Assembly: GCA_027717985.1 (NCBI GenBank)
Contig: JALLOO010000003.1
Coordinates: forward strand, 1 to 63,570
DNA length: 63,570 nucleotides
Direction of reading: 5' to 3'
From: Patescibacteria group bacterium AH-259-L05
GTDB taxonomy: Bacteria > Patescibacteriota > Patescibacteriia > UBA2591 > UBA6264
Shown one piece after another: positions 1 through 63,570 of this stretch. Numbering within the stretch: the stretch's first letter is position 1; every line of letters begins with the position of its first letter. The position numbers were made by a program, and so were the translations under genes. The notes beneath the pieces were generated by a model. The model did not search any database and was not told the DNA's origin. It saw nothing but the letters and a program-made list of their open reading frames with translations.

Positions 1-218
1 TTCCCTTTTTTTTGTAGTTCGTATTTGAATTTGCCAAAATCTAAAATTTTTGCGACTGGAGGGTCAGCTTTCGGACTAATTTCAACAAGATCAAGCTCTT
101 TTTCACGAGCTATCTCTAACGCCTTATCAGTTTGAGTAGTGCCTATATGATTGTTTTTTTCATCAATAAGGCGTACCTTTGCGGCTCTTATTTTATTGTT
201 GATGCGATAGTATTTCAA
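1..218 (-). CDS. infC: translation initiation factor IF-3, N-terminal part (continues past window start)
   Basis: The minus-strand frame is open to the window edge. Hand translation from TTG (216-218) gives (M)KYYRINNKIRAAKVRLIDEKNNHIGTTQTDKALEIAREKELDLVEISPKADPPVAKILDFGKFKYELQKK, the IF-3 N-domain pattern. There is no in-frame ATG, and an in-frame TAA lies at 234-236. The start must therefore be TTG (or ATA/ATC at 228-233), consistent with the non-canonical starts known for infC. Confidence 0.8.
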   Translation of the reverse strand, partial: MKYYRINNKIRAAKVRLIDEKNNHIGTTQTDKALEIAREKELDLVEISPKADPPVAKILDFGKFKYELQKKG

Positions 219-254
219 TTTGTGATGTATGATTTATGATTTAAGATTTGGATG

Positions 255-599
255 TGGTGGAGGTGAGGGCATCGAAGCCCTGTCCAGAAAATAGAAATAA
301 AAGCGTCTACCCTTGTAGTCTCATTAGTTTTTTAGGCTTTAGAATTAAAATGAGACAAAATTTCTAAAGCTATGTCCTGAATTTGATTTTGATAATTTGG
401 ACCAGGAAATCCAGATTATCTATCCTGCGAAAATAACATCAATATTCCTTAGCAGGAGTCAAAAATATTGATGGCTGTTGCTTTATGCTACAGCGTATGC
501 CAGATTTTTGTTGGCAATTATAGGTTTGAGTTGTTTTATGTCGATCTCACGACAAAGAGCAACTTTTATTTCAGGTTTCTGTCGAAACCTGTCACCCCC
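255..599 (-). ncRNA. ssrA: tmRNA (SsrA)
   Basis: On the minus strand the 5' end reads GGGGGTGACAGGTTTCGACAG and the 3' end reads GGACAGGGCTTCGATGCCCTCACCTCCACCA. The acceptor stem GGGGGTG/CACCTCC contains the G3:U pair, a T-arm-like hairpin is present, and CCA is encoded. The internal tag frame GCC AAC AAA AAT CTG GCA TAC GCT GTA GCA TAA gives ANKNLAYAVA* (483-515). Confidence 0.9.
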
Positions 600-639
600 T
601 ATTTTAAGTTTATCATTTTTGGGCTAAAAGTCAAGGAAG

Positions 640-2730
640 CTATTTTGTTTCGTCTTCAGTAATTTGTTCTTGAATATTTTTAGGAACTTGAGCATAGTGG
701 GAAAATTCCATGGTTGAGCTTCCTCGTCCCTCAGTCATGGAACGGAGCGAGGTAGTATAACCAAACATTTCTGCTAAGGGCACGGTGGCGTCAATAAGTT
801 TTACTTGCCCTCTGCTTTTAGTTTGTTTGATCCGTGCTCTTCGAGCATTTAAATCACCAACCACGTCGCCTAAGAATTTTTCTGGGGCGACAACCTCTAT
901 TTTCATTATAGGTTCGAGTAAAACTGGATTGGCGTTTTTTGTGCCTTCACGAATAGCGCGGGCAGCCGCAATTTTAAATGCAGCTTCTGATGAATCAACT
1001 TCGTGAAATGTTCCATCATATACAGCCACCAACATATCAATAAGCGGGTACCCAGCTAAAACGCCGTTACTCATTGCTTCAACCACTCCTTTTTTAATTG
1101 CAGGGATAAATTCTCTTGGAATGACTCCTCCTTTAATTTCATTAACAAATTCAAATCCTTTCCCGTGCTCTTGTGGTTCTAAACGTAGCCAGCAGTGTCC
1201 ATATTGACCGCGGCCGCCTGATTGGTGAATATATTTTCCTTCAATTTCAGCAATCTTCGTAATGGTTTCTTTATATGCTACCTGTGGTTTGCCTACGCTT
1301 GCCTCAACCTTAAATTCTCGCTTTAATCTATCAACAATAATTTCTAAATGAAGTTCGCCCATCCCAGAGATAATAGTTTGTCCTGTTTCCTCGTCTGTTT
1401 TGACCTTAAAGGTCGGGTCTTCCTCAGTTAATTTAGAAATTGCAAGACCCATTTTTTCCTGGTCAGCTTTTGTTTTTGGTTCAATAGCCACCGATATCAC
1501 GGGTTCAGGAAAGGTGATTGATTCCAATATAATGGGGTGATGAGGGTCGCATAAGGTATCACCTGTCGTAGTATTTTTTATTCCCACAATAGCAGCAATA
1601 TCACCAGCAGAAATACTCTTGACTTCTTCACGCTTGTTTGCATGCATTCTCACAATTCGTCCCACGCGTTCTTTATTATTGGTAGTGACATTAAGTATAT
1701 ATGAGCCAGCAGATAAGGTTCCTGAATAAACCCGAAAGTAGCAAAGCCTGCCTACATATGGATCAGTAGCAACCTTAAAGGCTAATGCGGCAAATGGTTC
1801 ATCAGGGTCTGGTTTGCGCACCTCTTTTTTATCGTCGCCAAGGAGAAATCCTTCAACTGGTGGGACATCGAGAGGAGAGGGCAGATAGGCACAAATCGCA
1901 TCTAAGAGCAGTTGTACCCCTTTATTTTTTAGTGCAGAACCACATAAAACAGGAATAATTTTCCCTTCAATGGTTGCGTTGCGTAAAACACGCTTAAGTT
2001 CATTAACGTCCAGTTCTTTGTCTTCAAGGTATTGAGTCATAAGCGTGTCGTCATGAGAAACAATTGCTTCAATTAATTTGCTTCGATATTCTTCAACTTT
2101 TTGTTCTAATTCTTGGGGAATATCTTGTTCATCAATGTCATCCCCCATATCATCCAAATACACGTTAGCTTTGCGATGTAATAAATCAATAATACCTTTA
2201 AAATTTGCTTCTTCGCCAATGGGGAGCTGGATCGGATATGCATGTTTGGTAAGACGTTCATGAATAGAGTCAAGGTCAGCATAAAAGTCAGCACCAGTGC
2301 GATCTAATTTGTTAACAAATGCAAGTAATGGTACATTAAATTTTTCAGCTTGGTGCCATACGGTTTCAGATTGCGGTTCAACCCCAGCCACGCCGTCAAA
2401 TACTACCACCCCACCATCTAAAACACGTAAGGAGCGCTGTACTTCAGCAGTAAAGTCAATATGCCCAGGGGTATCAATAATATTTATTTTGATTTTTTCC
2501 GTCTCAGGAGGTTTCCAAAAGACCGTGGTTGCGGCAGCGGTAATAGTAACCCCACGCTCGCGCTCTTGTTCCATCCAGTCCATTTCTGCCTGGCCCTCAT
2601 GAACTTCACCCACTTTATGTTTTTTCCCTGTGTAATATAAAATACGCTCGGTAACCGTTGTTTTACCAGCGTCAATATGGGCAATAATTCCGATATTTCT
2701 GGTTTGCTTTAGTGAGAACTCTTCAGGCAT
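640..2730 (-). CDS. fusA: elongation factor G
   Basis: 696 aa ORF with the GTPase motif [17 protein letters not shown] and NKLD, and EF-G domain order throughout. It follows rpsL-rpsG. Confidence 0.97.
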
Positions 2731-2736
2731 ACATGT

Positions 2737-3207
2737 CTAGTATCTGGCAAAATGAGCAAATGCTTTATTTGCTTCTGCCATACGGTGAACGTCTTGTTTT
2801 TTCTTAATAGCGTCACCTTCGCCAAGGGAGGCGTTGATAAGTTCTTGCGCAAGTTTTTCCGACATCGCTTTCCCCTTTTTAGATTTTGCTGCATTAATAA
2901 TCCAGCGAGAGGCCAAAATAAAACGACGGTTTTCATTTGTTCGCATGGGAATTTGATAATTTGCGCCGCCAATACGCCGAGACCGTACTTCAAGTGATGG
3001 CGAAACATTTTCAATAGCTTTACGAAATACCGTAAGGGGATCTTTTTTTGTTTTTTTGTGTATAAGGTCAAAACTTGTATAGACGATATTTGCAGCAAGA
3101 CTTTTTTTACCCTTTCGCATAATATAGTTAATAAATTTAGCCACCTCAACTAAGCCATATTGAGGATCAGGGGTAATTTTTCGTTTTGGTATTTGTTTAC
3201 CTCGCAT
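2737..3207 (-). CDS. rpsG: 30S ribosomal protein S7
   Basis: 156 aa ORF (MRGKQIPKRKITPDPQY...NKAFAHFARY) with the typical S7 sequence and str-operon position. Confidence 0.97.
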   Translation of the reverse strand: MRGKQIPKRKITPDPQYGLVEVAKFINYIMRKGKKSLAANIVYTSFDLIHKKTKKDPLTVFRKAIENVSPSLEVRSRRIGGANYQIPMRTNENRRFILASRWIINAAKSKKGKAMSEKLAQELINASLGEGDAIKKKQDVHRMAEANKAFAHFARY

Positions 3208-3271
3208 AGATTTAATTTATGAACCTATGAACGCAAGAACTTATGAACAATTTGTTTAGTTCTTCCGTTCT

Positions 3272-3691
3272 TTAGTCCTTTGGTTTTTTAGTGCCATATA
3301 ATGATCGGCTTTGTTTTCTGCCCTCAACGCCAGAGGTATCATATACGCCGCGCACTATATGGTATTTAACACCAGGCAGATCTTTGACTCTGCCGCCGCG
3401 CAAGAGTACGACTGAGTGCTCTTGTAAGTTATGGCCAACACCAGGAATATATGCGGTTACTTCCATGCCATTTGAGAGTCGTACCCGTGCGATTTTACGC
3501 AGAGCCGAGTTCGGCTTTTTAGGTGTTTGTGTGGTTACTTTTAAACACACCCCTCGGAGATAGGGGCGTCCTTTTGGAATTTTTTTCCGTTTTCGTTTTA
3601 AAATATTAAAATTAGTCTGCAGTGCAGGTGCTTTTGATTTTTTCTTAGATTTTTTTCGCCCTTTTCGGACAAGCTGGTTTGTCGTAGGCAT
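3272..3691 (-). CDS. rpsL: 30S ribosomal protein S12
   Basis: 139 aa [15 protein letters not shown]...[10 protein letters not shown]...VRGG.VKDLPGV.YH.VRG pattern. Confidence 0.97.
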
Positions 3692-3754
3692 ATTTTAGCT
3701 TTAGATTTAAAATAGTGATTTCGTAGGTTGTATTTTAACGTAAATAAAAAAGAT

Positions 3755-3821
3755 GTCAATCTCTTATCTTGTCATTGTCATTATCTTGTCATCCCGCGCT
3801 AAACTTTGTTGAGTGCGGGAT
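3755..3821. repeat. TTGTCAT[T/C]CC palindromic repeat cluster (copy A)
   Basis: CTTGTCATTGTCATTATCTTGTCATCCCGCGCT-(loop)-AGTGCGGGAT. The hairpin ATCCCGCGCT/AGTGCGGGAT lies directly 3' of the M50 peptidase stop. Confidence 0.8.
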
Positions 3822-4429
3822 TAAAAGGCAAAGGGTCGGCCAACAATAAGGTAATAAACACCAAAAATAATAGGAAAGATGATTTGAAACGCGAAGAAAA
3901 TAAAGAATAATAAGAGTAAAAAGCCATACCGTTCTAGCAGTAGTTGATAGTGCTTGAATCTGCCGGGTAAAAGCGCAAACAAAACTTTTGAGCCGTCTAA
4001 AGGGGGGATTGGGATAAGATTAAACACCGCAAGCAATACATTAGCATAGACAATGATACTTAAGAAAAAGGTAAATGAACTGGGTGGTAAAAATCGAACC
4101 ATTAAGCCAAAAACAAGGGCAGCAGATAAGTTGGCTAAGGGACCGGCAAGGCCAACAAGACTAGGCCCCCATCTTTTATTTTTGAGATTATGCGGATTAA
4201 ACGGGACTGGTTTTGCATAGGCGAACAAAAATCTACCGCCTGAGAGCACAAATAAAAATAACGGCATTAAAATAGTGCCAAACATATCAATATGTGCTAA
4301 CGGGTTTAAGGTAAGCCGCCCTTGATGACGGGCAGTAGGATCGCCTAATTGATCTGCAACCCAAGCATGCGCATATTCATGAATAATAGCTGAGGGAATT
4401 ATAATAAAAAAGAAAAATAGTAAACTCAT
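3821..4429 (-). CDS. site-2 protease / peptidase M50 family membrane metalloprotease
   Basis: HEYAHAW (HExxH) motif and a multi-pass hydrophobic protein. I trimmed the tracked ORF (3821..4606) to the ATG at 4427-4429 ([21 protein letters not shown]), because the longer N-terminus overlaps the rpmB promoter and gene. Confidence 0.7.
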
Positions 4430-4460
4430 AGTGGGTAATATAATAGCATAGATAAAACGC

Positions 4461-4489
4461 TTGTCAAAACAAATTTTCCGTGTTACAAT
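4461..4489 (+). promoter_or_regulatory. sigma70-like promoter for rpmB
   Basis: TTGTCA (4461-4466), 17 nt spacer, TACAAT (4484-4489), about 30 nt upstream of the rpmB ATG. Confidence 0.6.
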
Positions 4490-4519
4490 GCTATCTGTTA
4501 ATATATTAAATAGAATTTT

Positions 4520-4699
4520 ATGGCTCGAAAGTGTACTATTTGTGGAAGGGGTCCAACAAGTGCTGTTTCTCGATCTCATTCTAATGTGGCGACAAAAAGG
4601 CGTCAATATATTAATTTACAAACAAAGAAAATATCTGGCAAAAGGGTAAAATTGTGCACGCGGTGTTTAAAGACCTTAAAGAAGAATTCTAAAATTTAG
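4520..4699 (+). CDS. rpmB: 50S ribosomal protein L28
   Basis: Not in the ORF track because it is 59 aa. Hand translation gives MARKCTICGRGPTSAVSRSHSNVATKRRQYINLQTKKISGKRVKLCTRCLKTLKKNSKI*, the canonical L28 pattern (SHSN..TKR). Confidence 0.9.
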   Translation: MARKCTICGRGPTSAVSRSHSNVATKRRQYINLQTKKISGKRVKLCTRCLKTLKKNSKI

Positions 4700-4704
4700 G
4701 ATTT

Positions 4705-4775
4705 CGGGCTGTAGTATAATGGTAGTACGTGTCCTCGGGGAGGATATAGCCCGAGTTCGATTCTCGGCAGCCCGA
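4705..4775 (+). tRNA. tRNA-Pro (anticodon read as GGG)
   Basis: Hand-folded cloverleaf: acceptor CGGGCTG/CAGCCCG, D-stem GTAT/GTAC, anticodon stem TGTCC/GGATA with loop TCGGGGA, T-arm CCGAG-TTCGATT-CTCGG, discriminator A. No CCA is encoded. Confidence 0.8.
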
Positions 4776-4781
4776 TAGGGT

Positions 4782-5252
4782 ATGAAATTTTTGTCTTTAA
4801 AAAAAATTGTTTTTATTATTGTTATTGGACTCCTTATTGTGGGAGGCCGGTTATTATTGAAAAATCATATAGCAGATCCTGCAAAAGATGAATTTTCTGA
4901 CAGGGTAAAAATCAACAATGTAGTGGTTAATGTTGAGTTGGCTCAAACACTTAAAGAAAAAGCGCAGGGACTTTCAGGAAGGGATCTTTTAGATGAAAAT
5001 CAGGGGATGCTGTTTGTCTATGATGTACAGGATTTGTATTCGTTTTGGATGGAAGATATGAAATTCCCCTTGGATATTATCTGGATTGATAAGGGTTATA
5101 CCATTATTGACCTGCACACAAATGTTTTGCCCGATTCATTTCCTCAAACGTTTCAGCCAAAAAATCCAGCGCAATACGTGTTAGAAGTTAACGCTGGATT
5201 TTGCGAGAAACATAATATTACTATTGGCGATACTGTTTCAGTGCTCTTTTGA
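4782..5252 (+). CDS. DUF192 family protein, N-terminal membrane anchor
   Basis: GLSGR...GMLFVY...FWMEDMKFPLDIIWID...YVLEVNAGF pattern, characteristic of DUF192. Confidence 0.7.
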   Translation: MKFLSLKKIVFIIVIGLLIVGGRLLLKNHIADPAKDEFSDRVKINNVVVNVELAQTLKEKAQGLSGRDLLDENQGMLFVYDVQDLYSFWMEDMKFPLDIIWIDKGYTIIDLHTNVLPDSFPQTFQPKNPAQYVLEVNAGFCEKHNITIGDTVSVLF

Positions 5253-5679
5253 TTTTTCTATCCGCGTCACGCTTTTTAATTGTTTCTCGCTTATCATATT
5301 TTTTCTTTCCACGTGCTAAGCCGATCTCTATTTTAATAAGCCCTTTTTTAGTATATACTTTTAAGGGAATAAGCGTTGTCCGTTCTGTTTTTATTTTACC
5401 TATCAAAGAATTAATTTCTTTTTTATGCAGCAATAGTTTTCGAGAGCGAATTGGATCATAATTTTGTTGTGCTGATGCAGCGGGCGGATACGACGCAATC
5501 GTGGTGTTATGTATCCACGGAGTGCCGCTTTTATCAATGGCTACATAGCTTCCGGAAAGATTAATATTACCTGACTTTACTGATTTTACCTCAGGCCCAG
5601 ATAAAACAATACCAGTTTCTATGGTTTGTATGATTTCATAATCATGATAGGCGCGTTTATTTGTGGTGATAGTGGGCAT
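5221..5679 (-). CDS. smpB: SsrA-binding protein SmpB
   Basis: NKRAYHDYEI...GIVLSGPEVKS...RKLLLHKKEI...LIPLKVY...KIEIGLARGKKKYDKR pattern. Start moved to the ATG at 5677-5679. Confidence 0.93.
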   Translation of the reverse strand: MPTITTNKRAYHDYEIIQTIETGIVLSGPEVKSVKSGNINLSGSYVAIDKSGTPWIHNTTIASYPPAASAQQNYDPIRSRKLLLHKKEINSLIGKIKTERTTLIPLKVYTKKGLIKIEIGLARGKKKYDKRETIKKRDADRKIKRALKQYRQ

Positions 5680-5885
5680 AGTATAAGTATAGCATATTGA
5701 TGCCATTTTTAAAATCTGTTAAAATTTAGCAATAAGAATATTAAACCTTTTAAATTTCAAGGTTCTGCGAATCTCTTCACCCAGCGAACTGGGTGAGAGA
5801 TGAGCAGGTTCTTATAATTTTGATTATTGGTGTTTGCAAAGATTATTATATAGTATATAATAAAATTAACTAAATAATTAATATA

Positions 5886-6341
5886 ATGTATCCTATGTCG
5901 GAAACAAATGAGACGCCTGGAAGAACATCACAAAGCCCTGCTTCAGGAGGGAGAAAAGGACGTGTTCTATTAGTACTTGGTATTGTTATATTACTGATTG
6001 TGGTTGTGGTTCTTGTATTTACGGTTTTCTTCCTTCCCTCAGCTAAAGGAGCGTGGTATGCAGTATTTTTGACCAATGGACGTACGTATTTTGGTCATAT
6101 TGTAAAACAGAATTCAGAAGAGGTGCTCTTGCGTGATGTATACTATATTCAGGTTCAGCAATTAGAGCCAACAGAGGAAGAAGAACAGCCGCAGCCTCAA
6201 CTCTCATTAGTAAGCATTACTGATGAGCTGCACGCACCAGAGAGCGAGATGCGGATCAATCGAGAACATGTTCTGTTTATTGAAAAACTCCAGGGTTCTT
6301 CTCAGGTCGTAGCTACGTTAGAGCAGCAGTTAGCCCAATAG
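5886..6341 (+). CDS. hypothetical membrane-anchored protein
   Basis: 151 aa with one N-terminal TM segment (VLLVLGIVILLIVVVVLVFTVFFL) and an acidic E/Q/P linker. I recognise no family. Confidence 0.5.
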   Translation: MYPMSETNETPGRTSQSPASGGRKGRVLLVLGIVILLIVVVVLVFTVFFLPSAKGAWYAVFLTNGRTYFGHIVKQNSEEVLLRDVYYIQVQQLEPTEEEEQPQPQLSLVSITDELHAPESEMRINREHVLFIEKLQGSSQVVATLEQQLAQ

Positions 6342-6373
6342 AGAATATCGTTCGCGAGCGTTAGCGAGCGACT

Positions 6374-8236
6374 ATGTTCAATTATCATATGAGAGGTGAC
6401 AGGCCGAACAATAGAGCGGCAAGCTTTTTGGTTGTCCTTTTTGTTTTATTATTTATAATTGTTATTGTTGGCATCGTTGGGTTTTTTTATTTATCTTCGC
6501 CTGAAGAAGTAAAGAATAAAGAGGGCGTAACGTTTTGGTTGTACCGTCACCCCACACAGATCACTGGTGATGAAAACACTTTTTTTATTTTTATTAAAAA
6601 TCAAGAGGTGCGTGACATTATGAATGCACAGATAGTGGTGAATTTTCCTGATGGATTTGTTTTAAGCGAAAGTAGACCGCAATGCAACAAAATATTAGCT
6701 AACAGCTGTCAATGGCAGTTTGAACAAATTAAAAAAGGGACATTGCAAGAAATTGAGATTGTTGGGCGGCTATATGGCACGGCAGATCAAATGCAGTTTT
6801 TTACCGGCTCATTACATTTTCAATTGCAAGGATTTACGTCTGAGTTTGAAAAGAATTTTTCTTCTTCGGTTATGATTAATCCTGCGCTTCATCTGAGCTG
6901 GGATATAGATACCAAAGGATCGTTATTTGATCCATTTACTTCTACGCTTACGCTTGAGAATATTACTTCAGAATACGTTGATAAGGCGCGCGTGATACTT
7001 CAATGGCCGTATGATTTTGATCTACGCAGTGCAACTTCTCAGACTGAAAAAGATATTGAGATAGATAAAAATGCGCGCATTCTGGCCTGGGACATTACTG
7101 ATTTAGATTTTTATGATAAAAAAGAGCTGATCATACGAGGAGAGTTTATTGGCGCTGGCAGTGAGGCACTTGAGTTTAGTGCCCAGGCTGGAATGATAAA
7201 AGGCGATGATTTTTTTATTCAAGTTGACAAAATAAAAAAGGTTGAGCTTGAACGGTTTGATTTTGTTCCAGAATTAAAAATTAATAACGTTGATAAGTCT
7301 TTACAAATATATTCATGGGGCGATACACTGCCGGTTCAAATAGGTTATGTAAATAATACGAACGAAGAGATTAAAAACGCGACCCTTCTCCTCGAGATAA
7401 GTGCAAATAAATATATTGACACAAATCGTTTGTATACCTTGGCGTGGTCATATTATAGCGGTCTGTTTATTCAACCATCAAACTCCCCCTATCTTACCGG
7501 CCCTTTGTCCAGCTCTGTTATGAGTACGGGCTGGGATAAGACATTGATTCCTGCATTATCACAAATCCCTATAGGGGGGAGGGGCGTTATTATGTTTGAT
7601 CTGCCCCTAAAGCAATCTCTTGATGCATTAAAAAATAAATACTCTCAAGCAGAATTAAGCATTCGCATTATTGCTACCGGCACCTTTAATCAAAGTTTAA
7701 AGCAATGGAAGGTGCGGAGCAATGAGATTACTATAAAGATCAATACCCATATAGCGTTTGAAGTTGGGACGCGCTATTATGATGATGAGGGAGTAAAAAT
7801 TGGCACAGGACCCTTGCCGCCGGAAGCGCACCAAGAGACCACGTACTGGATTTTTATAAATATCAAAAATACAACCAACAGTATTGAAAATGTATCTGTG
7901 GTTACACGTAAGCCTAAGGATGTACTATGGAAAAATCAGACATATACAACCCATGGTCTGCTTTTATATAATGAAGACACACGCGAGATTAGTTGGCAGA
8001 TTGATGAATTACCGCTTTATGTGGGCGGACCGTATTCATTGGTTGAGGCGCGCGTTGAGGTGGGCGTGGTTCCAACCGCAGATTCTGTTGGTTTATTTTT
8101 GCCATTGACCAAAGAAATTATCTTTCGCGCAAACGATAGATTTACCCAAGATACCATTTCTTCAATTCATCAATTTGTAAGCACTGATTTGAATCAAGTT
8201 CTACAAAAGGATAGTACGAGACAGGAACAAGAGTAA
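6374..8236 (+). CDS. hypothetical large membrane-anchored protein with repeated beta-rich (Ig/CARDB-like?) modules
   Basis: 620 aa with an N-terminal TM segment followed by several roughly 100-aa segments of similar composition. The function is unknown and the fold assignment is a guess. Confidence 0.5.
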   Translation: MFNYHMRGDRPNNRAASFLVVLFVLLFIIVIVGIVGFFYLSSPEEVKNKEGVTFWLYRHPTQITGDENTFFIFIKNQEVRDIMNAQIVVNFPDGFVLSESRPQCNKILANSCQWQFEQIKKGTLQEIEIVGRLYGTADQMQFFTGSLHFQLQGFTSEFEKNFSSSVMINPALHLSWDIDTKGSLFDPFTSTLTLENITSEYVDKARVILQWPYDFDLRSATSQTEKDIEIDKNARILAWDITDLDFYDKKELIIRGEFIGAGSEALEFSAQAGMIKGDDFFIQVDKIKKVELERFDFVPELKINNVDKSLQIYSWGDTLPVQIGYVNNTNEEIKNATLLLEISANKYIDTNRLYTLAWSYYSGLFIQPSNSPYLTGPLSSSVMSTGWDKTLIPALSQIPIGGRGVIMFDLPLKQSLDALKNKYSQAELSIRIIATGTFNQSLKQWKVRSNEITIKINTHIAFEVGTRYYDDEGVKIGTGPLPPEAHQETTYWIFINIKNTTNSIENVSVVTRKPKDVLWKNQTYTTHGLLLYNEDTREISWQIDELPLYVGGPYSLVEARVEVGVVPTADSVGLFLPLTKEIIFRANDRFTQDTISSIHQFVSTDLNQVLQKDSTRQEQE

Positions 8237-8241
8237 TATTT

Positions 8242-11127
8242 ATGCCGCAAATGGATTTTTCGACAATTGAGCATAACATATTGAAGTTTTGGGAAAAGCA
8301 TAACATTTTTCAAAAGCTTCAAACAAAAAACCAGGGCAATAAGCGGTGGTCATTTTTAGATGGGCCGATTACGGCAAATAATCCTATGGGGGTTCACCAT
8401 GCATGGGGAAGAACGTATAAGGATTTGTTTTGCCGCTATATGGCAATGAAAGGATTTGATCAGCGGTTCCAAAATGGATTTGACTGCCAAGGATTATGGG
8501 TTGAAGTTGAGGTTGAAAAGGAAAAAGGGTTTAAAACAAAAAAAGATATTGAAAAGTTTGGTATTGAAAAATTTGTTACGGCCTGTAAAGACAGGGTTAA
8601 AAAATATTCTGAAATTCAAACCAAACAGTCAATACGGCTTGGCCAATGGATGGACTGGGAAAATTCATACTTTACCATGAGCGATGAAAACAATTATGCG
8701 ATTTGGAGTTTTTTAAAAAAGTGTCATCAAAAACAATTATTATATAAAGGGAAGGATGTGGTACCCTGGTGTGTGCGCTGCGGTACGGCTATTTCTCAGC
8801 ACGAAATTTTAACTGAAGAGTATCAAGAACTGACACACAAATCTATTTTTTTAAAATTTTCTGTTGTTGGCAAAAAAAATACATATTTTTTAGTATGGAC
8901 GACCACACCATGGACCTTGCCGGCAAATGTTGCCTTAGCAGTACATCCTGATTTTACGTATGCAAAGGTTCAAGATACAAAAGGGGATATGTATATAGTG
9001 GTTAAAAGCAAGGCAGATATAATTAATAAGGGGAAAATTATTAAAACATTTCCAGGTGAGGACTTGGAGGGGCTACATTATAAGGGTATATTTGACGAAT
9101 TAGATGTGGTTAAAGATGCAATGGGAGAGGAAAAACATACGGTAATTGTATGGGATGAGGTGACTGAAGAGGAGGGAACTGGTATTGTTCATATTGCGCC
9201 AGGCTGTGGGCAAGAAGATTTTCAATTAAGCAGAGATGAAGATTTGCCCGTGATTGATCCAACGGATGAAGAAAGCAAATATCCTTCAGGATTTGGAATA
9301 TTAACGGGGAAATTAGTGACCGAGGTAAATAATCTTATCTTTAACAATTTAGAAAAAAAAGGTGTTGTATTTAAGATTGAAGATTATACACATCGATATC
9401 CAACATGCTGGCGGTGCAAATCAGAACTTATTTTCCGCCTCGTTGATGAGTGGTACATTTCAATGGATAATTTGCGAACGCCATTGATGAAAGTTTGTAA
9501 AAAGATTCAATGGCTTCCTGGATATGGCTTGGATCGAGAGCTTGACTGGTTAAAAAATATGCGTGACTGGCTGATCTCTAAAAAGCGGTACTGGGGCTTG
9601 GCACTGCCTATTTATGAATGCCAGCGATGCCATACGTTTGAGGTAGTTGGATCAAAACAGGAGTTACAAGAGCGTGCGGTGGACGGATGGAAAGAATTTG
9701 AAGGCCATTCACCGCATCGGCCCTGGGTTGATACGGTAAAAATACAATGCTCTAAATGTGGTGAAGTGCGTTCACGTATCGTGGATGTAGGCAATCCATG
9801 GCTTGACGCAGGAATTGTGCCGTTTTCTACTATTAAATATTTTGAAGATAAAAAATATTGGCGGCAATGGTTTCCTGCTGATTTTGTGTGCGAGTCTTTT
9901 CCCGGACAATTTAGAAATTGGTTTTATTCATTAATTGTAATGAGTACAGTATTAGAAAACAAGGAACCCATGAAAACTATTTTTGGCTATGCATTGGTTC
10001 GTGATGAAAAAGGTGAGGAAATGCATAAGTCAAAAGGGAATGTTATATGGTTTGATGAGGCAGTGAAGATATGCGGCGCAGATGTGCTTCGCTGGATCTA
10101 TGCTACACAAAATCCATACTATAACCTGCGCTTTGGCTGGAATGCAGCAAAACAAGGCCGTAATAAACTTTTGACCTTATGGAACAGTTTTTTGTTTTTT
10201 AAAATGTATATGGATAAACATGCGGTTGATAAAACGTTTTCTGGGAAAGTCAGTCATATTTTAGACCAATGGATTATTTCCCGCCTACACCATGTCATTG
10301 ATGAGGTTACCAACAGCTTAGATGTCTATGATTCCATGACCGCGGCGTTGAGTATTGAACAGTTTTTTGTAGCCGATTTGTCTCGGTGGTATATTCGTCG
10401 GTCTAGAGATCGCTTTTCCCATGTTGAGGCTATAAATACGCTTTACTATGTTTTATTACATTTGATAGAATTAGCTGCGCCATTTATTCCTTTTCTTACT
10501 GAAGAAATATATTCTTTCCTTAAAATTGATACCATGGAAGAGTCAGTGCATTTGAATGATTGGCCAAAATCAGATGATACACTAAAACAGATAAAATTAG
10601 AACAAACAATGAAGCACGTGCGTGATATTTGTGAAATTGGCCACAGTTTACGCGCCCAAGCGCAGATTAAAGTTCGCCAGCCGCTGAGCCAGTTATCAGT
10701 TATCAGTTATCAGTTATCAGATGATTTAATAACGTTAGTCAAGGATGAATTAAATGTGAAAGCAGTAGAATTTGTTAAAGCACTTCCCAAGGGCAAGGAT
10801 TGGATAGTAAGTAAAGATACAGAGGTAAGGGTAGGACTTAATACTTCTATAACGGCGGAATTAAAAAAACAAGGATTGGTTCGTGAAATGATTCGCCATA
10901 TTAATGCACTGCGCAAAAAAGCAGGACTGACTAAAAATGATACAGTCACGATTTATTATCAAACAAAGAATAAAGAGTTGATATCTGTTATAGGGGAATA
11001 TAAACAAGAGATTGTTAACAAAACCGTAAGCAAAGATGTGGTAAATAAATCTGCGCCCCCCTCTGTTCTCGCGCACGATGAAGTAATCATAGAAGATAGT
11101 AGCTTCGTTTTAAGTTTAGGCAAATGA
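8242..11127 (+). CDS. ileS: isoleucine--tRNA ligase (type 2-like)
   Basis: 961 aa class I aaRS. The HIGH region reads PMGVHHAWGRT, followed by CQGLWVEVEVEKEKGF, VVPWCVRCGTAISQHE and a KMSKS-like MHKSKGN. Collinear by eye with type-2 IleRS. Confidence 0.85.
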   Translation: MPQMDFSTIEHNILKFWEKHNIFQKLQTKNQGNKRWSFLDGPITANNPMGVHHAWGRTYKDLFCRYMAMKGFDQRFQNGFDCQGLWVEVEVEKEKGFKTKKDIEKFGIEKFVTACKDRVKKYSEIQTKQSIRLGQWMDWENSYFTMSDENNYAIWSFLKKCHQKQLLYKGKDVVPWCVRCGTAISQHEILTEEYQELTHKSIFLKFSVVGKKNTYFLVWTTTPWTLPANVALAVHPDFTYAKVQDTKGDMYIVVKSKADIINKGKIIKTFPGEDLEGLHYKGIFDELDVVKDAMGEEKHTVIVWDEVTEEEGTGIVHIAPGCGQEDFQLSRDEDLPVIDPTDEESKYPSGFGILTGKLVTEVNNLIFNNLEKKGVVFKIEDYTHRYPTCWRCKSELIFRLVDEWYISMDNLRTPLMKVCKKIQWLPGYGLDRELDWLKNMRDWLISKKRYWGLALPIYECQRCHTFEVVGSKQELQERAVDGWKEFEGHSPHRPWVDTVKIQCSKCGEVRSRIVDVGNPWLDAGIVPFSTIKYFEDKKYWRQWFPADFVCESFPGQFRNWFYSLIVMSTVLENKEPMKTIFGYALVRDEKGEEMHKSKGNVIWFDEAVKICGADVLRWIYATQNPYYNLRFGWNAAKQGRNKLLTLWNSFLFFKMYMDKHAVDKTFSGKVSHILDQWIISRLHHVIDEVTNSLDVYDSMTAALSIEQFFVADLSRWYIRRSRDRFSHVEAINTLYYVLLHLIELAAPFIPFLTEEIYSFLKIDTMEESVHLNDWPKSDDTLKQIKLEQTMKHVRDICEIGHSLRAQAQIKVRQPLSQLSVISYQLSDDLITLVKDELNVKAVEFVKALPKGKDWIVSKDTEVRVGLNTSITAELKKQGLVREMIRHINALRKKAGLTKNDTVTIYYQTKNKELISVIGEYKQEIVNKTVSKDVVNKSAPPSVLAHDEVIIEDSSFVLSLGK

Positions 11128-11840
11128 GCTCAGATGAGTACATCACTGGTGTTGTGTTACAAACAAGGGATTATAAGGAATCTGATAGAATTGTTTACGT
11201 TTATTCTCAAGAGTATGGCAAAGTTGAGGTTTTAGTTCGCGGCGCACGCAAAATTATTTCTAAATTGGCTCCATTGGTTGCGGAGCCATTTGCATTAGTA
11301 CGGTTAAAAGTTGTTAAAGGAAAGGCGTATTATCATTGTATTGGTGGTGAAGTACAGGAGCGGTTTTATAATATAGGAAAACGCTATAGTACCATGACAA
11401 GCATTGCTGAATTGTTTAATAAAATTAATGCTATTGTTAAAAAATATAAATCTGATGCTAAAATTTTTTCTTTGCTTATCACATTTTTACAAAAAGCCAA
11501 TACTCCCTCACAGGAGAAAATTACTATTCTCATCCCTGCATTTTTAATTAAGTTTTTAGCTTTTTTAGGATATCGACCTGAGATACGAATGTGTGTAGTA
11601 TGTCGGAGTAAAGAGCTTGAAACAGATCTTTTTTTTGATTTTAAAAAAGGCGGGATTGTATGCAAAAAACACGGCTCTGATAATGAAGAAAAAAAAGAGA
11701 TAAGTAGTTCGGTTTTATACATTTTGCAGCAGTTGTTGTATAAAAAGCTTGATTTTTTAGTTCAGCAAAAATTTAGTAAGAAAGATTTGCGATTAGCAGT
11801 AGATATAATTAATCAATTTTATCAATGGCAGCTTGAATAA
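11124..11840 (+). CDS. recO: DNA repair protein RecO
   Basis: GVVLQTRDYKESDRIVYVYSQEYGKVEVLVRGARK N-terminal OB pattern and a Cys-pair zinc motif (CVVCRS...CKKHG). The ATGA start overlaps the ileS stop. Confidence 0.85.
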   Translation: MSSDEYITGVVLQTRDYKESDRIVYVYSQEYGKVEVLVRGARKIISKLAPLVAEPFALVRLKVVKGKAYYHCIGGEVQERFYNIGKRYSTMTSIAELFNKINAIVKKYKSDAKIFSLLITFLQKANTPSQEKITILIPAFLIKFLAFLGYRPEIRMCVVCRSKELETDLFFDFKKGGIVCKKHGSDNEEKKEISSSVLYILQQLLYKKLDFLVQQKFSKKDLRLAVDIINQFYQWQLE

Positions 11841-11900
11841 CTTTTTTGTCATTGGGAGCGATTGGAAGGAATGCGGGATGACAAGATAAGGGATGACAAA
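11841..11900. repeat. TTGTCAT[T/C]CC palindromic repeat cluster (copy B)
   Basis: TTTTTTGTCATTGGGAGCG...GGAATGCGGGATGACAAGATAAGGGATGACAAATT, between recO and the next gene. Confidence 0.7.
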
Positions 11901-11926
11901 TTGGCATATTTTGCTATCATAAGCCT

Positions 11927-13258
11927 ATGAGCAAGAAAAAGCGAGTTGTTATTATGGGTGCGGCAGGCAGGGATTTTCATAACTTTAATGTGTATTTTAA
12001 AGATAAGGATGAATATAATGTTGTTGCATTTACCGCTGCTCAAATCCCTAATATTGTTAATCGAGTTTATCCACCGCAGTTAGCTGGCAAGCCTTATCCG
12101 CACGGCATTCCTATATACAAAGAAGAGGAATTATCAACAATCATTAAAAAATATAATGTTGATTCTGTTATTTTTTCATATAGTGATATATCATATGATT
12201 ATGTAATGCAACGAGCAAATCTTGTTCTCTCTCATGGGGCAGATTTTATACTCCTCAATCCAGAAGATACCATGTTAAGGTCAAAGATTCCGGTGATTGC
12301 TGTTTGTGCAGTTAGAACAGGATGCGGCAAAAGTCAGACCACGCGATATATGGGGACTATTTTAAAGGATCAGGGAGTACAATTTGCGGTAATTCGTCAC
12401 CCCATGCCGTATGGTGATCTCAATAAGCAAGGTGTTCAAAAATTTTCTACGTTTGATGATCTTGATAAACATAAATGTACAATTGAGGAGCGAGAAGAAT
12501 ATGAACCACACTTAGAGCGAGGATTTACCGTGTTTGCAGGTGCGGATTATAAAGCAATTTTAAAACAAGCAGAACAAGAAGCCGAAGTGATTTTATGGGA
12601 TGGCGGAAATAATGATTATCCGTTTATTAAGCCAGACTTGATGGTCGTCCTTGCGGATCCGCATCGGCCAGGTCATGAATTATTATACTATCCATCTCAG
12701 ATATGTGCGCATATGGCTGACGTGGTGGTGATTAATAAGATTAATACTGCCAAGAAAAAAGATATTGAGCAGGTGCGGAAAAATATTACAGCGGTCGCGC
12801 CAAAAGCTAAAATTATCCTTGCGGCATCGCCAATTTTTGTAAGTGAACCTCAACGTATTAAAAATAAAAGAGTTTTGGTGATTGAAGATGGACCAACCGT
12901 GACCCATGGAGGAGCATCATTTGGAGCGGGATTTTTAGCCGCACACAAATATGGAGCTCGGATAGTTGATCCCCGAGCATACGCAAAAGGATCTTTAAAA
13001 AAGGTTTTTCAAGAATATACACATTTGAGAAAAGTTTTGCCAGCCATGGGCTATGGGGAAAAGCAGGTTCAAGAATTGGAGGAAACTATTAATGCGTGTC
13101 CAGCAGATATTGTTATTACTGGTACGCCCATTGATTTAAGTAGAATTATTACCACGAAAAAGCCAATTATACGGGCACGATATGAGCTTGAAGAAAGGTC
13201 AGGCAGTTTGGAGAAAGCGGTAGAGGATTTTTTAAAAAAGTTCGTTTATAGTTCATAG
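11927..13258 (+). CDS. COG2403-type P-loop protein (annotated in databases as predicted GTPase / cyclic 2,3-diphosphoglycerate synthetase-like)
   Basis: VVIMGAAGRDFHNFNVYFKD..YNVVAFTAAQIP N-terminus and P-loop VRTGCGKSQT. The family assignment is from memory. Confidence 0.55.
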   Translation: MSKKKRVVIMGAAGRDFHNFNVYFKDKDEYNVVAFTAAQIPNIVNRVYPPQLAGKPYPHGIPIYKEEELSTIIKKYNVDSVIFSYSDISYDYVMQRANLVLSHGADFILLNPEDTMLRSKIPVIAVCAVRTGCGKSQTTRYMGTILKDQGVQFAVIRHPMPYGDLNKQGVQKFSTFDDLDKHKCTIEEREEYEPHLERGFTVFAGADYKAILKQAEQEAEVILWDGGNNDYPFIKPDLMVVLADPHRPGHELLYYPSQICAHMADVVVINKINTAKKKDIEQVRKNITAVAPKAKIILAASPIFVSEPQRIKNKRVLVIEDGPTVTHGGASFGAGFLAAHKYGARIVDPRAYAKGSLKKVFQEYTHLRKVLPAMGYGEKQVQELEETINACPADIVITGTPIDLSRIITTKKPIIRARYELEERSGSLEKAVEDFLKKFVYSS

Positions 13259-13265
13259 TTTTTAT

Positions 13266-13337
13266 GGCCCTGTCATCTAGTGGTTAGGATATCAGGTTTT
13301 CATCCTGAAAACAGGGGTTCGATTCCCCTCGGGGTCA
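13266..13337 (+). tRNA. tRNA-Glu (UUC)
   Basis: Acceptor GGCCCTG/CGGGGTC, anticodon stem TCAGG/CCTGA with loop TTTTCAT, T-arm AGGGG-TTCGATT-CCCCT. Confidence 0.9.
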
Positions 13338-13425
13338 TTTTTTATTATATTTTTTTATTTGACATAAGGGAGTAAATATGGCAGGATGTAAGTAATTGCA
13401 ATTAGTTCTTGATAAAGGAGGAGCA

Positions 13426-14322
13426 ATGAATATAAGGTGGCGAAAGATTGGTATTGTTGTTTTTACTACGTTTATATTATTATTTACGACTCATTGCGCA
13501 GGGCCGCAGGCATTTGTATCCACGTCGTTTGATACAGGCGAAGTACCAGAACAAATTGCTGATACGAGCGCGATTCGTATACGGATTTTAACCTACAATA
13601 TATTTCATGGCGGTTTGGGTTCTATGAATATCAGAAGAGTTGCAAAAGTGATTAATGCAGTTGATCCTGATGTTGTTGCACTTCAAGAAGTAGACCGGGG
13701 GAGTTTGTTTAGCGGGCGTATTGATCAGCCAGCAGAGCTTGCACGCCTTACGAACCTTACCGTAGTTTACGGGCCTAATGTGTATTACAAGGCTGGCGGC
13801 GAGTACGGTAACGCAGTGCTCACTCGTTTTCCTGTTATACGACAGGAGAATCATCTACTTCCTTATATTAAATATTTTAGACAACGGGGTATTCTTGAGG
13901 TCGAATTAGGTATTGGGAAAGAACATGGTTATAAGGATAATTTTCATGTACGCTTTTTCGTTACCCATCTTGATAATCGAAAAAATGACGCTGAGAGAAT
14001 TGTTTCAGTAGACACCATTGAAGCAATTGTCCAGCCAAACTTAGGGACGCCGATGATTTTAGCAGGAGACTTAAATGATGCGCCAGAAAGCTCTACGCTC
14101 TCAATTTTCAGGCGTACATGGGAGATTGCTGGAGATGGAAAGAGGTTGAATGCCTTTCGTTCTTTTCTCCCAAGACGTCAGATCGATTACATCCTGTTTC
14201 ATCCTCAAGATCGGTGGAGAGTGGTAGAGATCAAAGTTATTCGCGGAGTGTTCATGTCGGATCATTTGCCTGTATTTGCGGTGCTTGAGTGGATTGGTGA
14301 TAAGAATGAGATGCAAGACTAA
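13426..14322 (+). CDS. endonuclease/exonuclease/phosphatase (EEP) family protein, secreted or anchored
   Basis: RILTYNIFHG, VVALQEVDR, GNAVLTRFPV, LAGDLNDAPES and SDHLPV motifs. Start set at the ATG preceded by AAAGGAGGAG. Confidence 0.8.
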   Translation: MNIRWRKIGIVVFTTFILLFTTHCAGPQAFVSTSFDTGEVPEQIADTSAIRIRILTYNIFHGGLGSMNIRRVAKVINAVDPDVVALQEVDRGSLFSGRIDQPAELARLTNLTVVYGPNVYYKAGGEYGNAVLTRFPVIRQENHLLPYIKYFRQRGILEVELGIGKEHGYKDNFHVRFFVTHLDNRKNDAERIVSVDTIEAIVQPNLGTPMILAGDLNDAPESSTLSIFRRTWEIAGDGKRLNAFRSFLPRRQIDYILFHPQDRWRVVEIKVIRGVFMSDHLPVFAVLEWIGDKNEMQD

Positions 14323-14328
14323 AAGATT

Positions 14329-14355
14329 CTTGGTATACCTACCAAGGTCTTTTTA
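14329..14355 (+). terminator. intrinsic terminator after EEP gene
   Basis: CTTGGTA-TACC-TACCAAG hairpin followed by GTCTTTTTATATT. Confidence 0.6.
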
Positions 14356-14365
14356 TATTAGGAGA

Positions 14366-14394
14366 ACAAAAAGCACCTACTTCAAGGTAGGCGC
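14366..14394 (-). terminator. intrinsic terminator after M28 peptidase gene
   Basis: Minus strand GCGCCTAC-CTTGAA-GTAGGTGC followed by TTTTTG. It overlaps the stop codon. Confidence 0.55.
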
Positions 14395-15671
14395 TTTGTC
14401 TTTTGTAAGTCTTTGAGTTGTTCTACATAATCGGGCCGAGGTCCACTTGCAGTCTCGAATGCAATAAGCGTAATAAATTCAGCATGTCTTTCTAATCTAT
14501 CAAGCTTAATATTTAAATTTCCATGTTCATCATAGATCGTGTCCCAAATAGTGTGGTAATAGAAGCGCTTATCAGGGTCTACGCTTGCTTTCTCCTTACT
14601 CCTTATTTTTCTTGATTCTTCTTTGTAGGCATTGAATTTATCCATATCCCATTTTGCGGAAAATAGCATTGCCGGAATTCTGTCATTTTCAGGGCTTGCA
14701 CTAAAGAATGCATAATGATCTGATCTATAAAAAACATTCATTTCGTCAGGCGGGGACTCTATGGTGAAGTTGAAAAAAACACTCCATTTTTGAATATAGT
14801 TCCAAATCTCTGGGATACGTTCCGGCGTTTCTTCGCCTTTGGGCGTTGCGGTAAGCCAAAGTGATGTGTTGTCGAGCCCTCTTCCAACCATGTCATTGCT
14901 TATTACTGCCACCACTTTTCCAGAAAGAGGAAACTTATGAGCGTAATATACCGCTCCAAGTAACCCTTTTTCTTCTGCGCCTGCAAAAAGGAAAACAATA
15001 GATCTTTTCGGTCTAATATTGGATTGGTATAGATCAGAAAACGTTTCTGCTACTTCAAGTAATGCAGATGTCCCTGAAGCATTATCTTCAGCGCCTGGAT
15101 GCACCGTACCTGCATGTTGCGGCGATCTACCTGTCTTACCCAGGCCAATATGGTCATAATGTGCCATCAGGATTACATATTCATTTGGAAGCTCAGATCC
15201 CTCTATATAAAATGCAACATTTCTACTGTCAGCGGTAGATAAAATAGCCCCTGTCTCGTATCGGTTGCACCAAGGACAATCTAGCTCAGAAAGTATCTCC
15301 CCTTCTTTAGTGGTTGGTGTAAATTTGTAATTTTCCCCTACCATTGCCTTGATCTGAAAATTCTGTAATGGTGAGTTATCCGTTCCTGCTGGCTTTAAGC
15401 CCGGTAGGCTTTTTAATTTATCTACCAAGTATGTCGTTACAACAATAGATTCTTCAGAAGGCCCTGTTTCTATGGTACCAGTTGGCCGGCCTCCCATGTC
15501 TTCGGATGCCAGAAACTCTAATTGTTCAAGCAGTTCCTCTTGTGTAACAGATTGGTCTACAATATTTAGAACATCTACGATATCATATGCTGCAAAAGCA
15601 AGTTTCTTATACGCATAGAAAGCCGTAATAATAACCGTCACAGCGACAACAACGAGAATGATTTTTCTCAC
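14382..15671 (-). CDS. M28 family metallopeptidase (aminopeptidase-like), N-terminal anchor
   Basis: MAHYDHIG, GAEDNASGTSALLEVA and FLFAGAEEKGLLGA motifs, with an N-terminal TM segment. Confidence 0.8.
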   Translation of the reverse strand: MRKIILVVVAVTVIITAFYAYKKLAFAAYDIVDVLNIVDQSVTQEELLEQLEFLASEDMGGRPTGTIETGPSEESIVVTTYLVDKLKSLPGLKPAGTDNSPLQNFQIKAMVGENYKFTPTTKEGEILSELDCPWCNRYETGAILSTADSRNVAFYIEGSELPNEYVILMAHYDHIGLGKTGRSPQHAGTVHPGAEDNASGTSALLEVAETFSDLYQSNIRPKRSIVFLFAGAEEKGLLGAVYYAHKFPLSGKVVAVISNDMVGRGLDNTSLWLTATPKGEETPERIPEIWNYIQKWSVFFNFTIESPPDEMNVFYRSDHYAFFSASPENDRIPAMLFSAKWDMDKFNAYKEESRKIRSKEKASVDPDKRFYYHTIWDTIYDEHGNLNIKLDRLERHAEFITLIAFETASGPRPDYVEQLKDLQKTKRLP

Positions 15672-15785
15672 CGTTATCCTCCTTGATTTGATTTGTTAAA
15701 AGAGCACTTTATTCCTCCTGAATATATTCTAGAAAATAATGGAAGTTTTGTCAAGTTTTTTTGTTAGGGACGAGTCAAGATGTTA

Positions 15786-15902
15786 CTCCCTTTTTGTCGT
15801 TCTTTTTTTGTCATTCCGCGTCTTGCGCAGAATGACACTTTTCTCTTTGTCATTTCTCGTGAGTGGAGTGAGCGAAAAAGAGGGTAGGAATGACAAAGGG
15901 GG
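15786..15902. repeat. TTGTCAT[T/C]CC palindromic repeat cluster (copy C)
   Basis: TTTTTGTCGTTC, TTTTTTGTCATTCCGCG-TCTT-GCGCAGAATGACA and CTTTGTCATTTCTCGTGAG...GGAATGACAAAGGGGG, abutting a TTGACA promoter. Confidence 0.85.
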
Positions 15903-15931
15903 TTGACATTTTTTTGAAATCTGCCATAATT
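15903..15931 (+). promoter_or_regulatory. sigma70-like promoter (GGGGTTGACA type)
   Basis: TTGACA (15903-15908), 16-17 nt spacer, CATAAT/ATAATT. Confidence 0.6.
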
Positions 15932-16001
15932 AATAGCGGCACCTGTGAGGTAGCAGGTGGCCGTAGACCTTGACACAAGACAACAAAAAGGAGGTACCCC
16001 C

Positions 16002-16514
16002 ATGGGAAATCAACACGATCAGTGTGAACACGGAAGGTGCAAAGATCACGATCCTGAAATGAAAAAGGTAAAGGGAAGGGTTGGCAAAAGGTTTGATTCA
16101 CATTCAATACCTTTTGGGCCCAAGTATCAGAATGTCAACAGACACAAGGAGTGTGGTTACAAGATTATGGAGCACCGTATTTACACAAAACTCAGTCGTT
16201 GCAGAATATGCGGCAGAGAAGAGGAGCACGTGGTAGGCAATGTGGCGTATTGTCCTTGTTGCGGCTATCACCATACTTCTAATATGCCGGTGAGTGATCG
16301 GCGGAAAGAGGTGGCTAGATGGATAATAGGCGTCGTTACTATAATAGGTATTGTTGGAGTCTCCGTTTTCATGCCAGATTGGCTTGGGGTAGATAATACG
16401 AACTTCCAGCCCTTAGTTACTATTGGTTCGATCATAGTCTTTCTGCTTCTCGTCGCTTTGATATTAGATATAACTAAGCTTGAGAATGTTTTCAAAATTA
16501 ATCCCGCACGCTGA
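16002..16514 (+). CDS. hypothetical zinc-ribbon protein with C-terminal TM segments
   Basis: CRICG...CPCCGY Cys4 motif and two C-terminal hydrophobic helices. Start at the ATG preceded by AAAGGAGG. Confidence 0.55.
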   Translation: MGNQHDQCEHGRCKDHDPEMKKVKGRVGKRFDSHSIPFGPKYQNVNRHKECGYKIMEHRIYTKLSRCRICGREEEHVVGNVAYCPCCGYHHTSNMPVSDRRKEVARWIIGVVTIIGIVGVSVFMPDWLGVDNTNFQPLVTIGSIIVFLLLVALILDITKLENVFKINPAR

Positions 16515-16540
16515 TTAAAAAAGGAGTGGTTTAAATCAAT

Positions 16541-16575
16541 CCCAGATGGAACAATTTCATCTGGGGTTTTGTTTA
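16541..16575 (+). terminator. intrinsic terminator
   Basis: CCCAGATG-(loop)-CATCTGGGG followed by TTTTGTTTATT. Confidence 0.65.
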
Positions 16576-16730
16576 TTATAATAATATGGTATCATAATAA
16601 TGATAATTATGTTATAATTGAGGAATCTGAAAAATCCTGAAATAAGCAATTTCAATGATTTTCCCAAGATTCCAAAATTAGTTATGTGCAGAGCCCGAAA
16701 GGGCGAGGCACATGTCCTAATACAAAGACT

Positions 16731-16964
16731 ATGAATGTAACAATCTATACCACGCCAATGTGTCCGTATTGCCATCAGGAAAAAGAATTTTTCAAGGCAA
16801 ACAATATTGAATTTAACGATATTGATGTAAGTAAAGATCAAGAGGCGGCACGAACAATGATTGAAAAAACCGGACAAATGGGCGTACCTGTCACTGAGAT
16901 TGATGGTGAGTTTATTGTTGGTTTTGATGAACCACGCCTACGGGAGAAATTAAATATACAATAA
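16731..16964 (+). CDS. glutaredoxin-like protein (NrdH/YruB-like)
   Basis: MNVTIYTTPMCPYCHQEKEFF...GVPVTEIDGEFIVGFD, a CPYC redox motif on a thioredoxin fold. Confidence 0.85.
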   Translation: MNVTIYTTPMCPYCHQEKEFFKANNIEFNDIDVSKDQEAARTMIEKTGQMGVPVTEIDGEFIVGFDEPRLREKLNIQ

Positions 16965-16999
16965 GAATCAAAGACCGCTATGTATTATTGGATTCATCG

Positions 17000-17130
17000 G
17001 GTTTCTCGCCTCGTTTCGCGAGTTGAAGCGGGCGTCCTCGGAATGATATTCTTCCCTTGTCATTCCACGTCTCCTCTTTGTCATTCCGCACTTTGTGCGG
17101 AATGACAAACGAAGCGGAATGACAAGGGGA
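17000..17130. repeat. TTGTCAT[T/C]CC palindromic repeat cluster (copy D)
   Basis: CCCTTGTCATTCCACG, CTCTTTGTCATTCCGCA-CTTT-GTGCGGAATGACAAAC and GCGGAATGACAAGGGGA. Confidence 0.85.
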
Positions 17131-17157
17131 CGGCGGGTAACTAATTTTGAGTAAATT

Positions 17158-17820
17158 ATGATTACACTAAACGATGTTAAAAATCATCCGCAGATTTTAG
17201 AGTTTATTCGTCAAACTCAAGCTTCTATGAGAGCACTTGATTATACTGAACATGGCCCGCGTCACGCAAATTTAGTTGCGAGACGAGCGCGGAGGTTAGC
17301 GCAGGACGTAGGATTGAGTAAGCGGATGCAAGAGCTTGCTGCCATTGGTGGGTTTTGTCAAGATATGGGAAATTTTTTAGGAAGAACTCGACATCATTAC
17401 TGGGGAGCACTTTTATTTCATCAGGTATTTCAAGATAAAATGGATGCGAAAGATCTTGTCATGGTTGTTCAAGCGCTCGCAAACCATGATAAGGAAGATA
17501 TGAAGTTGACGAATGCAGTATCTGCGATTGTGGTGATTGCTGATAAGTCAGATGTTCATCGGTCACGCGTGATTACCAGATCTATTAAAAAGATTAAAGC
17601 TGATATTCATGACCGGGTAAATTATGCCGTTACCAAATCAAGCTTAGCAGTTGATACAAAAAAAAAGCGCATTGTTTTGAAGCTCAAGATTGATACCAAC
17701 TTCGTGCCCATTATGGAATATTTTGAAATATTTACTGAACGCATGTCGTATTGCCGTGCGGCAGCAGATTATTTAGGATATAAATTTAGTATTGTAATTA
17801 ATAGTTTTAAATTGCTTTAA
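17158..17820 (+). CDS. HD-domain-like phosphohydrolase family protein (divergent)
   Basis: HGPRHANLVARRARRLA and HHYWGALLF fit HD-superfamily spacing. The position normally occupied by H-D reads CQDMGN (by-eye alignment). Confidence 0.6.
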   Translation: MITLNDVKNHPQILEFIRQTQASMRALDYTEHGPRHANLVARRARRLAQDVGLSKRMQELAAIGGFCQDMGNFLGRTRHHYWGALLFHQVFQDKMDAKDLVMVVQALANHDKEDMKLTNAVSAIVVIADKSDVHRSRVITRSIKKIKADIHDRVNYAVTKSSLAVDTKKKRIVLKLKIDTNFVPIMEYFEIFTERMSYCRAAADYLGYKFSIVINSFKLL

Positions 17821-18455
17821 TGAAATCTGGCGCTTATATAAGGTCGGGCATTGGCAAGGGAATGCGGATGCTCGGATATAAAAAGGAGTTTCATGATATT
17901 CATTTTTCGAAAACAGGTATTGCAAAAAAACATAAGATTTTAGTTTTGGAAGCAATTCATCGGATTGTAAATCGAAGTCGCAAACCCTTTGGTTTATTAA
18001 TTGTATTAGGATGGCGGGAAAAATGGTCAAAAGAGTATGCATTGGTGACCGATTTGCAGCAAGATATTTTTCGCTATAAGCCACGGCCATTTTTTGGCAG
18101 GACAATGAATTGGATGATGAAGACCATCTCAAAAACAAAGTATTTTGATGGCGCTATTTTAATTCGTCGAAAGGGATATGCTTCAGCCAGCGGTGTGTTT
18201 TTAACTAACTTGCGCCCCTCACTTTTAGTTGAACATTTGGAGCATAAAATGGTTCACGATTTGAGTAAAACGCTTGGATTTAGGGAAAAAGTTCACTCCC
18301 GGCATTTGGTTGCTATCACCGCAAGCTGGCAGTTAAAACAAACAACTGTTTATACGGTTTCAGAAGAAACAAAAACCATACGGGCTTATGAGGATGGGCG
18401 AATTATTTATTCAATCATTGGCGAAGAAATATGGCAACCACCAGAAGAAAAATGA
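17820..18455 (+). CDS. DAC (DisA_N / diadenylate cyclase)-like domain protein, divergent
   Basis: FGLLIVLG, FDGAILIRRKGYASASGVFLT and HSRHLVAITASW...VYTVSEETKTIRAYEDGRI are collinear with the CdaA/DisA DAC motifs (DGA..., G[TS]RHRAA, VVSEETG.IS). The TAATG start overlaps the HD gene stop. Confidence 0.6.
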   Translation: MKSGAYIRSGIGKGMRMLGYKKEFHDIHFSKTGIAKKHKILVLEAIHRIVNRSRKPFGLLIVLGWREKWSKEYALVTDLQQDIFRYKPRPFFGRTMNWMMKTISKTKYFDGAILIRRKGYASASGVFLTNLRPSLLVEHLEHKMVHDLSKTLGFREKVHSRHLVAITASWQLKQTTVYTVSEETKTIRAYEDGRIIYSIIGEEIWQPPEEK

Positions 18456-18560
18456 CACGAAGTGTCATCCCGAGCGCGCAAAGCAAGCGAGGGATCTCAC
18501 AGACGTCTAAAACCCGGGTACTTGAGATCCTTCAGTCGCTTCGCTCCTTCAGGATGACAT
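18452..18560. repeat. palindromic repeat (copy E, VIPSAQSKRGI-type)
   Basis: ATGACACGAAGTGTCATCCCGAGCGCG-(loop)-GCGAGGGATCTCA ... TGAGATCCTTCAG...CTTCAGGATGACAT. Confidence 0.8.
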
Positions 18561-19711
18561 TTGGTTTTCTACGTGAAAAGCACTGGATATGGACACTGTT
18601 TTTTTTTGTTTTTTTTATCAGCATATCCATTACCCTTGTTATAGTATATAGGGCTACCATAGAAGAAGTTAAAATGTTAGGAAGCGCTTTAGCACGACCA
18701 CTGCGTATTGGGCCCGTATATGCACGTGGAATTTATATGTCTTCATGGACTGCAAGTGAGCAGAAAAGAGTTGACGAGCTTATTGATTTTATATTGCGAA
18801 CCGAGCTCAATGCAGTGGTAATTGACATAAAAGATTCAACCGGAAGGATTGCCTATAACAGTGATATTGATCAAGCTAAGGAGTGGGGAACGCGGGAAAT
18901 ACGGATTAAAAACATCAACGCTTTATTAGAGAAATTCCAATCCCGTGGTATTTATACTATTGCACGGATTGTAATATTTCGTGATCCAGTTTTAGCACAA
19001 ATCCGGCCGGATTTAGCACTAAAAAGTAAGCGTACAGGGAAATTATGGGAAGATAGCGGAGGAACGCAATGGATGGATCCTGCATCTTATGAAGTATGGG
19101 CATATAATGTGGCGCTTGCTCAAGAAGCATTAGAGTTGGGGTTTGAAGAAGTGAATTTTGATTATGTCCGTTTTCCTTCAGATGGTAATATTTTAGATAT
19201 TATCTTTCCTGTATGGGATAGGGAAACGCCACGCTATGAAGTGATCCGTCAGTTTTTCGAGTACCAGGCACAAGAGCTGAAGTATGTGGGGCGTCGTTCT
19301 GTTGATATTTTTGGCATGACTATGCTGCATTCTGACACGAATTATGACATGAATATAGGGCAGCGTTTTATTGACGCTGTTCCTTATTTTAATTATATCT
19401 CTCCTATGCTGTATCCTTCCCATTTTGGTGACACATTTAGTGACTTAGATAATCCGGCCGAGCATCCGTATGAGGTAATATTGCGCAGTTTTGAAAAAAC
19501 ACAAGAACATATAGTTGTGCCCTTAATTGAGGCAAATAAGCCTCTTCCAAAAATTCGTCCGTGGATTCAGGCATTTGATTTAGGTGCTGTCTATACGCCA
19601 GAGATGATTACTTTACAAAAACAGGCAGTGCTTGAAGGAGGCGGCTATGGATGGCTTTTATGGAATGCCAGAAATAGATATGAGCATATTGAAGAGGCAC
19701 TAAAAAGGTAA
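18554..19711 (+). CDS. DUF4015/GHL-type putative glycoside hydrolase (TIM-barrel), N-terminal TM
   Basis: RGIYMSSWTA...LNAVVIDIKDSTGRIAY...FDYVRFPSDG pattern. The start is placed at the ATG at 18554, after the repeat; the tracked ORF begins at 18431, inside the repeat. Confidence 0.65.
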   Translation: MTFGFLREKHWIWTLFFFVFFISISITLVIVYRATIEEVKMLGSALARPLRIGPVYARGIYMSSWTASEQKRVDELIDFILRTELNAVVIDIKDSTGRIAYNSDIDQAKEWGTREIRIKNINALLEKFQSRGIYTIARIVIFRDPVLAQIRPDLALKSKRTGKLWEDSGGTQWMDPASYEVWAYNVALAQEALELGFEEVNFDYVRFPSDGNILDIIFPVWDRETPRYEVIRQFFEYQAQELKYVGRRSVDIFGMTMLHSDTNYDMNIGQRFIDAVPYFNYISPMLYPSHFGDTFSDLDNPAEHPYEVILRSFEKTQEHIVVPLIEANKPLPKIRPWIQAFDLGAVYTPEMITLQKQAVLEGGGYGWLLWNARNRYEHIEEALKR

Positions 19712-19713
19712 AT

Positions 19714-20043
19714 ATGAGTCAAAGAATACAAAAGGTAAATGAATTAATTAAACGGGAACTTGGCGCAATTTTAATGCATGAAATTGAGGTGCCTGAAAAT
19801 TCTTTAATTACGATAGCTTATGTTAAAACATCAAAAGATTTGATGGAGACGAAAGTGTTTATGAGTATTTTCCCCATAGAATATGCTCCAAAAGTGTTGG
19901 CTCAGATAAAAAAAAGGATTGGGTATTTACAAAAGTTGTTAAATCGACGTCTTGTTATGAGACGTGTGCCCAAGATAATATTTTTACTTGACACAACTGA
20001 AGAGGAGGCATCTCAAGTTGAGGACATGTTAAAACAAGTTTGA
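19714..20043 (+). CDS. rbfA: ribosome-binding factor A
   Basis: RIQKVNELIKRELGAIL...ITIAYVKTSKDL..TKVFMS...RRVPKIIF pattern. Confidence 0.85.
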   Translation: MSQRIQKVNELIKRELGAILMHEIEVPENSLITIAYVKTSKDLMETKVFMSIFPIEYAPKVLAQIKKRIGYLQKLLNRRLVMRRVPKIIFLLDTTEEEASQVEDMLKQV

Positions 20044-20160
20044 TCCCTCGGGTTGAGACCTTGGTATGATATTCCCCTCTTTGTCATTTGCAAACCCTCT
20101 TTGTCATTCCACGCGAAGCGCGGAATGACAATAAAAAAGGCACGGGATGACGAGAGGGGT
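20044..20160. repeat. TTGTCAT[T/C]CC palindromic repeat cluster (copy F)
   Basis: CTCTTTGTCATTTGC, CTCTTTGTCATTCCACGCG-AA-GCGCGGAATGACAAT and GGGATGACGAGAGGGG, abutting TTGACA. Confidence 0.85.
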
Positions 20161-20188
20161 TGACATTTTTTTAAAAATGTGAGATTAT
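20160..20188 (+). promoter_or_regulatory. sigma70-like promoter (GGGGTTGACA type) for ftsH
   Basis: TTGACA (20160-20165), 17 nt spacer, GATTAT. About 18 nt around the -35 is nearly identical to the promoter at 15903. Confidence 0.55.
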
Positions 20189-20231
20189 TATACTGTTGTT
20201 CATTACAATCTTCAAAAAGGAGAAAAAAGGC

Positions 20232-22139
20232 ATGAACGGGCAGAAAAAACCGATGGACCAGAAGGATGATCAAGATAAGCGTCCCCCGATGCGGTTAGAC
20301 AAAAAGACCATTCTTGTTTGGCTCGTTATTATTATCAGCGCTATATTTCTTTCCAGTTTGTTTACCGGAAAGGGCAAAAAAGAAGTTTTAATCTCTCATG
20401 GTCAGTATGAAGAATTTTTGAGGGCTGAATTGATTTATAAGGCAGTTGTTATTGAGAAACAGTTTCATGGCACGTTACGAGAGAAAGGCGATGCAGAAGC
20501 ACAGGATGGTCGTATTGTAGAAAACGTAGAGCACTTTGTAGTTATTCTTCCCTTTGTTGATGAGTCAGTGCTTGCAGAATGGAAAAAGCATGGTGTGAAA
20601 TTTACCTTTGGGAAAAGAACACCAGGTTTTGGAGCTTATTTTTGGAATATGATTCCGTGGTTATTGATTATTGTTTTTTGGTTGTTTTTGATGCGCCGGA
20701 TGCAAGGCGGAGGAAAAGGCGGATTTGGTGGTCTATTCAGTTTTGGCAAGAGTCGTGCCCGACTGTGGACAGCCGAGGACCATGATACGACATTTAATGA
20801 TGTAGCAGGATGTGAAGAAGCAAAAACAGAACTTATGGAAGTAATTGATTTTCTTAAGAACCCCGGGCGTTATCAAAAGCTCGGAGGGAAAGTTCCTAAG
20901 GGTGTATTGCTTTTGGGCAAGCCTGGAACTGGAAAGACGTTATTAGCTCGTGCAGTATCAGGAGAAGCTGGCGTTCCGTTTTTTAGTTTAAGTGGTGCTG
21001 ATTTTGTTGAAATGTTTGTTGGTGTGGGCGCCTCACGAGTACGAGATTTGTTTGAGCAAGGGAAAAAGAACGCGCCCAGTATTATTTTTATTGACGAGAT
21101 TGACGCAGTGGGCAGACACCGCGGCGCAGGACTAGGCGGTGGTCATGATGAACGAGAGCAGACCTTGAATGCACTATTGGTAGAAATGGATGGCTTTGAG
21201 CCGCATGAAAATGTAATTCTTATGGCGGCAACAAACCGGCCTGATGTGTTAGATACGGCGCTGTTACGGCCTGGTAGATTTGATCGTCAGATTGTGGTCG
21301 ATGCTCCTGATGTTCGTGGTCGTGAAGGAATTTTAAAGATTCATACGAGAAAGACCCCATTAGACAAAGGTGTTGATTTAGAGGTTATTGCAAAAGGTAC
21401 GCCAGGTATGGTTGGCGCAGATTTAGCAAACATGGTAAATGAAGCTTCGTTGTTAGCGTCACGGAAGAATAAAAAAAAGGTTGGTATGGATGATTTTGAA
21501 GAAGCAAAAGACAAGGTGATGATGGGTATTGAAAGAAAGAGCGCGGTTATAAGTGAGAACGAAAAAAAGCTGACGGCTTATCATGAGGCAGGTCATGCGG
21601 TTATTGCACAGTTATTGCCCGAGGCTGATCCGGTGCATAAGGTAACGATTATTCCGCGTGGTCGCGCACTGGGAATAACCAGTCAATTACCTGAAGAAGA
21701 GAAACACACCCATTCTCAGTCATATATTGCGGCACGGCTCATGGTTCTTATGGGTGGTCGTGCTGCTGAACAATTAATATTTAAAGAGCTTACCACGGGT
21801 GCTGCTAATGACCTTGAAGTCGCTACTGAGCTTGCAAGGAGTGAGGTATGTGAGTGGGGATGGAGTGAAAAATTAGGTCCACGGACCCTTGGGAAAAGAT
21901 ATGAAAATATATTTTTACCAAGAGATATTCATGAGCAAAGAGAAAAAGATTATTCAGAGGAAACAGCTCGAAAAATCGATGAAGAAATACAACGAATTAC
22001 ACAGGGCGCAGAAGATGAAACCAAAAAACTATTAAAGGAACATATAGATCAGCTCGAAGCTCTTGCGCAGAAGCTTTTGAAAGAAGAAACCGTAGATGGC
22101 AAAGAAGTGAATGAAATTATTCCCAAGGTTAAGAAATAA
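20232..22139 (+). CDS. ftsH: ATP-dependent zinc metalloprotease FtsH
   Basis: Walker [18 protein letters not shown], the SRH region and HEAGHA zinc motif. Start at the ATG after AAAAGGAGAAAAAAGG. Confidence 0.95.
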
Positions 22140-22151
22140 ATTTTGATTCAG

Positions 22152-22190
22152 AAAAGTCATTTCATTATTGATGAGATGACTTTTATTTTT
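22152..22190 (+). terminator. intrinsic terminator after ftsH
   Basis: AAAAGTCATTTCAT-TATTG-ATGAGATGACTTTT followed by ATTTTT. Confidence 0.65.
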
Positions 22191-22270
22191 GATGCAGCAA
22201 CCGTATTGGGTTGGCTTCCGAGAGAGTCCGATAGTTGAAATCTTAAGAGACCTGTCTCTCTTGAGAGTTT

Positions 22271-22318
22271 GAGTCTTCAGCAAGATTTTTCGTTGAAGGC
22301 TCTTTTCTTTTATTTTAT
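22271..22318 (+). terminator. second terminator-like hairpin
   Basis: GAGTCTTCAGCAAG-ATTTTT-CGTTGAAGGCTC followed by TTTTCTTTTATTTT. Confidence 0.45.
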
Positions 22319-22395
22319 CTTTGTTATACTACTATTAATAATTTACTTATCTACCCCTATAGAGATCAAGTTAGGGGAGATTTTACTTATTATTT

Positions 22396-24225
22396 ATGTA
22401 TGAATTAAAGTCACCATTTAAGCCCTCAGGTGATCAGCCGCAGGCAATTAAAAAACTGGTTGCGGGTATTAAAAAAGGAGATCAATACCAAACACTTTTA
22501 GGAGTGACTGGGTCAGGAAAAACTTTTTGTGTATCAAAGATTATTAGTCAGTTTAACATGCCAGTGTTGGTAATTGCTCCTAATAAAATTTTGGCAGCGC
22601 AATTGTTTCGCGAGTATACAAATTTTTTCCCGAACAATTCAGTAAATTATTTTGTTTCATATTATGATTACTACCAGCCCGAGGCATACCTGCCCATTAC
22701 TGACACATATATTTCAAAAGAAGCAATGATTAATGAAGAAATAGATCGCCTGCGTCACCAAGCTACAAGTGCATTACTTTCCCGGCGTGATGTTATCGTT
22801 GTTGCTTCAGTTTCCTGTATTTATAATCTTGGGGTGCCCTTAAATTATTTACAAGCAGCACTGCATATAGAAAAAAATAAACCAATGACAAGGGGCGATC
22901 TTATACGACAGCTGGTAAAAATACATTTTAAACGAACCAACAGCGATCTCAAACGAGGATATTTTCGCGTACGCGGCGATCGATTTGAACTTATGCCAGC
23001 ATCTGGAGAAATTATTAATTATATTGAAATTAAAGATCAAAATATAACAGCCATCGCCGTACTTGATAGGGTGACCAGAAAAAGAAAACAAACGCTTGAT
23101 GAGCTGGTTATTTTTCCGCCCCAGCATTTTGTCTCTACACAGCCGCAACGAGATGAAGCAATTAAAAGTATCAAAGCTGAGCTTAAAGAACGATTAAACT
23201 ATTTTGAAAAAAAAGGATTATTATTAGAAGCCGAAAGATTAGAGCGAAGGACGCGGTATGACTTAGAAATGATGAAAACTATTGGGTATTGTCATGGTAT
23301 AGAAAATTATTCTCGACATTTATCAGGAAAATTAGCAGGGGAGCCGCCAGACGCCCTACTCTCTTATTTTTTAGGAAAAAATAAGAGAGCTGATTTTCTA
23401 ACAATCATTGACGAGTCGCACATCGCGGTTCCACAAATTAGAGGTATGTATGAGGGAGATCGAGCACGCAAACAAGTATTAATACGATATGGGTGGCGCT
23501 TGCCGTCTGCTTTAGACAATCGGCCATTAAAATTTAATGAATTTTTAGATCGTATTAATTCTGTTATTTTTACCTCAGCCACACCTGGACCATTTGAATT
23601 TAAACATTCATCTGCTGTTGTTGAACAAATTATTCGACCAACAGGGCTTGTTGATCCACCTGTTGAAATCAGGCCTGTATGGGATAAAACAACAAACACA
23701 ACGCAGGCTGATGACATTGTTAAAGAGTTGCAAGGCGTAGTTTCTCATAACCAACGTGCAATTGTGAATACACTTACCAAAAAAATGGCAGAAGATTTTT
23801 CTGATTATCTCAATAAGCAAGGGTTTAAAGTAAATTATATGCATTCAGACACGAAAACGTTAGAGCGTGCAAAGATTTTAACTGATTTTAGGCGTGGCAT
23901 ATTTGATGTTTTAGTTGGGGTTAATTTGCTTCGCGAAGGTTTGGATTTACCCGAGGTAACGCTGGTTGCAATTTTAGATGCGGACAGAGAAGGATTTTTA
24001 CGAAGTGAGTCATCACTAATTCAAACTATGGGGCGATGTGCGCGAAATGTTAAGGGCAAAGTAATTTTATATGGCAGTGAGGTTACGGGTTCTATGAAAC
24101 GAGCGATTGATGAAGTGGAGCGAAGAAGAAAAAAACAATTAGCATATAACAAAAAACATAATATTATACCAAAATCAATTACTAAAAAAGTAGAAACATT
24201 AATAGATATTGAAAATGAAGAATAA
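22396..24225 (+). CDS. uvrB: excinuclease ABC subunit B (short form)
   Basis: PSGDQPQAI..L..G......LLGVTGSGKTF, DESH and helicase motifs. 609 aa, ending shortly after RRRKKQLAYNKKHNIIPKSI. Confidence 0.93.
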   Translation: MYELKSPFKPSGDQPQAIKKLVAGIKKGDQYQTLLGVTGSGKTFCVSKIISQFNMPVLVIAPNKILAAQLFREYTNFFPNNSVNYFVSYYDYYQPEAYLPITDTYISKEAMINEEIDRLRHQATSALLSRRDVIVVASVSCIYNLGVPLNYLQAALHIEKNKPMTRGDLIRQLVKIHFKRTNSDLKRGYFRVRGDRFELMPASGEIINYIEIKDQNITAIAVLDRVTRKRKQTLDELVIFPPQHFVSTQPQRDEAIKSIKAELKERLNYFEKKGLLLEAERLERRTRYDLEMMKTIGYCHGIENYSRHLSGKLAGEPPDALLSYFLGKNKRADFLTIIDESHIAVPQIRGMYEGDRARKQVLIRYGWRLPSALDNRPLKFNEFLDRINSVIFTSATPGPFEFKHSSAVVEQIIRPTGLVDPPVEIRPVWDKTTNTTQADDIVKELQGVVSHNQRAIVNTLTKKMAEDFSDYLNKQGFKVNYMHSDTKTLERAKILTDFRRGIFDVLVGVNLLREGLDLPEVTLVAILDADREGFLRSESSLIQTMGRCARNVKGKVILYGSEVTGSMKRAIDEVERRRKKQLAYNKKHNIIPKSITKKVETLIDIENEE

Positions 24226-26728
24226 AATAATTATCAAAGGTGCAAAAATTCACAATCTTAAGAACATTAATCTTGAGTTGCCTAAAAATAAATTGGTTGT
24301 GTTTACCGGAGTTTCAGGAAGCGGAAAATCATCTTTAGCGTTTGATACAATTTTTGCAGAAGGACAGCGGAGATACATAGAATCACTATCTCCGTATGCA
24401 CGTCAGTTTTTAGGCAAGATGGATCGACCAGACGTTGATGAAATTATTGGACTTTCTCCTGCAATTGCGATTGATCAAAAGGCATTATCACATAATCCAC
24501 GTTCTATTGTAGGGACACTTACAGAAATTTATGACTACTTACGTGTGTTATTTGCTCGTTTAGGCGAAGTGTATTGTCCACAATGTAAGAGTAGAATTGA
24601 AAAATTAACACTTGAAGAAATGGTTGATATTATAGTCTCACGCGCAAAAGAATTAAAGCAAGAAACAGTTACGATTCTTTCGCCAGTGGTGCGTGGGAGA
24701 AAAGGAGAATATCATCAATTGTTATATGATTTTTTAAATCTTGGTTTTAGCCAAGCAAGAGTTGATGGAAAGTTTCGCTCACTTCATGATAGATTAGTTT
24801 TGTCACGATATAAAGTCCATAGCATTGAAATAGTGATAGATAAGGTAATGCCTTCTGATGAAAGTCGTATGTTTGAGGCAGTAGAGGGCGCGCTTCATCA
24901 TAGCAAGGGATTGATAACTGCTGTGTTTAATCAAAAATCTAAAAATTCAGACGAACTTTTGCTTTCATCTCAGTGGAGCTGTCCCAAAGATGGTTTTTCA
25001 TTTGGTGAAATTGAGCCGCGCTTGTTTTCTTTTAATAGTCCGTATGGTGCGTGTGACTCATGTCATGGGTTGGGTAAAACTGATTTATTTTTAAGAACAC
25101 AATGCCCGATGTGTAAGGGCAAGAGATTAAAACCAGAATCATTATCAATTAAGATCAATGATAAAAATATTTATGGAATAACCACACTTACCATTGATGA
25201 GACTTATACATTTTTTACCAAGTATAAGAAAAAGATAACTTCTCGAGATTTTAAAATTGCGCGAAAAGTACTTAATGAAATTATTGATAGATTAGAGTTT
25301 TTACTTTTAGTAGGACTTGATTATTTAAGCCTTAATAGAGAAGCAGAAACATTATCAGGGGGCGAGGCACAACGAATACGCTTGGCTTCGCAGATCGGCT
25401 CACAGCTTTCTGACACGCTATATGTATTAGATGAGCCAACTATTGGTCTTCACGAAAGAGATATTGATCGATTATTATCCACGATTAAATCATTACGTGA
25501 TCAAAATAATACGGTCATTGTTGTTGAGCATGATGAGCGAACGGTTCGTCAATCTGATTATTTAGTTGACTTAGGGCCATTAGCTGGGAAAAGGGGGGGC
25601 AAGGTAGTGGTAAGTGGGAAAATAGATGAACTTTTAAATGGCAGCGCAGATAAAAATTCTTTAACATTAAAATATTTGAAAGGAGACAAAAAAATTTCAT
25701 TGCCTCAAACACGGAGAAAAAAAATCAGAGAAACATTAAAAATATATGGAGCAAAAGCACATAATTTAAAAAGTATAAATGTGGACATTCCTTTGCGAAA
25801 ATTGATTGTTATAACGGGTGTTTCCGGGAGCGGGAAATCAACGCTGCTCTACGATGTGTTGTACAAGAATGTGAATAAAATTAAGGCATGGCTTGGTGAA
25901 GATTTGGATAAGGTAAATAAAATTTTAGGCACTGAATATATTGATAAAGTGATAATGATAAATCAATCACCCATTGGCAGGACTCCCCGATCTAATCCTG
26001 CTACCTACACCGGCATTTTTACACCAGTCAGAGAATTTTATGCCTCGCTTGAGGAGGCGCAGGCACGTGGATATACGTTGAGTCGTTTTTCATTTAATGT
26101 GAGTGGCGGGCGGTGTGAGGCATGTAAAGGTGCAGGGTATAATTTAGTTGAAATGCATTTTCTCCCGCCCGTATTGGTAAAATGTGATATTTGTCATGGA
26201 AAGCGATTTAATCGAGAAACACTCCAGGTGTCCTATAAAGAGAAAAATATTGCTGAGGTATTAACAATGAATGTTGATGAGGCATATGATTTTTTTAAAG
26301 ATCATTATGTAATTACTGATAAGTTAAAAGTCTTAAAAGAAGTGGGGCTTGGATATGTAGAATTAGGTCAGTCTGCAACAACGTTATCAGGAGGCGAGGC
26401 CCAGCGCATTAAACTGGCGCGAGAATTAACCCATCGTTTGGGCAGGCGATCCTTATATTTATTAGATGAGCCAACCGTGGGTCTTCATTATCATGATATT
26501 GAAATGTTATTAAAGGTTTTAAATAGGTTAGTAGAGCGCGGAAATACGGTCATGATAATTGAACATAATATGCATGTAATTAAGTGTGCTGATTACATTA
26601 TTGATTTAGGTCCGGAAGGTGGAGAAAAAGGAGGAGACGTAGTAGCTACGGGGACACCAGAGGAGATAGTACAATATAAAAAATCATATACAGGGCAGCA
26701 TTTAGAAAAATATCTAAAGACCTCTTGA
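24209..26728 (+). CDS. uvrA: excinuclease ABC subunit A
   Basis: Two ABC ATPase modules ([14 protein letters not shown]; [13 protein letters not shown]), LSGGEAQRI twice, and Cys4 zinc modules. The start overlaps the uvrB end. Confidence 0.95.
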
Positions 26729-26879
26729 ACAATAATCCTTTCTACTGCAACTTGAATCTTTTGGCTGCAAATCGTTCAGATCTCGTCAACGTATATTCTA
26801 TATATGCTTCCTCGCTCTTCACGATTTTCGCTCAAAATCTTCAAGTTTCGTAACGAAAAATTATTATGCAAAAGGTCTT

Positions 26880-28127
26880 ATGAGAGCAGAACTTAAATTA
26901 AAAATTAAACGTTTTCCATCATCTCCTGGCGTTTATATATTTGAAAACAAAAAGGGGAATATTTTATATATTGGCAGAGCTGCAGTGCTTAAAAAACGAG
27001 TATTGTCTTATTTTCAAAAAAATTTAGATCCGCGCCTCCAAGAGATGGTTGATAAGGCATATAAAATTCGATATAAAAGAGCCGATAGTGTTTTAGAGGC
27101 AATTATTTTGGAGGCAAATTTAATTAAGAAACACTGGCCTAAGTATAATATACGAGAACGAGACAATCGTTCTTTTATTTACATTGTGATTGATACCAAA
27201 GATGAATATCCTCAGCCAGTAATTGTAAGAGGGCGGGAGTTTAAGAAATTTCCATCTCGTGTCCAGATTTTCGGCCCATATAAGAGTTTATCAACGGTAC
27301 AGAGTGCACTTCGTATTATCCGACGTATTTTCCCCTATAGTACATGTAAGCCAGCTAGTGATAGGCCGTGTTTTTATTACGCTGTTGGCATGTGTCCAGG
27401 TGTTTGTATTGGCAAGATCTCACCAGAAGAATACAGGAAAAATATTACTCATATTATCTCAATGCTCCGCGGGCAAAAGAAACAACTTGTTAAAGAACTA
27501 GCTAAAGAAAATCCTTTGCAGGCACGCGCATTGCAACATATTTTTGACGCGTCACTTCTTACTCGATCAAGCTTGAGCAGCAGTTCCTTCCCCCTTGTCA
27601 TCCCGCGCACCCCCTCCTTGTCATCCCGCACTTCGCGCGGAAAGACAGAAAGGGAAGTGCGGGATAACAGAAAAAAGTTTTGCCGAAGAATAGAAGGATA
27701 TGACATATCTCATTTAACAGGGAAAGAGACAGGCGGATCTATGGTAGTTTTTATGGGCAATAAACCAGATAAAAGTCAGTACCGTCTTTTTACGATTAAA
27801 CATGCGCAGCCGCATAATGATCTTGCTGCCTTAGAGGAGGTTATTATAAGGAGGTTGCGTCATACTGAATGGCGTTTTCCTGATTTAATAGTTATTGATG
27901 GCGGCCGTCCGCAGATAACTCACATAAATAAGATTTTACAAGATAAAAGTATAAATATTCCTTTAGTTGGGATTTCAAAGTATGGAGGTGATAAATTAGT
28001 GTTTGCGAGCAATATAAAAAAGTCATTAAAAGAGCTTATTCGATCTATGAAGCCCACACTTCTCCAAGTACGAAATGAAGCTCATCGCTTTGCCATAACC
28101 TTTAGTCGCAAAAAAAGAAAACTATGA
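26880..28127 (+). CDS. uvrC: excinuclease ABC subunit C (short form, with internal repeat-derived insert)
   Basis: GIY-YIG N-terminus (GVYIFENKKGNILYIGRA), RIEGYDISH and VRNEAHRFAITFSRKKR. 415 aa, with no C-terminal HhH region visible. Confidence 0.88.
   Translation: MRAELKLKIKRFPSSPGVYIFENKKGNILYIGRAAVLKKRVLSYFQKNLDPRLQEMVDKAYKIRYKRADSVLEAIILEANLIKKHWPKYNIRERDNRSFIYIVIDTKDEYPQPVIVRGREFKKFPSRVQIFGPYKSLSTVQSALRIIRRIFPYSTCKPASDRPCFYYAVGMCPGVCIGKISPEEYRKNITHIISMLRGQKKQLVKELAKENPLQARALQHIFDASLLTRSSLSSSSFPLVIPRTPSLSSRTSRGKTEREVRDNRKKFCRRIEGYDISHLTGKETGGSMVVFMGNKPDKSQYRLFTIKHAQPHNDLAALEEVIIRRLRHTEWRFPDLIVIDGGRPQITHINKILQDKSINIPLVGISKYGGDKLVFASNIKKSLKELIRSMKPTLLQVRNEAHRFAITFSRKKRKL
27585..27670. 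repeat. TTGTCAT[T/C]CC palindromic repeat (copy G) inside uvrC
   Basis: CCCCCTTGTCATCCCGCG, CTCCTTGTCATCCCGCACTTC-(20 nt)-GAAGTGCGGGATAACAG, including a 12-bp perfect stem. It is translated in frame as ...SSFPLVIPRTPSLSSRTSRGKTEREVRDNR... Confidence 0.85.
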
Positions 28128-28729
28128 GGTCTAATTACATAGTTGCTGAAAATAAAAGATTTTGTTTTAATGATAGTATGAAGACAGTGATAATAATTTT
28201 AATTGTAATAATAATTGCAGCTGGAGTTTATTTTTTCTTTATAAAATCAGAAGAAATAGAGCCCCAGTCAGCATTAACGCAAACAAGTATGAATATTTCA
28301 TCTTCGGCATTTGAACATAATAGTTCTATGCCTACAAAATATACATGTGATGGCGATGATATTAATCCTGATTTGATATTTTCAGATATACCAGAAGAGG
28401 CCAAAAGCTTAGCTCTTATTATGGATGATCCTGATGCACCTATGGGCACCTGGGTTCATTGGACAGTATGGAATATATCTGCGCAAACAACTGAGATTGC
28501 CCAAAACAGTATACCTGATGACGTAGTTGAGGGAAAACAAAGTTGGGGCAAGTCTGGTTATGGCGGTCCTTGTCCGCCTTCTGGCACACATCGATACTTT
28601 TTTAAATTGTATGCACTGGATACCACGCTTGATTTATCTTCCGAAGCAGACAAAGCTGAATTGGTCAACGCGATGAAGGATCACATTATAGCGCAGGCAG
28701 AGTTAATTGGCCTATATCAACGTCAATAA
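28124..28729 (+). CDS. PEBP / YbhB-YbcL family protein, N-terminal anchor
   Basis: YTCDGDDINPDL, LIMDDPDAP, WVHW and GYGGPCPPSGTHRYFFKLYALD. The ATGA start overlaps the uvrC stop. An alternative start is MKTVIII at 28178. Confidence 0.85.
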   Translation: MRSNYIVAENKRFCFNDSMKTVIIILIVIIIAAGVYFFFIKSEEIEPQSALTQTSMNISSSAFEHNSSMPTKYTCDGDDINPDLIFSDIPEEAKSLALIMDDPDAPMGTWVHWTVWNISAQTTEIAQNSIPDDVVEGKQSWGKSGYGGPCPPSGTHRYFFKLYALDTTLDLSSEADKAELVNAMKDHIIAQAELIGLYQRQ

Positions 28730-28730
28730 A

Positions 28731-29525
28731 ATGACAATATTCCAAGGAAAAGTGTACAAGGTGGTTAAAACAATACCACGAGGAAGTGTTTTAACGTATA
28801 AACAGGTAGCAAAGAAAGCAGGAAACCCACGAGCATATCGAGCCGTGGGTAATATTTTACATGAAAATATTGATCCTCAAGTTCCGTGCCATCGCGTGAT
28901 TTGCTCTGATGGAACAATTGGCGGCTATAGACATGGGAAAAGAAGAAAATCACAACTTTTACAACAAGAGGGCGCATACCCTTTTTTTGTCATCCCTTCC
29001 TCAAAGAGCAGAAGCGTTTTATCCCAAACATTTTTTGATAAATCAGCAGTAAAAGCAGCAAAAGCGCTGTTAGAAAAGTTTTTAGTCAGAAAGTATTATG
29101 GTAAAGAACTGAGTTTGATGATTACAGAAGTTGAGGCATATGATGGCTTTCAGGACAAAGCATCACATGCCAGTTACGGCAGGACTGAGCGAAATAAAAT
29201 AATGTTTGAAGGTCCTGGTATATGGTATGTGTATTTTATTTATGGCACTCATTGGATGTTAAACATTGTGACCGGAAAAAAGAATTATCCAGCAGCAGTA
29301 TTAATACGAGGAACAAAAGAGATACAAGGGCCCGGCAGGATTACCAAATATTTGCATATTGATAAACGGTTTAATGGATTGCCGGCGAATAAAGACAGTG
29401 GTTTGTGGATTGAAGATAGGGAAATTAAAATAAAGCGAACACAGATTCAAGCACGTCCGCGAATCGGCGTTGATTATGCCGGTATGTGGGCATATAAACC
29501 ATATCGATTTAAGATTAAGGGTTGA
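28731..29525 (+). CDS. fusion: MGMT/Ogt C-terminal (alkyl-acceptor) domain + 3-methyladenine DNA glycosylase (Mpg/AAG family)
   Basis: The N-terminal part has ...YKQVAKKAGNPRAYRAVGNIL...VPCHRVICSDGTIGGY (PCHR active site). The C-terminal part has ITEVEAYDG..DKASHA..GRTERNKIMF..PG..YVYFIYG.HWMLNIV. It is one uninterrupted frame. Confidence 0.8.
   Translation: MTIFQGKVYKVVKTIPRGSVLTYKQVAKKAGNPRAYRAVGNILHENIDPQVPCHRVICSDGTIGGYRHGKRRKSQLLQQEGAYPFFVIPSSKSRSVLSQTFFDKSAVKAAKALLEKFLVRKYYGKELSLMITEVEAYDGFQDKASHASYGRTERNKIMFEGPGIWYVYFIYGTHWMLNIVTGKKNYPAAVLIRGTKEIQGPGRITKYLHIDKRFNGLPANKDSGLWIEDREIKIKRTQIQARPRIGVDYAGMWAYKPYRFKIKG
28979..29010. repeat. half-copy of the TTGTCAT[T/C]CC repeat (copy H) at the Ogt/Mpg domain junction
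   Basis: ACCCTTTTTTTGTCATCCCTTCC, translated as PFFVIPSS. Confidence 0.6.
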
Positions 29526-29550
29526 CTTTTTTGATGAATTTGTTATTATA
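29522..29550 (+). promoter_or_regulatory. promoter of small-paralog operon 1
   Basis: TTGACT, 17 nt spacer, ATTATA. The promoter plus leader is homologous to 30175-30236. Confidence 0.55.
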
Positions 29551-29583
29551 AGAATGTAAATGTTCATCATGAAAGGAGAAGTC

Positions 29584-29802
29584 ATGGGAGAGAAGATTAA
29601 TTTTACTGTGCCAGTAGGATTCAATTTAGAGGTGACATTAGAGCGTTCAGGTAGTAGAATTGTTGTGAAAGGATTGGAAACTAAGATAGGACTAAGTTTT
29701 TCTGATACAAAAACCGTGAGGGAGATTACGGAGACTATACAGCAGTTCTTTGGTAAGCACTGTGCTCGATCATTAACACAGCATCTTTTAGAAACACTGT
29801 AA
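29584..29802 (+). CDS. small hypothetical protein (paralog family member 1)
   Basis: 72 aa from the ATG after GAAAGGAGAAGTC. The C-terminal ...ITETIQQFF....LTQHLLETL resembles the tails of the next two genes. Confidence 0.5.
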   Translation: MGEKINFTVPVGFNLEVTLERSGSRIVVKGLETKIGLSFSDTKTVREITETIQQFFGKHCARSLTQHLLETL

Positions 29803-29829
29803 GATAACTATTTTTGAAAGGGGAAAGTC

Positions 29830-30153
29830 ATGGAACTAACAAAACATATAGTATCGTCATGGATAGTGTCACCGCTTGAAATGCAGGCACAGGTGAGCCA
29901 TTGCAACAAAGGGATAACAAAGGGCTCTCATCAAGAATATACCGAAGTCGAGCTTAAATGGCCTACCTGTAAGCTGGTGACAAGTGTTGATGGACTTAAG
30001 TGCAAAGAAGAGGTTGATGGCGTTATAAAGACCTTGGTCAGAAAAAATCTGCTCGGTAAGGCAAGGACATTGCTTTTAGATATGTTGGGCGATGATGATG
30101 AAGGAGGAATTTCTTTTTTTGAAGACAATAAGGAAGGGGGTCAGCCAAACTGA
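29830..30153 (+). CDS. small hypothetical protein (paralog family member 2)
   Basis: 107 aa, RBS GAAAGGGGAAAG. EVELKWPTCKLVTSVDGLKCKEEVDGVIKTLVRKNLLGKARTLLLDML aligns with member 3. Confidence 0.55.
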   Translation: MELTKHIVSSWIVSPLEMQAQVSHCNKGITKGSHQEYTEVELKWPTCKLVTSVDGLKCKEEVDGVIKTLVRKNLLGKARTLLLDMLGDDDEGGISFFEDNKEGGQPN

Positions 30154-30163
30154 TCCCCTTTTT
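30136..30163 (+). terminator. intrinsic terminator (copy 1 of duplicated terminator)
   Basis: GGGGGTCA-GCCAAAC-TGATCCCC followed by TTTTT. It overlaps the last codons (GGQPN*) of member 2. Confidence 0.75.
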
Positions 30164-30174
30164 ATAAAATGCCC

Positions 30175-30203
30175 TTGACTTTTTTCAAAAATCTGTCATC
30201 ATG
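30175..30203 (+). promoter_or_regulatory. promoter of small-paralog gene 3
   Basis: TTGACT, 17 nt spacer, ATCATG (weak -10). Homologous to the promoter at 29522. Confidence 0.45.
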
Positions 30204-30236
30204 GAAGAGTAAACGTTCATAAGAAAGGAGGAAGTT

Positions 30237-30485
30237 ATGGAGAACGAGAAATCATTTATCATGGCCATTGAGCTTAAAGTATCGTATTCATACGTGACAC
30301 TCGGTGACGAGGGACAACCACGAAGTGTTGATGCAACGAGAGTTGAGCTTGACTGGCCAGGACATCATATTATAAATTGTATCGACGGTTTGAAACAGGA
30401 AGAAGATATTGTTCAGGCAGTGACAACGTTAGTAAGAGAAGATCAATTGCACAAAGCGGATCAACTTTTGCATACGTTGCTATAA
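30237..30485 (+). CDS. small hypothetical protein (paralog family member 3)
   Basis: 82 aa, RBS AAAGGAGGAAG. RVELDWPGHHIINCIDGLKQEEDIVQAVTTLVREDQLHKADQLLHTLL. Confidence 0.55.
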   Translation: MENEKSFIMAIELKVSYSYVTLGDEGQPRSVDATRVELDWPGHHIINCIDGLKQEEDIVQAVTTLVREDQLHKADQLLHTLL

Positions 30486-30497
30486 TCTCTGACAGAA

Positions 30498-30524
30498 GGG
30501 GGTCAGCCAAACTGACCTCTTTTT
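30498..30524 (+). terminator. intrinsic terminator (copy 2 of duplicated terminator)
   Basis: GGGGGTCAG-CCAAA-CTGACCTCT followed by TTTT. Confidence 0.75.
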
Positions 30525-30554
30525 AGTATAGAGTTTTTATGCTAAGATAGAGAT

Positions 30555-31520
30555 ATGCAGGTTATTGAGGCTAAAAATCAAAAAGAGTGGGATGAGTTTA
30601 TAATCTCTAATAGGAGTCAATTTTTGCAATCCTGGGTATGGGGGGAATTTCAAAAAAAGTTAGGCAGAAGAATTTGGCGATTAGGAGTTGTAGATAGGGG
30701 CAGCGTTATTGGACAGGCATTACTTGTTAAACATATATTACCATTAGGAAAAAGTTATTTTTATTGTCCTCGCGGCCCGCTTTTTAGTTCCTCACCTGAT
30801 AAAAAAGCATTGGAGATACTTTTTAATAAAATTAAAGAATTGGCAAAGCAGGAAAATATAATTTTTTTTCGTTTTGAGCCATTAGATCAAAATTTTTTAT
30901 CTATAGTTTATAGTTTAAGGTTTAAAGTGGTCGCTGTGCGGCCAGTCCAACCATCCCAAACATTAATTTTAGACATTACAAAGTTAGAAGATGAGCTTTT
31001 ATCTGGCATGCATGAGAAAATTAGATATAATATTCGTTTAGCCAAGCGTCGAGGAGTTGAAATAGGCGAGAGCAATGATGTTAAAGCATTTTTATCTTTA
31101 CTTCATCAAACAGCAAGGCGAGAGAAATTTAAGCCTCATCCAGATGTATATTATTCTAAGTTATTAGATATTGGCCCACATTTTATTAAGCTATATACTG
31201 CTACCTATAAAGGAAAGATTTTAGCTGTACATATGATGATTTTTTTGGGCAACACAACTACGTATGTTCACGGCGCTTCATCGCGAGAATACAAAGAGGT
31301 GATGGCGCCGCATTTGCTTCATTGGTATACGATTCAAACAGCCAAACAAAAAGGGTATCAATGGTATGACTTGTGGGGCATTGATGAAAAAAAATGGCCA
31401 GGGTTAACTAGATTTAAAAAAGGTTTTGGCGGCAAGAGTATTACCTATCCTGGTACGTTTGAAATACCTTTTTTTCAATCATGGTATAGGCTATATCGAT
31501 TAGGCAAAATATTTGTATGA
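30555..31520 (+). CDS. FemAB-family peptidoglycan bridge-forming aminoacyltransferase
   Basis: FLQSWVWGEFQKKLG..., YCPRGP, TTYVHGASS..., APHLLHW pattern, 321 aa. Confidence 0.75.
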   Translation: MQVIEAKNQKEWDEFIISNRSQFLQSWVWGEFQKKLGRRIWRLGVVDRGSVIGQALLVKHILPLGKSYFYCPRGPLFSSSPDKKALEILFNKIKELAKQENIIFFRFEPLDQNFLSIVYSLRFKVVAVRPVQPSQTLILDITKLEDELLSGMHEKIRYNIRLAKRRGVEIGESNDVKAFLSLLHQTARREKFKPHPDVYYSKLLDIGPHFIKLYTATYKGKILAVHMMIFLGNTTTYVHGASSREYKEVMAPHLLHWYTIQTAKQKGYQWYDLWGIDEKKWPGLTRFKKGFGGKSITYPGTFEIPFFQSWYRLYRLGKIFV

Positions 31521-32446
31521 TTTCTTTTATTTTATCAATGCTCCTTATTTTAACTTCTTCTCCTGTATTGAATCAGACAATTTTTTTACATAACAGTATA
31601 GAGCAAGACATACGTAAAGAAATAACATTTCCCTATTCATTAGGCCCCAAATTAACTGCGCAAAGCGCACTTGTTGTTGACCTTGAATCAGACATTGAAT
31701 TGTTTTCTAAAAATTCGCACGCAGTTTTGCCAATTGCAAGTATTACCAAATTGATGACTGCACTGGTATTTTTAGAGAACAAAACAAAACTATGGGATGA
31801 TATTATTACGGTTGAACAAAATGATTTGATTATACAAAAAGAATCCCCGTATACAGGAAGATTAGAAGAAAAAATACAAAGCACACTTGAGCCAGCTGGG
31901 CTGGATATAGAAGTAGGGGATAGATTAGCTGTTCATGATATATTTTATGGCGGGTTGATTAAATCGGCAAATAATGCCATAAAGATTCTAACCCGTTTAA
32001 CGTATGTTGATGACGGAAAAACATTTGTAGATCTCATGAACGAAAAAGCGCATGAGTTTGAAATGAACAATACACATTTTGTTGAACCAACAGGTCTGAG
32101 TCCTAAAAATTATTCAACAGCTCAGGATTTGGTTAAGCTCATAAAAGAAGCTATGAAGCGTGATGAAATAAAGCAAGCGATGAGCAACAAGATTTATGAT
32201 GTTACCATTGTAGGTGTAGATGGCAAAAAAAGATATCAGCGAGTCTATAGCACTAATAAGTTATTAGGGAGTTTTGTTAATTTAGTTGGTGCAAAAACAG
32301 GATATTTAGATGAAAGTGGATATTGTTTTACAGGATTGAGTGAATATAATAATCGTAAACTCGCCGTTATTATATTAGGAGCAGCTTCAGATTATGATCG
32401 TTTTCAAGAAGTAAAAAGTTTACTATGGTGGACATCTTCACCATAG
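31517..32446 (+). CDS. D-alanyl-D-alanine carboxypeptidase (peptidase S11)
   Basis: SxxK motif PIASITKLMT, SAN(N) motif and KTGY (KTG) motif, with a signal/anchor. Confidence 0.8.
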   Translation: MISFILSMLLILTSSPVLNQTIFLHNSIEQDIRKEITFPYSLGPKLTAQSALVVDLESDIELFSKNSHAVLPIASITKLMTALVFLENKTKLWDDIITVEQNDLIIQKESPYTGRLEEKIQSTLEPAGLDIEVGDRLAVHDIFYGGLIKSANNAIKILTRLTYVDDGKTFVDLMNEKAHEFEMNNTHFVEPTGLSPKNYSTAQDLVKLIKEAMKRDEIKQAMSNKIYDVTIVGVDGKKRYQRVYSTNKLLGSFVNLVGAKTGYLDESGYCFTGLSEYNNRKLAVIILGAASDYDRFQEVKSLLWWTSSP

Positions 32447-32464
32447 AAATGATATAATGTTATT

Positions 32465-32923
32465 ATGATTCCTGAATTAAAAACGATTCTCTTGGCAATG
32501 ACGCCTATTAATGAACTTCGCGGAACTATTCCAATAAGTATTACTATTTTTAATTTATCCGTGTTTAAAACATTTTTCTTGGCAGTGATAGGTAATATGA
32601 TCCCGATTTTTTTTCTTCTCTGGTTTTGGAAAGCATTATCAAAGACGTTGACGAGAAGGAGTAAAGCCATTAATCACGTAGTTACGTGGATTTTTAAAAG
32701 AACACGTAAGCGGTTTTACAAAAAATATAGTTCGTATGGTGACCTAGCCTTGATTTTATTGGTTGCTATCCCACTTCCCTTTACCGGGGCATGGACAGGA
32801 ACTGTTGCAGCGTTTTTATTTGGCATCCCGTATTGGCGAAGTCTGGGACTCATATTTGTTGGCGTGCTTATCGCAGGGTTTGTCGTGACCATGGCAACGT
32901 TGGGAATAATTTCAATAATTTGA
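32465..32923 (+). CDS. small multidrug-export-like membrane protein (Sm_multidrug_ex/COG2426-like)
   Basis: 152 aa, 4 TM segments, NELRGTIPISI N-terminal motif. Family assignment from memory. Confidence 0.5.
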   Translation: MIPELKTILLAMTPINELRGTIPISITIFNLSVFKTFFLAVIGNMIPIFFLLWFWKALSKTLTRRSKAINHVVTWIFKRTRKRFYKKYSSYGDLALILLVAIPLPFTGAWTGTVAAFLFGIPYWRSLGLIFVGVLIAGFVVTMATLGIISII

Positions 32924-33000
32924 AGTGAGGGCCAAAAGAAAAATTCATTTTTCTTTTGCGCCCGAGCGAAAATTTCAAGCTTTGCTTATAATTTAAACAT

Positions 33001-33786
33001 ATGAAGCGCAAAATTATTATTGCAAATTGGAAAATGCGTCCTAATCTTCGTGAAAGTCAGAATTTAGTTAAAGGCGTATTAAAATATTTGAAAAAATCAA
33101 AAAAGAAAAAGAAATTGTCTAAACTTGATATTGTTGTATGTCCTTCATTTACCAGTTTATCAGCCGTTCCTCAAATGTCGAAATTTAAAGTATTACGTAA
33201 TGTGTTTTTAGGAGCGCAGGATTGTTTTTGGGAGGAGAAAGGTGAGTTTACGGGAGAGATTTCACCAGCCTGGCTAAAAGAGGTTGGATGCAAGTATGTG
33301 ATTTTAGGACATTCAGAACGGCGCCGCTATTTAAGCGAAACTGATGAGATGGTTCATAAAAAAATTAAGGCTTCATTAAATGCAGGTCTGATTCCCATTA
33401 TCTGTGTTGGCGAGACCCTTGACCAACGGCGCCGTGGACTTAAAGAGTATGTCATATTAGAGCAAGTATCGCAGGCATTGAGCGGCGTCTCAATAGATAA
33501 AAAACAGAAAATTATTATTGCCTATGAGCCCGTATGGGTAATTGGATCAGGGCATGCAATAGGTCCGGAAGAGGCTGAATATATGAATAAGATTATATTA
33601 CAGCGGACCATTGACCTTTTCCCCTTAGATGTTGTTAAAAATAATATTCGCGTTGTTTATGGTGGGAGTGTTGATCATGACAATGTTAAATCATTTGTTG
33701 ATCAAGATACAGTTGACGGCGCGTTAGTCGGCGGCGCGTCTTTAAAAGCAAAAGAGTTTATTAAAATTTGTGAAGCTATATGCTAG
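33001..33786 (+). CDS. tpiA: triosephosphate isomerase
   Basis: IIANWKM, ILGHSERR, AYEPVWVIGSG and GGASL motifs. Confidence 0.93.
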   Translation: MKRKIIIANWKMRPNLRESQNLVKGVLKYLKKSKKKKKLSKLDIVVCPSFTSLSAVPQMSKFKVLRNVFLGAQDCFWEEKGEFTGEISPAWLKEVGCKYVILGHSERRRYLSETDEMVHKKIKASLNAGLIPIICVGETLDQRRRGLKEYVILEQVSQALSGVSIDKKQKIIIAYEPVWVIGSGHAIGPEEAEYMNKIILQRTIDLFPLDVVKNNIRVVYGGSVDHDNVKSFVDQDTVDGALVGGASLKAKEFIKICEAIC

Positions 33787-34649
33787 TTCATATTAAAGAT
33801 TTGGTAAAAAAAACAGAAAAAGGCAAGTATGCCTTAGGCGCTTTTAATACCTTTAACCTTGAGATAACATTAGGGATTGTAAAAGGTGCAATGGAAGCGC
33901 AAGCACCAATTATTATTCAGATAAGTGAAACAACACTCAACTATGCAGGAGTGAAGGCTATTACCCATATTGTAAAAACAATTGCAAAAAATCAAGCCAA
34001 TAATATTCCCATTGCGCTTCACTTAGATCATGGCAAAAGTTTTTCGGCAGTAATGGAGTGTGTAAAAGCAGGTTTTTCTTCAATTATGATTGATGCTTCA
34101 AATTTACCCTTTGATGAGAATATTACGGTTACACAAAAATCAGTACAGTATGCGCATCGTCATGGCGTGTGGGCCCAAGGAGAGCTGGGGAAAATAGTAA
34201 AAGAAAAAAAAGAAATTGAACATTTAGTACAACATCCAGAAAAATTTTTAACTGATCCAGATCAGGCACAGGAATTTGTTAAAAAAACAAAGATTGATGC
34301 GTTGGCTGTATCAGTAGGAAATGTTCACGGAGTTTATAAATTAGAACATAAAGCGCCAGTCCTTGATTTAAAACGGTTGGCTGAAATCGGTAAAAAAGTT
34401 GATGTTCCTTTGGTATTGCATGGAGCGTCTAAGATACCTGCGGATTCTCTTAAAAAAGCAATTAAGCTTGGTGTAAGAATTATCAACATTGACACGGAAA
34501 CACGACATGCGTTTAAACAAAGCCTACTTCAGTCCTTGAAAAAACGAGGGGAGTATGACCCGCGAAAATTTTTATCACCAACTATTGATGCAGTTGCTAA
34601 GGTTATAAAGGAGAAGATTATAATGTTTGGCAGTGCAGGAAAAGTATAA
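33780..34649 (+). CDS. fba: class II fructose-bisphosphate aldolase
   Basis: YALGAFNTFNLE, LHLDHG, GNVHG and LVLHGAS motifs. Confidence 0.9.
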   Translation: MLVHIKDLVKKTEKGKYALGAFNTFNLEITLGIVKGAMEAQAPIIIQISETTLNYAGVKAITHIVKTIAKNQANNIPIALHLDHGKSFSAVMECVKAGFSSIMIDASNLPFDENITVTQKSVQYAHRHGVWAQGELGKIVKEKKEIEHLVQHPEKFLTDPDQAQEFVKKTKIDALAVSVGNVHGVYKLEHKAPVLDLKRLAEIGKKVDVPLVLHGASKIPADSLKKAIKLGVRIINIDTETRHAFKQSLLQSLKKRGEYDPRKFLSPTIDAVAKVIKEKIIMFGSAGKV

Positions 34650-34650
34650 A

Positions 34651-34775
34651 ACTCCTTTTGTCATTCCGCGCGATCCTTTCCCCCTTTGTCATTCCTCGTG
34701 ATCCTTTTTTTTGTCATCTCGAGCAGTTCTTTCCCTTTTGTCATTCCTCGCTCGTTCCACGAGTGAGGAATCAAC
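34651..34775. repeat. TTGTCAT[T/C]CC palindromic repeat cluster (copy I)
   Basis: Four forward cores (TTTTGTCATTCCGCG, CTTTGTCATTCCTCG, TTTTGTCATCTCGAG, TTTTGTCATTCCTCGCTCGT) and a closing ACGAGTGAGGAATCA. Confidence 0.85.
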
Positions 34776-34787
34776 CTAACAGCGCCC

Positions 34788-34816
34788 TTGCTTTTTTCAA
34801 AAATTTAGGTTAAAAT
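34788..34816 (+). promoter_or_regulatory. promoter of the tRNA-Thr/Tyr pair
   Basis: TTGCTT, 17 nt spacer, TAAAAT, 15 nt upstream of tRNA-Thr. Confidence 0.55.
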
Positions 34817-34830
34817 AGGTTTATTCATGC

Positions 34831-34907
34831 GCCGAGATAGCTCAGTTGGCTAGAGCGTTTGCATGGTAAGCAAAAGGTCCCGGGTTCGAGTCCCGGTCTC
34901 GGCTCCA
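34831..34907 (+). tRNA. tRNA-Thr (GGU), CCA encoded
   Basis: Acceptor GCCGAGA/TCTCGGC, anticodon stem TTTGC/GCAAA with loop ATGGTAA, T-arm CCGGG-TTCGAGT-CCCGG, then TCCA. Confidence 0.9.
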
Positions 34908-34922
34908 TTAATTAAATATTTT

Positions 34923-35007
34923 GGGTGGGTCACATAGCGGCAATTGTATGACGCTGTAAACGTCACGCCTTCGGGCTTCGGGGGTTCGAGTCCCTCCCCA
35001 CCCACCA
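34923..35007 (+). tRNA. tRNA-Tyr (GUA), long variable arm, CCA encoded
   Basis: Acceptor GGGTGGG/CCCACCC, anticodon stem TGACG/CGTCA with loop CTGTAAA, variable arm CGCCTTCGGGCTT, T-arm GGGGG-TTCGAGT-CCCTC, then ACCA. Confidence 0.9.
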
Positions 35008-35020
35008 TTTTTTATAAATC

Positions 35021-35053
35021 AAAATCGGCTCGATGTTTATCGAGCCGATTTTT
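35021..35053. terminator. bidirectional intrinsic terminator
   Basis: AAAATCGGCTCGAT-GTTT-ATCGAGCCGATTTTT, between the tRNA pair (+) and the convergent GCS-like gene (-). Confidence 0.75.
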
Positions 35054-35057
35054 ACAA

Positions 35058-36377
35058 TTATTCAGTTGGTATGGCAACATTGTTGACTAACCCTGTCATA
35101 CCTTCCTGCTCGAAAACTTCAATTGCTTCTTGCGCAGGCGTTTTTTGATATAATCTTTGTGTTAAAGGTTCAGCCAATACTTCTTCGTCCATCCCGCGAT
35201 GTACAAGGCCCTTGAAGGTAATTTTGAGCATTTCTTTAGATATTTTTTTAAGCGTTTTGGTATTTCTACCATACATTGCGTCGTTTTTCAATTGATGCCA
35301 CTGTTCCCAGCTTAATGTTTCGGTTAATGTCTTGGCGTGCTGTAGTTCTTGTACCAATCCCATTACCAGTGCGGCAAGAGATGAATTTTCTCCAGATTTT
35401 TGTGAACAGGCAGGTCGAATTTCCAAGGTTGCAAAAATAGATTTTGGTCGCGCATTAAACCATATTGACCCTTCATGAAATTTCCACTGATCTTTCCAGT
35501 TATTATCACGTTTCATCCATTGAGCAAATGGTATATTTGGAACAATATAGTTATTTTCATGCTTTGCAATGTAGAGCGGTAATTTCAGAATGTGCCAGAT
35601 AAATTCTTCAATGCCATTAAAAGGTTGCGGCGGAATTCCAAAGCGGTTTTTATTTACGAATGATGCCCATATATTTTCCCTGATGGCTAAACGTCTATTG
35701 CGGTCAAGCGTATTATTCCAGATTGGCGAGTGTGCAAATAAATAAATTATTGGTCCGCTTAGCGCATTAAAAATATTAATGCTGTCTATCAGTTCTTCGC
35801 GCGCTATATCTATATGAACTTGATCTGAGGCAGTTATTACGGTTTGATTAACCTTTGAGCCAAGTGCACATTGAATTGCATCATACCTTCCCTTTTTAGT
35901 CCATAATCGAGGGTGAGATATGGTGCGTGGCTGAATGCCATAGCCAAGGATATACATGTTCCATTCTTTACAAACTGTTGCAACTACTTTTTCAATTTTT
36001 TGCAGTTTTTCTGATGCAATAAGGATAGATTTTTCCGGCGGCATAATAATTTCCAAGGTGCAGTATCCGCCGTCAGTTGTGATTTCAACCCCATTTTTTT
36101 TCACGCCGGTAACAACATCATAATACACATCATCTAAAATAGGACTCCAACCAAATTGTATCAGAGCAGGGAATATTTTTTGTATATCAGCTGCTTTATA
36201 CGTTTTTGCATCAATTACTGGATATTCTTTTTCCAGCCCAACTTTTCTGACATTAAGAGATTGTTTTGAAGGAAATTGACCTAGGTACCATTCAGTAACT
36301 TCTGAAACGAGATGAAAAATATTTTTCTTCAATTTTTTCTCCTTTTGTCTTGTTTCAAAGAACGAAGCCGAACGCAT
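35058..36377 (-). CDS. glutamate--cysteine ligase family 2 (GCS2 / carboxylate-amine ligase)-like protein
   Basis: VGLEKEYPVID, TLEIIMPP, ASDQVHIDI, FAHSPIW and FATLEIRPAC are collinear by eye with YbdK-type ligases. Confidence 0.55.
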   Translation of the reverse strand: MRSASFFETRQKEKKLKKNIFHLVSEVTEWYLGQFPSKQSLNVRKVGLEKEYPVIDAKTYKAADIQKIFPALIQFGWSPILDDVYYDVVTGVKKNGVEITTDGGYCTLEIIMPPEKSILIASEKLQKIEKVVATVCKEWNMYILGYGIQPRTISHPRLWTKKGRYDAIQCALGSKVNQTVITASDQVHIDIAREELIDSINIFNALSGPIIYLFAHSPIWNNTLDRNRRLAIRENIWASFVNKNRFGIPPQPFNGIEEFIWHILKLPLYIAKHENNYIVPNIPFAQWMKRDNNWKDQWKFHEGSIWFNARPKSIFATLEIRPACSQKSGENSSLAALVMGLVQELQHAKTLTETLSWEQWHQLKNDAMYGRNTKTLKKISKEMLKITFKGLVHRGMDEEVLAEPLTQRLYQKTPAQEAIEVFEQEGMTGLVNNVAIPTE

Positions 36378-36442
36378 TCGGCCCAATGCTTTATTGTATA
36401 TAATTTTAGCCTAAAACTTAAAAAATGTCAATCCCGTTGAAT

Positions 36443-36469
36443 AAAAAATCGCCGTTAGGGCGATTTTTT
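36443..36469. terminator. bidirectional intrinsic terminator
   Basis: AAAAAATCGCC-GTTAG-GGCGATTTTTT. Confidence 0.7.
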
Positions 36470-36485
36470 GAATATAGGCTCAACT

Positions 36486-36995
36486 TTATTTGAGTTGCGT
36501 TCGAGCGCCTGATCTTTTCCAAAAACTGAAGCGGTCATGGGTTAAAAATCCAACGGTGAGTGCAATTACAAGATCCATTAGGGCCAGACTCATCCATCCG
36601 CAGGTGAACAAGTTATGGAGAGGCGGTCCAAGTAAAGGAATAACAAGAGCAAGGGCATCGACTATTTGGTGAGTAACGCCGTAGAAAGGGCAGTCAAGTC
36701 CTGGCACGTTGCGCCATAGAGGAAACAGGCCGGCCTTAATTATCCAGAGGAACCACTTGCTCGCACTGAAGCGCACAATCTTTCCCTTCCAGCTTCCTGG
36801 TCTATTTCTCCAAGTAATGAAACTATGAAGCAGGAAAGAGGCTATCACGCCGATGAGAAGCGAGGCGATGTTGGCCAAGTCCGGGCCTAGATCTTTCTCA
36901 AAGACTCGGTAGTTGAGCAAGCGAATTGCTTCTACGATAGAGCCTACTATAAAGAAGATGATGTAGCGATTTAGGAAGGTTCTCTCTTTCTTCAT
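36486..36995 (-). CDS. GtrA-like family membrane protein
   Basis: 169 aa, 4 TM segments, RYIIFFIVGSIVEAI... and LHSFITWRNR pattern. Confidence 0.55.
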   Translation of the reverse strand: MKKERTFLNRYIIFFIVGSIVEAIRLLNYRVFEKDLGPDLANIASLLIGVIASFLLHSFITWRNRPGSWKGKIVRFSASKWFLWIIKAGLFPLWRNVPGLDCPFYGVTHQIVDALALVIPLLGPPLHNLFTCGWMSLALMDLVIALTVGFLTHDRFSFWKRSGARTQLK

Positions 36996-37681
36996 AAGAA
37001 TCCTCCTTGTCTGCTAAGGATTTCTAATTCGTCAACGCGTGTTTTGAATTTATTCCAGTACTCGTAGTGTTGCGTCTGGGCTTTTGCTAGCTCTTGTCTG
37101 AGGCGTTCAAAGTGAACAAAGTCTAGAGGCCACAGTTTTAGACCGCCTCGCAGCATCATCCAATGTTCTTCAAGGCCAACCACGAGGTTTGGTAGAACCG
37201 ACTCGTAGTCAAGATATATGATAGCATCATTTACTTTTCTCATATCTTCATAAGCCAAGGGATTGGTTTTAGCTATAGACCAGGTGGGTAACCCAGCATT
37301 TAGTAACACTCTTTCTAACCTTGATTCATGTATTTTATTTTGGTGCACAATTTCGTTCTCGATCCACTCTAATATCAATACAGGCCTTAATTTGTTATCA
37401 ATCCAGCGTTCCTCCGCTCCAATAGGTTGTGCAAACACAGTCTGCCCAAGTCGAAATCTGGTCACATGATTAGCAACTCTTCTTAGGGCAACGGCGCGTT
37501 GCATACCTATGAGAGTTTCGTAGGGCGATCTCCATTTAAGATAGCAGATGAGATAGATTAGCCTGACTAAACTCTTTGGCCTTGAGTATTTAATTGCTTT
37601 GTCTTTTTCCTGATAGACTATGCTGCTTCCTTTGACAAAGGGAGCGAGTAAGAATCCGAGTAACTTTAAAAGAAGCTGCAT
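36992..37681 (-). CDS. hypothetical protein (possibly kinase-fold; unassigned)
   Basis: Start at the ATG preceded by AGAAGGAGAG. It overlaps the GtrA-like start by 4 nt. I recognise no secure motif. Confidence 0.45.
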   Translation of the reverse strand: MQLLLKLLGFLLAPFVKGSSIVYQEKDKAIKYSRPKSLVRLIYLICYLKWRSPYETLIGMQRAVALRRVANHVTRFRLGQTVFAQPIGAEERWIDNKLRPVLILEWIENEIVHQNKIHESRLERVLLNAGLPTWSIAKTNPLAYEDMRKVNDAIIYLDYESVLPNLVVGLEEHWMMLRGGLKLWPLDFVHFERLRQELAKAQTQHYEYWNKFKTRVDELEILSRQGGFL

Positions 37682-37809
37682 CGTTATACTCTCTCCTTCT
37701 TTTGAGATTAGATTAATTTTTGAAGAACTAAGTTTAGTATACCCGATATATGCCAAAAAGTCAAGTCATTAGCTTAAAAAACCGCCATTATAGCGATTTT
37801 TTAGGTGGG

Positions 37810-37884
37810 TGGAGCGGGCGAGCGGAATCGAACCGCCATCTCAACCTTGGCAAGGTCGTATAAGAACCATTATACTACGCCCGC
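37810..37884 (-). tRNA. tRNA-Gly (GCC), CCA encoded
   Basis: Minus strand GCGGGCGTAGTATAATGG...CGACC-TTGCCAA-GGTTG...GGCGG-TTCGATT-CCGCT-CGCCCGC-TCCA. Confidence 0.9.
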
Positions 37885-37910
37885 ATCTAAGTTCATTTTA
37901 ACACAAATTG

Positions 37911-39209
37911 TTAGTTTGTTGATAGATTTTTTAAATACTCAATTACTTTTTGATTGGTTAAGAGATTTTTTAAATAGATTTTTCCATCTTCAGTTTTGAA
38001 ATGTTCTAACAGTTTTTCCTGGCCTTTATATACCTGCGCGAGTTTATCCATTTCTTGTTTAATTTCGTCGTCAGATATAATAATATTTTCCTGTTGTGCA
38101 ATTACTCGAATGGCAAGCGCAGTTTTGATGCGTTCTTCAGCTTGAGGAATGAATTCTTTTTTAAAATTATCCTCTGTTTTTTTAATGCTTTGTAAATAAT
38201 CATCAAATTTTGGTCCGTTTTCCTGCCCCGCTCCTTCAACAGATGTCTTAAGCTCATTAATCATTTTGTCAACTTCGTGATTTAATAATACTTCAGGGAT
38301 TTCTTCAAAGTCTGATTTTTCTATTAATTGTTTTAAAATTTCTAATTCAAGACGCTGCTCTTGTTTTCTTTGTTCTTCATTTTCTAAATTTTGTTTGATT
38401 TTGTCCTTTAGTTCATCTAACGTTTTAAAATTGTCAAGATTTTGAGCAAACTCATCATTTAATTCTGGCAGTTCCACCTTATATACATTGTTTATTTTTG
38501 CCTTAAAATTAACCATCTGTCCTGCTAATTTTTTATCATAGTGGTCAGAAGGATATTGGTTTGAAAACTGTTTTTCTTCACCTGCATGTGCGCCAATAAA
38601 ATTTTTACTTATGCCGGGGAGTAGGTGTTCGTCTTGACCAAGAATAAGTGAGAAATTTTTTGTGCTTCCTCCTTCAATAGGAACGTTATTGATAAAAAGA
38701 TTAAGATCGACTTCAATACGGTCACCTGTTTTTGCGCCCTGGAGAGAAATAGTTTCTTTTCTTCGCGCCCATTGCAATTCTTTTAAGGCATTGTCTACAT
38801 TTTCTGGATTTACTTGTATATTTTTTTTCTTTACTTTTATTTTTTTGTAATCGCCTAATGTTACTGTAGGCACTAAGGGAAGGGTAATCTTAAATACAAA
38901 TGGATTATGCGGTGCTAATTTTTGTACGCTGACGTCTGGAGGTCCAGCTGGATCTAAATTTTCTTGTTGTACAATTTCAGGATATTTTTGATTAATAGTA
39001 ATTTCAGCTGTTTTTTCTAACAGCTTTGCTTCATTAATATGTGGCCGCGCCATCTCAATTGGCGCCTTGCCTTTGCGAAAACCAGGAATTTCAACACTTT
39101 TTGTCAATTCTTCCAATGCTTTGCCATTAAATGGAGCCATCTCAAGCACTGACAATTCAACCGTAATTTCAACAACATTTTTAGGAAATTTTTTGGTTTG
39201 TATTTCCAT
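37911..39209 (-). CDS. tig: trigger factor
   Basis: The N-terminal ribosome-binding motif GFRKGKAP and overall TF domain order. Start at MEIQTKK. Confidence 0.88.
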   Translation of the reverse strand: MEIQTKKFPKNVVEITVELSVLEMAPFNGKALEELTKSVEIPGFRKGKAPIEMARPHINEAKLLEKTAEITINQKYPEIVQQENLDPAGPPDVSVQKLAPHNPFVFKITLPLVPTVTLGDYKKIKVKKKNIQVNPENVDNALKELQWARRKETISLQGAKTGDRIEVDLNLFINNVPIEGGSTKNFSLILGQDEHLLPGISKNFIGAHAGEEKQFSNQYPSDHYDKKLAGQMVNFKAKINNVYKVELPELNDEFAQNLDNFKTLDELKDKIKQNLENEEQRKQEQRLELEILKQLIEKSDFEEIPEVLLNHEVDKMINELKTSVEGAGQENGPKFDDYLQSIKKTEDNFKKEFIPQAEERIKTALAIRVIAQQENIIISDDEIKQEMDKLAQVYKGQEKLLEHFKTEDGKIYLKNLLTNQKVIEYLKNLSTN

Positions 39210-39213
39210 AGTG

Positions 39214-41175
39214 CTAGAGTAATGGCGCAATAATTAGGGCTATGATGCTCATAAGTTTAATTAAGATATTGATTGAAGGCCCAGAAGTGTCCTTCATGGG
39301 GTCTCCTACGGTGTCGCCAACTACTGCCGCTTTGTGGGCATCAGATCCTTTGCCTCCTAAGTTTCCTGCTTCAATATATTTTTTTGCATTATCCCATGCT
39401 CCGCCTGCATTTGCCATCATTACCGCTAGTAAAAATCCCGTTACAATTGCACCCATTAGCATGCCGCCAAGCGCTTCTTTGCCAAGTAAAAATCCAACTA
39501 GTATAGGGACAAGCACGGTAAGAAGCCCGGGAAGAACCATTTTTTGCAACGCTGCATGCGTAGCAATTTTTATACATCCTTTGTAATCAGCATGCGCGGT
39601 CCCCTGCATTAAGCCTTTAATTTCCTTAAACTGCCTGCGCACTTCATTAACAATTTTCTCCGCGCCTTGGCCAACTGCCTTCATGGCTAGCGCAGAAAAT
39701 ATAAATGGCATTAATCCACCAATAAAAAGGCCAACTACTACAACTGGCTTATTAAGATCTAGTACCGTAAGCCCTACAATTTGAATATAGCTTATTGATA
39801 ATACCAGTGCGGTAAGCGCGGCTGAGCCAATAGCAAATCCTTTGCCAATCGCCGCAGTCGTGTTGCCCACTGCATCTAATTGTTCAGCTCGTTTTCGCGT
39901 TTCATCTCCCATGTCTGCCATCTCTGCTATGCCGGCAGCATTATCAACAACCGGTCCATACGTATCAGCTGCTAAAGTAATCCCTAAGGTAGAAAGCATA
40001 CCAACCGCTGCAATACCAATGCCATAAATACCTACTAATTTATATGAGATTAAGAGTGCAGTGGTAACAACAAGGACTGGAATAACCGTACTTTGCATGC
40101 CTAAACCGAGACCTGCAATCACATTGGTCCCCGCACCAGTTTTTGAAGAATGCGCCAGATTTTTTGTTGGCTTAAAATGATCAGACGTAAAATATTCAGT
40201 AATAAACCCAATAATAATACCAGCAACCAGGCCTGCCATTACCGCACCAAACATTGGTAAAGGCTGGATTGAGAATCTTTGTAAAATAATATATGTACCA
40301 ATTACCATTAAAATAGAGGCAAGATAAATTCCCCGGTTTAATAGTTTTTGTGGGTCGCCTTTTTTCGCCAATAGAATCGCAAGGTTACCAATCAAGCTCA
40401 CCACAATCCCTAGTGTTGCCAAAAAGAGTGGGATAAGAATTGCATGGACACCTACAAGTGCAATAGCTGTGGTTCCTAACACCATTGTTGCAATAATAGA
40501 ATCAGAATAACTTTCAAATAAATCCGCACCCATGCCAGCGACATCACCTACATTGTCTCCCACGTTATCAGCAATTACCGCAGGATTACGTGGATCATCT
40601 TCAGGAATGCCTGCTTCTACTTTTCCTGCCAAGTCAGCTCCTACATCAGCTGCTTTGGTATAAATCCCACCGCCAACACGGGCAAATAACGCTACTGAAG
40701 AAGCTCCAAACCCAAATCCATAAATAATTTGCGGATCACCAAATATATAATAAAGGCCTGCAATGCCTAAGAGACCTAGACTGGCGACGGTTAATCCCAT
40801 AACTGAGCCAGAGGTAAATGCAATACGCAAAGCTCCCATAAGATTTTTTTGTGCTGCTTCCGCAGTCTTTAAGTTTGCTATGGTTGCAATGCGCATCCCA
40901 AGGCCTCCGGCGAGCGCAGAAAAGAACGCACCGATCACAAAGGTAATGGCAAGCGGCAATGAGAGGAAATAAAATAAAAGAAAAGCCACAATAATTACAA
41001 AAAGAGCCAGAATTTTGTATTCTGCCCATAAGTATGCGGAGGCGCCTTGCTTTATAAAAGAGGATATTTTAATTGCCTCTTGGTGGTATGCTTTTTTCTT
41101 TTTAATGTAAAGTGCCAACAAGAAGGCAACGAAAAGTCCTAGCAGCGCGATAATAAGAGGGAGATATATAAGCAT
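39214..41175 (-). CDS. hppA: membrane-bound proton/sodium-translocating pyrophosphatase
   Basis: 653 aa polytopic protein with [28 protein letters not shown] and [12 protein letters not shown] motifs. Confidence 0.95.
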
Positions 41176-41194
41176 ATGATTTAAGATTTATGAT

Positions 41195-42520
41195 TTAAGA
41201 TTTTGAGCTTTTTTCCTCATCTTTTTTTTCTGTTTTTTTATTCTCTTCTTGCTTGTCCTTCGAAGCCTTGATAGATGAAGATTTTTCCTTTTTTTTCTTT
41301 TTCGCGGTTTTTTTATCTTTCTTTTTTTCTGCTTTTTCTTTCGTTTCTTCTTTTTTTGTTTCTTCTTTATCTTTTGTTTTTTCTTCTTTAACCTCGATTC
41401 TCCATCCGGTGAGTTGACTGGCAAGTCGTACATTTTGTCCAGCTTTTCCAATTGCTAAGGAGAGTTGATTTTTAGGCAGTTTGACAACCGCAGATTTTTC
41501 TTTTTTATTAAGCTTGAGCGAAGAAACCTTGGCAGGAGCTAAGGAATTGGCAATAAATTTTTCTGGATCATCAGAATATTCTATAATATCTATTTTTTCT
41601 CCGCCAATTTCATTAATGATTGTTTGAATCCGTACCCCGCGCTGGCCAATCGCCGCGCCAATAGGATCAATTGATTCTTCTGATGTCCAGACCGCAACTT
41701 TTGAACGCGCTCCAGCTTCCCGTGCCATCGCTTTTATTTCTACCACGCCGTTAGCAACCTCAGGTATTTCAAGCGCAAACAAATTTTTTAAAATATCAGG
41801 ATGACGGCGGGATACAATAATCTCAGGACCTTTCGGCGTTTTATTAACTGCTAAAATATATACTTTGAGTTTTTGATCTGTATAGTATTTTTCTGAGGGG
41901 ACTTGTTCAAAATAGGGTAGGACAGCGGTTGCATCTGATAAGTCAATAAAGACTGTCCGCCCTTCTTTTCGTTGAATCACTCCATTTATAACGGTTTCTA
42001 CTTGTGTTTGATAGCGCTCAAAAATAGTTTCTCGTTCTGCTTCTCGCAATCGTTGAATAATTACTTGTTTTGCGGTTTGCGCTGCAATGCGGCCAAATTC
42101 AGCCGGGATTTCTAGTTCTTGTCGTATTACATCCTCTATTTTTATTTTTTTTGCCTTGGGGTCTGTATTGTACCATGCATTTTTGTCCACCTCTGATATT
42201 TGGATTTCTGACTTTGGATTAAACCGCCGCTTTTCCTCTTCGTCTTCTTTTTTTTCTTCTTCCCCCTCTCTTTCTTTTTTCTTAAGTTCCTCCTCTTCCT
42301 TTTCCTCGGGTAGATCTTCAACTACTGTTTTTTCATCAAAAACTTTCATTTTCCCTGTTTTGGGGTCAAATTCGACAACAATGTTTTGTAGTTTGTTGCC
42401 AAAATCACGGCGGTATGCAGATGCAAGTGCCATCTCTATCGCACCAAGTACTTGTTCTTGTGAGAGTTTTTTTTCTTGGCAAATTTGTTCAATTGCCGCC
42501 ATAATTGTTGGTTCTGGCAT
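41195..42520 (-). CDS. nusA: transcription termination/antitermination factor NusA with K/E-rich insert and tail
   Basis: NusA N-domain (IEQICQEKKLSQEQVLGAIEMALASAYRR), S1 (GVIQRKEGRTVFIDL) and KH modules (IGQRGVRIQ; IGKAGQNVRLA), plus low-complexity KE stretches. Confidence 0.9.
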   Translation of the reverse strand: MPEPTIMAAIEQICQEKKLSQEQVLGAIEMALASAYRRDFGNKLQNIVVEFDPKTGKMKVFDEKTVVEDLPEEKEEEELKKKEREGEEEKKEDEEEKRRFNPKSEIQISEVDKNAWYNTDPKAKKIKIEDVIRQELEIPAEFGRIAAQTAKQVIIQRLREAERETIFERYQTQVETVINGVIQRKEGRTVFIDLSDATAVLPYFEQVPSEKYYTDQKLKVYILAVNKTPKGPEIIVSRRHPDILKNLFALEIPEVANGVVEIKAMAREAGARSKVAVWTSEESIDPIGAAIGQRGVRIQTIINEIGGEKIDIIEYSDDPEKFIANSLAPAKVSSLKLNKKEKSAVVKLPKNQLSLAIGKAGQNVRLASQLTGWRIEVKEEKTKDKEETKKEETKEKAEKKKDKKTAKKKKKEKSSSIKASKDKQEENKKTEKKDEEKSSKS

Positions 42521-42631
42521 ATGAGAAAAAATTAATAATTAAATTAAGACTAGCTTATTATTAAAGCTAGTAATAGTTATTATATACTATTTAAAAAATA
42601 ATACAAGAGAAGGTGTGGGGAAAAAGTAGGG

Positions 42632-42659
42632 TTGACATTGAGTTATAAAGCTCTATACT
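42632..42659 (+). promoter_or_regulatory. sigma70-like promoter for Lon-like gene
   Basis: GGGTTGACA, 16 nt spacer, TATACT. Confidence 0.55.
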
Positions 42660-42698
42660 AAATAGAGCTTTTTACAACTATGTATGGAGGGAAAGATA

Positions 42699-45093
42699 AT
42701 GAAAAGAGAAGATTTGAAAGTCCCTGCTGAAAAACTCCGTTATGTTGTTGACCCCCAGAGCTTAGATTTTAAAGATACAACCGAGGTACAGCCCTTGAGA
42801 AAGTTTGTGGGGCAAAAACGAGCAAAAGATGCATTGCGGTTTGCATTAGAAATGCAGGCACCAGGGTATGATGCTTTTGTTTCAGGACCTCCTCACAGCG
42901 GCAGAAAATCATTAGTTCATCAGCAATTAGAACGTGCTGCCAAGAAAAAAAAAGAAACAATCTGGATTTGAACTTAAGGATTATTGTTATGTATATAATT
43001 TTGATGCTCCAGATAAGCCCAAGCTTTTGACCTTTAGAACAGGCGAAGGTAAGAGATTTGATATACAAATACGGCGTTTATTAAGGCGCTTGAAAAAAGA
43101 TATTCCTGATAAGATTAAAGCCGCACAAAAAAAGGCTATGATAGAATATAATACAAAGATAGATACACTAGAGATGGAAATGGAGAGGCAGCTTAGGGAA
43201 AAACACTTTATTTTAGTACCGCGGGAAGGAAGCAGCATATATATCCCACAGTCAATGAGCTTAAAAGATGAAACAAAGCCGATGTCTGATGAAGAGCGCA
43301 GTAAGCTTTCTAATGAGGTGAAACAAGAGATAGCTAAAAAAGAAGAGAAGGTTCGCGAGATTGTAACAGAATTTCAAAAGGAGAAACGGGCGACTGAAAA
43401 ATATTATGAGAAGCATATTGAAGAGTTGGAGAGAAAAGTATTTATAAGTACGGTAGCAGATGTTTTTAAAGAGTTTGATTATTCTGATAACAATGTTTTA
43501 GAATACTTGCAAGGGTTACGGTTGTATGTCTTGACACGCAAAGATCTTTTTTATTCCCCCGAGGTCTCTACAGGATTTGCAATGGTACCATTATCGGATC
43601 AGCAAGAGAGTGAGGATAAAGATGATGATAATGCATTTTTGCCATTTAAGATAAATGTGTTGGTTGATAACAGCAGGAAAAAAGATCCACCCATTGTATT
43701 TGAGCAAGATGGAACATTCCATAGTATGTTTGGTCGAATTGATAAGAAGTTCAGTCTGCGCGGATATTCAACTGATCATACTATGATTAGACCTGGATCT
43801 CTGGTTTTGGCCAATGGCGGATATTGGATAGTACAGGCAGAAGACTTTTTGATGATTCCTAATGCATGGAAGAAACTTAAAAAAATACAACAAACAAGAC
43901 AGTTACGCATTGATGGTGATCCTTTTGGTTCTCTTAGTTCGGTAGGATTAAATCCAGATCCAATACCTCTTGATGTTAAAGTAATAATTATTGGTGACTC
44001 GCTCTTATATTATTTATTAGCAGCACATGATCAAGACTTTTTAAATATGTTTGTTGGGGTAGAATTTGATACGGAGATGAAGCGAGACAAAAGAGCATTT
44101 AAAAGTTATGCAGCGTTTGTTTCATTTTGTTGTGAGAAAGAAAATCTTTTATCATTTGAGAACGGCGCAGTAGCAAAGGTAATTGAGCATGGCATGAGGT
44201 TAGTTCATGATCAAAAGAAGATATCAACACGATTTGGCAGAGTTAAAAAGTTGATTGAACAGTCAGACTCTTGGGCCCGAAAAGCAAAGAGTAAGACGGT
44301 AAAAGATATTCATGTTGATCGTGCACTGAATAAAGCATACAAGAGAATAAATAGAATAGAAGAGCGATATCAGGAAAAGATTAAAACAGGAAAAGTATTA
44401 ATAGATGTGAAAGGAGAAAAGGTAGGCGAGATTAACTCATTGACGGTGATGCAGTTATCAGCAGAGTTTTCTTTTGGAGCGCCGGTAAAGATTACTGCGC
44501 TTGCTGACTTTGAAGTGAATGGTGGCGGCGTGATAAGTATTCAAAAAAAGGCAGGATTGAGTGGATCCTCATATGATAAAAGCGTGTATATTTTGCGTGA
44601 GTATATAAAAAAACAGTATGGTAGCAATATATCAGTAAGTATTTGTTTTGAGCAAACACAGGGTGAAATTGATGGCACAAGCGCGTTGTTAGTTATGTAT
44701 TTAGTTTCGGTTTCTGCGCTGTCAGGATTGTCCATTGATCAAAGTTGGGCCGTTACGGGATCAATGAGTCAGAAAGGATTTGTTCATCCGATTGGCGCGG
44801 TTAACCAAAAAATTGAAGGATTTTTTAAAGCCTGTGGAAGGAGATTAGATGGACAGAAAGTAATGATGCCGGTTCAAAATGTAGATGAGCTTATGCTTAA
44901 TAAGAATGTCGTTGAAGCGGCAAAAAAAGATCAGTTTCATGTCTATGCAATCAGTACTGCTGATGAAGCGATCGAACTAGTATTTAATCGTCCGTCCCAA
45001 GAAGTCCATGATATAATAAAGGAAAAGTCTGGTAAAAAAGAAAAAGAGTTTCGCGGAGGATTCAATCCGACGTCGAAGGATGATGACACATAA
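42699..45093 (+). pseudogene. Lon-related (lon_rel/YcbZ-type, AAA32 + Lon_C) protease, reading frame broken at an A9 run
   Basis: The N-terminal frame (to 42971) has FVGQKRAKDALRFALEMQAPGYDAFVSGPPHSGRKS. The continuation DYCYVYNFDAPDKPKLLTF... is in the +1 frame (ORF 42934..45093). The C-terminus has DGTSAL ... GAVNQKIEGFF (Ser-Lys dyad region). The frames switch at AAAAAAAAA, 42945-42953. Confidence 0.75.
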
Positions 45094-45099
45094 AAACAA

Positions 45100-45127
45100 A
45101 AAAGAGTCTCCATTACGGGACTCTTTT
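45100..45127. terminator. bidirectional terminator between convergent lon-like and spoVR genes
   Basis: AAAAGAGTCTCC-ATTAC-GGGACTCTTTT. Confidence 0.65.
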
Positions 45128-46573
45128 AGCGTTTTTCTGTAAGAACATAGATAATTGTTTGCTCATTGATAATTGCTTTCCTTTTGGTATCGTTTGTTTA
45201 AATCCTTTGCGGGAGTATTTCCAGAGAAGGGTTTTTGTCTCATTCTCTCCTACTATTTTTTGAGTCTCTAAACAGACAGGCGGCCCCCATAGATAGTAGA
45301 TATGTTGCAAGGTATTTTCAGCATATTCAATATCAAGTTCTTGATTTTCTTCCTTAAAGTGATGTGCTAGTCCAAGTACACGATGATTTCCATAATTTGA
45401 ACTTATTATACTGATTAAAGGAAGAGGATAGCGTCGCAATGCATGCACTAAAGCGTGGCGGAATATTTTTGGATTTGTCTCTTCAATGATATCTACAACA
45501 AGGGGAATGGTGATATAGATGGCATCAACTTTCTTATAAATATACAGCTTTTCTCGGCGGATTACCTCATCAGTTAAAAATTCAGAAACAAATTGGCTGC
45601 TATCATAACTGCCGCGGACCTGAAACATTTTTTCCCTGCCGTGTGTTTTGTCAATTTCCTTCCATATTTCACGCCCAACCAGATATATATTAAGACCTTT
45701 GCGCACTTGGGAAAGTACACCGGCATTATATTTACTAAACGTATCAAATTCTTTGTTGGAAATCAGTTTTTGCTTGAACAAGTCTAGTATAACTTTTTCA
45801 TGCCAGTATGCACACCATCCTTCATTGATAAGACTGGTACGCATTATGGGAAAGAGATGATATCCTTGTTCTCGAACAACATGTAAGATGTCACGCTGCC
45901 ATTCTTCTAATTCATTGGAGTTTTCAATTAAGAATGCAAGTATGTCTCTATCTGGCTCAAAAGGATATTGTCCTAAAAGTCTTTTGCGCAGCTGTTTTTT
46001 GTCAACATCAGGATGTTCTTTTTTTTCTTTGGATAGACGTTTTTCAATTTGGATATCACGCGAAACTCGTTTTGGCGCAAACGGATCAATATTAAACATT
46101 AACGCGCGAGCTGCTTCAATTGTTTTCTCTACTTCTTTTTCGCCATATTTTTGCGCATATTCAGCAAATCGTTTTTTTGCACGTGCTAAAAATGGAGTCA
46201 TATCAGTACGCTGCGTTTTCATCAGAGCATTATTTTTACTAAAGTCATTATGGGCATATACGTGCGCCATGGTGAGCATCATGACGGCTAATGGATCTGT
46301 TGCACAGAGATACGCCCGATTTGGGGAGAAGTAAACTTCATAAGGGAGTCTTACCGGTGTATGACGCCATATTGTTTTTATTCTTTCATATCCTTTTCCA
46401 CCAGCCCAGTATGAATATGAAACCGGGCTGTTATAGGCAATAATTTCTGCCATTTTTGCCGAGGAAACAATGTCAAATTTTTGTTCCCATACATTTAATC
46501 CATATCCTTTCATGATTTCAACAATTACTTTATCAAGCTCGTTCAGTCTTTTTTCTTCAGCTTTGCTCAACAT
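45113..46573 (-). CDS. SpoVR / YcgB family protein
   Basis: 486 aa; context (immediately after the DUF444 gene) plus the typical ...HVYAHNDFSKNN..., INEGWCAYWHEK pattern. Confidence 0.8.
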   Translation of the reverse strand: MLSKAEEKRLNELDKVIVEIMKGYGLNVWEQKFDIVSSAKMAEIIAYNSPVSYSYWAGGKGYERIKTIWRHTPVRLPYEVYFSPNRAYLCATDPLAVMMLTMAHVYAHNDFSKNNALMKTQRTDMTPFLARAKKRFAEYAQKYGEKEVEKTIEAARALMFNIDPFAPKRVSRDIQIEKRLSKEKKEHPDVDKKQLRKRLLGQYPFEPDRDILAFLIENSNELEEWQRDILHVVREQGYHLFPIMRTSLINEGWCAYWHEKVILDLFKQKLISNKEFDTFSKYNAGVLSQVRKGLNIYLVGREIWKEIDKTHGREKMFQVRGSYDSSQFVSEFLTDEVIRREKLYIYKKVDAIYITIPLVVDIIEETNPKIFRHALVHALRRYPLPLISIISSNYGNHRVLGLAHHFKEENQELDIEYAENTLQHIYYLWGPPVCLETQKIVGENETKTLLWKYSRKGFKQTIPKGKQLSMSKQLSMFLQKNAKRVP

Positions 46574-47946
46574 TATTCCACCTCCTCATCTTTGCGGAAA
46601 AATACTTTAATGGTTGGCCAAATTGCTTCTCGATCATGAAGTGCCGTGGCAATAAAGTATGTATCCTTATCATCACGAAAATATACTTCAAGTCCTTCAA
46701 CTTCTTCAATATCTAGATCAAATGCGTCAATATAGTCATCAAGTAGCGAATGGCTGCCATAGGGAAGTGTTTCACCATATCCAAAGGCGTTAACGAGAGG
46801 AAGCAGATTTTTTAAGGATTTGACTCCAGCTTTTCTGTCAAAATCTTCGCCGTCAGAAAAGTGAAATGTATAAATATTCCATGCTTCTGGCGGGTATGTA
46901 GTATGAATAAGGTCAGCAGTAAGCATGTAGGCAGGAGCACACAGTGTTCCGCCGCTTTGGACCGTATGAAAAAATCGTTCTTCACTCACCACTTGTGCTT
47001 CAGCATGATGGATAATAAAGACAATTTCTACGTTTTGATACACTCGTTTTAACATTTCATAGCTCCACCAGTAAAAACTACGTGCAATCAGTTTTTTTTC
47101 AGTACCCATTGATCCGGAAACATCCATGATGGCGGAAATTACCGCGTTTGATTCGTATTCAATATCTTGTTCAAGCTTTGTATACCGGAGATCATCTTCA
47201 TCAAGAATAATTGTTGCATTTTCCAAATCTTTTTTGTTTACTTTACGTTCGCCATTAATAATTTTGAGTAAAATTTCTATTGCTTTGTCCTTATCAAGTT
47301 TTGCAGAATTAAGCGCCCATACATAGTGTTGGTCATCAAGGTCTGGTTTTTTACCAAGTTTTTCTTCTAACATTTGTTTAAGGCCGAGAATGATACCACT
47401 CCAGCGTTTGATGGCCTGCTGTACCGTAAGCTTCTTTTTTAACCGTGGGGGGATGCCTGTTTTTTTTGTGCCAGATGGTTTCCATCCTTTTTGAACTTCA
47501 ATCTGACCCTCTTTTTTCTTTTTAAGTTTTGGCAGACCTATTTCTTCAGTAACAATATCAAATATTTCTTCAATATCCATTTCTGTTTCAATCCAATCTT
47601 CTCCTGGCTCTCCTCCAGCTCCGCCTTCAGCATCGTCAAAATCATCAGGATGGCCAATACCTGAGTCGCCAGGTCCTTTACCTTTTTTTATTTGTGCATC
47701 AATAACGTCACCTTTTTTACCTTTGCCTTGTCCGACATCACGAAACTCTTCTGGATCTTTATGTCGAAAGTGGTAATCTTTTTTTCCTCTAATTCGCACC
47801 TTAAGCTTACCCTTTTTGTTAATTATCGGGGTATTGATAACCGTATCAAGTATTCCTTTTTTTACTTCTTCTTTAATTATTTCTCGGTGCCGTGCAGCAT
47901 CTTTTTCTCCTTGTTCAGGTTTCCAATCTTGCTGTTGAACACTCAT
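46573..47946 (-). CDS. YhbH / YeaH family protein (DUF444, vWA-like)
   Basis: 457 aa. N-terminal KDAARHREIIKEEVKK..., an acidic G-rich linker, and C-terminal MDVSGSMG (MIDAS-like) ...FHFSDGED. Confidence 0.8.
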   Translation of the reverse strand: MSVQQQDWKPEQGEKDAARHREIIKEEVKKGILDTVINTPIINKKGKLKVRIRGKKDYHFRHKDPEEFRDVGQGKGKKGDVIDAQIKKGKGPGDSGIGHPDDFDDAEGGAGGEPGEDWIETEMDIEEIFDIVTEEIGLPKLKKKKEGQIEVQKGWKPSGTKKTGIPPRLKKKLTVQQAIKRWSGIILGLKQMLEEKLGKKPDLDDQHYVWALNSAKLDKDKAIEILLKIINGERKVNKKDLENATIILDEDDLRYTKLEQDIEYESNAVISAIMDVSGSMGTEKKLIARSFYWWSYEMLKRVYQNVEIVFIIHHAEAQVVSEERFFHTVQSGGTLCAPAYMLTADLIHTTYPPEAWNIYTFHFSDGEDFDRKAGVKSLKNLLPLVNAFGYGETLPYGSHSLLDDYIDAFDLDIEEVEGLEVYFRDDKDTYFIATALHDREAIWPTIKVFFRKDEEVE

Positions 47947-47985
47947 AGTGTCCTCCAGATTTTATTTTTAAAGAACAACGTTAGT

Positions 47986-48014
47986 TATTATATATAGTAT
48001 ATAAAACCTGTCAA
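47986..48014 (-). promoter_or_regulatory. internal promoter for yhbH-spoVR
   Basis: Minus strand TTGACA (48009-48014), 17 nt spacer, ATAATA (47986-47991). RBS GGAGG before the ATG at 47946. Confidence 0.55.
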
Positions 48015-48030
48015 CCTGTTTTTTGTGCAT

Positions 48031-48064
48031 AAAGAAAAAAGGTCGTCTCCTAGCGAGACAACCT
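48031..48064 (-). terminator. intrinsic terminator after prkA
   Basis: Minus strand AGGTTGTCTC-GCTAG-GAGACGACCT followed by TTTTTTCTTT. Confidence 0.7.
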
Positions 48065-48137
48065 TTATGGGTTGCTATAATTTGGCAATAAGATTTTTCT
48101 ACCATTCAAATTACAAGGTTCTGACGAAGTCAGGTTC

Positions 48138-50054
48138 TTATGATTCTTCTCGTCTTTTATTCCGCGCAATTTTGAGTGCTTTTTTCGTACAAACATCACA
48201 ATATCCTTTGTCATGCAGTCGTTGAAGTAATTCGGTTCGTTTTTTGGCTCGTTTTGTTCTGTTGTCAATTGATTCGTCAAGCAGGATAAAGTCCAAGAGC
48301 GGTTCAATTCGCTCAAGCAGTACCTGCTCTATTGCTTGTTCAAGATCTGGATAGTTTTCCAGATTGTGCTGTTCTTTAGTGGGGAGTTCTCCCTTTTTGG
48401 CCAATTGTCCAAAACGATATTCATTTTTCTTCCCTTCTGAAATAGGAGGGATAAGCTCTTCTTCAATCTTGCGCATTCGTGCTTCTGTTTCTTCATCCAC
48501 TTCTTCACCTGTTTCTTTCTTTTTGCGTGTTTCTTTTGCACCTTCAAGATAGTTGATAAAGATATTTTGCATTTCTTCTTCGTATTCGCCAATAGCTGAT
48601 TTTGTTACCATTCTATGGATTTCTTCAATAATTACCTCCCGTAGATCAGAAACGAGGGTGGGAATACGCTCATTAACTTCTTGCGGCCTGTCTTGCTTAG
48701 TGGGATCTGCTCCGCTGGTGAGGAATTTTTCAAGATCGTCAAGAAAGTCTAGAACAAATAAACAATCTTTTGCTTTTGGCAGGGAAATAGTGCGAAGGAC
48801 ACTCCATATGGTCCGAGGACTGATTCCAAACATTCCTTCCTTTTTTTCCATATCTTCAAAGTTTTGTCCGGCTTTAACAAGATCTTGGAGTGAAATATCA
48901 ATGTCTTCAAATGTTTCATCTTTTTCATTAGCATACCATTTTACCTTTTGAAAAGTCGATTCAATTTTATCGTCTTGAATCAGTCGCGAGGCTACCGGTA
49001 ATTGAGAAATTTGTTCAAGTAATCTGGGCGATAGATGTATATTTTTGAAATTTGTTTCTGAAAGTAGTTTCTCATAAATCCTTGCTTCTTCCTTATAATT
49101 AAGTACATACGGAATTTCAATAACTTTTGCTCTATCTCGAAGCCATTCACGCCCTTTAGTTGAGAGAAATTTTTTGTACTCATCAATATTGGTATGGCCA
49201 ATAATGAGAACATCTAAACCAGTAAAGTTATCAATGCCTGGAATTTCCATTTCTGCTTCCTGACAGATTTCAGAAAGCGCTTCATGAAATTCACCTGCAT
49301 GCTTTAACATTTCCCTGAATTCTAACGGGCCATTATTTGCTCTGAAAATAGCGCCTTTTTTCGTATCCCAACTATCAGGGTCAGACTCTTCGAATCGAGT
49401 CAGCTTAGGAGTGCTTATAGAACCAATCAATTTTGATATATCAACATTTACTGCTTCCTCTACTGTTCCTATAATAGCAGTTCCTTGACTTCGAGAAAAT
49501 TGCCACTCTTCTATAGGTAGATTTTTCCAATCAATATTTTCGCCATTATCACCATTATAGTGTTTTAAACAGTGCGCGCATAAATCACCAAGAGGGGCTC
49601 GAGAAAAGCCAAGTTCTTTGGCAATTTTTTTTCGTTCATTTTTCGGAATAGCTTTGAGCGGATTTTCACTCCACGGACAATCTTTAATTCGATAAGCGGT
49701 AAGTCCATAGTATGTCTTTCGTGACTTCTCAGCAATAGTTGATTTTCCTGATCCAGGCGGACCAACCATAATGCCAAAAGGCCTGTTTTTAGGGCCGCTT
49801 GCAGCCAATCCTTTAAGAAAGTTCATCAGTTCGTCAAGTCCTATTTCTTGTCCATATATTTTTTTTTGAAAATAGGGATAAACATTAATTTTTTCTCCGG
49901 TCAATGTTTCGGTTTCTTCAACATCGTGCTCCACAATAGCTACATATCCTCTTTTCGGAGCATTTGTACCTAGTTTTTCAGTAACGTCTTTATTTTTACG
50001 AGCGAGATCAATAAGTTCAGAAAGTGTTCCTTTCCACAACTTTTTTCTTTTCAT
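48138..50054 (-). CDS. prkA: PrkA / YeaG family AAA-type serine protein kinase
   Basis: Walker A GPPGSGKST and PrkA-family length and order. Start at the ATG preceded by AAAGGAGGAAAG. Confidence 0.85.
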   Translation of the reverse strand: MKRKKLWKGTLSELIDLARKNKDVTEKLGTNAPKRGYVAIVEHDVEETETLTGEKINVYPYFQKKIYGQEIGLDELMNFLKGLAASGPKNRPFGIMVGPPGSGKSTIAEKSRKTYYGLTAYRIKDCPWSENPLKAIPKNERKKIAKELGFSRAPLGDLCAHCLKHYNGDNGENIDWKNLPIEEWQFSRSQGTAIIGTVEEAVNVDISKLIGSISTPKLTRFEESDPDSWDTKKGAIFRANNGPLEFREMLKHAGEFHEALSEICQEAEMEIPGIDNFTGLDVLIIGHTNIDEYKKFLSTKGREWLRDRAKVIEIPYVLNYKEEARIYEKLLSETNFKNIHLSPRLLEQISQLPVASRLIQDDKIESTFQKVKWYANEKDETFEDIDISLQDLVKAGQNFEDMEKKEGMFGISPRTIWSVLRTISLPKAKDCLFVLDFLDDLEKFLTSGADPTKQDRPQEVNERIPTLVSDLREVIIEEIHRMVTKSAIGEYEEEMQNIFINYLEGAKETRKKKETGEEVDEETEARMRKIEEELIPPISEGKKNEYRFGQLAKKGELPTKEQHNLENYPDLEQAIEQVLLERIEPLLDFILLDESIDNRTKRAKKRTELLQRLHDKGYCDVCTKKALKIARNKRREES

Positions 50055-50100
50055 GCTCTTTCCTCCTTTTAAGGAGTTTATAATGTAAAAAGCTAATTTA

Positions 50101-50129
50101 AGATTAAGGTATATGTCTATTCTTGTCAA
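50101..50129 (-). promoter_or_regulatory. sigma70-like promoter (GGGGTTGACA type) for prkA
   Basis: Minus strand GGGGTTGACA, 17 nt spacer, TAATCT. Confidence 0.55.
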
Positions 50130-50160
50130 CCCCGTTAAAATTGGGGTGGTTGTGGATAAC

Positions 50161-50305
50161 TTTTTCCTCTTGTCATCCTAATCCTCGCTACGCTCGGGAA
50201 GACAGAGGAAGGTCATTCCTTTTTTGTCATCCCGCTTTTTTCTGTGATTCCACGTGTCACCCTTCTTTGTCATTCCAAGGCGAGTGAAATGAGCCGAGGA
50301 ATATA
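50161..50305. repeat. TTGTCAT[T/C]CC palindromic repeat cluster (copy J)
   Basis: CTCTTGTCATCCTAATCCTCGC, GGTCATTCC, TTTTTGTCATCCCGC, TCTTTGTCATTCCAAGGCGAG...GCCGAGGAAT. Confidence 0.85.
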
Positions 50306-50310
50306 AAAGA

Positions 50311-50340
50311 ACCGTCTCCCAGAGGCCGTTTTTTTCTGGC
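50311..50340. terminator. terminator-like hairpin after the methyltransferase gene
   Basis: AACCGTCTC-CCAG-AGGCCGTT with flanking A/T runs. The stem has one mismatch. Confidence 0.4.
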
Positions 50341-50368
50341 GTAAAATGCATAAATTATGCGTTACGGG

Positions 50369-50932
50369 TTACGATTTTGTAAATATTAAGGCATAGTGAT
50401 ATGGGCCGGCATCAAATTCTTGTTTAAGTTTTAGTCCCACTTCTTTTCCATATTGTTTAACTGTTTTTGGATCTACACGATTTTCAACAGGCGGTCCAAA
50501 AGGCGCTTTAGCTTTTTTCCAATCTACCACTAATAGTTTCCCTCCTTTTTTTAAAATACGATATACCTCTTCAAACATTTGTTTTTCTTTGTTGGTCTGA
50601 AATAAAATATTATTAAGCATGGCAATATCAATTGCGTTGTCAGGAATTTTAGTTGATTTGTATACTTCTACATCTGCCCAAATTGTTTTTATATTCTCAA
50701 TCCCGTAGAGTTTGGCTGCGCTTTTGACGTTTTCTAATACATCTTTCACCACATCAACGGCGCACACAATGCCTTTTCTTCCGACTAGTTTTGCGGCTTG
50801 AAGTACAAAATGTCCGCGCCTGCCGCAGCCTAAGTCAGCAACTTTCATTTTTTCTTCAATGCCTGCTTTTTCTAATAGGGTTTTGGCATTGAGCAATTTT
50901 TCTCCTCCCGGAAGACTTGTTTGTTCTGCCAT
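50369..50932 (-). CDS. class I SAM-dependent methyltransferase
   Basis: Motif I VADLGCGRRGHF, followed by VCAVDV and GGKLLVVDW. Confidence 0.8.
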   Translation of the reverse strand: MAEQTSLPGGEKLLNAKTLLEKAGIEEKMKVADLGCGRRGHFVLQAAKLVGRKGIVCAVDVVKDVLENVKSAAKLYGIENIKTIWADVEVYKSTKIPDNAIDIAMLNNILFQTNKEKQMFEEVYRILKKGGKLLVVDWKKAKAPFGPPVENRVDPKTVKQYGKEVGLKLKQEFDAGPYHYALIFTKS

Positions 50933-51054
50933 ATGAATATAGGTTATTATTACTACATATTATTGTAGCAATATATATAGGATTGGCAAGTGAGATTTTT
51001 TATGTTATAGTAAAGATGTACGTAATAGAGCTCTGTTACAAAAAGGAGGAGATC

Positions 51055-51465
51055 ATGAAACAAAACATCATGATATTGATGCTTGTTGTTGCTATAGCTG
51101 CTCAGGGTTTTGCAAACACCAAAGCTGTTATCGATACTACTGATGAATATCAATGGGACAAGATAGAAAAGATTTTGTTTGGTGTCCATATTGCCACATC
51201 AAGCATTGATTTGATGCAGGCATATACGGGATTTAAGCATGATAATATCCATATGGCGGAGACTAATGTGATTATCAACAATCTTGGACCGGAATGGCTG
51301 CCAGCGCACTTTGTATTGGTTCGCATTGGACTTACTTATTGGGCCCTTAATCAATTTCCTTCAGGAAAGTGGAGAAAGGCGGCATTGACTGTTTTAAATG
51401 CCTTTGATGTGTTTGTTGTAGTGCACAACCATAATGTTTTCAAACAAGTAGGCATTCGATATTAA
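51055..51465 (+). CDS. hypothetical membrane protein
   Basis: Start at the ATG after AAAAGGAGGAGATC, with a signal-like N-terminus and hydrophobic helices. Confidence 0.5.
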   Translation: MKQNIMILMLVVAIAAQGFANTKAVIDTTDEYQWDKIEKILFGVHIATSSIDLMQAYTGFKHDNIHMAETNVIINNLGPEWLPAHFVLVRIGLTYWALNQFPSGKWRKAALTVLNAFDVFVVVHNHNVFKQVGIRY

Positions 51466-51539
51466 AAGGGGTACTGGGAAAATCAGAACCTCTTTTATTT
51501 TCTTCATTATGTTATTTAATCTACTTGAGAGTTGGACCC

Positions 51540-52856
51540 TCAAGTAATATGGGCGAGGGATTCCAATATTTTAATATCTGCCCCTAAAGTTTGTAAGCGT
51601 TTTGCTAAATCTTCATACCCGCGATTAATAGAATACACGTTGCGAAGCAAAGAGGTCCCTTTGGCTTTGAGCATAGCAATTAAAATAATGGCGGCAGGAC
51701 GAAGCGCAGGCGGGCAAATAATTTCTCGTCCAACCAGTTTGCTCGGCCCCTTAATATAGACACGATGAGGATCAGCAAGAATTATATCAGCACCTAATTT
51801 TGTAAGCTCAGTATAGTACAGAGCTCGTTTTTCATATATCCAATCATGGATCAACGTTGTTCCTCGTGCTTGGGTGGCAATAGGAACAAAAAACGGTAGG
51901 TTATCAATATTTAAACCAGGGTAGGGGCGTGCATAGATTTTTTCCTCTAATGCAATAAGTAGACTAGGAAAGGTGACAATGTCTACAAGATTAGTATGTT
52001 TATTTTTTCCTTTATACCTGCGTACAATTTTGTACTGAAACCCCATTTTTTCAAGCTTTAACAGTTCAAGCTCTAAAAAATCAATAGGACAGCGTTTAAT
52101 GGTAAGTGAAGAGGTAGTGGTTGCCGCAACTGATAAAAACAGCATTGATTCAATTGGGTCTTCACTGATATGATAGGTAATTGGTTTATTAATATGTGGT
52201 TTGCCTTCTATGGTGAGCGTGGTGGTTCCAATGCCTTTGATTTTAACGCCGAGTTTGATTAAGAAGTAGCACAAGTCCTGCACTTGATAATTGCATGATG
52301 CAAATTTTATAGTGGTCGTACCTTTTGTCTTTGCCCCAGCCATTATCGTGTTTTCCGTAACCGTATCACCAGATTCATATAAGACAATATCAGCTGGTTT
52401 TAATCCATTATGTTTTATCTGATATGCTTTTGGCAGTGTTTTAATACGAAACCCTATTTTTTCAAGAGCGAAAAAGTGAGGACGGACCGTGCGCTCTCCT
52501 AATTTACATCCGCCAGGCTGAGGAAGTTGAAAATTTTTTAATTCATGACCTAAAACGCTTAATAAAAGAATAACACTGCGTGTTTTAATAGCTGCTTTAG
52601 TATTTAAGGAGCGCAGAGAGATTTTTTTAGGCGGCGTAATTTCTAAAACATGGTTTGACCTCCATTGTAGTTTTACTTTTAAGCTATCTAATACTTCAAT
52701 GATGCGATGTACTTCTTCAATACGCGGGACCCCATATAAGGTGGTGGTATTTTTATTTAAGAGCGCGGCGCACAGTAAAACCACTGCTGAATTTTTTGCG
52801 GTGTTGGTAACAATGGTACCGTGTAATTGTTTTCCTCCTTTAATTTGAAAATTCAT
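51540..52856 (-). CDS. murA: UDP-N-acetylglucosamine 1-carboxyvinyltransferase
   Basis: MNFQIKGGKQLHGTI...AKNSAV.LL.AALL and the EPSP-synthase-fold repeat pattern. Start trimmed to 52856. Confidence 0.9.
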   Translation of the reverse strand: MNFQIKGGKQLHGTIVTNTAKNSAVVLLCAALLNKNTTTLYGVPRIEEVHRIIEVLDSLKVKLQWRSNHVLEITPPKKISLRSLNTKAAIKTRSVILLLSVLGHELKNFQLPQPGGCKLGERTVRPHFFALEKIGFRIKTLPKAYQIKHNGLKPADIVLYESGDTVTENTIMAGAKTKGTTTIKFASCNYQVQDLCYFLIKLGVKIKGIGTTTLTIEGKPHINKPITYHISEDPIESMLFLSVAATTTSSLTIKRCPIDFLELELLKLEKMGFQYKIVRRYKGKNKHTNLVDIVTFPSLLIALEEKIYARPYPGLNIDNLPFFVPIATQARGTTLIHDWIYEKRALYYTELTKLGADIILADPHRVYIKGPSKLVGREIICPPALRPAAIILIAMLKAKGTSLLRNVYSINRGYEDLAKRLQTLGADIKILESLAHIT

Positions 52857-52866
52857 AAGGGATGTA

Positions 52867-53073
52867 TTAAAAAGCTTTATATCCCAATTCTTCAATAGAT
52901 TTTGTTATGTGCTCTTTTGTTACCTTGTCTTGATCAAGTTCAATGGTAGCTTTTTTCCCTTTATAATCTACAAAAATAGATTGTACGCCGTCTAATTGTG
53001 ATACGAGCATCTGAATTCCGGTCGCACATGCTCCACAATGCATGCCTTCTATGGCAAGTTCAAGTTTTTTCAT
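52867..53073 (-). CDS. copZ: copper chaperone CopZ-like HMA-domain protein
   Basis: 68 aa, GMHCGAC (MxCxxC) motif. Confidence 0.85.
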   Translation of the reverse strand: MKKLELAIEGMHCGACATGIQMLVSQLDGVQSIFVDYKGKKATIELDQDKVTKEHITKSIEELGYKAF

Positions 53074-55484
53074 AGTTAGTTTGTTTTAATTGTTTAATTT
53101 TTCGTTCTATAGGCGGAACGTAGCGGCGAAGGGTTAAAGAGTTGGCGACAACCGAGACCGAACTAAAGGCCATGGCAAAGCCAGCAATCTCAGGTCTGAG
53201 TGTTGATTGAGAAAGATTAAAAAATATACTTCCTAAGGTGCCAAAATTTTCTGCAATGTATATTGTCCACGGAGCCGGCACGCCAAATGAGGCTTGCGTT
53301 AGTAAAAGATGAATACCGCCTGCTATAGGAATTGCTAAAATATTATAAATAAATGCCCAAAACAGATTTTGCCATACTTTTTTTATAGTTTTGCCTGAGA
53401 GTTGAAGTGAGGTAGCAACATCTCGCAAGTCATCTTTAACAAGAATTACCTCCCCTGTTTCAATAGCAACGTCAGTGCCTGAGCCAATTGCAATGCCAAT
53501 ATCTGCTTGTGCCAGAGCAGGGGAATCATTGATTCCATCGCCGACCATGGCAACTGATTTACCTTCTTTTTGCAATGATTTGATAACTTCGGCCTTTTCT
53601 TGCGGCAAGACGTGAGCCAAGGGGCGATCAATCCCAACTGATTTTGCAATTGCTTGAGCTGTTTTCAGGTTATCACCGGTAATCATAATAATTTCTTTTC
53701 CCATCCTTTTGAGTTCAGTAATTGCTTCTTTTGCATAGGGTTTTAAAGTATCAGCTAATCCAATTATCGCTACCAGATTTTTATCAACCGCGGCATAGAT
53801 TACTGTTTTTGCTTCATTTTGAAGTTTTTCTGCCAGCTTATTATGGGCTTGGGTGTTAATTCCTAATGATTTCATAAATTCGGCGTTGCCGACTATCACC
53901 TGCTTTGTTTCAACGCTTCCGACAACGCCCCGTCCTGCTTCAGCTTTAAAGTTTTTTACATTTGGCACCCCCCCCCTTGTCATCCCGCAAAGCGTGGAAA
54001 GTTGATTTATTACGAGCGAAGCGAGTAACAAGGTTCTGCGAAGCATGGTTCTTATATTTTTCAACGATTGCGCGGGCTAAAGGGTGCTCTGAGCCAACTT
54101 CAACAGCAGCAGAAAGCTTAAGCGCTTCTTTTTCTTCCATGTCTCCTATAACAACAAAGTCAGTTACTACTGGTTTGCCAATAGTGAGTGTGCCGGTTTT
54201 ATCAAATGCAATAGCATCTACTTTGTAAGCTTTTTCTAACGCTTCTCCGCCTTTTAAAATAATACCAAAATTAGTAGCGCGGCCAATTCCTACAATGAGT
54301 GCCGTCGGTGTTGCAAGCCCCATGGCGCAAGGGCACGAGATAACTAACACCGCAATCATACGGAGCAATCCTGCACGAAACGGAAGGGCTACGCCGAAAA
54401 ACCATCCAGCAAATACAATAACAGAAAGTACTATTACCGCAGGAACAAAATATTCGCTGATTTTATCTACGAGATTTTGTATGGGGGCTCGTGATGCCTG
54501 TGCCTCTTCTACCATTTTAATGATTTGATACAGGAGAGTATTTTTGCCAACCTTGGTTGCTTTAATTTTTAAGAATCCTTCTTGGTTAACCGTTGCGCCA
54601 ATTACCTCGTCACCCTTTGATTTACTCACCGGCATTGATTCACCGGTTATTACTTTTTCATCAATATGTGTTTTTCCTTCGATAATAACGCCGTCGATCG
54701 GGATTTTTTCTCCCGGACGGACCAGCACGATTTCTTCAACGTTAATTTCGTCAAGAGGAATGGTTGTCTCAGTACCATTTCGAATTACATGTGCTTCTTT
54801 TGCTTCAAGTTTTAATAGTTTTTTAATAGCAGTTGAGGCACGGCCTTTGGCAACTGCCTCAAAATATCTACCAAGAAGTATGAAAAAGAGAAGTGCGGCA
54901 GATGACTCCCAAAAGGGATGATCAATATTAAAGAAGAGAAATCCAATAGTGCTATAAAAGTATGCTGCTGAAGTGCCAAGTACTACTAACACATCCATGT
55001 TTGCAGAACCGACACGAATAGCGGTTATTGAGTTCCGATAAAATGGCCATGCAATGATAAACTGAATAGGCGTGGAAAGAATCCAGTAAAAATAGTTTAG
55101 ATCAATACCAAACAGCTCGTGTACATGTTTGAGGTTAAACATGTGGATGAGCATGTAGTAGGCAATAATAGGAAACGCAAGGGCAAAAGCAGCAAGAACA
55201 CGGCGTTTGGCAATTTTGATTTGACGAGCTTCTTTTTCCTCCCCTTCCTTAAAACTTATATCGCCTTCTTCATCCGGTCGAATCAAGTCATATCCAAGCT
55301 TATTAATTAGCTTGTCAATTTTTTCCAAAGAGATTTTAGTTTCATCAAATTCAATTGTAGTTTTTTCAGAACCATAATTTGTTTTGATAGATATCACCCC
55401 TTCTTGTTTTGAGACCAGTTTATCAATTAGTATTGAGCATGATGCACAATGCATCCCTTTTATTTTTAAAATAAGTTTTGTCAT
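53060..55484 (-). pseudogene. copA: copper-translocating P1B-type ATPase CopA, frame broken inside an inserted repeat at a 9-nt G/C run
   Basis: The N-terminal ORF (53946..55484) has HMA GMHCASC, CPC and DKTGTLT...SEHPLA. The C-terminal ORF (53060..54064) has MITGDN and GDGINDSPALA. The two frames meet at CCCCCCCCC, 53968-53976. Confidence 0.85.
53968..54045. repeat. TTGTCAT[T/C]CC repeat (copy K) inside copA
   Basis: Plus strand CCCCCCCCCTTGTCATCCCGCAAAGCG...TACGAGCGAAGCGAGTAACAAGG. Confidence 0.75.
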
Positions 55485-55918
55485 GGTGTTTTGTTTGCTA
55501 TATCTTTAACGCGGAGAGTGCCAATCATATCAAAGTGGGATCGTTTTTCTCCATTGATAATTCCTTCACCGCACGGAACGGAGCAAAAAAAAGGAAATTC
55601 TCCCGCTTGTGTTGCTATAAATTCTACGGTGATTGTTCTGTTGGCAGGCATACGCTGCGCAATACCAAATGCATCAATCGCAATACCGTGATCATAATCG
55701 TCAGAATTGATGAGTGTGAGAATAACTTTATCCCCTTTTTCAACTTCAATCACCTCTGGATCAAATGTCCACTGATTTTTGGGCGCTACCATAGTAATTT
55801 CACGTACGTTACCGGTTACTACAGGAGTCATTTCTTCTGGTAATAAAAAGGAACGGTACACAATACCGCTACCAAGGATTACTATAATAAGAGCAGCAAT
55901 AATAATATATTTATTCAT
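55481..55918 (-). CDS. cupredoxin-like copper-binding protein, N-terminal anchor
   Basis: FDPEVIEVEKGDKVILTLINSDD.DHG...GEFPFFCSVPCGEG pattern. Its stop overlaps the copA start. Confidence 0.6.
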   Translation of the reverse strand: MNKYIIIAALIIVILGSGIVYRSFLLPEEMTPVVTGNVREITMVAPKNQWTFDPEVIEVEKGDKVILTLINSDDYDHGIAIDAFGIAQRMPANRTITVEFIATQAGEFPFFCSVPCGEGIINGEKRSHFDMIGTLRVKDIANKTP

Positions 55919-55919
55919 A

Positions 55920-56114
55920 TTATTTCACCTTTAAATATTTGTGTACGCTCCAGCTTAATAAGCTCATTAAAATTAATGAAATAATTAAAAGTATCCACCA
56001 TTCTGTATGAAAGGCGGCTCCCTTATAGTCGTCATGGTGAATGCCATTTGCAAATACAGCAACAGGCAACAACAGAGTGATAAAAGTGATAGTATATATC
56101 TCTACACGTTTCAT
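55920..56114 (-). CDS. small membrane protein (signal peptide + His-rich segment + TM)
   Basis: 64 aa, ...ANGIHHDDYKG... followed by a TM helix. Kept only because of its operon position. Confidence 0.4.
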   Translation of the reverse strand: MKRVEIYTITFITLLLPVAVFANGIHHDDYKGAAFHTEWWILLIISLILMSLLSWSVHKYLKVK

Positions 56115-56124
56115 AGTTGCTATG

Positions 56125-57210
56125 TTAATGCACCATAGATGTACCTATGGTGAATGTCCATCCTGTTGATAATCCAATAATAATGACAAGTATTCCAAAT
56201 AGTATGAGTAATCGTATAATTTGTTTTTTTCCAGGATTCTTTCTTAAAATATAATACATCATTGGTAGGGCAACGAGAGCAAGCATAAACAGGTTGCCAT
56301 ATTTTAGAAACTCTTGCCCTTCAAGCAGTCTATGTTCATGTTGCAGTACAATCTCGCCAAATCGTTCCCCACCAATATTTGTTATGAGTTGTTCCCAAGC
56401 ACCATGGATACCGCCCGCAATAAACCAATCATGACCAAAGAGTCCAAACGTTAAGATAAAAGCGCCAATAATAATCAATACCCATCCCATCCCTTTTTCA
56501 ATTGCTTCTTTTTTCTTTGCAATACCTTTGGTCGCATTCACTCCTAAAATTCCTAAGATTGCAAGAAAAATTAAAGGAACTGCTCGTCCTGCGCCATGTA
56601 CAAACCCTAAAAACCAGCCATTAAATAAGTCGCCAACGCTTGCAATATAGCCCAAGAGGACATAAAACGCAGGGTTGGGACAGCCAACCCCCGCATTGCC
56701 GAGAAGAAGCCCTAATAAAAATGTTTTTATATAATCTCCTTGTTTTTGAATAAAGTCAGGAAATTTTCCTGAATAGCTTGGGAGACGAAATTTTAACAGG
56801 CGAATTTCTGATAGTCCAAAGATAAATGCGGCAAGCCCTCCAATAATAAGCATTCCTTGCATTGCCTTATTCAGTCCTAAAATCTTTCCAAGAGAAGCAA
56901 TAAATATTCCATAGAGGCTGAGTGTAATCGTAAGGCCAAGGCCGAAAGATAGGGCCATGAGAAATCCTTTTTTAGGGTTCTTTCCCATCGCGAGTGGAAC
57001 AATAACAAAGGCCATTGGCAGGGTACATGGTAGAAATATCATGGATAGCCCTGCTACAAAAGATAACGTTAAACCGACGGTTTGTTCAGGGGTAGTAGCG
57101 AGCCAAAAAAGTCCGACTACAAAAATTATAAAAAGAATAAAGCCAATGCTTGCAAGGCGAATTTTAATGGATTTTTCATTATTTGTTTGTTGCTCTGGTT
57201 GAGAGTCCAT
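56125..57210 (-). CDS. DsbD/CcdA-superfamily polytopic membrane protein
   Basis: FLPCTLPM first-Cys motif and a second GCPNP motif, with more than 8 TM helices. Confidence 0.5.
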   Translation of the reverse strand: MDSQPEQQTNNEKSIKIRLASIGFILFIIFVVGLFWLATTPEQTVGLTLSFVAGLSMIFLPCTLPMAFVIVPLAMGKNPKKGFLMALSFGLGLTITLSLYGIFIASLGKILGLNKAMQGMLIIGGLAAFIFGLSEIRLLKFRLPSYSGKFPDFIQKQGDYIKTFLLGLLLGNAGVGCPNPAFYVLLGYIASVGDLFNGWFLGFVHGAGRAVPLIFLAILGILGVNATKGIAKKKEAIEKGMGWVLIIIGAFILTFGLFGHDWFIAGGIHGAWEQLITNIGGERFGEIVLQHEHRLLEGQEFLKYGNLFMLALVALPMMYYILRKNPGKKQIIRLLILFGILVIIIGLSTGWTFTIGTSMVH

Positions 57211-57220
57211 AAAGTTTTGT

Positions 57221-57292
57221 TCCTTTTCTCATTCCTCTTATTTTTTTTGTCATTCCTCGGGCGAGCGAAGCGACCCCGAGGAATGACATCCT
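57221..57292. repeat. TTGTCAT[T/C]CC palindromic repeat (copy L)
   Basis: TTTTCTCATTCC and TTTTTTTTGTCATTCCTCGGG-CGAGCGAAGCGAC-CCCGAGGAATGACATCC. Confidence 0.85.
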
Positions 57293-57570
57293 CACGAGAG
57301 TTGTTTTAGTTTTTGTACAAATTTTTTTCTATCAAATCCACCCGTAGCCCATAGTTCTCCATTGATAATAATTCCAGGAGAAGCAAAAATCATATGTTTT
57401 TGCGCTAGCTCTTGACCTTCAGGTGTAGTCACATCAATATTTTTGTATTTCACATTGGGCCAGTCCTTTTCAATTGAATACCAAAATTCTTCAAATTGTT
57501 TACAAACATGGCATCCAGGAGCAGATAATTCTTCAAGAGTAATTTGGTTTGTATCTTTGTTTTCTGTCAT
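57292..57570 (-). CDS. thioredoxin/glutaredoxin-fold protein
   Basis: PGCHVCKQ (CxxC) motif, about 92 aa from MTENKD. Confidence 0.65.
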   Translation of the reverse strand: MTENKDTNQITLEELSAPGCHVCKQFEEFWYSIEKDWPNVKYKNIDVTTPEGQELAQKHMIFASPGIIINGELWATGGFDRKKFVQKLKQLS

Positions 57571-57670
57571 AGGTTTAAAGTTTGGATACAAATATCATTC
57601 TTTTAGTATACCATAATAAATTTATTTTGATAAGTGCACTATTCAGCCGCATTTACATTACTATAATTTT

Positions 57671-58804
57671 TTATCCAAAGGTAAAAGTAAAGGCGCGGAG
57701 GCCTGGATTTTCAATAATAATCTCGAGAGTATGTTCACCATATCCCTGAGGGTCTTCGATAAGGCGATACAAACCATCTTGTTTGATAAACAGAGTTGTT
57801 TTTGAATCATCTTTCTCTATATCACGTCCTGCTTCATCCTCCAGTGAAATTCCATCGCGGAGGATTTGTACATTTACACCATTTTCTGAGCTTGCGACAA
57901 AGAAAACTTTTTGTGCAGAATAGCGAAAAATAATTTTAGCACCAGGACTTTTGTTTTCCCCAAATTCATCCGTGAGTTCCCAAACGCCAACAAGGTATAA
58001 AACATTGGTTTTTATTTTAGTTGGCTCAAAAAGTGTTTGGGTCCCTACTATATTACGTCTTCCATTACCAAGCAGGTTATTCCGTGCTGCGCCAAAGTAG
58101 ATTTCTGGGCTTCTTGGTTTTGAAAAATCAACTTTTTCAACTCCTTGTGGTTGTACAATCTCAAGTGACATGTCTTCTTCGTCTCCGATAATTGTCATTC
58201 GTTCCTTTAATAATTCTTGAATTTTTGTTTCTGTTTCTTCATATCCACCTTCACCAATGTGATCATAGACAATAAAGCCGTCAATATCAATTAAGTATTT
58301 TCTCGGCCAGTATCGATTCTTATACGCATGCCAGGTAGAGTAGTCATTATCTAAAACGACCGGGTATTGGAGGTTAAATTTTTTCACGGCCGCGAGAACA
58401 TTTTCATATTTTTGTTCAAACCGGAATTCGGGCGTATGGACACCAATAATTACTAAGCCCTTATCCTTATATTTTTCATGCCATGCACTAAGATACGGAA
58501 AGGTTCGTTGGCAGTTGATACAACTATATGTCCAGAAATCAATAAGGATTACTTTTTTGCCAATAAGCTCGCCAACTGAGATAGTGTCAATATTAATAAA
58601 GCCATCAGGCGTGGTTATCTCTTTTGCAACTTCGTATTGTTTTATTTTATCAGCCTTATTCATAAGAGTGGGGTCAAATTTAATCTTTATGTCCTCACGG
58701 TCTTGTGGAGCTGGAGGAGTAAGTTTTTTTGATTGTAAATAAAAAATTGAGCCAATGATCGCGATGACAACTAAAATGAGGAGGGTTGTTTGTACATGTT
58801 TCAT
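57671..58804 (-). CDS. DipZ-like thiol:disulfide oxidoreductase (TlpA/ResA-type thioredoxin domain + C-terminal beta domain), anchored
   Basis: FWTYSCINCQ (CxxC), GVHTPEF and YWPRKYLID. The TAATG start overlaps the ccdA stop. Confidence 0.7.
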   Translation of the reverse strand: MKHVQTTLLILVVIAIIGSIFYLQSKKLTPPAPQDREDIKIKFDPTLMNKADKIKQYEVAKEITTPDGFINIDTISVGELIGKKVILIDFWTYSCINCQRTFPYLSAWHEKYKDKGLVIIGVHTPEFRFEQKYENVLAAVKKFNLQYPVVLDNDYSTWHAYKNRYWPRKYLIDIDGFIVYDHIGEGGYEETETKIQELLKERMTIIGDEEDMSLEIVQPQGVEKVDFSKPRSPEIYFGAARNNLLGNGRRNIVGTQTLFEPTKIKTNVLYLVGVWELTDEFGENKSPGAKIIFRYSAQKVFFVASSENGVNVQILRDGISLEDEAGRDIEKDDSKTTLFIKQDGLYRLIEDPQGYGEHTLEIIIENPGLRAFTFTFG

Positions 58805-59511
58805 TACCGTAAGAGCCAACGATTAAGAAGGTCAAGGTTAGCAATGAGGTATAAGGTTTGGGTGAAAACTAAAACACCTAATGCAATTAAAATGATCCCA
58901 AAAACGATATTAATATATTTGAGTATATGCGAGAAGCGGTTGATGGCAGAGGACGCTTGGGCAGTAAAGAATCCGACAACAAGGAAGGGAAGGCCGAGTC
59001 CAAGTGAATAGGAAAATAATAAATTGAATGCTAATCCAGGGCTGGTTGCTGCAAGACCGAGTATTGCCCCGAGTGCAGCGCCAACACATGGCGTCCAGCC
59101 AGCAGCAAATGCAGATCCGAAGAGAAAAGAGGTGAGGTATTTTGACTTAAATTTTGTTTTCACGTTAAATTTATGCTCTTTTTCAAGAAACGGAATTTTG
59201 ATAAGCCCGGTAAGATACAGTCCAAAGAAAATAATAATTACTCCTCCAATTCTTGAGAGCCAAATTGATACATCATAGGCAATTGCCTCAAGTAGTGTAT
59301 TTAGTAAAACGCCCAGGATTGCAAAAATAGCAGAAAATCCTAAAACAAAAAACAGGCTGTTTAAAAAGATATCCTTTCTTTTTGCCTGATCTTTATGCAT
59401 TGACGTTCCGGCTAGATATGCGAGGAATCCAGGAATAAGAGGCAAAACACAGGGCGAGAGAAATGATACAAGCCCGGCAATAAAAGCGATTATAATGGTT
59501 ATATCAGTCAT
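58804..59511 (-). CDS. ccdA: cytochrome c biogenesis protein CcdA-type thiol-disulfide transporter
   Basis: 235 aa, 6 TM segments, LSPCVLPLIPGFLAY and WTPCVG motifs. Confidence 0.8.
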   Translation of the reverse strand: MTDITIIIAFIAGLVSFLSPCVLPLIPGFLAYLAGTSMHKDQAKRKDIFLNSLFFVLGFSAIFAILGVLLNTLLEAIAYDVSIWLSRIGGVIIIFFGLYLTGLIKIPFLEKEHKFNVKTKFKSKYLTSFLFGSAFAAGWTPCVGAALGAILGLAATSPGLAFNLLFSYSLGLGLPFLVVGFFTAQASSAINRFSHILKYINIVFGIILIALGVLVFTQTLYLIANLDLLNRWLLR

Positions 59512-59513
59512 GA

Positions 59514-60179
59514 TTAGAGTGCTTTATTGATTTCAGTTAGATAACGACCTTTATCCCAAACTTCAGGAGATTTTAGAATTTTTTTACCGTTTTTTATAAA
59601 GACCTTGGTGTGCTGATACGGAACACCAAATTCTTTTGCAAGATTTTTTTCATCTGCATCGGTTTCTCTATCCTTATAATTAACACGAAATCCTATGACG
59701 GTATCAGAAGTCAATTCATTAAATGCAGAATAAAGATGGGGGAGTTCTTCCTTACAAATGGGACACCAGTCAGCATAGAAATAGAGCACAATTAATTTAT
59801 TTGATTTGAGCGCTGTGTCGTAGTCGGTTTTTGTGAAATCGAAGAAAGGAGAGAGACTACCAGCAAGAATTGTCCCAGAATACCTCATTTCCTCGGCTTT
59901 GTCCTCATTCAAGTTTGAGTCTGCTGGTTGGGGCTTAGATTTCTCGATCGGAACAGGTTCGTCTTTCTCTACCACTTTTTCTATTGTTGTGTCATCTTTT
60001 TTCTCTACCATCTCTTTTTCTATTATCTCTTTTTCTATGAACGTTTCAGCTTGTTGTTCTTGAGCTTTTTGATCTGTGGAGCGAAGTGTATAATATGAGG
60101 TTCCGGCAATAACAAATACAACGGCAATTATTGTTATGGTGAAGACGACACTTATACTTTTTTGTGATTGTATAGTCAT
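59514..60179 (-). CDS. TlpA-like thioredoxin-fold protein, N-terminal anchor
   Basis: FYADWCPICKEE (CxxC), with an acidic linker after the TM segment. Confidence 0.7.
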   Translation of the reverse strand: MTIQSQKSISVVFTITIIAVVFVIAGTSYYTLRSTDQKAQEQQAETFIEKEIIEKEMVEKKDDTTIEKVVEKDEPVPIEKSKPQPADSNLNEDKAEEMRYSGTILAGSLSPFFDFTKTDYDTALKSNKLIVLYFYADWCPICKEELPHLYSAFNELTSDTVIGFRVNYKDRETDADEKNLAKEFGVPYQHTKVFIKNGKKILKSPEVWDKGRYLTEINKAL

Positions 60180-60279
60180 ATTTTATAAATTATATTTGTG
60201 GTGGTGCTTGCTGGAAAAAGTTAGAACCTTTTACCAGCAAAATCCTGATGTTGATTAATTGCCGCCTGTGGGCGGCAAT

Positions 60280-60482
60280 CCCGCCCCGTGTTTCCGCACA
60301 CCTCCGCTCCGCTTCGGCGCACAAAACAGAAAAATTTTCTATACCTTTTTAAATCGCACGCGCCCTAAAAATTTTTTCAATTAAGGAAACGAAAATTTAT
60401 CTGTTTTGCTATTCTGCTCATTCAAGTAAGCGGAGAAAGATAAATATGAGAGAGGCGCAGAATTGCGGAAACACTCCCGCCC
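60280..60482. mobile_element. candidate MITE-like element (11-bp terminal inverted repeats flanked by CCCGCCC direct repeats)
   Basis: CCCGCCC(60280-86)-C-GTGTTTCCGCA(60288-98) ... TGCGGAAACAC(60464-74)-T-CCCGCCC(60476-82). There is an internal near-perfect 18-bp inverted pair CAAAACAGAAAAATTTTC / GAAAATTTATCTGTTTTG. No ORF. Confidence 0.4.
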
Positions 60483-60663
60483 TAAGTCCTGCTTCGCAGG
60501 ACATCAGGCAGGCAAAAATTCATGTTCCCCAGACCCCTTTTTCTTTTTGCCTGCCTGTTTAATGGCGCGTCAAAGAAATTTTGATAGTGAGTTGCGCTTG
60601 TGTCCTACCTTGTTATGCGTCCGCAACACTAGATTTTTTTATAATCTTATATTCCAATTTGGC

Positions 60664-60682
60664 ATATTCTATTATAGAATAT
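60664..60682. promoter_or_regulatory. 19-bp perfect palindrome, candidate C-box operator
   Basis: ATATTCTAT-T-ATAGAATAT, 35 nt upstream of the HTH gene ATG. Confidence 0.45.
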
Positions 60683-60716
60683 ATAATAAAATAATCAAAC
60701 GTAATCTGTGGATAAC

Positions 60717-60938
60717 ATGAAAAAGACTATTTATTCGAAAGAGCATAAATATTTAGTTGAACAACTCAAAAAAGCCCGCAGGGAAGCCGGGCTTGATCAG
60801 AAAAAAGTTGCTCAATTATTAAATACGACACAATCTTATGTTTCTAAAATAGAATCCGGCCAACGTCGGATTGACATTGTTCAGTTAAAAGAACTTGCGA
60901 AAATTTATAAAAAAAATTTAGATTTTTTCATCAAATAA
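60717..60938 (+). CDS. XRE-family HTH protein, likely R-M controller (C) protein
   Basis: 73 aa, LKKARREAGLDQKKVAQLLNTTQSYVSKIESGQRRI. It is the first gene of the R-M cluster. Confidence 0.65.
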   Translation: MKKTIYSKEHKYLVEQLKKARREAGLDQKKVAQLLNTTQSYVSKIESGQRRIDIVQLKELAKIYKKNLDFFIK

Positions 60939-60960
60939 TATATCGAAGAGTTAAAAATTT

Positions 60961-61371
60961 ATGCCAGATAATCTTACAAAAGAGCAGAGAAGCCTCTGTA
61001 TGTCCAGAATCAGGAGCAGATGGACTTCTGCTGAAAGACTGCTCCATAATTTTTTAAAGGGGGCGAAAATAAAGCATAAGATGCACCCGAAAATTGAAGG
61101 AAGCCCTGATGCAATTTTATTGGAATATAAAAAAGCGGTTTTTATCCATGGTTGCTTCTGGCATAAATGTCGTTTATGCTATAAAGAGCCGAAGACCAGG
61201 AAAGAATATTGGTTGCCGAAAATAGAAAAGAATGTCAGGAGAGACAGAAAAAATGAGAGAGCGCTCAGGAAGGACGGATGGAGAATTGTCAAGATATGGG
61301 AGCATGAATTAAAGAAGCACAAGAGCAGGCTCTCGGAGTTTTTCAATAAGAAATTGCTTATAAAAAAATAA
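60961..61371 (+). CDS. vsr: very short patch repair endonuclease
   Basis: RSLCMSRIRSRWTSAERLL, GSPD, VFIHGCFWHKC, NVRRDRKN and GWRIVKIWEHE, the Vsr signature. Confidence 0.88.
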   Translation: MPDNLTKEQRSLCMSRIRSRWTSAERLLHNFLKGAKIKHKMHPKIEGSPDAILLEYKKAVFIHGCFWHKCRLCYKEPKTRKEYWLPKIEKNVRRDRKNERALRKDGWRIVKIWEHELKKHKSRLSEFFNKKLLIKK

Positions 61372-61376
61372 TATTT

Positions 61377-62216
61377 ATGCCCGAATTATTAACACGAAGA
61401 GAAGCTGTAGAATTTCTCGGCCTGAATGAGAAAGTTTTTGATAATTATTTTAAGAACGCTGACGAATTTAAGAACATTCCAAGGCCGAATGGGAGAGGCA
61501 GGTTTTTGTTTAAAAAAGAAGAGCTGGGAAATTGGCTGAACGATTACAAGTGGCGGACTGTCGAGCTCGATCTTGCTGACTATATATTGTGCCTTGATTT
61601 TGCTTTGGCCCAGCATTTCAGGGGGTATGTGCTTTCAGATTGGGGCACGGCACGGCAGAGAGAATTCGGGCAGAAAATAACCAACTGGGTCAAAGGACAG
61701 CTTTCCGAAGTTGCAGTCAAGAAATTTTTTAAAAAAGAATTCAGCTCTGAAGTTGAACTCGATTTCCGTATTTATGATGAAATTGTTCCGCAGGACATAA
61801 TAGGAATTAAACGCGGCGGGAAAATGCAGGAGCCTAAATTGGGCGTAGGCATAAAATCATCCAAGCCAAAAAGCGCTTATTTGGTGCTTGGGGAAAATGA
61901 GGTGGCGCTTGCTGATCGGAGGTCTGATATTTATATATTCTGCCGCCCGGACATGCCTGATGATCATTTGTTAAGAATAACCCGCAAAGAGATTATTAAA
62001 CTGGTAAAAGATCAGCAGCATTACCATCTATATAAAGAAAAAATGCCTAAGTTTAAAAATATATACTGCGAGATTGCCGGCTGGTGTAGCGTTGATGAAT
62101 TAGAAAAAGTCTCAGAAATCCCCGGCCAGATTTTCAGCGGCATACGTTATGTAAGAAAGACAGGCCGTCTTCATAAGGACAGGCATGACTGGGAAAATCT
62201 GTTGAAAAGATTGTAA
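61377..62216 (+). CDS. putative type II restriction endonuclease (hypothetical; N-terminal excisionase-like HTH)
   Basis: 279 aa between vsr and a convergent C5-MTase. LLTRREAVEFLGLNEKVF looks like an HTH. The nuclease assignment rests on context only. Confidence 0.4.
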   Translation: MPELLTRREAVEFLGLNEKVFDNYFKNADEFKNIPRPNGRGRFLFKKEELGNWLNDYKWRTVELDLADYILCLDFALAQHFRGYVLSDWGTARQREFGQKITNWVKGQLSEVAVKKFFKKEFSSEVELDFRIYDEIVPQDIIGIKRGGKMQEPKLGVGIKSSKPKSAYLVLGENEVALADRRSDIYIFCRPDMPDDHLLRITRKEIIKLVKDQQHYHLYKEKMPKFKNIYCEIAGWCSVDELEKVSEIPGQIFSGIRYVRKTGRLHKDRHDWENLLKRL

Positions 62217-62222
62217 AATATA

Positions 62223-63320
62223 TCAAGACGCATGGGCGGATTTTCTGTCCATTTTTTTATTATTTTTTCCGTTGGAGATTTTCGGCGGAATTGATTTATA
62301 AGGAACGCCCGCAAAAATTTTTAATACGGCCTCTACAATTATTTTTGCACCTTTCGGTGGCACCGCCATGCCTATTTGTTTTCTCACGCTTTCCTTCGAT
62401 CCCTCAAAGATGAAATCGTCTGGGAATGTCTGTATTCTGGCCCTCTCCCGGTTTGTCAGCGATCTGTTCTCTTCCCAGTGATATCCGTGTGTGCCTCCGC
62501 CCCCGCTTCCTGTAATTGTATATGACGGTTTGTCCGGCTGAAGGCGTCTGTAAATTTGGCTCATTTTTGCGCCCTTAACATTGAGCCTCAGCCTTTCGGG
62601 GATTCCCTCATACCAGGCGTTTTCTCCCGGCGGTATATATTTCAGGCGCTCTACAACAATGTGCGACTGTTTTGTGTATTCATTATTGGTGGCGTTTTTT
62701 GGTATAGGCGGACGTTCAAGCGCCTTCTGCGCCGGAACATGTTTCCGTGGCGTTGTGGGCGCCGGCACTTTAAATTCCATGTTTAAATCTTTTCTAATTC
62801 CTATTATTACTATTCTGTGCCTGCGCTGGGGGACGCCGTAATCTTCAAATTTATAAAGGCTGGTTGTCAGCCGGTAGCCTCTGCCTGCTGATTCCAGGTC
62901 TTCAAGTATTTTCTGAAAAGCCGTTCCTTCATCAGCGCTCTGAAGGCCGCTGACATTTTCCGCCATAAACCATTTCGGATGATGAATATTAATTGCCTTT
63001 ACTCCATAGGTGTACAGCGGTCCGTATCTGCCCTCAAATCCTTTTTGTTTTCCAACGACGCTGAAATCATTGCATGGAAATCCAAAGGTCAATACGTCGA
63101 AAGATGGTACTTTTTTTAGATCTATTTTTTCTACGGGGGCGCATTCAACAGCTGACATATTGTTTCCGTGAATGTTGCGCGCATACGTTCTGCATGAGTC
63201 TTCGTCTATGTCATTGCCCCATACTGACTTGACCCTGAATCTTTTTCCTTTTTTATTAAATACATCGGCAAGAAGCGCGCCGTAGGCCAGACCTCCCGGC
63301 CCGCAGAATAATTCGGCCAT
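62223..63320 (-). CDS. dcm: DNA (cytosine-5)-methyltransferase domain
   Basis: Motif I FCGPGG, IV GFPCNDFS, VI ENV (FMAENVSGL), VIII QRRHRIVIIG, IX RERARIQTFPDDF, X GMAVPP. Confidence 0.9.
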   Translation of the reverse strand: MAELFCGPGGLAYGALLADVFNKKGKRFRVKSVWGNDIDEDSCRTYARNIHGNNMSAVECAPVEKIDLKKVPSFDVLTFGFPCNDFSVVGKQKGFEGRYGPLYTYGVKAINIHHPKWFMAENVSGLQSADEGTAFQKILEDLESAGRGYRLTTSLYKFEDYGVPQRRHRIVIIGIRKDLNMEFKVPAPTTPRKHVPAQKALERPPIPKNATNNEYTKQSHIVVERLKYIPPGENAWYEGIPERLRLNVKGAKMSQIYRRLQPDKPSYTITGSGGGGTHGYHWEENRSLTNRERARIQTFPDDFIFEGSKESVRKQIGMAVPPKGAKIIVEAVLKIFAGVPYKSIPPKISNGKNNKKMDRKSAHAS

Positions 63321-63570
63321 TTTAAAGATAATATTTTTCTCGTTTTCTTTTTCTTCTTTGTTTTCCAGATTTCTGATTATTTTTACGACAATGCCTCTTA
63401 TCTCAATTTCTTTTCTAAAAATAGGGGATAGACTTGGATTTGCCGGTTGCAGTCTAAATCTGTCTTTTTCTTTATAGAGTTTTTTCAGCGTAGCTTCATT
63501 GTCGTCAATTACAGCAACAACGGTGTCTCCGTTGTCTGCTGTTTTTTGGTGTCGTATAACAACTATGTCG
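63321..63570 (-). CDS. LexA-like S24 peptidase C-terminal domain, in the same open frame as the methyltransferase (partial, runs off window)
   Basis: Hand translation of the minus strand gives ...DIVVIRHQKTADNGDTVVAVIDDNEATLKKLYKEKDRFRLQPANPSLSPIFRKEIEIRGIVVKIIRNLENKEEKENEKNIIFK-MAELFCGPGG. There is no stop codon between it and MTase motif I. Confidence 0.7.

Follow-up and report, generated by a model that had tools for sequence, protein, structure and literature searches.

The stretch of DNA analysed here, called the window, is the whole of contig JALLOO010000003.1 (63,570 bases), and the fusion gene lies at its end, with the genes and signals around it (Table 1). The fusion gene is a minus-strand open reading frame (ORF) in which the C-terminal half of a LexA repressor is joined through a short linker to a C5 cytosine DNA methyltransferase. 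The frame holds 448 codons and a stop codon and is open to the contig edge, which by translation falls within the S24 domain (residues 1-66 read DIVVIRHQKTADNGDTVVAVIDDNEATLKKLYKEKDRFRLQPANPSLSPIFRKEIEIRGIVVKIIR). Since the window is the whole contig, the LexA N-terminus is not readable from it, and the gene's own promoter is likewise past the contig end. Strings of 32 and 49 nt taken from the end of the window were sought by exact pattern in metagenome_contigs and gave no match that would extend the contig, and no record was found for P0002, the window's own called protein, which was sought for the same purpose.

Table 1. Predicted genes and signals around the fusion gene, in window coordinates
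Feature	Position	Strand	Evidence
Promoter-like TTGGCA-17-TATAAT (predicted function)	60659..60687	+	Consensus scan, 11/12 positions
Candidate C-box, palindrome ATTCTAT-T-ATAGAAT, in promoter spacer	60666-60680	+	Sequence read; function inferred
DnaA-box sequence TGTGGATAA(C) adjoining the C gene ATG	60707..60715	+	9-mer match
Controller (C) protein, Xre-type HTH	60717..60938	+	PF01381 E 1.5e-14; PADLOC Control_protein E 1.5e-6
Vsr very-short-patch T:G mismatch endonuclease	60961..61371	+	PF03852 E 1.9e-19; TIGR00632 118.3 bits vs cut-off 97.85
Type II restriction endonuclease candidate, 279 aa	61377..62216	+	PADLOC REase_II PDLC03411 E 1.5e-17
Terminator-like hairpin and T-run, putative, for the C-vsr-R transcript	62232..62252	+	Consensus scan
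LexA-C5 methyltransferase fusion ORF, 5'-truncated	62223..63569	-	Open frame to edge; Pfam and NCBIfam matches to both domains
C5 cytosine DNA methyltransferase domain	62226..63320	-	PF00145, TIGR00675; stop codon 62223-62225
Inter-domain linker NLENKEEKENEKNIIFK, 17 aa, low complexity	63321..63371	-	Columns variable in alignment A1
LexA S24 autoprotease/dimerisation domain, C-terminal half	63372..63569	-	PF00717, TIGR00498; catalytic Lys in ATLKK

The domain matches of the window ORF are far above chance. Its first part matches Peptidase_S24 of Pfam (E 2e-13, profile positions 53-116 of 116) and the NCBIfam lexA model TIGR00498 (positions 134-202 of 203), with the catalytic lysine at K29 of the partial ORF. 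The remainder matches DNA_methylase (E 4.7e-76, residues 82-416, profile positions 1-323 of 324) and TIGR00675 dcm (188.8 bits against a cut-off of 100.65), as well as M.HhaI and M.HaeIII (E 1e-24); it opens with MAELFCGPGG at the ATG at 63320 and contains the C5 motifs FCGPGG, FPCNDFS, ENV (as AENV), QRRHR and GMAVPP. An earlier sequence-only reading of this DNA had claimed a methyltransferase frame without a stop up to the edge, an upstream LexA C-terminal pattern including the lysine, and a K/E-rich linker of 17 residues leading to FCGPGG, all of which is borne out, the linker being K/E/N-rich. It had also seen no Shine-Dalgarno sequence before the methyltransferase ATG, and indeed the preceding sequence, gaaaaatattatctttaaaATG, contains none of the GGAGG type. 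The change of composition that it described at the junction is present but modest: the LexA part has a GC content of 0.368 (GC3 0.29) and the methyltransferase part one of 0.46 (GC3 0.46), compared with 0.20 for the linker between them and 0.385 for the window overall, and the shift in homologous genes has the same sign and is smaller.

The fusion gene is convergent with a plus-strand C-vsr-R operon, of which the C gene is the first, and only 6 nt separate its stop codon from that of the endonuclease candidate. The latter is recognised by PADLOC only, with no match in Pfam or NCBIfam, and a profile of its family gave no significant match among PDB sequences; the family conserves a PQD...GIKSSK motif and abuts the fusion gene also in L001, L002, L038, L077, L116 and L117. 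In every fusion class the partner ORF is convergent and lies -3 to +11 nt from the fusion gene, and the partners in other classes match MvaI/BcnI (E 3e-44), Bsp6I (E 2e-17) and TdeIII (E 7e-59). A gene predicted to encode a restriction endonuclease abuts each LexA-methyltransferase fusion. Vsr is a companion of C5 methyltransferases, and its gene adjoins C5-class fusions in L012, L020, L030, L067 and L117 as well. The hairpin assigned to the operon is located where the fusion ORF has its 3' tail, a part that is not conserved; since terminator-like hairpins separate the convergent genes in the window, strong transcriptional interference as a part of the circuit was given little weight. DnaA-box matches number 2 in the window, against 0.7 expected.

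What the contig edge hides can be read from homologues. Twenty-five protein clusters of 562-578 aa, 68-92% identical, carry LexA_DNA_bind, Peptidase_S24 and DNA_methylase together. The profile searches suggested by the sequence-only reading thus found the last two domains in the window and all three in the full-length homologues. Among them P0001 (578 aa), from an independent sample, is 92% identical to the window ORF across all 448 residues. Its residues 1-198 match TIGR00498 nearly from end to end (model positions 1-202 of 203) and, at 183.8 bits, clear the curated equivalog cut-off of 110.95; the protein further matches TIGR00675 (182.6 bits) and PADLOC MTase_II (E 1e-115). The LexA N-domain, Ala-Gly site and catalytic serine expected by that reading are all seen in P0001, the window itself ending too early for them. 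The winged-helix DNA-binding domain (PF01726) is present in 25 of 25 full-length homologues, P0001 included. Within the cleavage motif G-T-I-[AT]-A-G-Q-P-I-E-A the A-G pair is invariant in alignments A1 and A4 and, as A85 and G86, across 80 GTDB sequences, and the same holds for the serine (GNSM) and the lysine (ATLKK; K29 of the window, invariant in A1) in the 25 subfamily members and the 80 GTDB sequences. The methyltransferase motifs FCGPGG, FPCNDFS, AENV and QRRHR are invariant in the alignment of the 25 homologues. Comparison of the window with the independent contig L004 counts 6 synonymous and 1 non-synonymous changes in the LexA part, 1 and 4 in the linker, and 81 and 29 in the methyltransferase part; at the codon level, the substitutions show purifying selection on both halves of the fusion. 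An AlphaFold2 model of P0001 built from the 25-sequence alignment had a mean pLDDT of 59 and was set aside.

Regarding the spread of this architecture, 71 of the 80 closest LexA relatives in Patescibacteria (GTDB) are fused to a DNA methyltransferase, in ORFs of 448-763 aa, and a search of related genomes for the same fusion, as had been suggested, was therefore answered in the affirmative; 4 of the remaining loci are cut by contig ends and 5 are stand-alone. More than 70 GTDB species have such a fusion. The sequence-only reading was right about the C5 fusion, but its scope as a single C5 case does not hold, since the fused domains in the GTDB set belong to four methyltransferase families across Patescibacteria (N6_N4 38, C5 26, D12 10 and Eco57I-type 2); the picture in a library of 1.84 billion representatives agrees with it. 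There are also split versions, arranged as lexA-vsr-M with a convergent R gene (L087/L088) or as lexA-M-R (L054), and the same methyltransferase family is found with other regulators, namely an HTH_17 gene (L085) and a MerR-HTH fusion (P0094). The LexA domains of the fusions form a clade apart from the canonical stand-alone LexAs of Patescibacteria; the canonical genes sit amid housekeeping genes, and the fusion cassette occurs in varied genomic contexts and moves together with the endonuclease. Taken by sequence, these relatives show a large Patescibacteria clade of restriction-modification-associated LexA, fused to or encoded just upstream of four unrelated methyltransferase families. A scan of viral_contigs gave only two close relatives, hence a phage-repressor origin of the LexA module is disfavoured.

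The promoters of the fusion genes carry a direct repeat with an 11-bp period, (T/G)TTC-N7-(T/G)TTC, which overlaps the -35/-10 region, the -10 box included. Of 83 upstream regions 62 have it, compared with 61 of 1533 control windows (4%); it is seen in 7 loci of the window's own subfamily, and canonical stand-alone lexA genes bear it too. The strict form of the repeat occurs 60 times in about 860 kb, and 53 of these matches lie at the fusion genes' own promoters. Half-site and LexA recognition helix covary perfectly (48/0/0/33, counts that ignore phylogeny), and the repeat is therefore predicted to be the operator of the LexA module, to which binding would be autoregulatory. GTTC-N7-GTTC is a known form of the LexA box in Alphaproteobacteria (PMC8565304). 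Moreover, the DnaA-box 9-mer that precedes the C gene also lies just upstream of most LexA-methyltransferase promoters, which suggests an additional input from replication. Ahead of the convergent endonuclease genes neither operator nor DnaA box was found. Within the window the operator pattern does not exceed chance level; the scan there included uvrA (24209-26728), a gene that overlaps the preceding ORF and lacks a promoter region of its own. No recA was found among the DNA examined; a regex match to 'RecA' in L058 was spurious, with no ORF at the site.

With moderate confidence we propose that the fusion is a dual-function methyltransferase-repressor with a cleavable LexA module, through which RecA-sensed damage would de-repress modification. 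The single polypeptide consists of a complete LexA, a short flexible linker and the C5 methyltransferase belonging to a type II restriction-modification system. The S24 domain would dimerise the protein and the dimer would bind the direct-repeat operator; by binding its own operator the fusion would repress its own gene, so that the dose of repressor equals the dose of methyltransferase. Breaks arising from self-restriction under lagging methylation, from repair synthesis or from external damage would lead to RecA filaments, which would stimulate Ala-Gly cleavage. The DNA-binding domain would then be freed, the promoter de-repressed and more methyltransferase made. The whole might work as a damage-sensing homeostat for modification, functionally like restriction alleviation. 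Cleavage, RecA dependence, operator binding, the activity and stability of the cleaved fragment, and the direction of the effect are inferred. LexA cleavage fragments are degraded in E. coli, thus cleavage could lower methyltransferase activity instead of raising it. That RecA-stimulated self-cleavage couples the system to DNA damage, as the sequence-only reading had suggested, is plausible. Known precedents are that unbalanced restriction-modification induces SOS (PMC3874152) and that damage triggers restriction alleviation in type I systems (PMC12707154). To a wider proposal we give an even chance: that type II restriction-modification systems have taken up a dedicated Patescibacteria LexA clade as their built-in controller, in systems with C5, N4/N6 beta-type, Dam-type and Eco57I/TaqI gamma-type methyltransferases, with RecA-sensed damage, and possibly DnaA, setting the level of modification, which would make it an undescribed regulatory class.

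Two other explanations concern whether the fusion is real as one protein. The sequence-only reading had allowed for a restriction-modification island inserted into the 3' end of lexA, and such an accidental chimera or assembly artefact, neutral or read through without function, might be suspected from a contig that stops inside the LexA domain and leaves the gene incomplete, and from the difference in GC3 between the halves. But the same junction recurs in an independent sample, in a protein 92% identical, and also in the 25 clusters and in the GTDB species with such fusions, and in both halves the catalytic residues are invariant and synonymous changes far exceed non-synonymous ones. This effectively refutes a recent chimera, to which we give next to no probability, and upholds the other possibility named by that reading, a genuine repressor-methyltransferase fusion. 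Alternatively, the ORF might yield two proteins, the methyltransferase being made mainly from the ATG at 63320 and the LexA part being separate or irrelevant. The window, P0001 and P0025 do have an in-frame ATG precisely where the two domains meet, and the product called by the pipeline is 369 aa (P0002); yet this ATG has no Shine-Dalgarno sequence in the window, and 21 of the 25 homologues have Leu at its position (codon CTT in L002), with Met in P0001 and P0025, as in the window, and Ile in P0024. In addition, 16 of 28 C5-class fusions have a linker without any in-frame ATG, GTG or TTG, and no stop separates the LexA and methyltransferase domains in any member. We regard separate production as very improbable.

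The remaining alternatives accept the fusion and differ on what its LexA module does. It could be a constitutive autorepressor only, in which LexA serves for DNA binding and dimerisation in the manner of SsoII and self-cleavage is physiologically irrelevant. Signal-free fused repressor domains are known on C5 methyltransferases (PMC12707154), and plain HTH regulators accompany other members of the same methyltransferase family. We think this unlikely, as the invariance of Ala-Gly, Ser and Lys in 80 of 80 GTDB and 25 of 25 subfamily sequences is hard to account for without selection for cleavage. Another outcome of cleavage, upon heavy DNA damage or phage-induced RecA activation, would be suicide, when destabilised or inactivated methyltransferase leaves the endonuclease to kill the cell in an abortive-infection-like way. 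E. coli LexA fragments are, as generally known, protease substrates, and restriction-modification systems act as toxin-antitoxin modules (PMC3874152). Against this, cleavage would also de-repress methyltransferase synthesis, the methyltransferase would remain joined to a folded S24 domain with no sign of instability, and the DnaA box and homeostatic promoter architecture match maintenance better than killing; we judge this reading unlikely. Finally, the fusion might be the general SOS repressor of the cell with the methyltransferase as a passenger without specific gain, for which one could cite the operator type common to fused and canonical LexA genes and the small genomes of Patescibacteria, which might retain a single LexA. 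It is made decidedly unlikely by the separate clade of the fusion LexAs, with the canonical ones amid housekeeping genes, by the cassette that travels with its endonuclease through differing contexts, and by an operator found in about 860 kb essentially only at the fusions' own promoters and at chance level in the window.

Restriction-modification systems must hold methylation ahead of restriction, and their control is known to be exerted by C proteins, by short HTH domains attached to the methyltransferase, by methylation of the promoter and by antisense RNA, all of which to our knowledge respond solely to products of the system itself. A methyltransferase with a cleavable LexA, if our proposal is true, would have a direct input from DNA damage, including that inflicted by the system's own endonuclease, and would constitute a type II analogue of restriction alleviation. 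It would also show how, in hosts whose genomes are minimal, selfish or defence modules connect to the SOS response. The recurrence on four methyltransferase families with matching operators makes for a clean and testable model. Full-text literature searches and reviews gave no account of a LexA-methyltransferase fusion, the literature on the LexA box of Patescibacteria being incompletely covered, and a 2025 restriction-modification review leaves LexA unmentioned; the sequence-only reading likewise knew of no described S24 autoprotease fusion. As practical matters, annotation pipelines name such proteins as methyltransferase only and miss the fusion at contig ends, these restriction-modification systems are obstacles to genetic manipulation of Patescibacteria, and the covariation of helix and half-site offers a natural code for the specificity of LexA-type winged helices.

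The nearest known systems are the dual-function repressors M.SsoII, M.Ecl18kI, M.EcoRII and M.MspI, in which, as we propose for the fusion, the dose of repressor is the dose of methyltransferase. They use an HTH of roughly 70 aa on C5 enzymes, whereas the module of the fusions is identified as LexA by both Pfam and NCBIfam, occurs on four unrelated methyltransferase families and has as its predicted promoter operator an 11-bp direct repeat. With a full LexA of 200 aa, winged helix and S24 domain with intact Ala-Gly, Ser and Lys, instead of a short HTH, the fusion is potentially signal-cleavable. It resembles canonical LexA (TIGR00498) in end-to-end architecture, cleavage site, dyad and own-promoter operator, and differs from it by the additional C-terminal methyltransferase of 310-690 aa, its distinct clade, the endonuclease companion, the varying contexts and an operator seen only at its own promoter. 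In C-protein systems such as PvuII and Esp1396I, a dedicated small transcription factor balances and times M and R by acting on the R (and C) promoter and senses only its own concentration, whereas the LexA of the fusion would act on M and could sense damage; both regulators coexist in the window. Type I restriction alleviation, in which ClpXP degrades HsdR after DNA damage, shields the chromosome from self-restriction at unmodified sites that arise through damage or repair (PMC12707154), as we propose for the fusion, but it lowers restriction through proteolysis of the endonuclease subunit, whereas the fusion would raise modification through autoproteolysis of a repressor. The addiction-type modules symE, tisB and dinJ-yafQ are wired into the SOS regulon under LexA repression (PMC3874152); there the toxin side is controlled in trans by the LexA of the host, whereas in the fusion LexA lies within the polypeptide of the 'antitoxin', the methyltransferase itself.

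The methyltransferase frame stays free of stop codons upstream of its ATG as far as the last complete codon of the window (minus-strand translation, 448 codons in total), as the sequence-only reading had proposed in describing an in-frame fusion of a LexA-like S24 domain to a C5 methyltransferase. Pfam assigns residues 1-66 of this ORF to Peptidase_S24 at E 2e-13, covering the C-terminal half of the profile (positions 53-116 of 116), and these residues also match positions 134-202 of 203 in the LexA equivalog model TIGR00498; residues 82-416 are DNA_methylase (Pfam E 4.7e-76), and the 17-residue linker NLENKEEKENEKNIIFK lies between the two parts. The methyltransferase half is an ordinary Dcm/HhaI-type enzyme scoring above the curated cut-off of TIGR00675. 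A GGAGG-type ribosome-binding site was looked for before the ATG and none was found, and the composition changes at the junction (window GC 0.385; LexA part 0.37, linker 0.20, methyltransferase 0.46), GC3 rising from 0.29 to 0.46 from the LexA part to the methyltransferase part. The S24 pattern, the linker, the missing Shine-Dalgarno site and the compositional step had all been described correctly from the sequence, and the HMM search proposed at that time recovers Peptidase_S24 and DNA_methylase in the window and LexA_DNA_bind in 25 full-length relatives. The window is the entire contig (63570 bases), with the LexA N-terminus and the fusion gene promoter beyond the contig end. In the gene call made for the collection, the product (P0002, 369 aa) begins with an ATT at 63330-63332, four codons upstream of the ATG, and thus automated annotation at the contig edge hid the LexA part.

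Features of the fusion gene and the adjoining restriction-modification genes in the window
Feature	Coordinates	Strand	Size	Position or content	Support
Methyltransferase ORF	ATG 63320, stop 62223-62225	minus	365 codons		
Type II endonuclease candidate	61377-62216		279 aa	downstream of the fusion gene, convergent, 6 nt away	PADLOC type II endonuclease model, E 1.5e-17
Vsr	60961-61371			precedes the 279-aa endonuclease ORF	
Xre-type controller (C) protein	60717-60938			precedes the 279-aa endonuclease ORF	
Near-consensus promoter	60659-60687			spacer holds palindrome ATTCTAT-T-ATAGAAT	

Two explanations had been offered for this architecture, namely a genuine repressor-methyltransferase fusion and a chimera created by insertion into lexA, and the relatives decide for the former. 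A search of 5.8 billion protein clusters gave 25 full-length relatives (P0001, P0003-P0026) of 562-578 aa and 68-92% identity, each with LexA_DNA_bind, Peptidase_S24 and DNA_methylase. Their alignment is invariant in the winged helix, in the motif G-T-I-[AT]-A-G-Q-P-I-E-A at the cleavage site, at both catalytic residues (Ser in GNSM, Lys in ATLKK) and in all the C5 motifs (FCGPGG, FPCNDFS, ENV, QxRHR and GMAVPP), and the least conserved stretch is the linker; the winged-HTH N-domain, Ala-Gly site and catalytic Ser that had been expected beyond the window edge are all found here. The homologue P0001, from a JGI sample independent of the window, scores 183.8 bits on TIGR00498 against a cut-off of 110.95 over model positions 1-202 of 203 and passes the dcm model too, and the LexA half carries all that defines the LexA family at the level of sequence. 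When the window is compared codon by codon with the contig of P0001 (L004), the frame is intact and the synonymous/non-synonymous differences number 6/1 for the LexA part, 1/4 for the linker and 81/29 for the methyltransferase part, the mark of a single ORF translated throughout, with selection on both domains and a linker free to vary. An accidental chimera is rejected by the full-length relatives, the motifs invariant in both halves, this purifying pattern and the intact frame taken together. A separately translated methyltransferase is likewise rejected, since 21 of 25 homologues have Leu (codon CTT in locus L002) where the window has Met at the domain boundary, and an in-frame ATG, GTG or TTG is absent from the whole linker in 16 of 28 C5-class fusions. 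As judged from these comparisons, the LexA-C5 methyltransferase gene is a real, conserved fusion, and we regard the structural and comparative claims as nearly certain.

At the DNA level, window 62223-63569 and L004 920-2266 are 96% identical in the LexA part and 88.7% in the methyltransferase part. This drop and the GC3 jump fit mosaic recombination behind a common LexA module, and a module shared between cassettes or strains might have caused the assembly break exactly there.

A scan of one genome per GTDB species with the LexA part only gave 593 relatives; the best 80, which were retained, come almost entirely from MAGs of Patescibacteria, with a few labelled otherwise (labels as given). 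Among these best 80 of 593, both LexA domains occur in every locus, and the ORF that spans the LexA match measures 448-763 aa in 71, is cut by a contig end in 4 and is a stand-alone LexA of roughly 200 aa in only 5, so that the same fusion, for which a search of related genomes had been advised, is indeed recovered. The fused domain in this set is N6_N4_Mtase (38), C5 DNA_methylase (26), D12 of Dam type (10) or Eco57I/N6_Mtase (2). An exhaustive phmmer search over 1.84 billion representatives is in agreement: among the roughly 65 nearest relatives, at 45-64% identity, most are proteins of 270-890 aa with LexA N-terminal, the ten longest relatives are all LexA plus methyltransferase, the TaqI_C/Eco57I gamma-type among them, and below about 45% identity canonical 200-aa LexAs predominate. 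Only two close relatives are in viral contigs.

Neighbour-joining on the LexA domain sets apart a clade of four stand-alone LexAs whose neighbours are housekeeping genes (Fur, AhpC) and places the restriction-modification-associated domains in one large clade with the methyltransferase classes intermixed, which indicates that methyltransferase/endonuclease cassettes were swapped behind a common LexA module. Split versions also exist: L087/L088 has lexA (203 aa), vsr and a methyltransferase gene in order with a convergent endonuclease, the methyltransferase being 74% identical to that of the window, and in L054 a gap of 23 nt separates lexA from an N6_N4 methyltransferase gene, which is followed by a TdeIII endonuclease. 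Other members of the window methyltransferase family have, in place of LexA, an HTH_17 gene (L085) or an N-terminally fused MerR-type HTH (P0094, 426 aa), as would be expected were the module at the N-terminus or upstream a regulator that can be exchanged. C-terminal Vsr fusions occur in the same family (P0054, 502 aa; P0109, 493 aa). Loci L043, L052 and L053 hold LexA-N4/N6 methyltransferase genes that, like the adjoining upstream sequence of about 110 nt, are nearly identical, under MAG labels that differ in candidate phylum (Parcubacteria group, Levybacteria), and this likeness points to putative recent horizontal transfer.

A partner ORF abuts the 3' end of the fusion gene, and each methyltransferase class has its own partner: for the 621-aa class, an MvaI/BcnI endonuclease (E 3e-44) in 20 of its 22 loci, a Bsp6I endonuclease (E 2e-17) in 11 C5 loci, and different families elsewhere. 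In the window, the fusion gene, endonuclease, Vsr and controller make up, from the genes, a complete type II restriction-modification cassette. A two-gene core, the fusion gene with its abutting convergent partner of 277-318 aa, is common to L001, L002/L003, L114/L115, L116 and L117 amid differing housekeeping genes, with tRNA genes adjoining in two, and thus behaves as a mobile cassette. tRNA-like sequences directly 5' of the convergent endonuclease gene (L115, about 6800-6930; L116, about 7560-7770) suggest tRNA-associated insertion hot spots; in L001 and L002 this gene begins only about 30 nt after a host gene and no promoter of its own is visible. As for the host, the window UvrA (24209-26725) is closest, at 74% identity, to proteins of Pacebacteria, Wolfebacteria, Nealsonbacteria and Minisyncoccia, all Patescibacteria. 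The non-coding ~520 bp at 60180-60700, between a thioredoxin/CcdA-like gene cluster and the cassette, is partly GC-richer (up to 0.455), contains several short GC-rich inverted repeats, has no Rfam match and is probably the island boundary. The candidate C-box palindrome at 60666-60680 shares a heptamer (TTCTAT) with the LexA half-site of other subfamilies in an inverted, not direct, repeat, which may be coincidence.

The promoters of 83 LexA-methyltransferase genes have a common layout, in which a DnaA-box 9-mer, TGTGGATAA, is followed by a direct repeat of 11-bp period abutting TATAAT. The repeat is TTTCGGT-N4-TTTCGGT, with variants TTTCTAT, TTTCGAT and TTCAGT and, in some loci, the literal GTTC-N7-GTTC, an established form of the LexA box (PMC8565304). 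It is present in 62 of the 83 promoters against 61 of 1533 control windows; the strict repeat has 60 matches in about 860 kb, 53 of them at the fusion-type genes' own promoters and most others on the opposite strand of the same intergenic regions. Canonical stand-alone lexA genes carry the same repeat. Moreover, the half-site covaries with the recognition helix across methyltransferase classes and with no exceptions (raw locus counts, kinship ignored): S-T-x-H-Q/E helices go with TTC(G/A)G or TTCGC in 48 loci, S-T-A-H-Y/H/F helices with TTC(T/G)A in 33, and in sister sequences, e.g. L008 versus L040/L054, both switch together. Enrichment, specificity, carriage by canonical lexA, the known box form and this covariation are good evidence that the fused LexA has this repeat as its operator. 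A 2017 paper on the SOS network of Patescibacteria reportedly may already define such a direct-repeat box. The window subfamily (seven loci) reads TGTGGATAA[C/G/A]-N11-15-TTCAGT-N5-TTCGGT-ATAAT, and the window's own copy must lie just beyond its end. In many LexA-methyltransferase genes (L002, L004-L012, L020-L023, L087 and others), (A/T)GTCAA stands 3-12 nt before the ATG, with no GGAGG Shine-Dalgarno sequence, and may serve as a signal for translation or as a further binding site.

The 9-mer is the reverse complement of the DnaA box TTATCCACA. Of 83 LexA-methyltransferase promoters, 42 have an exact copy, in either orientation, within the 0-40 nt upstream of the LexA operator, compared with 5 of 1533 control windows; canonical stand-alone lexA promoters lack it, and so does the LexA-less homologous cassette L085. 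Since four boxes with at most one mismatch cluster within 140 bp beside a dnaA-like ORF (L012, 10070-10212), the 9-mer plausibly serves these bacteria as their DnaA box. The window has one copy at 60707-60715, abutting the C gene ATG. These findings on the 9-mer suggest a possible DnaA input into methyltransferase expression.

The architecture, conserved cleavage chemistry, restriction-modification context and promoter-overlapping operator give, at the sequence level, the basis of a mechanism. The fusion protein would dimerise via its S24 domain and repress its own promoter, so that repressor level and methyltransferase level would be one quantity; activated RecA would then provoke cleavage at Ala-Gly and removal of the DNA-binding domain, the promoter would open and more methyltransferase would be made. 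Such a circuit would act as a homeostat, answering self-restriction or repair-generated unmodified DNA with more modification, a reading that draws on the report that unbalanced restriction-modification activity itself induces SOS (PMC3874152). For the full sequence of dimerisation, autorepression, RecA-triggered cleavage and de-repression, we put the chances somewhat above even. It is most uncertain as to what becomes of the S24-methyltransferase fragment after cleavage: LexA cleavage fragments are degraded in E. coli, and if this one were degraded as well, the outcome could be the opposite, not more modification.

No description of LexA-methyltransferase fusions was found in the full-text literature searched; the word LexA is absent from a comprehensive 2025 review of restriction-modification biology (PMC12707154), and in a 2013 review it comes up only in connection with toxin-antitoxin systems (PMC3874152). 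The closest functional class is the dual-function methyltransferase-repressor, as in SsoII, Ecl18kI and EcoRII, which follow the same logic that repressor dose is methyltransferase dose (PMC12707154). The present fusions differ from those enzymes in having an entire and apparently cleavable LexA as repressor module, and in that four unrelated methyltransferase families carry this module. Compared with restriction alleviation (PMC12707154), the circuit proposed here would be the type II counterpart.
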